Part shown: piece after piece, positions 1 to 5,899 of the stretch
How the letters are laid out: every line of letters begins with the position of its first letter
Position numbering within the stretch: position 1 is the stretch's first letter
Origin: a virus
Direction: 5' to 3' (one strand)
IMG/VR virus record: IMGVR_UViG_3300045988_010060
Location: 1 to 5,899 of that record
Length of the DNA stretch: 5,899 bases
Notes under the pieces: model-generated
The model's input: only the letters and a program-made list of their open reading frames with translations
Databases searched by the model: none
Told to the model about the DNA's origin: nothing
Made by a program: the position numbers and the translations under genes

Positions 1-85
1 GGAGACGAAACAGCACTAGCAACGCCGGGGTGGTACATCGACACCAGCAAACTTCCGAGCACATACACCGAATACATGAACATGA
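1..85. repeat. Terminal redundancy: an exact 85-nt copy of 5815-5899, marking a circular genome linearised with overlap.
   Basis: Direct comparison: ggagacgaaacagcactagcaacgccggggtggtacatcgacaccagcaaacttccgagcacatacaccgaatacatgaacatga occurs at both ends of the window. Confidence 0.95.
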
Positions 86-288
86 TGAACGAGCAGCGGG
101 AAAAGTTCGACCAACTGCCGTTGAACATCAGGAACAAGTTCAACAACAACTTCAACGAATACATGGCAACCGCAGGAGAAGAAAGCTGGTTGCAAAATAT
201 GGGAATTTCGACGAAAAAAGTCACGGCAGCAGCCAACGAAAATCGTCAAAACGGAGAAAATCAAAAAGAAGGGAGCGAAAATAAATGA
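1..288 (+). CDS. VP3: Internal scaffolding protein VP3, C-terminal part. The gene wraps the circular junction and continues from 5602..5814.
   Basis: Frame 1 is open from base 1 to TGA 286-288 (GDETALATPGWYIDTSKLPSTYTEYMNMMNEQREKFDQLPLNIRNKFNNNFNEYM...SENK*). Bases 1-85 duplicate 5815-5899 in the same frame as ATG 5602. The joined gene is 501 nt (166 aa). The F-x-x-LP-x-x-IR-x-x-F-N-N block matches my recollection of gokushovirus VP3 scaffolds. Confidence 0.8.
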   Translation, partial: GDETALATPGWYIDTSKLPSTYTEYMNMMNEQREKFDQLPLNIRNKFNNNFNEYMATAGEESWLQNMGISTKKVTAAANENRQNGENQKEGSENK

Positions 289-1928
289 GCCGAAACGCGG
301 AACAGCATTTCACACAAGTACCGCACGCAGAAATCAGGCGCAGCAGCTTCAAGCGGCCTTTTAGTCTCCTGACAACTCTCAACGAAGGAGATCTTGTACC
401 GATCTACGTTGACGAAGTACTTCCCGCGGACACCTTCAGGATTGACCTGAACAGTCTGGTACGCATGAGCACACCGCTTTATCCGGTCATGGATAACTGT
501 GATATTGATTATTATATGTTCTTCGTGCCGGCACGCTTGCTCTGGGAACACTTCGAGAACCTGATGGGTCAAAACGATTCGAGCTTCTGGGCAGAAGATG
601 TAGAGTACACAACGCCGGTGACGACAGCGCCTAAAGGCGGATGGGCAAACGGAACCATTGCGGACTACTTCGGCATTCCGACCGGAGTAGAAAACCTGAA
701 AGTGAACAGTCTGCCGTTCAGAGCTTACGCGAAAATCTGGAACGAGTGGTTCAGAGACGAAAACTTACAGCAGCCTGTAACCATGAGCAAAACGGACGCA
801 ACAACGGCAGGAAGCAACACAGGAAACAAACTCACAGACGCAGAAGCAGGTGGCCTGCCGCTGAAAGTAGCAAAACACAAAGACTATTTCACATCCTGCC
901 TTCCTTCGCCGCAAAAAGGCGAAGCGGTGCAACTGCCACTAAACGGAAACGCATATATCAAGTACGCATCCGGAACCAAAGATAAAGAATATTATAAATT
1001 ACAAGACAGCAACGATAACAACAGATACGGGCTATATTTATCAGATTACAATAACTTCCAAAACGGCTCTGTGAGAATAAAGGCAACACTGGGAGAGCCA
1101 TTCATAAACATCAAAGACGATAAAACAAGAGATGACATCTATTTAGCGGCAGACCTCGGAAGCGTAACCGCAACAACCATCAACGAACTTCGCAACGCGA
1201 TTGCAGTGCAGCATATCCTCGAACGAGACGCACGAACCGGCACGAGGTACAAAGAATACCTCAAAGGCGCATGGGGTGTGACGAGTCCAGACGCTCGACT
1301 GGATAGAAGCGAGTACATCGGCGGGTGCAGAGTGCCAATCAACATCAATCAGGTAGTGCAGACGTCCAGCACCAACGAAACCAGTCCGCAAGGCAACACA
1401 GGCGCCTACAGCATGACAACCAACAGCCAACACATGTGCACCTACTCAGCAACGGAGCACGGCTTTGTCATCGGTCTGGCGTGCGTAAGAGTACAGCACA
1501 GCTATCAATACGGACTGCGAAGAATGTGGACCCGAAGCACACGATTCAGCTATTATGACCCGATGCTCGCAAACCTTGGAGAACAGGCAGTGCTGAATCA
1601 AGAAATCTATGCACAAGGCAACGAAAAAGACGAGGAAGTCTTTGGATACCAAGAGGCATGGGCAGATTACAAATACAGAACCAACGAAGTGACATGTGAA
1701 ATGCGGTCCAACTTCGCTCAGACTCTGGATGCATGGCACTACGCAGACAAGTACACCAGTCTTCCGACTCTCTCCGACACATGGATTAAAGAAGGCAAAG
1801 AAAACATTGACAGAACAATTGCAGTGCAAAGCGCAAACAGTCATCAGTTCATTTGCAACTTCTACTTCGAGCAGACGTGGACAAGAGCAATGCCGGTGTA
1901 CAACATCCCCGGCCTTGACACGATCTAA
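285..1928 (+). CDS. VP1: Major capsid protein VP1 (Microviridae F/VP1 family)
   Basis: 547-aa ORF. RBS AAGGGAG lies at 269-275. ATG 285 overlaps the VP3 stop (ATGA). Blocks HFTQVPHAEIRRSSF, GDLVPIYVDEVLPADTF, VRMSTPLYPVMDN, YYMFFVPARLLWEHF and TINELRNAIAVQHILERDARTGTRYKEYL are hallmarks of microvirus major capsid proteins as I recall them. Confidence 0.95.
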   Translation: MSRNAEQHFTQVPHAEIRRSSFKRPFSLLTTLNEGDLVPIYVDEVLPADTFRIDLNSLVRMSTPLYPVMDNCDIDYYMFFVPARLLWEHFENLMGQNDSSFWAEDVEYTTPVTTAPKGGWANGTIADYFGIPTGVENLKVNSLPFRAYAKIWNEWFRDENLQQPVTMSKTDATTAGSNTGNKLTDAEAGGLPLKVAKHKDYFTSCLPSPQKGEAVQLPLNGNAYIKYASGTKDKEYYKLQDSNDNNRYGLYLSDYNNFQNGSVRIKATLGEPFINIKDDKTRDDIYLAADLGSVTATTINELRNAIAVQHILERDARTGTRYKEYLKGAWGVTSPDARLDRSEYIGGCRVPININQVVQTSSTNETSPQGNTGAYSMTTNSQHMCTYSATEHGFVIGLACVRVQHSYQYGLRRMWTRSTRFSYYDPMLANLGEQAVLNQEIYAQGNEKDEEVFGYQEAWADYKYRTNEVTCEMRSNFAQTLDAWHYADKYTSLPTLSDTWIKEGKENIDRTIAVQSANSHQFICNFYFEQTWTRAMPVYNIPGLDTI

Positions 1929-1940
1929 GGAGACAAAAAA

Positions 1941-2906
1941 ATGCAACTGGCAGGAATCTTAAACGCAGCAACAAAGCTGCTACCAGTGATAAGCGCCGGA
2001 ATAGGCGTAGCTGGTCAAATTAAAAATTTAATATCGAGCGGTTCAGGAGCCAGTACAAACGCACAAAGCGGCTCATCTTCTAATCAGACGATAGGGACAA
2101 CATCGAGCAGCCAGACCAGCACGGGACAGACACAACAAACAACGTCACAATATGGAGGAAGCACAGGAACCAGCGAGACAATCGGCAACGTTGGAAGCCT
2201 CGGAAGCATCCTGACAAGAGCACTGGGAACCGCAACAGGCAACAACAGCGGCCTAGCTGCAAACTTTAACGCCGGACAGGCACAGACAGCAAACAACCTC
2301 CAAACAGGAAGTTGGACACTGGCAAACCTGATGAACCAGCTAAACGCAGCATGGCAAAACAAAAAATTGACTGAAGCAGCAACGACAGCAAACGCATTCA
2401 ATGCAGCAGAAGCACAAAAAAACAGAGACTGGCAAGAAAAAATGTCGAATACCAGCTATCAAAGAGCAGTTACAGACATGAAGAAAGCCGGAATCAACCC
2501 GATCTTAGCAGCACAAAACGGGGGAGCAAACACAGGATCTGGCGCAACAGCAAGCGCCGCGGGACTGCCAAACTTCACACACGCACAAGCAGCAGCGATA
2601 CCAGCAGCACATACGGCCACCATGCAAGCCATGTACGATTATGGCAACAACACAAGCCAATTCTTAAACAACGCAATGCAGACCATAAACAGCGCAAAAT
2701 CGACTAACAACTACACGGTAGCCAACTACATGGAAGGCATCATGCAAGAAGTGACTCAGACGAGTGCGCAAGGCGTTCAAAGAATGGCTCAAACGATCAA
2801 CAACAACTTCAATAACAAGGGATGGGAACACAGCAAAACAGACACGAACCAAACAGAAAAAGGAGTGTCTGGCAACATTGAAGGAAGCTACAGATCGAAA
2901 AGTTAA
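1941..2906 (+). CDS. VP2: Minor capsid / DNA pilot protein VP2
   Basis: 321-aa ORF directly after VP1. RBS TAAGGAG lies at 1926-1932, 8 nt upstream. It has a hydrophobic N-terminus (MQLAGILNAATKLLPVISAGIGVAG) and a long S/T/G/Q/N low-complexity tract. The SNTSYQRAVTDMKKAGINPILAAQ block is typical of gokushovirus VP2. Confidence 0.85.
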   Translation: MQLAGILNAATKLLPVISAGIGVAGQIKNLISSGSGASTNAQSGSSSNQTIGTTSSSQTSTGQTQQTTSQYGGSTGTSETIGNVGSLGSILTRALGTATGNNSGLAANFNAGQAQTANNLQTGSWTLANLMNQLNAAWQNKKLTEAATTANAFNAAEAQKNRDWQEKMSNTSYQRAVTDMKKAGINPILAAQNGGANTGSGATASAAGLPNFTHAQAAAIPAAHTATMQAMYDYGNNTSQFLNNAMQTINSAKSTNNYTVANYMEGIMQEVTQTSAQGVQRMAQTINNNFNNKGWEHSKTDTNQTEKGVSGNIEGSYRSKS

Positions 2907-2909
2907 CTA

Positions 2910-2937
2910 TTGACATGCGAGAAAGAAGGTGTATAAT
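2910..2937 (+). promoter_or_regulatory. Sigma70-type promoter P1 (TTGACA, 16-nt spacer, TATAAT) upstream of RHH1 and probably rep
   Basis: TTGACA at 2910-2915 and TATAAT at 2932-2937 are both exact consensus hexamers with a 16-nt spacer. They sit in the 74-nt gap between VP2 and the next ORF. Confidence 0.65.
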
Positions 2938-2960
2938 ATGGGTGTAAGAATCGAACACCC
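2928..2960. repeat. Two 13-nt phased GGTGTA units plus an inverted ACACCC copy; candidate operator at P1
   Basis: GGTGTATAAT at 2928-2937 and GGTGTAAGAA at 2941-2950 have starts 13 nt apart. GGGTGT 2940-2945 is the reverse complement of ACACCC 2955-2960 (9-nt loop). The first unit contains the -10 hexamer. Confidence 0.6.
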
Positions 2961-2980
2961 AACCTAGAAAGGGGTATACC

Positions 2981-3181
2981 ATGAAAAGCCAAGTAACAAA
3001 AAGAATAAACGTAAATTTAACTGACCGTGAACTAACGGCACTAAAATGCTTAGAACACGAAATGAAAAACAGAAACTGGAAAATGAACGCCAGCGATATA
3101 ATCAGGGAAGCAATCGTGTACTATTGCATGAAAGAAACAGGGTACACGTTCGCCAACGAATGGAAACCCAAAACAACATAA
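2981..3181 (+). CDS. Small ribbon-helix-helix (CopG/Arc/MetJ-like) DNA-binding protein, 66 aa (RHH1)
   Basis: RBS AAAGGGG lies at 2968-2974, 6 nt before the ATG. The sequence KRINVNLTDRELTALKCLEHEMKNRNWKMNASDIIREAIVYY fits the RHH pattern: a basic-then-alternating beta strand (KRINVNL), helix 1 (DRELTALKCLEHEM), then an N-A-S cap and helix 2 (SDIIREAIVYY). Confidence 0.6.
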   Translation: MKSQVTKRINVNLTDRELTALKCLEHEMKNRNWKMNASDIIREAIVYYCMKETGYTFANEWKPKTT

Positions 3182-3191
3182 ATCCATAACG

Positions 3192-3216
3192 AATTGGAAA
3201 AAATTGCAAAAAATTG
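3192..3216. repeat. AATTG repeated three times at exact 10-nt phase (two copies as AAAAAATTG)
   Basis: AATTG occurs at 3192-3196, 3202-3206 and 3212-3216. AAAAAATTG occurs at 3198-3206 and 3208-3216. These are helically phased A-tracts lying 5 nt upstream of the stem-loop. Confidence 0.6.
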
Positions 3217-3220
3217 TGTC

Positions 3221-3261
3221 AGTGGGCCCCAATAACGTCAAGAGGGTTATTGGGGCCCACT
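3221..3261. promoter_or_regulatory. Perfect 16-bp stem-loop (9-nt loop GTCAAGAGG) between RHH1 and rep; function unknown (origin, attenuator or RNA element)
   Basis: AGTGGGCCCCAATAAC 3221-3236 is the exact reverse complement of GTTATTGGGGCCCACT 3246-3261. No T-run follows on the + strand, so it is not a canonical intrinsic terminator. Confidence 0.85.
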
Positions 3262-3284
3262 AAGGGAAGGTGCAACTAAAACAA

Positions 3285-4403
3285 ATGTCATGTACAAAAC
3301 CACTCGTAAGATTTAGTGACGGAGAAGTAACAAGCCTTAAAAGATACCTAGAATATGGCAGAAGATACAAATCAACATTCTACATGGGAGATGGACCATA
3401 CTTAGACGAATCAGCCGAAAAAAAACTGTTGAGACAAATCAAAGAAGAAGGCTGCACACTCTTACCATGCGGACACTGTGCAGCGTGTAAGCTGACAGCA
3501 TCGAGCAGTTGGGCAAACAGAATGGAAATGGAATTACCTTACCATAAAAACGCATGGTTCCTAACTCTGACATACGATGACGAGCACGTGCCTTGGAGCT
3601 ACAACAACGGTTTAGGAATCAATAAATGGACCGGAGAAGTGGAAGTAGAAAACTTAACTCTTAATTATAAAGATATGCAAGACTTTTGGAAAAGGCTAAG
3701 AAGATACAGAGAATACCACAACATAGACGATGGGCAACTGATGTACTTTCAAGCCGGAGAATACGGAGGTAAAACACACAGACCGCACTATCATGCAATA
3801 GTGTATGATCTGAACATTAAAAAAGAGGACCTAAAAGAATACAAAAGAAAGAACGGTATTGTGTATTATAATTGCGACTGGATAACAAAAATCTGGGGAA
3901 ACGGCCACGTAGTTATAACAGAAGCGAGCTGGAAAGCATTTGCATACACAGCAAGATACACCACAAAAAAGGTATATGGCAGCGAAAGCAAAAAATACTA
4001 CTCAGACATGGGAATCTTACCGGAAAAGTGCATGATGAGCAAAAACCCGGCAATCGGTATGAAGTACTACGAGGAGCACAAAAACGAAATCTACAAGAAA
4101 GACAGCATTCAACTAAAAAACGGCAGACGCTGCAAGCCACCAAGATACTTTGATAAGCTCTTCGATCTGGAACACAGCCAAAGCGGACCACTCAGCAAAG
4201 CAGAAAGCGAAGAAATCGAAGAAACAACAGAAAAAGCCGAATCCGAAGAACTGAAAGCCATCAAACGCGAAAGGCGAAGAATTGCGAATGATGCACTATT
4301 TGCTCAGCTCAAACAGACCGGCCTAACCATGCAAGAATATTATAACCTGAAAGACAAAAAAATGCAAGAACGCATAAAAAAACTTATCAGGGAAGAAATC
4401 TAG
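3285..4403 (+). CDS. VP4: Rolling-circle replication initiator VP4 (HUH superfamily Rep)
   Basis: The ORF track opens at GTG 3270, but ATG 3285 gives MSCTKPLVRF, the usual M-x-C-x-x-P style N-terminus. A Cys cluster CGHCAACK lies at 3468-3491. Motif I is FLTLTY (3558-3575), motif II is HYHAIVY (3786-3806) and motif III is YTARYTTKK with two Tyr (3945-3971). Stop TAG is at 4401-4403. Confidence 0.9.
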   Translation: MSCTKPLVRFSDGEVTSLKRYLEYGRRYKSTFYMGDGPYLDESAEKKLLRQIKEEGCTLLPCGHCAACKLTASSSWANRMEMELPYHKNAWFLTLTYDDEHVPWSYNNGLGINKWTGEVEVENLTLNYKDMQDFWKRLRRYREYHNIDDGQLMYFQAGEYGGKTHRPHYHAIVYDLNIKKEDLKEYKRKNGIVYYNCDWITKIWGNGHVVITEASWKAFAYTARYTTKKVYGSESKKYYSDMGILPEKCMMSKNPAIGMKYYEEHKNEIYKKDSIQLKNGRRCKPPRYFDKLFDLEHSQSGPLSKAESEEIEETTEKAESEELKAIKRERRRIANDALFAQLKQTGLTMQEYYNLKDKKMQERIKKLIREEI

Positions 4404-4470
4404 CGGCCACGGCGCGCGGAAAGCAGCACACAAGAAAAACGGCATAAAGAACGGCCAATAAAGGGAAGAC

Positions 4471-4504
4471 AGGGCGACGCGATCAGATAAGATTGCGTCG
4501 CCCT
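4471..4504. other. GC-rich hairpin: 10 perfect bp, extendable to 14 bp, with a 6-nt loop
   Basis: AGGGCGACGC 4471-4480 pairs with GCGTCGCCCT 4495-4504. Inner GATC 4481-4484 pairs with GATT 4491-4494 (one G-T wobble). The loop is AGATAA. Confidence 0.75.
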
Positions 4505-4513
4505 CTATTCGTC

Positions 4514-4534
4514 CGGCGCGGGGCAGCCGCGCCG
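4514..4534. other. Second GC-rich hairpin (8 bp, 5-nt loop)
   Basis: CGGCGCGG 4514-4521 pairs with CCGCGCCG 4527-4534; the loop is GGCAG. It is followed by the palindrome CCGATCGG at 4532-4539. Confidence 0.65.
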
Positions 4535-4562
4535 ATCGGGCGACCTCTGGGTAAAAAAGTGC

Positions 4563-4591
4563 TTGACAAGTGTATAATTTAGGTGTATAAT
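4563..4591 (+). promoter_or_regulatory. Perfect-consensus sigma70 promoter P2 (TTGACA, 17-nt spacer, TATAAT)
   Basis: TTGACA at 4563-4568 and TATAAT at 4586-4591 are separated by exactly 17 nt. The promoter is 28 nt upstream of ATG 4619. Confidence 0.75.
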
Positions 4592-4621
4592 AAAGGTGTA
4601 GAAAGGATGGTGTAAACCATG
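4569..4621 (+). repeat. Four tandem 13/14-nt units with an R-GTGTA-(T)AA core; candidate iterated operator
   Basis: The units are aGTGTATAATtta (4569-4581), gGTGTATAATaaa (4582-4594), gGTGTAgAAaggat (4595-4608) and gGTGTAaAccatg (4609-4621). Unit 2 carries the -10 hexamer. Unit 4 covers the start codon of the 84-aa ORF. Confidence 0.7.
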
Positions 4622-4873
4622 AAAGATTATGAAGAACTGAAACTGACCACAGAAGGCAATCATGAAAGTATACCAAACGATGCAGCATGGTGTCTATACG
4701 ACGGCGGATGGAGAAAAGAAGACTGGGAACTATTCAAAAAAACCGAAACCACAAAAGACCCAGAAGAAGAATTCAAGTGGTACCTAGACCCAGATAATGA
4801 ATACTGGGACAAAAGAGAATATGAAGAAGCACTAGAAATGTGCGAAAACATCGTAAAAGAAAGAGAACAATAA
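4619..4873 (+). CDS. Hypothetical acidic, Trp-rich 84-aa protein (accessory, moron-like)
   Basis: The ORF lies directly between P2 and a strong intrinsic terminator. By my count it has 26 Asp/Glu against 12 Lys/Arg (net about -14) and 5 Trp. I recognise no family. Confidence 0.7.
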   Translation: MKDYEELKLTTEGNHESIPNDAAWCLYDGGWRKEDWELFKKTETTKDPEEEFKWYLDPDNEYWDKREYEEALEMCENIVKEREQ

Positions 4874-4877
4874 CAAT

Positions 4878-4924
4878 AAAAACGTAAGAGTGAACAAAAC
4901 CACTCTTGCGTTTTTTTTTTTTTT
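4878..4924 (+). terminator. Rho-independent terminator (10-bp stem, 8-nt loop, T14 tail)
   Basis: CGTAAGAGTG 4883-4892 pairs with CACTCTTGCG 4901-4910 (one G-U wobble). The loop is AACAAAAC. Fourteen consecutive T follow at 4911-4924. A5 at 4878-4882 can extend the stem. Confidence 0.85.
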
Positions 4925-4932
4925 GGTAAAAT
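4924..4932 (+). promoter_or_regulatory. Candidate extended -10 promoter P3 (TGnTAAAAT) for the ORF40-J-RHH2-VP5-VP3-VP1-VP2 block
   Basis: TGGTAAAAT at 4924-4932 fits TGnTAnnnT. The T14 tract lies upstream and AGGAGG at 4941-4946 lies just downstream. There is no good -35 (TTGCGT 4906-4911 with a 15-nt spacer). Confidence 0.35.
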
Positions 4933-4951
4933 CAAAGAAAAGGAGGTAAAC

Positions 4952-5074
4952 ATGAAGCTGAAAGAAATCAAAGAAATGATTGAACACCTGAAAAAGATCC
5001 TGAACACGCTGGATAAAATCTATCATATCCTGAATCAGGACGAAGACAAGGAGGAAAACAATGACACACCGTAA
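4952..5074 (+). CDS. Hypothetical 40-aa coiled-coil-like peptide with an acidic tail
   Basis: RBS AGGAGG at 4941-4946 lies 5 nt before the ATG. The product is MKLKEIKEMIEHLKKILNTLDKIYHILNQDEDKEENNDTP. It falls below the ORF-track length cutoff. Hydrophobic residues follow a 3-4-3-4 spacing. Confidence 0.5.
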   Translation: MKLKEIKEMIEHLKKILNTLDKIYHILNQDEDKEENNDTP

Positions 5075-5180
5075 GAGCGTAAATCCGAAGAAGGACCAGA
5101 GAATCTTCACCAACACAGCGAAGAAGACCAAAAAAATCAACGTGAACCCGAAGCCGTCACGCGGCGGCATCCGGCTGTGA
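5061..5180 (+). CDS. Small basic DNA-binding/packaging peptide (gokushovirus ORF8-like, phiX J analogue), 39 aa
   Basis: RBS AAGGAGG at 5048-5054 lies 6 nt before the ATG. The product is MTHRKSVNPKKDQRIFTNTAKKTKKINVNPKPSRGGIRL, with 12 Lys/Arg and 1 Asp. The F-x-x-TA core and C-terminal RGG-x-RL match my memory of this peptide family. Confidence 0.7.
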   Translation: MTHRKSVNPKKDQRIFTNTAKKTKKINVNPKPSRGGIRL

Positions 5181-5380
5181 AGCGGGTGAAGGACCTCGAA
5201 AGCTTTGGAGTGAGCGTAAAACTAGGCTACAAAGAAATGATGCTGGTGGACGAACTTCAAAAGCTGATTGAGGAAGAGACAAGAGAAAAAATAAGCGCTG
5301 GAAAAATCCTCAGAGCGCTCATCAAAGAAGGATTAAAAAACAGCCAAGCAGTAAGAGAGGAGCTTGAAAATGATTTATGA
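5177..5380 (+). CDS. Second small ribbon-helix-helix-like protein, 67 aa (RHH2); start codon uncertain
   Basis: GTG 5177 overlaps the upstream stop (GTGA). FGVSVKLGYKEMMLVDELQKLIEEETREKISAGKILRALIKEGL fits a strand (VSVKL), helix 1 (KEMMLVDELQKLIEEE) and helix 2 (AGKILRALIKEGL). There is no strong RBS. GTG 5186 is an alternative start. Confidence 0.5.
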   Translation: MKRVKDLESFGVSVKLGYKEMMLVDELQKLIEEETREKISAGKILRALIKEGLKNSQAVREELENDL

Positions 5381-5621
5381 CATCTACGCAATCAAAGACG
5401 AACTGGCCGGAACCTTCGGCAACCTGATGATTATGCTCGACAAGGTAGCAGAACGGAACTTCAAGTGGATCATGCTTGAAAGCGAAAAAGCAGACTGCGA
5501 CGACCGCAGGATCTACTACATGGGCAAATATGACAACGAGAGCGGCGCGATCTACGCAGAGCAGCCGAAACTCGTCTACAATCTGGAAGAGGAAAAGAAA
5601 AATGCCAAAGAGAATCTTTAA
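5370..5621 (+). CDS. VP5: VP5-like non-structural protein, 83 aa
   Basis: RBS GAGGAG at 5356-5361 lies 8 nt before ATG 5370 (the track starts at TTG 5364). MIYDIYAIKDELAGTFGNLMIMLDKVAERNFK...RRIYYMGKYDNESGAIY fits the Y-x-I-x-D...F...A-x-R-x-F...G-x-(F/Y)-D-x-E-(T/S)-G pattern I recall for gokushovirus ORF5/VP5. It sits in the conserved position just before VP3. Confidence 0.6.
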   Translation: MIYDIYAIKDELAGTFGNLMIMLDKVAERNFKWIMLESEKADCDDRRIYYMGKYDNESGAIYAEQPKLVYNLEEEKKNAKENL

Positions 5622-5899
5622 GCCCTTTGAAGATGAAAAACCGGAAGCAAAAGAAAACTGCTGCGGAAACCGTATGGAACCGCAGTACGCCGAACGATAC
5701 GACGAAAACGGCAAAGCCTACCTTGAAAAGGTCGGAGAGGTGGACACTTACGAAAAAATCCAGAGTTACCGGGATGAATGCGACGTAATGGCAATCCTGA
5801 GCAGATACGCAGCAGGAGACGAAACAGCACTAGCAACGCCGGGGTGGTACATCGACACCAGCAAACTTCCGAGCACATACACCGAATACATGAACATGA
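5602..5899 (+). CDS. VP3: Internal scaffolding protein VP3, N-terminal part; runs off the window end and continues at base 86 (equivalently base 1 follows 5814)
   Basis: RBS GAGGA at 5589-5593 lies 8 nt before ATG 5602. My manual translation is MPKRIFKPFEDEKPEAKENCCGNRMEPQYAERYDENGKAYLEKVGEVDTYEKIQSYRDECDVMAILSRYAAGDETALATPGWY..., with no stop before the window end. It is absent from the ORF track only because it is open-ended. Confidence 0.8.
   Translation, partial: MPKRIFKPFEDEKPEAKENCCGNRMEPQYAERYDENGKAYLEKVGEVDTYEKIQSYRDECDVMAILSRYAAGDETALATPGWYIDTSKLPSTYTEYMNM
5815..5899. repeat. Terminal redundancy: an exact copy of 1-85
   Basis: Identical 85-nt string at both window ends. Confidence 0.95.

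Follow-up and report, generated by a model that had tools for sequence, protein, structure and literature searches.

We report that the window (the whole stretch of DNA analysed here, 5,899 nt, from the IMG/VR record IMGVR_UViG_3300045988_010060) is a gokushovirus genome, circular and complete at 5814 nt, and carries, on the plus strand between VP2 (1941-2906) and rep (3270/3285-4403), an RHH-like gene encoding a protein of 66 amino acids (ORF66; 2981-3181, ATG start). As read from the sequence, its Shine-Dalgarno element is AAAGGGG (2968-2974), and relatives have TAGGAGG or AAAGGGG at the equivalent position. An earlier reading of this DNA (the original prediction) had placed a 66 amino acid ORF between VP2 and rep, and we confirm that ORF: all 64 related genomes that we examined have the gene in this place, and the substitution pattern indicates strong purifying selection (pN 0.12-0.32 versus a saturated pS of 0.66-0.92). 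ORF66 homologues form 38 clusters, all carried by contigs of ≤5.9 kb. The gene is unannotated in GenBank and "hypothetical" in other sources, and we conclude that it is a core gene of one gut gokushovirus clade. In the relative MN379640, which is without the RHH gene, the VP2-Rep interval holds only the hairpin described below. The gene is thus an insertion relative to this genome, as had been proposed.

The downstream gene encodes Rep (VP4), an HUH replication initiator (3285-4403, plus strand; REP_ORF2-G2P, E=5.6e-14; phrog_942, E=6.8e-98). The likely rep start is the ATG at 3285 (MSCTKP...), and Rep starts with MSCT or MGCT in relatives; the ORF finder lists the GTG at 3270 because this codon sits inside the Shine-Dalgarno sequence GGGAAGGTG (3263-3271). 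The claim that the RHH gene lies directly upstream of rep holds with respect to gene order but not adjacency, since a conserved 16-bp hairpin (3221-3261) intervenes.

Promoters, repeats and the hairpin before rep

P1, a sigma70/sigmaA-type promoter (2910-2937, plus strand), follows the consensus at 12 of 12 positions, with TTGACA at 2910-2915, a 16-nt spacer and TATAAT at 2932-2937. The TTGACA-16-TATAAT promoter of the original prediction is accordingly exact, and both its -35 and -10 elements are kept in all 43 distinct relatives aligned (34 invariant columns over the 43 distinct P1 sequences). The window has exactly two perfect TTGACA-N16-18-TATAAT sites, P1 and P2; 200 shuffles yielded no such site. 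A pair of direct GGTGTA repeats (2928-2933 and 2941-2946, plus strand), 13 nt apart, lies over the -10 element and the predicted +1 of P1 and represents a candidate operator. GGTGTA occurs 10 times in the window against 1.45 expected, five of the copies being within P1 or P2, and the GGTGTATA and GTGTA columns of P1 are invariant among the 43 sequences. The GGTG ahead of the -10 element was also considered as an extended -10 (TGn), and rejected; the register is wrong, and a proper TGGTAAAAT is found at P3.

An inverted repeat, GGGTGT(N9)ACACCC (2939-2961, plus strand), lies where the P1 transcript is predicted to have its 5' end and is a candidate 5'-UTR stem-loop and/or palindromic half-operator. 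Folded as RNA, positions 2938-2985 give -12.9 kcal/mol, and 90% of the cells are paired; one pair is GC in 16, AU in 15 and GU in 12 sequences and the others are invariant. Because the inverted arm tolerates G-U pairs (the 12 sequences), part of the P1 conservation may be due to a 5'-UTR element; this tolerance suits a stem of RNA or ssDNA better than a palindrome read by a protein.

P2 (TTGACA-17-TATAAT, perfect; 4563-4591, plus strand) is conserved in relatives, and its non-coding stretch is 87% identical to KX513873. Four direct rGTGTA repeats start at 4569, 4582, 4595 and 4609 (4569-4614, plus strand; spacings 13, 13 and 14 nt) and span the spacer, the -10, the +1 and the leader. The first three are kept across relatives, including at spacer positions that are dispensable for RNA polymerase. 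The GGTG just 5' of the -10, the P2 spacer copy and the +1 copy are all invariant or nearly so, and RNA polymerase needs none of them. P2 drives ORF84 (4619-4873, plus strand), in a slot that is hypervariable with at least eight unrelated small proteins among relatives; the version in the window belongs to the 'ALYDGGWR' group. Homologues of ORF84 make up only five clusters in 5.8 billion proteins, and comparison with Pfam and PHROG gave no assignment. Directly after ORF84 follows an intrinsic terminator (stem 4878-4915 plus T-run) and immediately thereafter P3, a candidate extended -10 promoter, TGGTAAAAT (4924-4932; terminator and P3 together 4878-4932, plus strand), which precedes the J-like, VP5, VP3, VP1 and VP2 genes. 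GGTGTA repeats are absent at P3, and the terminator together with TGGTAAAAT (or TGcTAAAAT) is preserved clade-wide.

The interval between the RHH gene and rep contains a box, TTGTGTCA (3214-3221, plus strand; on the 5' side of the hairpin), with seven of eight columns invariant and the eighth >90% (38 sequences), and a perfect 16-bp hairpin (3221-3261) with a conserved loop, (G/A)TCAAGAGG. Compensatory changes are present in 14 of the 16 pairs, 97.3% of the cells are paired, and no shuffle out of 500 matches this; folding yields -31.5 kcal/mol for RNA and -19.2 kcal/mol for DNA. The hairpin could serve rep as an attenuator or as a modulator of its translation, or could belong to the replication origin of the ssDNA genome. 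As a canonical intrinsic terminator it was rejected: the plus strand has no U-tract, and the minus-strand T-run does not adjoin the stem and is not conserved. Read as its reverse complement, CTCTTGAT, the loop resembles the phiX174 origin core (ACTTGATA); this too was rejected, the match being on the wrong strand and limited to a 6-mer. A promoter search between the RHH gene and rep found none, an Rfam search of the window returned no known RNA, and the minus strand has only weak promoter-like sites (3241-3213 and 3692-3664). Co-transcription of the RHH gene and rep is plausible, and the hairpin may stop transcription before rep.

Fold of the 66 amino acid protein

The original prediction described a textbook RHH layout, and its parts are present in the sequence: an arm (residues 1-7), a strand (8-14, KRINVNLT), helix A (15-30), an N36-A37-S38 cap (36-38), helix B (37-53) and a conserved tail, GYTFANEWKPK. 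Base contacts are predicted for R8, N10 and N12 of the strand. AlphaFold2, run with a 39-sequence alignment, gave a mean pLDDT of 81 (>90 for residues 11-40), and the single-chain model is extended at 8-14 and helical at 15-30 and 37-53, with the strand as an extended coil that has no partner; RHH proteins are obligate dimers, intertwined so that two strands make an antiparallel ribbon. The RHH-fold check by Foldseek, done on this monomer model, gave a mixed outcome: the matches are rich in RHH proteins (NikR, AtaR, Reg576, Arc, ParD2, CdbA and phage RHH proteins), but they are weak, every match in the PDB having E ≥1.2.

Profile comparison with hhalign, the family against CopG, Arc, Mnt, NikR, ParG, ParD and omega, gave a probability of 77.5% (E=1.9e-5; reference sequences entered by hand), with strand, helix A, turn and helix B all aligned in register with the classical RHH proteins. 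Moreover, Pfam RHH_1 (PF01402) matches 16 of 36 family members below threshold (best 1.1e-4), and in NCBIfam the ORF56 copy-control family is matched weakly by five family members (best 1e-4) and the aCcr1 family also weakly. The window protein itself has no RHH_1 match in Pfam (best DUF5323, E=0.1); neither it nor the close-family profile gave a significant match in Pfam, PHROGs or the PDB, and the wider-family profile retrieved only TTHA0139 (E=0.026) and ParD (0.72). Identity within the family falls to approximately 31-35%, while the parts by which RHH proteins contact DNA are retained, namely the strand (KR.N.NLT) and the beginning of helix B (SDIIR.AI). ORF67 (5177-5380), tried as a second RHH protein on its sequence pattern, was discarded (hhalign 1-2%, a three-helix model and zero RHH structural matches); as a control of the same size it has, unlike ORF66, no RHH matches. 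Taken together, several independent in silico lines of weak to moderate strength make an RHH fold probable for ORF66, and we file it as a member of a known RHH kind in a host family where this was unexpected.

In the literature searched we found no connection of RHH, CopG or Arc with microviruses, and a global microvirus survey gives methyltransferase and lysis genes as the only accessory genes. Probably no dedicated transcription regulator had been seen in microviruses before this one, for which DNA binding is a predicted property.

A candidate feedback circuit and its alternatives

The reading that we prefer, and to which we give an even chance, is that the RHH protein acts as an autorepressor and silences two early promoters in a CopG/RepB- or Arc-like manner. 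The incoming ssDNA would be converted to the double-stranded replicative form, from which host RNA polymerase would fire at P1 and P2. The P1 transcript would comprise the 5' stem-loop, the RHH gene and then, by read-through of the 3221-3261 hairpin, rep; that from P2 would be short, encode the variable accessory protein and stop at the terminator. As the RHH protein, a predicted dimer, accumulates, it would bind the 13-nt-phased rGTGTA repeats through its beta-ribbon (R8, N10 and N12) and, sitting on the -10/+1 regions of P1 and P2, block RNA polymerase. RHH and Rep levels would thereby come under negative feedback and the early accessory gene would be switched off, with the repeat-free extended -10 promoter P3 continuing to express the structural genes.

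The RHH gene and the phased repeats occur together in 64 of 64 genomes, and 27 of 27 RHH-less microviruses lack them, a co-occurrence that sets one clade against outgroups, is phylogenetically confounded and may go back to one event in evolution; within the clade, no genome without the RHH gene was found. In a distant member with the strand KQVQVRLT, the promoter repeats differ as well (ATCAG/CTGAT). Conversely, N12 is changed to Y or F in some members with GGTGTA unaltered, which counts against a model in which this strand reads the repeats, and the subsites of well-studied RHH operators are spaced by 7-11 bp, the 13 bp here being longer.

An alternative is that the function of ORF66 is other than sequence-specific binding of phage DNA, for example that of an antitoxin-like or anti-defence decoy, with the GGTGTA copies being cis features of strong promoters and mRNA leaders (a stabilising 5' stem-loop) that arose when one promoter was duplicated. 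Type II antitoxins often contain an RHH domain, and the structural matches include ParD, AtaR and MazE-type chains; this 5.8-kb genome, however, has no toxin partner, the neighbours being VP2 and Rep and no ORF being toxin-like, and conservation is strongest at the residues that contact DNA in RHH proteins rather than in a toxin-binding tail. With respect to the repeats, P1 and P2 look paralogous (repeat families D2 and D8) and the P1 inverted repeat behaves as a stem of RNA or ssDNA would, with G-U intermediates, but the P2 spacer repeats serve no known promoter or leader purpose. Likewise, the 19-mer GGTGTATAATAAAGGTGTA is present in promoter-like contexts of unrelated Firmicutes and phages, although its frequency outside microviruses is near chance (11 found versus approximately 4 or more expected by our own estimate, 596 Gb). 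We regard this alternative as quite unlikely. Very unlikely, in our judgement, is that ORF66 is the immunity repressor of a carrier or pseudolysogenic state, silencing the resident replicative form and blocking superinfecting relatives. Gokushoviruses are able to persist in the cytoplasm and to confer superinfection immunity (PMC7062461), and the candidate operators are almost identical clade-wide, so that one resident repressor could silence incoming relatives. P3 is nevertheless free of repeats and the virion genes would therefore not be silenced, and the sequence holds nothing that separates immunity from simple autoregulation. The carrier state suggested by the original prediction, or a lysogenic one, did not gain support: integrated copies were absent from 185,579 species genomes searched with peptide and DNA patterns (of which the peptide patterns matched no relative and the 19-mer matched 11 unrelated Firmicute or MAG loci, none a microvirus), the contigs bearing the RHH gene are all ≤7.7 kb, and a search for a dif-like site found none. 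An episomal carrier state would be compatible with these results.

A role as replication adaptor, instead of or besides that of repressor, deserves attention though we consider it unlikely. The protein would anchor at the GGTGTA repeats and/or the TTGTGTCA box, and its C-terminal tail would recruit a host or phage replication factor. RHH proteins of the TraY/TrwA type assist HUH relaxases, and here the RHH gene always lies next to that of the HUH Rep and to a hairpin whose loop is conserved and whose flank is nearly invariant; accessory proteins are not known to be required by microvirus Rep. Relaxosome accessory proteins (TraY, TrwA and NikA type) bind beside the nick site of the HUH enzyme; in the present genome the conserved hairpin and the TTGTGTCA box adjoin the RHH gene, and the GGTGTA repeats are instead at promoters. 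The sole repeated motif thus sits at P1 and P2, approximately 280 nt away from the hairpin, and the TTGTGTCA box has GTGT alone in common with it. The segment past helix B acts as a swappable module: 9 of 117 distinct members end, after unrelated linkers, in an acidic run plus LPF/LPY that resembles the SSB tip (EEEDLPF, DDDDLPY, NEDLPF, EDELPF, DDNLPF and PDDLPF; the KX513873 homologue is one of the DLPF-tailed members), and the window subfamily has its own conserved tail, FANEWK, the window protein ending without an LPF tip. The C-terminal tip of SSB is DDDIPF in E. coli, that of S. aureus SsbA is DDDLPF, and the tip is a hub peptide to which PriA, chi, RecQ and further proteins bind (PMC5531588; PMC5872125). 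A narrower version, which we hold to be clearly improbable, is that the RHH protein is a DNA-anchored adaptor whose interchangeable C-terminal peptides (the SSB-tip mimic or FANEWK) bring host replication and repair factors to the replicative form. If true, shut-off of P1 and P2 would be coupled to replication, and host factors would be captured in a manner so far undescribed among ssDNA phages.

Gut viromes count microviruses among their most abundant phages, and these are treated as minimal machines without regulators of their own. An RHH gene present throughout a clade, with two consensus promoters that are nearly invariant, would mean that genomes of 5.8 kb run a small circuit in which the early genes (Rep and a fast-evolving accessory gene) are under feedback control and the structural genes are outside it. 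The gene is one that public annotations systematically miss. The compact pair of promoter and candidate operator is a possible synthetic-biology part, and the hypervariable P2 slot is an obvious place to search for proteins of anti-defence or host takeover. If functional, the tails that resemble SSB tips would tie the module to the host replication machinery.

Comparison with known systems

The acidic run plus LPF/LPY at the extreme C terminus is shared by the SSB tip and nine members of the ORF66 family, but the former sits on an OB fold and the latter on an RHH domain. The Arc and Mnt proteins of P22 (immI) are, like the protein discussed here, phage-encoded RHH proteins (approximately 53 to 82 amino acids), and as repressors bind over strong early core promoters. 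Arc is among the structural matches, and its Q9, N11 and R13 align with R8, N10 and N12 of ORF66, the predicted contacts. Arc and Mnt differ in being part of antirepressor control in a temperate dsDNA phage, without linkage to rep, and their operators are 21-bp palindromes. Omega (pSM19035) and ORF56 (Sulfolobus pRN1) provide examples of RHH proteins that bind arrays of short repeats, direct or inverted, at several promoters within a single replicon in copy-number control. The omega heptads abut with 7-bp spacing, whereas the present repeats are 13 bp apart, and unlike omega there is no partition or toxin-antitoxin regulon here.

With CopG-RepB of pMV158 the locus shares a small RHH protein (45 to 66 amino acids) encoded immediately upstream of an HUH rolling-circle initiator, one strong promoter and a candidate operator over that promoter; the order of repressor gene (2981-3181) and initiator (rep from 3285) holds in 64 of 64 genomes, and the CopG strand, KRLTITLS, has the same pattern as KRINVNLT of ORF66. 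The window protein nevertheless gives no significant sequence match and a covarying 16-bp hairpin splits the two genes. The repeats here are direct, 13 nt apart and over -10/+1, unlike the pMV158 operator, which is a 13-bp pseudosymmetric element at -35. In operons of the CopG/RepB type the second control element is an antisense RNA against the rep leader; no such component was identified here. Unlike in pMV158, a second candidate regulated promoter (P2) drives the variable gene. The genes copG and repB are co-transcribed from Pcr, which CopG represses (PMC2724298). Finally, the carrier is a lytic-type ssDNA phage here and a plasmid in the case of pMV158, and the order promoter-RHH-rep resembles that of the copG-repB cassette, which bears out the originally proposed resemblance to plasmid CopG-type control.

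Genome organisation and the gene between VP2 and rep

Since bases 1-85 are identical to 5815-5899 (repeat analysis of the window), an exact terminal repeat, the window represents a circular genome of 5814 nt. All genes are on the + strand: VP1, the major capsid protein (285-1928; Phage_F, E=1e-165), the VP2 pilot protein (1941-2906), a 66-aa ORF encoding a ribbon-helix-helix (RHH)-like protein (2981-3181), Rep/VP4 (3285-4403; REP_ORF2-G2P, phrog_942), ORF84 (4619-4873), a J-like basic protein, which is one of several small ORFs (5061-5180; phrog_10695), ORF67 (5177-5380), a VP5-like protein (5364-5621; Phage_ORF5) and the VP3 scaffold protein, which crosses the record origin and ends at 288. 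Among named relatives, Human gut gokushovirus SH-CHD10 (KX513873) is the closest. Relatives indicate ATG 3285 (MSCTKP...) as the probable Rep start; the mechanically assigned GTG 3270 falls within Rep's own Shine-Dalgarno sequence. Just 3 of the 57 relatives among the loci have ORF67, a second accessory gene; a large database has 72 clusters of it, all on contigs of ≤7.7 kb. Its GTG start and the J-like stop codon overlap (GTGA), and its product is a predicted three-helix protein without family assignment and is not an RHH. Just 3' of the rep stop codon are two GC-rich hairpins (4465-4484/4491-4510 and about 4514-4534), both without a T-run; the DNA fold of 4440-4560, which holds both, has an energy of -32 kcal/mol (z = -4.2), and relatives (e.g. 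L051) have comparable GC-rich palindromes in the position corresponding to 4465-4545.

The original prediction placed the 66-aa ORF behind a consensus promoter of its own, and this is correct. The ORF has an ATG start with a good Shine-Dalgarno sequence, and the promoter preceding it, P1, was confirmed as TTGACA-16-TATAAT at 2910-2937 (+). The gene is real: homologues were found in 38 clusters (66-97% identity; contigs all ≤5.9 kb), with non-synonymous differences of 0.12-0.32 vs saturated synonymous differences of 0.66-0.92, and the order VP2-ORF-Rep is kept in 64/64 related genomes retrieved. The module is also fairly called an insertion, as had been proposed, because in the more distant chicken microvirus MN379640 the gap between VP2 and Rep holds a hairpin only. 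Public records leave the RHH gene without annotation, as in GenBank KX513873, MG945186 and MG945569, and the exact protein is labelled "hypothetical protein" wherever sources name it.

Evidence for a ribbon-helix-helix fold

AlphaFold2 (39-sequence alignment; pLDDT 81) confidently predicted an extended segment and then two helices, 15-30 and 37-53, which is the layout of an RHH protomer; the model is a single chain, in which the strand is not scorable as a sheet without its partner. Foldseek against PDB returned weak scores only (E ≥1.2), with approximately 9 of 24 matches being RHH or antitoxin proteins (NikR, AtaR, Reg576, MazE, Arc, ParD2 and CdbA). Against viral models the sole strong match was an unnamed 70-aa homologue, and RHH proteins from phages of Arthrobacter and Streptomyces are among the named matches. 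The RHH-like family is small, with 36 representatives among 1.84 billion proteins in an exhaustive HMMER search; 16 of the 36 members scanned match Pfam RHH_1, all below threshold (best 1.1e-4), and some match NCBIfam ORF56 plasmid copy-control and aCcr1, both of them RHH families. Profile-profile comparison with CopG, Arc, Mnt, NikR-N, ParG-C, ParD and omega, with reference sequences that may be inexact, gave 77.5% probability (E=1.9e-5) with four of four structural elements in register; the control ORF67 (helical, about 67 aa, same genome) gave 1-2%, and no RHH was present among its structural matches.

No one test of the RHH assignment is decisive, but all lines, from sequence and model, point the same way. 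Aligned with Arc and CopG, the protein would contact bases through R8, N10 and N12. Two RHH-like ORFs are found in tandem in one relative (L065 3961-4376), and a database member of 125 aa (P0049) resembles two fused RHH-like modules.

Promoters, phased repeats and the rep hairpin

The window has exactly two perfect sigma70-type sites (0 in 200 shuffles), P1 and P2 (TTGACA-17-TATAAT, 4563-4591), the latter downstream of rep. They have in common a 20-nt block (repeat family D2), similar leaders (family D8) and an element of rGTGTA at 13-nt intervals. P1 has one copy from 2928, which overlaps the -10, and one from 2941, at about +1, and then ACACCC in inverted orientation (2955-2960); the four starts at P2 are 4569 (directly behind the -35), 4582 (-10), 4595 (+1) and 4609. 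Of the 10 occurrences of GGTGTA in the window (1.45 expected), five are within P1 and P2. The P1 alignment of 43 distinct sequences has 34 invariant columns, including GGTG before the -10 and GTGTA at +1, and P2 is conserved likewise, spacer copy of the repeat included. These repeat positions are dispensable for RNA polymerase; GGTG as an extended -10 element at P1 was rejected, being out of register. The conservation is striking because the flanking VP2 ends differ, synonymous sites are saturated and RHH protein identity among relatives falls to about 31-35%. In the protein, helix A, loop and tail vary, while the start of helix B (SDIIR.AI) and the strand KR.N.NLT are constant, the latter with the reservation that the sequence filter demanded part of the strand motif.

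RHH gene and phased repeats occur together in 64/64 genomes and are both absent from 27/27 RHH-less microviruses (Rep identity ≤42%), a comparison of one clade against outgroups and not of independent events. Members in which Y or F replaces N12 retain GGTGTA, and a distant member with the strand KQVQVRLT has ATCAG/CTGAT repeats in its promoter instead. This member (L053/L054, P0072) has an Arc-like Q-x-Q-x-R strand and TTGACA upstream, and its short contigs have no obvious microviral character. On the minus strand of a 4.6 kb viral contig (L027, 1112-1150), without VP1, Rep or RHH match, the 13-mer GGTGTATAATAAA occurs three times in tandem. The small inverted repeat at the P1 transcript start has one covarying pair (GC 16, AU 15, GU 12), the remaining pairs being invariant; its G-U intermediates speak for a stem in RNA or ssDNA, so that a stem-loop at the mRNA 5' end, rather than an operator, may account for part of the P1 conservation.

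A perfect and very stable 16-bp hairpin (3221-3261; -31.5 kcal/mol as RNA, -19.2 as DNA) separates the RHH stop codon from the Shine-Dalgarno sequence of rep, with three bases between it and this ribosome site. Compensatory changes affect 14/16 pairs and 97.3% of cells are paired (0/500 shuffles equal); there is a conserved loop, (G/A)TCAAGAGG, and on the 5' flank a nearly invariant box, TTGTGTCA (box and hairpin, 3214-3261). Having no U-tract, the hairpin was ruled out as a canonical terminator. It could be a transcription attenuator, a mask on the rep ribosome site or an ssDNA replication-origin element; together with the box it could constitute an sso-like or translational element. The loop, taken as its reverse complement (CTCTTGAT), is loosely like the phiX174 origin core. 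The promoter scan found no rep promoter between the RHH gene and rep, and the simplest reading is that rep would be expressed by read-through from P1. Inside rep, the minus strand carries a 10/12 promoter-like site (TTTCCA-17-TATAAT, 3664-3692) that may be incidental, since it falls inside a conserved coding motif, YKDMQDFW, though an antisense RNA directed at the 5' part of rep is conceivable.

The first ORF behind P2 varies by genome, with at least eight unrelated small, mostly acidic proteins of about 50-85 aa in this slot. The commonest group bears the ALYDGGWR motif and includes ORF84, which has relatives in just five clusters. The slot is closed by a strong conserved terminator (4878-4915), the T-run of which passes straight into TGGTAAAAT, a canonical extended -10 (P3) before the J-like and structural genes. 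This terminator-P3 unit (4878-4932) is conserved across the clade and has no GGTGTA repeats, and the genome looks like three transcription units with repeats on the first two only. Organised like a moron cassette, the slot (4563-4932) is a candidate anti-defence or host-takeover locus.

Possible roles of the RHH protein

We give an even chance to the RHH protein being an autorepressor, which would bind the phased repeats overlapping -10 and +1 at P1 and P2. Binding at P1 would place RHH and Rep under feedback control and binding at P2 would silence the variable early gene; P3 would stay active. The role of immunity repressor in a carrier state, a state suggested originally, is very improbable: neither integrated copies (in 185,579 species genomes) nor dif-like sites were found, the gene is on phage-sized contigs only, and P3 would also escape repression.

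A DNA-anchored RHH domain with an interaction tail, serving as replication adaptor, is unlikely but has several features in its favour. The gene adjoins Rep and the possible origin hairpin, and 9/117 distinct family members (L012, L013, L032, L034, P0052, P0053, P0055, P0056 and P0057) end in acidic-LPF or LPY on unrelated linkers very different in length and sequence (EEEDLPF, DDDDLPY, NEDLPF and others). These ends match the extreme C terminus of bacterial SSB, which reads DDDIPF in E. coli and, in SsbA of S. aureus, DDDLPF (PMC5531588, PMC5872125). The window's lineage has another conserved tail, GYTFANEWKPK, and these differences make the tail look like a swappable interaction peptide. That the protein is non-regulatory, and the repeats promoter or leader features only, we consider doubtful, less probable than an adaptor and more so than an immunity repressor.

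Most deserving of experimental work are the P1/P2 regulon, the SSB-like tails and the hypervariable slot behind P2. Phages are a classical source of RHH repressors, and so, beside rep genes, are plasmids, which makes the kind already known; what is new is the setting in a microvirus. We found nothing in the literature searched on RHH, CopG or Arc together with microvirus, subscription journals being incompletely covered and an earlier mention possible; regulators are mentioned neither in the 2022 global microvirus survey nor in the 2011 and 2012 comparative microvirus papers. As the family scores lie below the sequence threshold, and dimerisation, binding and co-transcription are predictions, we claim no membership of the CopG family. 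In pMV158, copG and repB are co-transcribed from Pcr, which CopG represses (PMC2724298). The proposed autorepression would work like that of CopG-RepB in pMV158, and like that of Arc at Pant.

Follow-up and report, generated by a model that had tools for sequence, protein, structure and literature searches.

The region at positions 4563-4621 of this gut microvirus genome appears, from its sequence, to be P2, a consensus sigma-70/sigma-A-type promoter that would drive an optional and swappable accessory cassette, and P2 in turn is a paralogue of P1, the predicted promoter of the RHH1-VP4 (rep) operon. Both promoters carry repeats of the GGTGTA type, which an initial annotation had read as 13-nt phased iterons; in our analysis these are largely explained by ordinary promoter grammar. 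The reading that we prefer, and to which we give an even chance, is a composite one, i.e., the units at the -10 and at the start site are generic, the unit at 4609 is accidental, and two further, clade-specific elements, AGTGTAT at P2 and the palindrome GRGTGT-N9-ACACYY at P1, are the likely contact points of RHH1, a candidate repressor encoded between P1 and VP4.

Two promoters and their repeats

The window, i.e., the whole stretch of DNA that was analysed (5899 bases), consists of a circular genome of 5814 nt and an 85-nt terminal overlap (1-85 = 5815-5899). The genome is that of a gokushovirus-type microvirus from the gut with all genes on the + strand, and its closest deposited relatives are Microviridae of the pig and human gut. 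The features are as follows.

285-1928, + strand: VP1 capsid protein (PF02305, E = 1e-165)
1941-2906, + strand: VP2 pilot protein
2910-2915, + strand: -35 of P1, TTGACA, kept in 36 unique P1 sequences; P1 is a 12/12 consensus match with a 16-nt spacer
2928-2937, + strand: P1 unit 1 with the -10, GGTGTATAAT, TATAAT at 2932-2937; GGTGTATA is invariant in 40 distinct sequences
2940-2960, + strand: P1 palindrome GGGTGT-N9-ACACCC, putative operator of RHH1 or else a hairpin of the + strand
2981-3181, + strand: RHH1, a 66-aa ribbon-helix-helix-like protein, candidate repressor
3285-4403, + strand: VP4, rolling-circle replication initiator (PF23343, E = 5e-14; phrog_942, E = 5e-97)
4563-4568, + strand: -35 of P2, TTGACA, kept in 26 unique P2 sequences
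4569-4575, + strand: P2 unit 1, AGTGTAT, adjoining the -35; candidate repressor half-site
4582-4591, + strand: P2 unit 2 with the -10, GGTGTATAAT; GGTG in 16/18 unique cores
4595-4600, + strand: P2 unit 3, GGTGTA, 3 nt past the -10; GGTGTA in 13/18 unique cores
4609-4614, + strand: P2 unit 4, GGTGTA, overlapping the SD-like GGATGGTG of ORF84
4619-4873, + strand: ORF84, cargo gene of the optional P2 cassette, with the ALYDGGWR motif as in the commonest cargo family
4878-4925, + strand: intrinsic terminator closing the P2 cassette, a 15-bp stem and then a T-run, kept in relatives
5061-5180, + strand: 39-aa basic protein
5177-5380, + strand: RHH2, accessory ORF
5370-5621, + strand: VP5
Across the junction of the circular genome, + strand: VP3

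Relatives were gathered by means of the VP4 protein and not of the motif, which gave 3 genomes from GenBank as well as 41 loci from IMG/VR (VP4 identity 51-79%), and further ones were added by an RHH1 profile; the clade counts given below use 46 full-size genomes. A 48-kb contig (L045) was considered as an integrated prophage or a clue to the host; this was rejected, since Illumina adapter is found at the contig end and the contig is probably chimeric.

P1 and P2 are the sole 12/12 consensus promoter matches in the genome. The -10 of P2, TATAAT, is located at 4586-4591 behind a 17-nt spacer, and each of the two promoters has what is expected for sigma-70/sigma-A, i.e., TTGACA and TATAAT 16-18 nt apart, upstream of an RBS-bearing gene. 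They can be aligned with each other from the -35 through the RBS to ATGAAA, except for the segment with the inverted arm, and are therefore considered paralogous. The RGTGTA units of P2 are AGTGTA at 4569 and GGTGTA at 4582, 4595 and 4609 (spacings 13, 13 and 14), and those of P1 are GGTGTA at 2928 and 2941 (spacing 13), followed by an inverted ACACCC at 2955-2960. The initial annotation had placed all of these units correctly, and its description of two strong promoters sharing repeats is borne out by the two full consensus matches, a common 20-nt block and conservation across the clade. The block is also the top-ranked direct-repeat family of the genome, a 20-nt unit AGGTGTATAATATGGGTGTA at 2927, 4568 and 4581.

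Within the genome the repeats are far from random. GGTGTA occurs 10 times in the window versus 1.45 expected, a number reached by 0/200 shuffles, so the enrichment that had been proposed for checking by shuffling is real; RGTGTA occurs 12 times versus 3.2 expected, again with 0/200 shuffles reaching the count. Please note that one of the ten GGTGTA is a duplicate from the 85-nt terminal redundancy. On the + strand, RGTGTA units phased at 12-14 nt form 4 pairs and 2 triples; among 2000 dinucleotide shuffles, a single one had any phased pair and none had a triple.

Conservation among relatives is high as well. Three of the P2 units, as well as those of P1, are almost unchanged in about 45 genomes of related gokushoviruses; in a block-wise view (VP4 identity 51-79%), the spacers and leaders drift, whereas there is hardly any change in GGTGTATAAT, the RGTGTA and the 3-nt gap between them. 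The consensus of the 26 unique P2 sequences aligned on the -10 is TgCTTGACAAGTGTAT..tttAGGTGTATAATAAAgGTGTAgaAAGga, and that of the 36 unique P1 sequences, aligned in the same way, is tTgacaaa.a.AgAAaagaGGTGTATA.TATGgGTGTA..AATC.cACAC.T. The 3-nt gaps after the -10 are themselves invariant, ATG at P1 and AAA at P2, indicating that constraints exist beyond the GTGTA boxes. The position of the fourth P2 unit reads GGTGCT, GGTGCA or similar in relatives and GGTGTA in this window only; this unit seems to be an accident of this genome that overlaps the ribosome-binding site. The expectation that relatives would keep the repeats and their phase thus holds for three P2 units and the P1 units and fails for the fourth P2 unit. 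When compared with its close relative L005, one genome (L007) has a deletion of exactly 13 nt by which one unit including TATAAT is lost, indicating that the direct repeats do slip.

The same units in unrelated promoters

Claims of iterons need controls from unrelated promoters beyond shuffles of the one genome. The query TTGACA-N12-13-GGTGTATAWT-N3-RGTGTA, with about 21 specified bases, was run against 185,579 bacterial and archaeal genomes and matched 63 loci, whereas a rough chance estimate, which assumes uniform base composition, is about 0.5. The loci are from Clostridia, Patescibacteria, Acholeplasma, Anaerolineae and other groups and lie on non-phage contigs. The genes downstream of the core are mostly of the housekeeping type and, judged by their N-termini, include pyruvate formate-lyase-, enolase-, GlyA-, Hsp20- and TrpRS-like ones; T-box-like leaders and a few regulators were also found downstream of matching promoters. 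We considered whether the 63 matches were prophages that reveal the host and rejected this, these being ordinary promoters of unrelated genes. Since none of the loci is prophage-like, the 20-nt core occurs with no phage protein in evidence.

Two collections of unrelated promoters were then compared for the distance between the -10 and the downstream unit. In a sample of 107 unrelated consensus promoters from IMG/VR, the 4 bases upstream of the -10 were left free and the gap to RGTGTA was allowed to float; gaps of 0, 1, 2, 3 and 4 nt were found 9, 20, 5, 24 and 22 times, respectively, and each gap of 5-12 nt 1-7 times, and the upstream 4-mers were mostly xTGn, i.e., an extended -10. In a metagenome sample of 113 unrelated promoters, TG was fixed against TATAAT with the preceding two bases free, and the same gaps were found 7, 21, 6, 24 and 16 times. 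Two collections that are independent of each other therefore show RGTGTA maxima at the gaps of 1, 3 and 4 nt past TATAAT. The commonest dinucleotide preceding TGTATAAT in the metagenome sample is GG (20/113), and it is not linked to gap 3 there (4/24 versus 16/89, OR 0.9, p = 1); for RG versus gap 3 the same sample gives an OR of 1.9 with p = 0.21. An earlier viral sample, from which homologous phage families had been removed only by eye, had seemingly linked GGTG to gap 3, and the controlled sample from metagenomes did not reproduce this link; there is still a slight probability that a weak but true effect of the repeat lies behind it. Because the RGTGTA peaks are generic and GG is not linked to gap 3, we regard the -10/start-site pair as ordinary promoter grammar: the two units would be separate, generic features of strong promoters and have GTGTA in common by coincidence.

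If transcription begins at the 7th base past the -10, the T of the downstream unit is at -1 and its G at +1. The predicted start of P2, G4598, is the 7th nt after the -10 and would be spanned by unit 3. Several known elements were tried as the reason for the units and rejected. An extended -10 (TGn) or a Gram-positive -16 TRTG does not account for GGTG, being in the wrong register, with TG directly against TATAAT; a sigma-dependent pause element at the start-site unit was dismissed, as the last position of TAGAAA and TAAGAA is not a T; and host regulator boxes (cre, WalR TGTWAH-N5, LexA and the omega heptad) do not seem to fit in sequence or spacing. The initial annotation had taken the -10 and start-site units as repressor sites; since unrelated promoters of bacteria and phages show them arranged alike, no repressor is needed to explain them.

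RHH1 and the clade-specific elements

Two elements behave differently from the generic core. One is P2 unit 1: AGTGTAT is present in 15/18 unique P2 cores, the remaining 3 having single-base variants, and the spacer flanking it drifts freely among relatives. The matching positions of P1 also vary freely (AACACAG, AGTGGAG, TGCGAGA and others). AGTGTAT beside the P2 -35 thus appears to be clade-specific and unexplained by promoter grammar.

The other is the palindrome across the P1 start site, which by comparison of relatives also seems to be a clade-specific feature. It includes unit 2 (2941-2946), the inverted arm (2955-2960) and, at the centre, a conserved AATC (2949-2952), with its GTGT and ACAC boxes 9 bp apart, 13 bp from centre to centre, and centred near +7. 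Six stem pairs (columns 17-22 with 32-37) are formed in 40/40 distinct sequences, among which no indel was found from the P1 -10 to the 3' arm. One of these pairs covaries (AU 18, GU 12, GC 10, no mismatch), with a score reached by 1/500 shuffle-control trials, although phylogeny may confound it, and the outer pair is mostly G.U (GU 38/40); the wobble pairs kept in the stem also include UG in 2/40. Folded as RNA, the palindrome has an energy of -9.6 kcal/mol (z = -3.3); Rfam gave no relevant match. The same geometry, GGTGT-N9-ACACC, is also found at P2 of four genomes (L022, L023, L038 and L039), where it stands before an unrelated leader. Upstream there are an SD-like AAGGTG and, at 2938, an ATG that is invariant; a conserved peptide encoded by the 9-codon ORF at 2938-2967 is unlikely, as codon positions 1 and 2 vary and position 3 is fixed.

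The element can be read in two ways, as a palindrome of the DNA or as a hairpin formed by the packaged + strand or by read-through RNA. If transcription from P1 begins at the predicted G2944, 7 nt past the -10, most of the 5' arm is not transcribed, so that a hairpin in the P1 mRNA is unlikely, and the untranscribed arm favours a site at the DNA level. The G.T-type asymmetry of the stem, on the other hand, fits a + strand hairpin as well as a loose RRGTGT half-site.

RHH1 is found in 46/46 clade genomes, always between P1 and VP4, and the order P1-RHH1-hairpin-VP4 holds in all of them as well as in two distant genomes (L195 and L481). RHH1 and VP4 would belong to one transcription unit, since no terminator was detected. 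A small RHH gene right behind a promoter is typically autoregulatory, and the order P1-RHH1-rep in every clade genome puts RHH1 in this classic position of an autoregulator. Its residues M1, R8, N10, L13, S38 and R42 are invariant and N12, T14, L21, D39, A44 and I45 are conserved at ≥90%, with a hypervariable middle of the protein; R8, N10, N12 and T14 all lie in the N-terminal strand KRINVNLT.

AlphaFold2, run on a 32-sequence alignment, gave a model of RHH1 (pLDDT 85) with an extended segment 1-14 and helices 15-30 and 37-53, a topology compatible with that of an RHH monomer. Foldseek with this model gave 15 matches, of which 9 are RHH proteins (NikR, VapB, ParD2, Reg576, CdbA, NE0241 and Arc), every one at E > 0.8. 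Pfam RHH_1 was weakly matched by 4/24 members of the family (best E = 0.014), as well as by a distant homologue (P0124; RHH_1, PF01402, also weak), and a PDB profile search with the RHH1 family returned, at E ≤ 10, TTHA0139 and uS10 only, both at E of about 0.65; the Foldseek and Pfam matches, too, fall short of significance. Judging from the predicted fold, RHH1 is probably an RHH protein, and it is plausible as the binder of the clade-specific promoter sites. Across the clade, N-terminal variants of RHH1 did not covary with operator variants. The RHH1 profile found 327 homologues at E ≤ 0.001, and almost all of the 120 listed among them are encoded on contigs of about 5.5 kb or on shorter fragments; a search for more distant RHH1 branches found 2 loci and 4 proteins only. 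L195 and L481 have the same RRINVNLT strand in their RHH protein, but the palindrome and the start-site unit are missing there.

The initial annotation had named two RHH candidates. RHH1 is credible in that role, being present throughout the clade with a compatible model, and RHH2 is not. RHH2 was found in 2/46 clade genomes, had no significant family or PDB match, aligned to the RHH1 profile with a probability of 2.8%, and gave a pLDDT of 62 in a single-sequence AlphaFold2 model. A protein present in two genomes cannot partner an invariant motif, and with a fold that has no support RHH2 was rejected as the binder; it seems to be an accessory gene in a second variable slot, outside the conserved circuit.

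Putting the pieces together, P1 and P2 would be strong constitutive-type promoters in which the -10-fused unit and the RGTGTA 3 nt downstream are conserved for promoter strength. RHH1 would be produced from P1 together with VP4, would bind the P1 start-site palindrome as a dimer of dimers, and would then limit the synthesis of both itself and the rep protein, in the way CopG does for RepB in pMV158; AGTGTAT, or the second palindrome in some genomes, may let RHH1 damp P2 wherever the cassette exists. We infer the start sites, the binding of RHH1 and its repression. Against this model stand the box spacing, which is unlike that of Arc and CopG, the wobble-type asymmetry that suits a hairpin just as well, the absence of covariation between RHH1 and operator variants, and the two distant genomes that have the RRINVNLT strand and neither the palindrome nor the start-site unit.

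Competing explanations and known systems

An array of iterons was the first interpretation of these repeats: all units would make up one 13-nt phased operator, at which an RHH repressor of the phage (RHH1 and/or RHH2) acts; its dimers would coat the promoters from the -35 to the start codon and couple rep to the accessory cassette. The phased triples far beyond chance within the genome speak for it, as do the conserved spacing of 13 bp, centre to centre, of three P2 units and three P1 boxes, the conserved and adjacent RHH1, and the preference of GGTG-type promoters for gap 3 in the viral sample. However, 63 bacterial promoters that belong to unrelated genes combine the -10 unit with the start-site unit, and in the controlled metagenome sample the two are in phase no more often than expected of independent features; relatives do not keep unit 4, and RHH2 is confined to two genomes. 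P2 is missing from 17/46 genomes, which makes the proposed circuit between rep and the accessory cassette optional at most, as these genomes keep P1 and RHH1. The geometry is not favourable either, since a 13-bp step would rotate successive sites by about 85 degrees, taking a helical repeat of 10.5 bp. We consider the single array improbable. Repeats that serve as true iterons for VP4 are more improbable by far. In geminiviruses and plasmids, Rep recognises direct repeats that lie in the rep promoter and form part of the origin, P1 does precede the rep operon with direct repeats adjoining the promoter, and in L195 and L481 the P1 spacer contains a further copy of the loop motif found in the hairpin upstream of VP4. 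Yet replication iterons stand beside the nick-site hairpin and are needed in every replicon, and the P1/P2 repeats have neither property: the sole origin-like element, a perfect hairpin at 3221-3261 with a conserved loop, is about 260 nt away from P1 and about 1300 nt from P2, P2 is dispensable, and the core units are generic promoter features.

The stronger rival, though we still hold it to be rather unlikely, involves no repressor at all. The conserved positions would then reflect promoter strength, start-site choice and the common descent of P1 and P2, and the inverted repeat of P1 would be a + strand hairpin, in the packaged ssDNA or in late-operon read-through RNA, serving e.g. for processing, stability or translational coupling to RHH1, with RHH1 having another target or function. 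That the core is generic and that P1 and P2 align over their whole length, including the RBS and ATGAAA, fits this well. So does the hairpin itself: its fold is stable, its wobble pairs are of a kind tolerated on the + strand only, it has an SD-like sequence and an invariant ATG upstream, and read-through RNA is expected, as no terminator was detected between VP2 and P1. The two distant genomes, moreover, retain the RHH gene with no palindrome. What this explanation leaves aside is the constancy of AGTGTAT at P2 versus the drift of the same positions at P1, and the same palindrome geometry at some P2 promoters before unrelated leaders; only one stem pair covaries, possibly confounded by phylogeny, and the autoregulatory habit of small RHH genes behind promoters also argues against it.

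RHH operators made of direct repeats were the model for the initial interpretation. In ParR/parC and omega/heptad, direct repeats overlapping the promoter are bound by an autoregulating RHH protein, with periods of 7-11 bp and many contiguous repeats; here, in contrast, the period is 13 bp and there are 2-3 conserved boxes, two of which are explained by promoter grammar. To our knowledge, a 13-bp step differs from the known RHH arrays such as those of MetJ, omega and Arc/CopG. Arc and Mnt of phage P22 are RHH repressors whose operator, an inverted repeat overlapping the promoter, is occupied by a dimer of dimers. Similar to Arc, which is among the Foldseek matches of RHH1, the candidate RHH protein predicted here is phage-encoded; unlike in P22, a dsDNA temperate phage, the box spacing and position are different. 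In plasmid pMV158, copG and repB are co-transcribed from a single autorepressed promoter, Pcr, and CopG, through an operator overlapping Pcr, keeps down both its own production and that of Rep (PMC2724298). This operator, a symmetric element of 13 bp, has 4-bp boxes 5 bp apart and overlaps the -35, and the boxes of the Arc operator are spaced likewise (PMC2724298). The GTGT/ACAC boxes of P1 are 9 bp apart and lie over the start site, unlike those of CopG, and the proposed direct-repeat architecture does not agree with Arc and CopG either, its spacing of 13 bp being unlike their 4-bp boxes 5 bp apart (PMC2724298).

In gene order the resemblance to pMV158 is close. As with copG-repB, a small RHH-type gene is immediately upstream of, and co-oriented with, the gene of an HUH rolling-circle initiator, so that RHH1-VP4 has the arrangement of an RHH gene directly upstream of rep; a single strong promoter stands ahead of both genes, RHH1 is similarly small, and members of its family weakly match Pfam RHH_1 ('copG family'). 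Unlike pMV158, the replicon here is a virus, no antisense RNA was shown, and the similarity between RHH1 and CopG is not significant. A conserved RHH gene in the rep operon together with a palindrome-bearing promoter suggests plasmid-like control of the dosage of the replication protein. The far-reaching form of this idea, in which a gut gokushovirus clade would have plasmid-style copy control, with a CopG-like RHH1 autorepressing P1 and gating the exchangeable cargo through AGTGTAT or the second palindrome, is possible, if on the doubtful side. As far as we know, Microviridae are said to rely on constitutive promoters and to have no dedicated regulators, and we found nothing relevant in the literature on gokushovirus or Microviridae regulators; such a circuit, if true, would be virus-encoded transcriptional regulation in Microviridae. 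Taken singly, the promoters, the moron-like cassette and the presumed autoregulator of the RHH type are of known kinds; their combination in a single clade of microviruses seems not to have been described in the literature searched. More generally, striking phased repeats at a promoter can largely reflect promoter grammar.

The cassette itself is made of P2, the cargo ORF and the conserved intrinsic terminator, and is self-contained between conserved genes. It is similar to the morons of lambdoid phages, i.e., a promoter-ORF-terminator unit, variably present, with unrelated ORFs in close relatives; it differs from them in its carrier, a 5.8-kb ssDNA microvirus, and in that the promoter and terminator are conserved and the ORF is exchanged. 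Such an optional promoter-cargo-terminator slot suggests that some microviruses carry exchangeable accessory genes. Absent in 17 of the 46 genomes, all of which retain P1 and RHH1, the cassette carries at least 8 unrelated ORFs among the others, and some have none in the slot; ORF84 of this window is a loose member of the commonest cargo family (ALYDGGWR). In one genome, L006, the entire P2 cassette has been lost.

Cargo cassette behind P2 and its flanks

The unit formed by the consensus promoter P2, a single small ORF and the terminator behind it (window 4563-4925, with equivalents in L001-L044 of the clade relatives) acts in the manner of a phage moron. Its promoter and terminator are both conserved, and the slot between them holds at least eight unrelated cargo ORFs that differ by genome; the whole cassette is missing in 17 of the 46 genomes, and in two relatives (L029 and L032) the P2 promoter is retained with the cargo ORF absent or present only as a remnant. 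The interval separating VP5 from the 39-aa basic protein is a second variable slot; its occupant in the window is the accessory ORF RHH2 (5177-5380), carried only by the two closest relatives, L185 and L200. The sequence elements flanking the cassette ORF are as follows.

4465-4510 and about 4513-4533, two GC-rich hairpins after VP4 and before P2
4924-4932, extended -10 TGgTAAAAT at the end of the terminator T-run

Equivalents of the two hairpins are present in relatives with and without P2, and they could be weak terminators or single-stranded DNA structures. A third promoter-like site is seen within the cassette terminator, ahead of the late genes (window 4906-4932); its extended -10 is kept in most relatives, a TTGCGT within the stem's 3' half could serve as its -35, and this site contains no GTGTA unit, the repeat core of P1 and P2.

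The clade includes only one genome on a long contig, the 48-kb L045, in which it is joined to plasmid-like bacterial genes (L045 6174 and 11837-11856). We considered this contig as a host clue and rejected it as giving no host information, since it terminates in an Illumina adapter (AGATCGGAAGAGCACACGT) and is probably an assembly chimera.

Hairpin upstream of VP4 and the P1 region

The following features lie around P1, the promoter ahead of RHH1 and VP4, and at the 5' side of VP4.

2926-2967, SD-like AAGGTG, then 8 nt, then the invariant ATG (2938) that opens a 9-codon ORF (MGVRIEHPT)
3221-3261, perfect hairpin with a 16-bp stem, immediately 5' of VP4
L001 5571-5610, L195 about 4240-4280 and L481 about 1695-1737, equivalents of this hairpin
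3241-3213, minus strand, promoter-like site TTGACG-17-CACAAT overlapping the hairpin

The stem of this hairpin varies among relatives by compensatory substitutions, and its loop motif (A/G)TCAAGA is kept, even in the distant L195/L481 branch; the hairpin may be a replication origin or nick site. A conserved TTTTGTGTCA stands 5' of it. The -35/-10 spacer of P1 contains a further copy of the loop motif, TACATCAA(G/C), in L195 and L481.

P1 is also readable as a translation start. The stop of the 9-codon ORF (TAG, 2965-2967) falls within the RHH1 ribosome-binding region, and in some relatives it overlaps the RHH1 ATG. The peptide itself is unconserved, codon position 3 being fixed while positions 1 and 2 vary.

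Slippage and wider occurrence of the repeat

Compared with L005 (2724-2773), L007 (about 2724-2760) carries a natural deletion that spans precisely one repeat unit of 13 nt, TATAATAAAGGTG or the same length in an equivalent register, with which the P2 -10 was lost; the pair gives direct evidence of slippage or recombination among the repeats. Two independent collections of unrelated promoters (L247-L358 and L361-L480) share a start-site grammar: downstream of a consensus TATAAT, RGTGTA has maxima at gaps of 1, 3 and 4 nt and is depleted at gap 2. Outside phages, the direct repeat of P1 and P2 was also observed ahead of RHH-like genes in two bacterial loci.

L115 587-623 (Desulfobacteraceae MAG), GGTGTATAAT-N3-GGTGTATAC promoter; RHH-like product begins MIRTQIYLT...
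L134 6381-6417 (Krumholzibacteriota MAG), GGTGTATAAT-N3-GGTGTATAC promoter; RHH-like product begins MERTQIYLT...

Follow-up and report, generated by a model that had tools for sequence, protein, structure and literature searches.

What does a microvirus gain from a short gene that has a consensus promoter at its 5' end and an intrinsic terminator at its 3' end? The gene in question lies in a 5,899-nt stretch of DNA (the window, by which we mean the whole of the stretch that was analysed) belonging to a human-gut microvirus with a circular genome of 5814 nt. Phage morons, as known from the lambdoid phages and HK97, are extra genes that carry their own promoter and terminator and are inserted between backbone genes, and the original prediction for this region was that of a moron-like autonomous cassette encoding a possible anti-defence factor. 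Here we have compared the locus with ~60 related gut gokushovirus genomes. Alignment with these relatives shows that one clade of human and animal gut gokushoviruses has a conserved slot for accessory genes at this place, and that in the window the slot is occupied. The core genes VP1, VP2, VP3, VP4, VP5 and VP8 were all identified elsewhere in the window by profile matches, and the ORF under study matches none of the gokushovirus core protein profiles (VP1-VP5, VP8). No integrase or lysogeny module was found in the clade among the ORFs or with Pfam and PHROGs.

Results

An accessory-gene slot downstream of VP4

The slot lies downstream of VP4. Its promoter, leader and terminator are near-invariant across the related genomes, and the ORF held between these conserved flanks belongs to one of eight unrelated families that show no cross-similarity. 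The module may also be missing. One relative whose backbone is 92-94% identical to the window (L060) has no promoter-ORF module, another (L029) shows a clean deletion relative to L001, a third (L048) has a remnant, '...LKEYENK*', left in the slot, and in two more (L049 and L093) the slots are empty. Cargos recur across distant backbones: one 52-aa cargo is shared by genomes with VP4 proteins 69, 68 and 51% identical to that of the window, and cargo family F was found at VP4 identities of 73% and 51%. Since the module is cleanly deletable and its cargos are common to phages with very different VP4 proteins, we conclude that the phages can do without it and that recombination within the conserved flanks moves it between them. 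The view of the gene as a moron-like accessory cassette is thus upheld, the module being present or absent among close relatives and the cargo swapped among eight families, and what occupies this position is a dispensable, variable gene rather than a conserved structural or scaffold gene.

For seven of the eight cargo families no function could be recognised. Several of the alternative cargos are basic (pI about 9), so that acidity does not characterise the slot as such. An essential lysis gene was considered for this position and rejected, the cargos being hydrophilic and the module being deleted in viable-looking relatives. The G+C content over positions 4601-5000 is 0.315-0.41 compared with about 0.46 for most of the genome, a modest contrast. 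In one genome (L043) a peptidase M15-like insertion adjoins the slot junction.

Promoter, leader and terminator

Coordinates of the features are collected in Table 1. The perfect TTGACA-17-TATAAT promoter that had been predicted upstream of the 84-aa gene is present at 4563-4591, matching the consensus at 12 of 12 positions, and perfect TTGACA-N16-18-TATAAT sites occur twice in the window against 0.00 expected from 200 shuffles. The -35/-10 context of the cargo promoter is near-invariant across about 45 related genomes. Positions 4551-4600 form the best-conserved 50-nt bin of the genome alignment (0.88), a value that is partly biased because the search motif lies inside the bin. Further downstream, a 32-nt leader block, AGGTGTATAATAAAGGTGTAGAAAGGATGGTG, is identical in the window and in three relatives (L001-L003). 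The second of the perfect sites, at 2910-2937, precedes a 66-aa ORF, and the further claim that the 84-aa gene is the only one in the genome with its own consensus promoter has therefore to be given up.

The two promoters share more than their hexamers. The motif GGTGTATAATAnnGGTGTA is common to both (repeat families D2 and D7, by alignment), as is the GTGTA-box core AGGTGTATAATAnnGGTGTA (repeat family D2, by alignment), and the motif GGTGTATAATANNGGTGTA, which occurs twice in many relatives, is found in cassette-free genomes only at the VP4-proximal site. The cargo promoter is identified by these alignments as a paralogue of the VP4-proximal promoter of the phage. The four GTGTA boxes that cover its -10 and leader may act as an operator or may reflect promoter paralogy. 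The RHH-like gene at 2981 sits behind a promoter that carries the motif of the cargo promoter.

Table 1. Positions of features in the window and in the 84-aa cargo protein.
Feature	Position	Strand	Description
Paralogous promoter, TTGACA-16-TATAAT	2910..2937	+	Perfect consensus; ahead of 66-aa RHH-like ORF and VP4
RHH-like ORF (66 aa)	2981-3181	+	Downstream of 2910 promoter, ahead of VP4
Cargo promoter (predicted)	4563..4591	+	-35 TTGACA 4563-4568, 17-nt spacer, -10 TATAAT 4586-4591; consensus 12/12
Four GTGTA boxes	4570, 4583, 4596, 4610 (span 4570..4614)	+	Spacing 13, 13 and 14 nt; cover -10 and leader
Leader, Shine-Dalgarno-like AAAGGATGGTG	4602..4612	+	6-11 nt 5' of ATG; read from sequence
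Cargo ORF, 84 aa	4619..4873	+	Expanded LYDGGWR-domain protein; ORF, homologues, alignments, HMM
Helix 1 region of 84-aa protein	residues 22-32		Around AAWCLYDGGWR
Helix 2 of 84-aa protein			KEDWELFKK
Acidic and aromatic insertion in 84-aa protein	about residues 43-67		~25 aa
Helix 3 of 84-aa protein			EYEEALEMCENIVKEREQ
Intrinsic terminator (predicted)	4878..4924	+	15-pair hairpin 4878-4915, 8-nt loop, T14 4911-4924
Extended -10 promoter-like element TGGTAAAAT	4924..4932	+	Abuts T-run; presumed promoter of downstream operon
Second RHH-like ORF	5177-5380		In downstream operon

At the 3' side of the gene the expected strong T14 terminator was recovered as a 15-pair stem with exactly 14 T (stem core ACGTAAGAGTG / CACTCTTGCGT), the hairpin having a folding energy of -19.5 kcal/mol and a z-score of -5.55 relative to shuffles. 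All of the 37 distinct junction sequences keep a stem, although they fall into several stem sequence types, and compensatory changes are seen at four stem pairs. The terminator had been taken to belong exclusively to the 84-aa gene, but cassette-free relatives that have neither the promoter nor the ORF retain the hairpin, the T-run and TGnTAAAAT at the same site. Comparison of the junctions identifies the terminator as a backbone feature that is borrowed by the cassette; it would serve upstream VP4 transcription too. With respect to the extended -10 element, TTTTTTTGNTAAAAT occurs just once in the window (0.00 expected), and TGnTA(A/G/C)AAT is present in 35 of the 37 distinct junctions by a count over the junction list. 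The element probably drives the downstream structural operon, which contains a 40-aa ORF, a VP8/J-like gene, an RHH-like ORF, VP5, VP3, VP1 and VP2. An Rfam scan of the window matched no RNA family, and the slot region is consequently not a known riboregulator.

The 84-aa cargo belongs to a large uncharacterised family

The gene product is, as anticipated, highly acidic and Trp-rich, with 26 Asp and Glu residues, 12 Lys and Arg residues, a net charge of -14, a pI of 4.34 and 5 Trp. Homologues were found at the same locus in related microviruses, and a human-gut contig (L096) carries an identical gene. A sister allele in L081 gave a pN/pS of 0.25 and the overall range was 0.25-0.52 with few substitutions; the differences being so few, these values favour purifying selection weakly.

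That the protein has no recognisable family is true of the curated collections: searches of Pfam, PHROGs and NCBIfam gave nothing significant for the window protein or for its core domain, and the one weak match was to phrog_28186 (E = 0.005). It is nevertheless a member of a large uncharacterised family. BLASTP from the window protein reached a 71-aa subfamily (2e-23) and a 53-aa subfamily (6e-7), and an HMM built from core members, with the window's own subfamily left out, scored 24 bits (E = 9e-6) on the 84-aa ORF. The order-conserved family motif is present in the window protein (AAWCLYDGGWRKED...ALEMCENI), and in the alignment (A3) Y27, G30, W31 and R32 never vary, with C75 reaching at least 90% conservation. 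We define this LYDGGWR family here by A-x-A-L-Y-D-G-G-W-R, followed by D, then E-Y, then I-C-E-x-L; it comprises 832 matches, and 576 clusters at 50% identity.

The family core spans ~45 aa. A 49-aa core protein (P0048) was modelled with a pLDDT of 93.7 and helices at residues 5-14, 19-29 and 33-48, and the core is confidently predicted to be a compact three-helix bundle. Foldseek comparison of this model with the PDB returned nothing significant (E > 4; generic HTH or UBA-like three-helix cores), a BFVD fold search with it returned uncharacterised sequence homologues only, and a sequence-profile search of the PDB gave chance matches only (E at least 0.36). The model of the 84-aa protein itself, computed from a 52-sequence alignment, is poor (pLDDT 52), and its helices (21-27, 33-41 and 65-83) fall on the segments that correspond to the three helices of the core. 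Much of the extra charge comes from the insertion, which most family members lack and for which the model has low confidence. Microviral copies have a net charge of -7 to -14 in 51-84 aa. A single basic residue is nearly invariant in the family, and in a divergent branch (A') the GGWR motif and the acidity are both gone.

The core is also present in prophages and integrative elements, its contexts including a siphophage accessory block and integrase-bearing elements, and genome matches of the family lie in Clostridia and Bacilli. A scan of genome contigs yielded four confirmed loci; the 'Babeliales' contig in it is not a microvirus. Fusion partners of the domain are mostly other acidic uncharacterised segments, together with one GGACT domain. 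The motif string LYDGGWR was not found in the searchable literature. In the accessible part of the AcrIB2 paper, the putative Acrs of C. difficile phages are described as having no identifiable similarity to known Acrs, and that part of the paper offers no link between AcrIB2 and the LYDGGWR family.

An AcrIC5-family gene is an alternative cargo

The sole cargo with a recognisable family among the eight is a full-length AcrIC5-family homologue, which scores 91.9 bits with PF22147 (cut-off 27) and covers positions 2-53 of the 53-position model. The AcrIC5-family cassette was read in the slot of two genomes (L036 and L099); the cargo forms five microviral 90% clusters and has homologues of 60-69% identity on contigs of 28-229 kb. 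AcrIC5-family genes are in addition neighbours of LYDGGWR genes in dsDNA elements, where they score 42 and 65 bits, above the Pfam threshold: one adjoins the LYDGGWR gene in L023 and others share its operon in L018, L019 and L021. Such neighbours turned up in only 2 of the roughly 9 separate non-microvirus contexts of LYDGGWR genes, and the association is a tentative one. A borderline ArdC-N-like gene also lies near LYDGGWR genes. BLASTP of the window protein against the AcrIC5-like cargo gave no alignment, Pfam gave no match to PF22147, and no similarity of the window protein to known anti-defence proteins was found with Pfam, NCBIfam or this BLASTP comparison. No aca-type HTH or RHH regulator was found beside the cargo, the cassette being monocistronic and the RHH-like ORFs lying elsewhere (2981-3181 and 5177-5380).

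Firmicutes and Actinobacteria have AcrIC5 orthologues, and these block CRISPRi (PMC7913775; Leon et al. 2021), from which it follows that target binding is blocked (PMC7913775). The AcrIC5 protein itself is highly acidic, and its predicted action is to cover the PAM site of Cas8c (bioRxiv 10.1101/2025.06.06.658234). CRISPR-targeted gut Microviridae have been documented in 766 genomes, with Firmicutes among the predicted targeting hosts (PMC8530359). The proposal of an anti-defence function has thus gained support that is real but indirect, in the form of the AcrIC5-family cargo in the same slot and the AcrIC5 neighbours in dsDNA elements; the specific tie to Ocr or ArdA found no Pfam or fold match and is not retained.

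Discussion

An AcrIC5-family gene as alternative occupant of the slot, AcrIC5 neighbours elsewhere and a protein too acidic to be a plausible DNA binder lead us to infer that the 84-aa protein is an anti-defence effector. On balance we lean, by a little, towards the explanation that the locus is an accessory anti-defence slot and that the protein it holds in the window may be a new immune inhibitor. The broader proposition, that the gut gokushovirus clade keeps a dedicated anti-defence slot with recombination-swapped cargo and that the LYDGGWR domain is a new and widespread anti-CRISPR or anti-defence family, we put somewhat short of an even chance.

According to the anti-defence explanation, conversion of the incoming ssDNA to the double-stranded replicative form would be followed by immediate transcription of the cargo by host RNA polymerase, giving an abundant monocistronic mRNA of ~300 nt that ends at T14. 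The extended -10 fused to the terminator would restart transcription for the structural operon. The 84-aa protein would act by stoichiometric binding and block of a host immune protein, and the likeliest target may be the CRISPR-Cas effector complex in a Clostridia-type host.

It could instead be that the cargos of the slot serve other ends, such as superinfection exclusion, host takeover or host physiology, that the target of the LYDGGWR protein is non-immune and that AcrIC5 is one unrelated passenger. We regard this as rather unlikely. It would sit comfortably with seven of the eight cargo families being without a recognisable function and several of them basic, and with the location of a prophage homologue, which is one of a cluster of small genes, transcribed in the opposite direction, that separates the immunity/early region from the lysis/tail genes; by our own reading, such prophage blocks also house exclusion and conversion genes. 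Superinfection exclusion in microviruses reportedly evolves via a different locus, as described in a study of hypervariable pilot proteins. However, the only cargo that can be assigned to a family is an anti-CRISPR, LYDGGWR genes adjoin or share an operon with AcrIC5-family genes and lie near the borderline ArdC-N-like gene, and exclusion of the prophage type is less natural in this clade because it has no integrase or lysogeny module.

A sub-case of the anti-defence explanation would make the 84-aa protein a DNA mimic in the style of Ocr or ArdA, its acidic surface titrating DNA-binding defence enzymes. The net charge of -14, the pI of 4.3 and the acidic and aromatic insertion are in keeping with such a role, and the allelic AcrIC5 has been characterised as a highly acidic protein that prevents DNA binding (PMC7913775; bioRxiv 10.1101/2025.06.06.658234). 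We nonetheless consider mimicry decidedly unlikely: Pfam, PHROGs, NCBIfam and fold searches gave no match to Ocr, ArdA or any DNA mimic, the 49-aa core is predicted to fold compactly, as a three-helix bundle and not as an elongated DNA-like rod, and the charge-rich insertion is absent in most members and modelled with low confidence.

Control of the GTGTA-box promoters by the LYDGGWR protein, as an HTH-like, Aca-like regulator or phage development factor, seems highly improbable. The repeated boxes in both promoters would offer a possible operator, the top PDB fold matches are winged-helix/HTH cores, albeit non-significant ones, and the gene in L023 lies directly downstream of the AcrIC5-family gene, in the usual order of acr then aca. 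Against this, strong acidity and a single nearly invariant basic residue are hard to square with DNA binding, and these phages already encode RHH-type candidates elsewhere. Moreover, the LYDGGWR gene or AcrIC5 each stands alone in the slot behind the same promoter, and the slot therefore needs no cognate regulator. It is scarcely credible that the ORF encodes a conserved structural protein or scaffold, or that it is a chance reading frame in non-coding DNA between genes. All that speaks for either idea is that the ORF is short and that deposited relatives carry no annotation for it, and both are already contradicted by the presence/absence pattern (the gene is missing from close relatives with intact virion genes) and by family conservation (hundreds of homologues, including those of prophages and integrative elements, a conserved motif and a confident predicted fold), with a pN/pS below 1.

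If the anti-defence explanation is correct, this would be the first acr-type locus in ssDNA Microviridae, going by the searchable literature, in which none is reported. Microviruses and dsDNA mobile elements would then share one pool of anti-defence genes, which runs counter to the notion of genetically isolated microviruses. The accessory genes already known in these phages are methyltransferases and peptidases (Kirchberger et al. 2022, PMC9239249), and these phages have been described as having limited accessory repertoires and as being genetically isolated from the wider pangenome (PMC9239249). Microviruses are among the most abundant gut phages, and cargo that is both swapped and shared would revise this picture of few accessory genes and little exchange (PMC9239249). 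It would also help to explain how phages of 5-6 kb withstand CRISPR, by which hundreds of gut microviruses are known to be targeted (PMC8530359). The near-invariant promoter and terminator flanks could be used as a search pattern, with metagenomic inserts between them as candidate anti-defence genes; the seven uncharacterised cargo families and the large unnamed domain family would themselves be candidates against type I-C/I-B CRISPR-Cas and other defences of gut Firmicutes. The fusion of terminator and promoter is a small natural insulator design of possible interest to synthetic biology.

Among known systems, the locus resembles acr loci (AcrIC5 family, PF22147) in that a small and very acidic protein is placed under a strong consensus promoter on an invading element and is variable and horizontally exchanged, and in that AcrIC5-family genes can take its place in the slot and, in other elements, lie beside its homologues. 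It differs in that the window protein is without sequence similarity to AcrIC5, the cassette is without an aca-type regulator and the carrier is a 5.8-kb ssDNA microvirus. With Ocr and ArdA the window protein shares small size and strong negative charge, whereas no sequence or fold relationship links them and its conserved core is predicted to be a compact three-helix bundle. Like morons, the cassette has its own promoter and a 3' terminator, is present or absent among close relatives and is lower in G+C than the genome (0.32-0.41 compared with about 0.46). Unlike morons, it has a terminator that is owned by the backbone and outlasts the gene, a promoter that is paralogous to a backbone promoter, and an ssDNA phage as carrier, and it occupies a fixed, reusable slot with conserved flanks and many cargos rather than being a one-off insertion.

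Closer to home, the hypervariable pilot-protein regions of microviruses are said to confer superinfection exclusion; here, in contrast, what varies is not a region of a structural protein but a whole gene that stands apart and has a promoter to itself. As with the accessory genes already known from microviruses, the content of the slot is non-core and varies by lineage within a very small genome. The picture differs from the earlier one of genetic isolation (PMC9239249) in that the LYDGGWR and AcrIC5 cargos are about 45-70% identical to copies carried by prophages and integrative elements.

A conserved promoter and junction enclose an exchangeable gene

Homologues of the 84-aa protein occupy the same locus, between the VP4 and VP8/VP5 genes, in related phages, and the promoter and leader ahead of them are almost base-for-base alike in genomes that are otherwise ~70% identical. 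A 32-nt block is without any difference among the window and three relatives (L001, L002 and L003), in which the hairpin, T-run and TGnTAAAAT downstream are likewise conserved, and in one of these, MG945569 (L003), the ORF between the conserved flanks is a different gene. Loci were collected from viral contigs by the promoter motif (14), from a VP4-selected survey independent of that motif (41) and from a metagenome scan (25). The promoter-cargo module is present in ~23 of the ~33 VP4-selected genomes with enough downstream sequence, and the cargos belong to eight families with no detectable mutual similarity. When whole genomes are aligned, no 50-nt bin is more conserved than that of the promoter (0.88, a value partly biased because this bin contains the search motif); conservation drops to 0.29-0.41 in the cargo bins, which rank among the lowest, and returns to 0.68-0.82 over the terminator. 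The same cargo allele accompanies VP4 proteins 69%, 68% and 51% identical to that of the window, which argues that lineages exchange cargos, presumably through recombination within the conserved flanks.

The module is also lost. Compared with L001, L029 has a clean deletion that starts within the -35 hexamer and ends right after the cargo stop codon; L048 has kept no more of a family-A cargo than its final codons ('...LKEYENK' and stop); in L049 and L093 the promoter is joined straight onto the terminator hairpin; and six relatives (L044, L046, L047, L041, L061 and L060) have neither promoter nor cargo, even though the structural genes of L060 are 92-94% identical to those of the window. Directly after VP4, L060 has a 71-aa ORF (650-865) replacing the module. 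In L043 a 136-aa accessory gene (~3285-3870, ~100-585 nt past the VP4 end) stands behind a hairpin, T-run and TGCTACAAT junction, and its product, judged by eye from the motif ...SAYRTPAHNKAVGGRPLSYHMKGMAADIQV..., looks like an M15-type peptidase.

Genome organisation

Bases 1-85 recur at the end of the window, which is therefore a circular genome of 5814 nt with terminal redundancy. Every long ORF is encoded by the + strand, and together they make up the standard gokushovirus set. The VP8/J-like gene, strongly conserved in all relatives, overlaps the 40-aa ORF at the latter's end; at 39 aa its product falls below the 40-aa start of the ORF list. The window is ~70-73% identical in nucleotide sequence to pig and human gut gokushoviruses, and a human-gut metagenome contig, OURV01004881 (L096), is 100% identical to it. 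Two strongly variable stretches of VP1 (conservation 0.14-0.39) are likely to be the hypervariable VP1 region characteristic of gokushoviruses (PMC7062461). Between VP8 and VP5, a 67-aa ORF of ribbon-helix-helix (RHH)-like appearance is conserved in position and very variable in sequence (0.27-0.44).

Features of the window
Feature	Position	Strand	Remark
Terminal repeat	1-85 / 5815-5899
VP3 scaffold, C-terminal part	76-288	+	wraps origin
VP1 major capsid	285-1928	+	Phage_F, E = 1e-165
VP1 variable stretches	951-1150; 1451-1600	+
VP2 pilot protein	1941-2906	+
Second promoter	2910-2937		TTGACA-16-TATAAT
RHH-like ORF, 66 aa	2981-3181	+	'KRINVNLT...DIIREAI'
Inverted repeat, perfect, 16 bp	3221-3236 / 3246-3261		no T-run
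VP4 replication initiator	3270-4403	+
Hairpin pair	4471-4504; 4514-4534		14 and 8 pairs
Cargo promoter	4563-4591		TTGACA-17-TATAAT
Extra TATAAT	4573-4578		4 nt past -35
Cargo ORF, 84 aa	4619-4873	+
Junction hairpin	4878-4915		15 pairs, then 14 T
40-aa ORF	4952-5074	+
VP8/J-like basic DNA-binding protein, 39 aa	5061-5180		MTHRKSVNPKKDQRIFTNTAKKTKKINVNPKPSRGGIRL
67-aa ORF	5177-5380	+
VP5	5364-5621	+	Phage_ORF5

Origin of the promoter and nature of the junction

The original prediction described a consensus promoter, which was borne out, and held the cargo to be the only gene with one of its own, which was not: the window has two perfect sites against 0.00 expected by chance, the second preceding the 66-aa RHH-like ORF and VP4. 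The two promoters are alike beyond their hexamers (AGGTGTATAATAnnGGTGTA.GAA; repeat families D2 and D7, and alignment). Because GGTGTATAATANNGGTGTA occurs twice in many related genomes and, in those lacking the cassette, solely in the VP2-VP4 interval, we regard the cargo promoter as a paralogue of the VP4-proximal one. The extra TATAAT arises from a tandem GTGTATAAT repeat and is probably non-functional, since most relatives do not keep it (GTGTATAAAAGA, GTGTATGTTTTA).

The unit at 2910-3261 resembles a second cassette, with conserved flanks (0.81-0.82), a variable interior (0.46-0.55) and the inverted repeat just ahead of VP4. Its exact promoter, allowing <=9 mismatches, was matched in L026, L038 and L062 only, and the RHH-like ORF has diverged in all three. 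The RHH protein might regulate the promoters bearing GTGTA boxes, repeats that span the cargo -10 and leader.

The terminator has the predicted form (-19.5 kcal/mol, z = -5.55); its exclusive assignment to the cassette was not supported, as relatives with or without cargo keep the hairpin, T-run and TGnTA(A/G)AAT. Across 37 distinct junction sequences the order is hairpin, 8-17 T and TGnTA(A/G)AAT, with TG in 35; the stems are of several sequence types, all able to pair, and show compensatory changes at four stem pairs in the alignable subset. TTTTTTTGGTAAAAT occurs once in the window against 0.00 expected. Since all relatives keep the junction and its stems covary, it looks, from sequence, like two elements in one: a terminator for transcripts of the VP4 region and, fused to it, an extended -10 promoter serving the structural operon. 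The promoter-cargo module lies just upstream of this backbone terminator and appears to use it.

The stretch from the VP4 stop to the cargo promoter contains, at 4471-4547, two G+C-rich hairpins (-29.5 kcal/mol as ssDNA, z = -5.3), whose first arm recurs as a third copy, GGGCGACC, at ~4540-4547, making alternative pairing possible. Relatives with or without the cassette have the same arrangement in different sequence; it may serve to terminate VP4 transcription or as an origin for the complementary strand. Directly after the junction promoter, the 40-aa ORF is a second variable position: its motif ...LKKIL..LDKIYH... is common to many relatives, L001 and L029 have instead a hydrophobic 39-aa peptide (MMVAGTIGMIAAAAALTILALELG...) with a possible role in lysis or at the membrane, and some relatives have neither.

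The cargo belongs to a large uncharacterised family

The cargo protein is as acidic as predicted (26 D+E, 12 K+R, net -14, pI 4.34, 5 Trp). That it has no recognisable family holds for curated libraries, which gave no match, and not beyond them: a profile from locus homologues matched 832 proteins in a large database, and an exhaustive search gave 576 clusters (50% identity) at E <=0.001 and 207 at <=1e-10. Their common unit of ~45 aa, AAALYDGGWRxxDxxxLxxEYxLxxxEADAICEKLKEYE, for which we call the family LYDGGWR, occurs alone (47-62 aa), in tandem repeats or at the C-terminal end of longer acidic proteins. The window protein retains the motif (AAWCLYDGGWRKED ... ALEMCENI) and adds an N-terminal extension and a ~25-aa acidic, aromatic insertion between helices 2 and 3; an HMM from short core members alone scores it at 24 bits (E = 9e-6). 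The 49-aa member P0048 is confidently predicted to be a three-helix bundle (pLDDT 93.7, pTM 0.73), and the window protein's own model is poor (pLDDT 52). With the core model, a PDB fold search found no significant neighbour and BFVD returned only uncharacterised gut siphovirus homologues. The sister allele in L081, whose genome shows 94.8% identity, carries 6 synonymous and 7 nonsynonymous differences (pN/pS 0.25), weakly suggesting a functional coding sequence. Branch A' (L004, L006 and L074) has lost both the GGWR motif and the acidity.

Tandem duplications or fusions of the unit occur in five homologues (P0070, P0122, P0058, P0121 and P0250), P0250 being fused to a gamma-glutamyl cyclotransferase-like (GGACT) domain, and P0072 and P0088 share a recurrent uncharacterised N-terminal partner domain, 'MT(R/K)FYDNNRVLDIT...'. 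Paralogous copies can be adjacent, since in one prophage-like context a 155-aa neighbour of the LYDGGWR gene (L066 7288-7755; L067 2300-2767) also fits the profile (41.7 bits).

An accessory slot with a probable anti-defence role

Cargo family G (L035, L036, L078, L086 and L099), with the same promoter in front and the same terminator behind, is a full-length protein of the anti-CRISPR family AcrIC5 (PF22147; score 91.9 bits, curated cut-off 27, E = 2.7e-26, covering model positions 2-53 of 53). Such cargo forms five 90% clusters on microvirus-sized contigs, and homologues at 60-69% identity are carried on contigs of 28-229 kb, one such homologue within an integrase-bearing element from an NCBI genome. 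LYDGGWR genes are likewise found in integrase-bearing elements, and in temperate siphophages they lie in a small-gene block on the opposite strand, with the immunity/early region on one side and the lysis/tail genes on the other. An AcrIC5-family gene is directly upstream of the LYDGGWR gene in L023; in L018, L019 and L021 the LYDGGWR gene is first and an AcrIC5-family gene last in a small-gene operon that includes a borderline ArdC-N-like protein. AcrIC5 neighbours occur in only 2 of ~9 distinct non-microvirus contexts, a raw count. Genome matches of the domain are in Clostridia and Bacilli, in keeping with the strong AGGAGG-type ribosome-binding sites of this phage. Orthologues of AcrIC5, recorded from Firmicutes and Actinobacteria, prevent type I-C Cascade from binding its target (PMC7913775); the AcrIC5 protein is very acidic, and the prediction is that it masks the PAM site of Cas8c (bioRxiv 10.1101/2025.06.06.658234). 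CRISPR targeting is documented for hundreds of gut microviruses, and the hosts predicted to target them include Firmicutes (PMC8530359). The AcrIC5 homologue in the slot, the neighbours, the host range and the published background point the same way. Seven of the eight cargo families are without recognised function, and several are basic.

We disfavour the alternative that the cargo is a regulator. The LYDGGWR family is strongly acidic with one nearly invariant basic residue, the cargo gene stands alone in its slot, and AcrIC5 substitutes for it without any partner, all of which favour an effector. On balance we lean towards an accessory anti-defence slot whose cargo would be an immune inhibitor, a joint reading drawn from comparative data; that CRISPR-Cas is the specific target we hold with less confidence. 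Once the ssDNA genome had become double-stranded, host sigma-70/sigma-A polymerase would fire the consensus promoter, giving a short monocistronic cargo mRNA ending at T14; the adjacent extended -10 would restart transcription of the structural genes, and the cargo protein would bind and block a host immune component.

Comparison with known systems

By Pfam, fold search and comparison with the AcrIC5-like cargo, the window protein is not in the AcrIC5, Ocr or ArdA families. Kirchberger et al. (2022; PMC9239249) portray microviruses as having few accessory genes, chiefly methyltransferases and peptidases, and as cut off genetically from the wider pangenome. In the searchable literature we found no description of a promoter-flanked variable slot, a microvirus anti-CRISPR gene or the LYDGGWR motif. 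The module would work like both a moron and an acr locus, and we rate it as an accessory locus of one or the other type, with an unexpected carrier and an uncharacterised cargo family.
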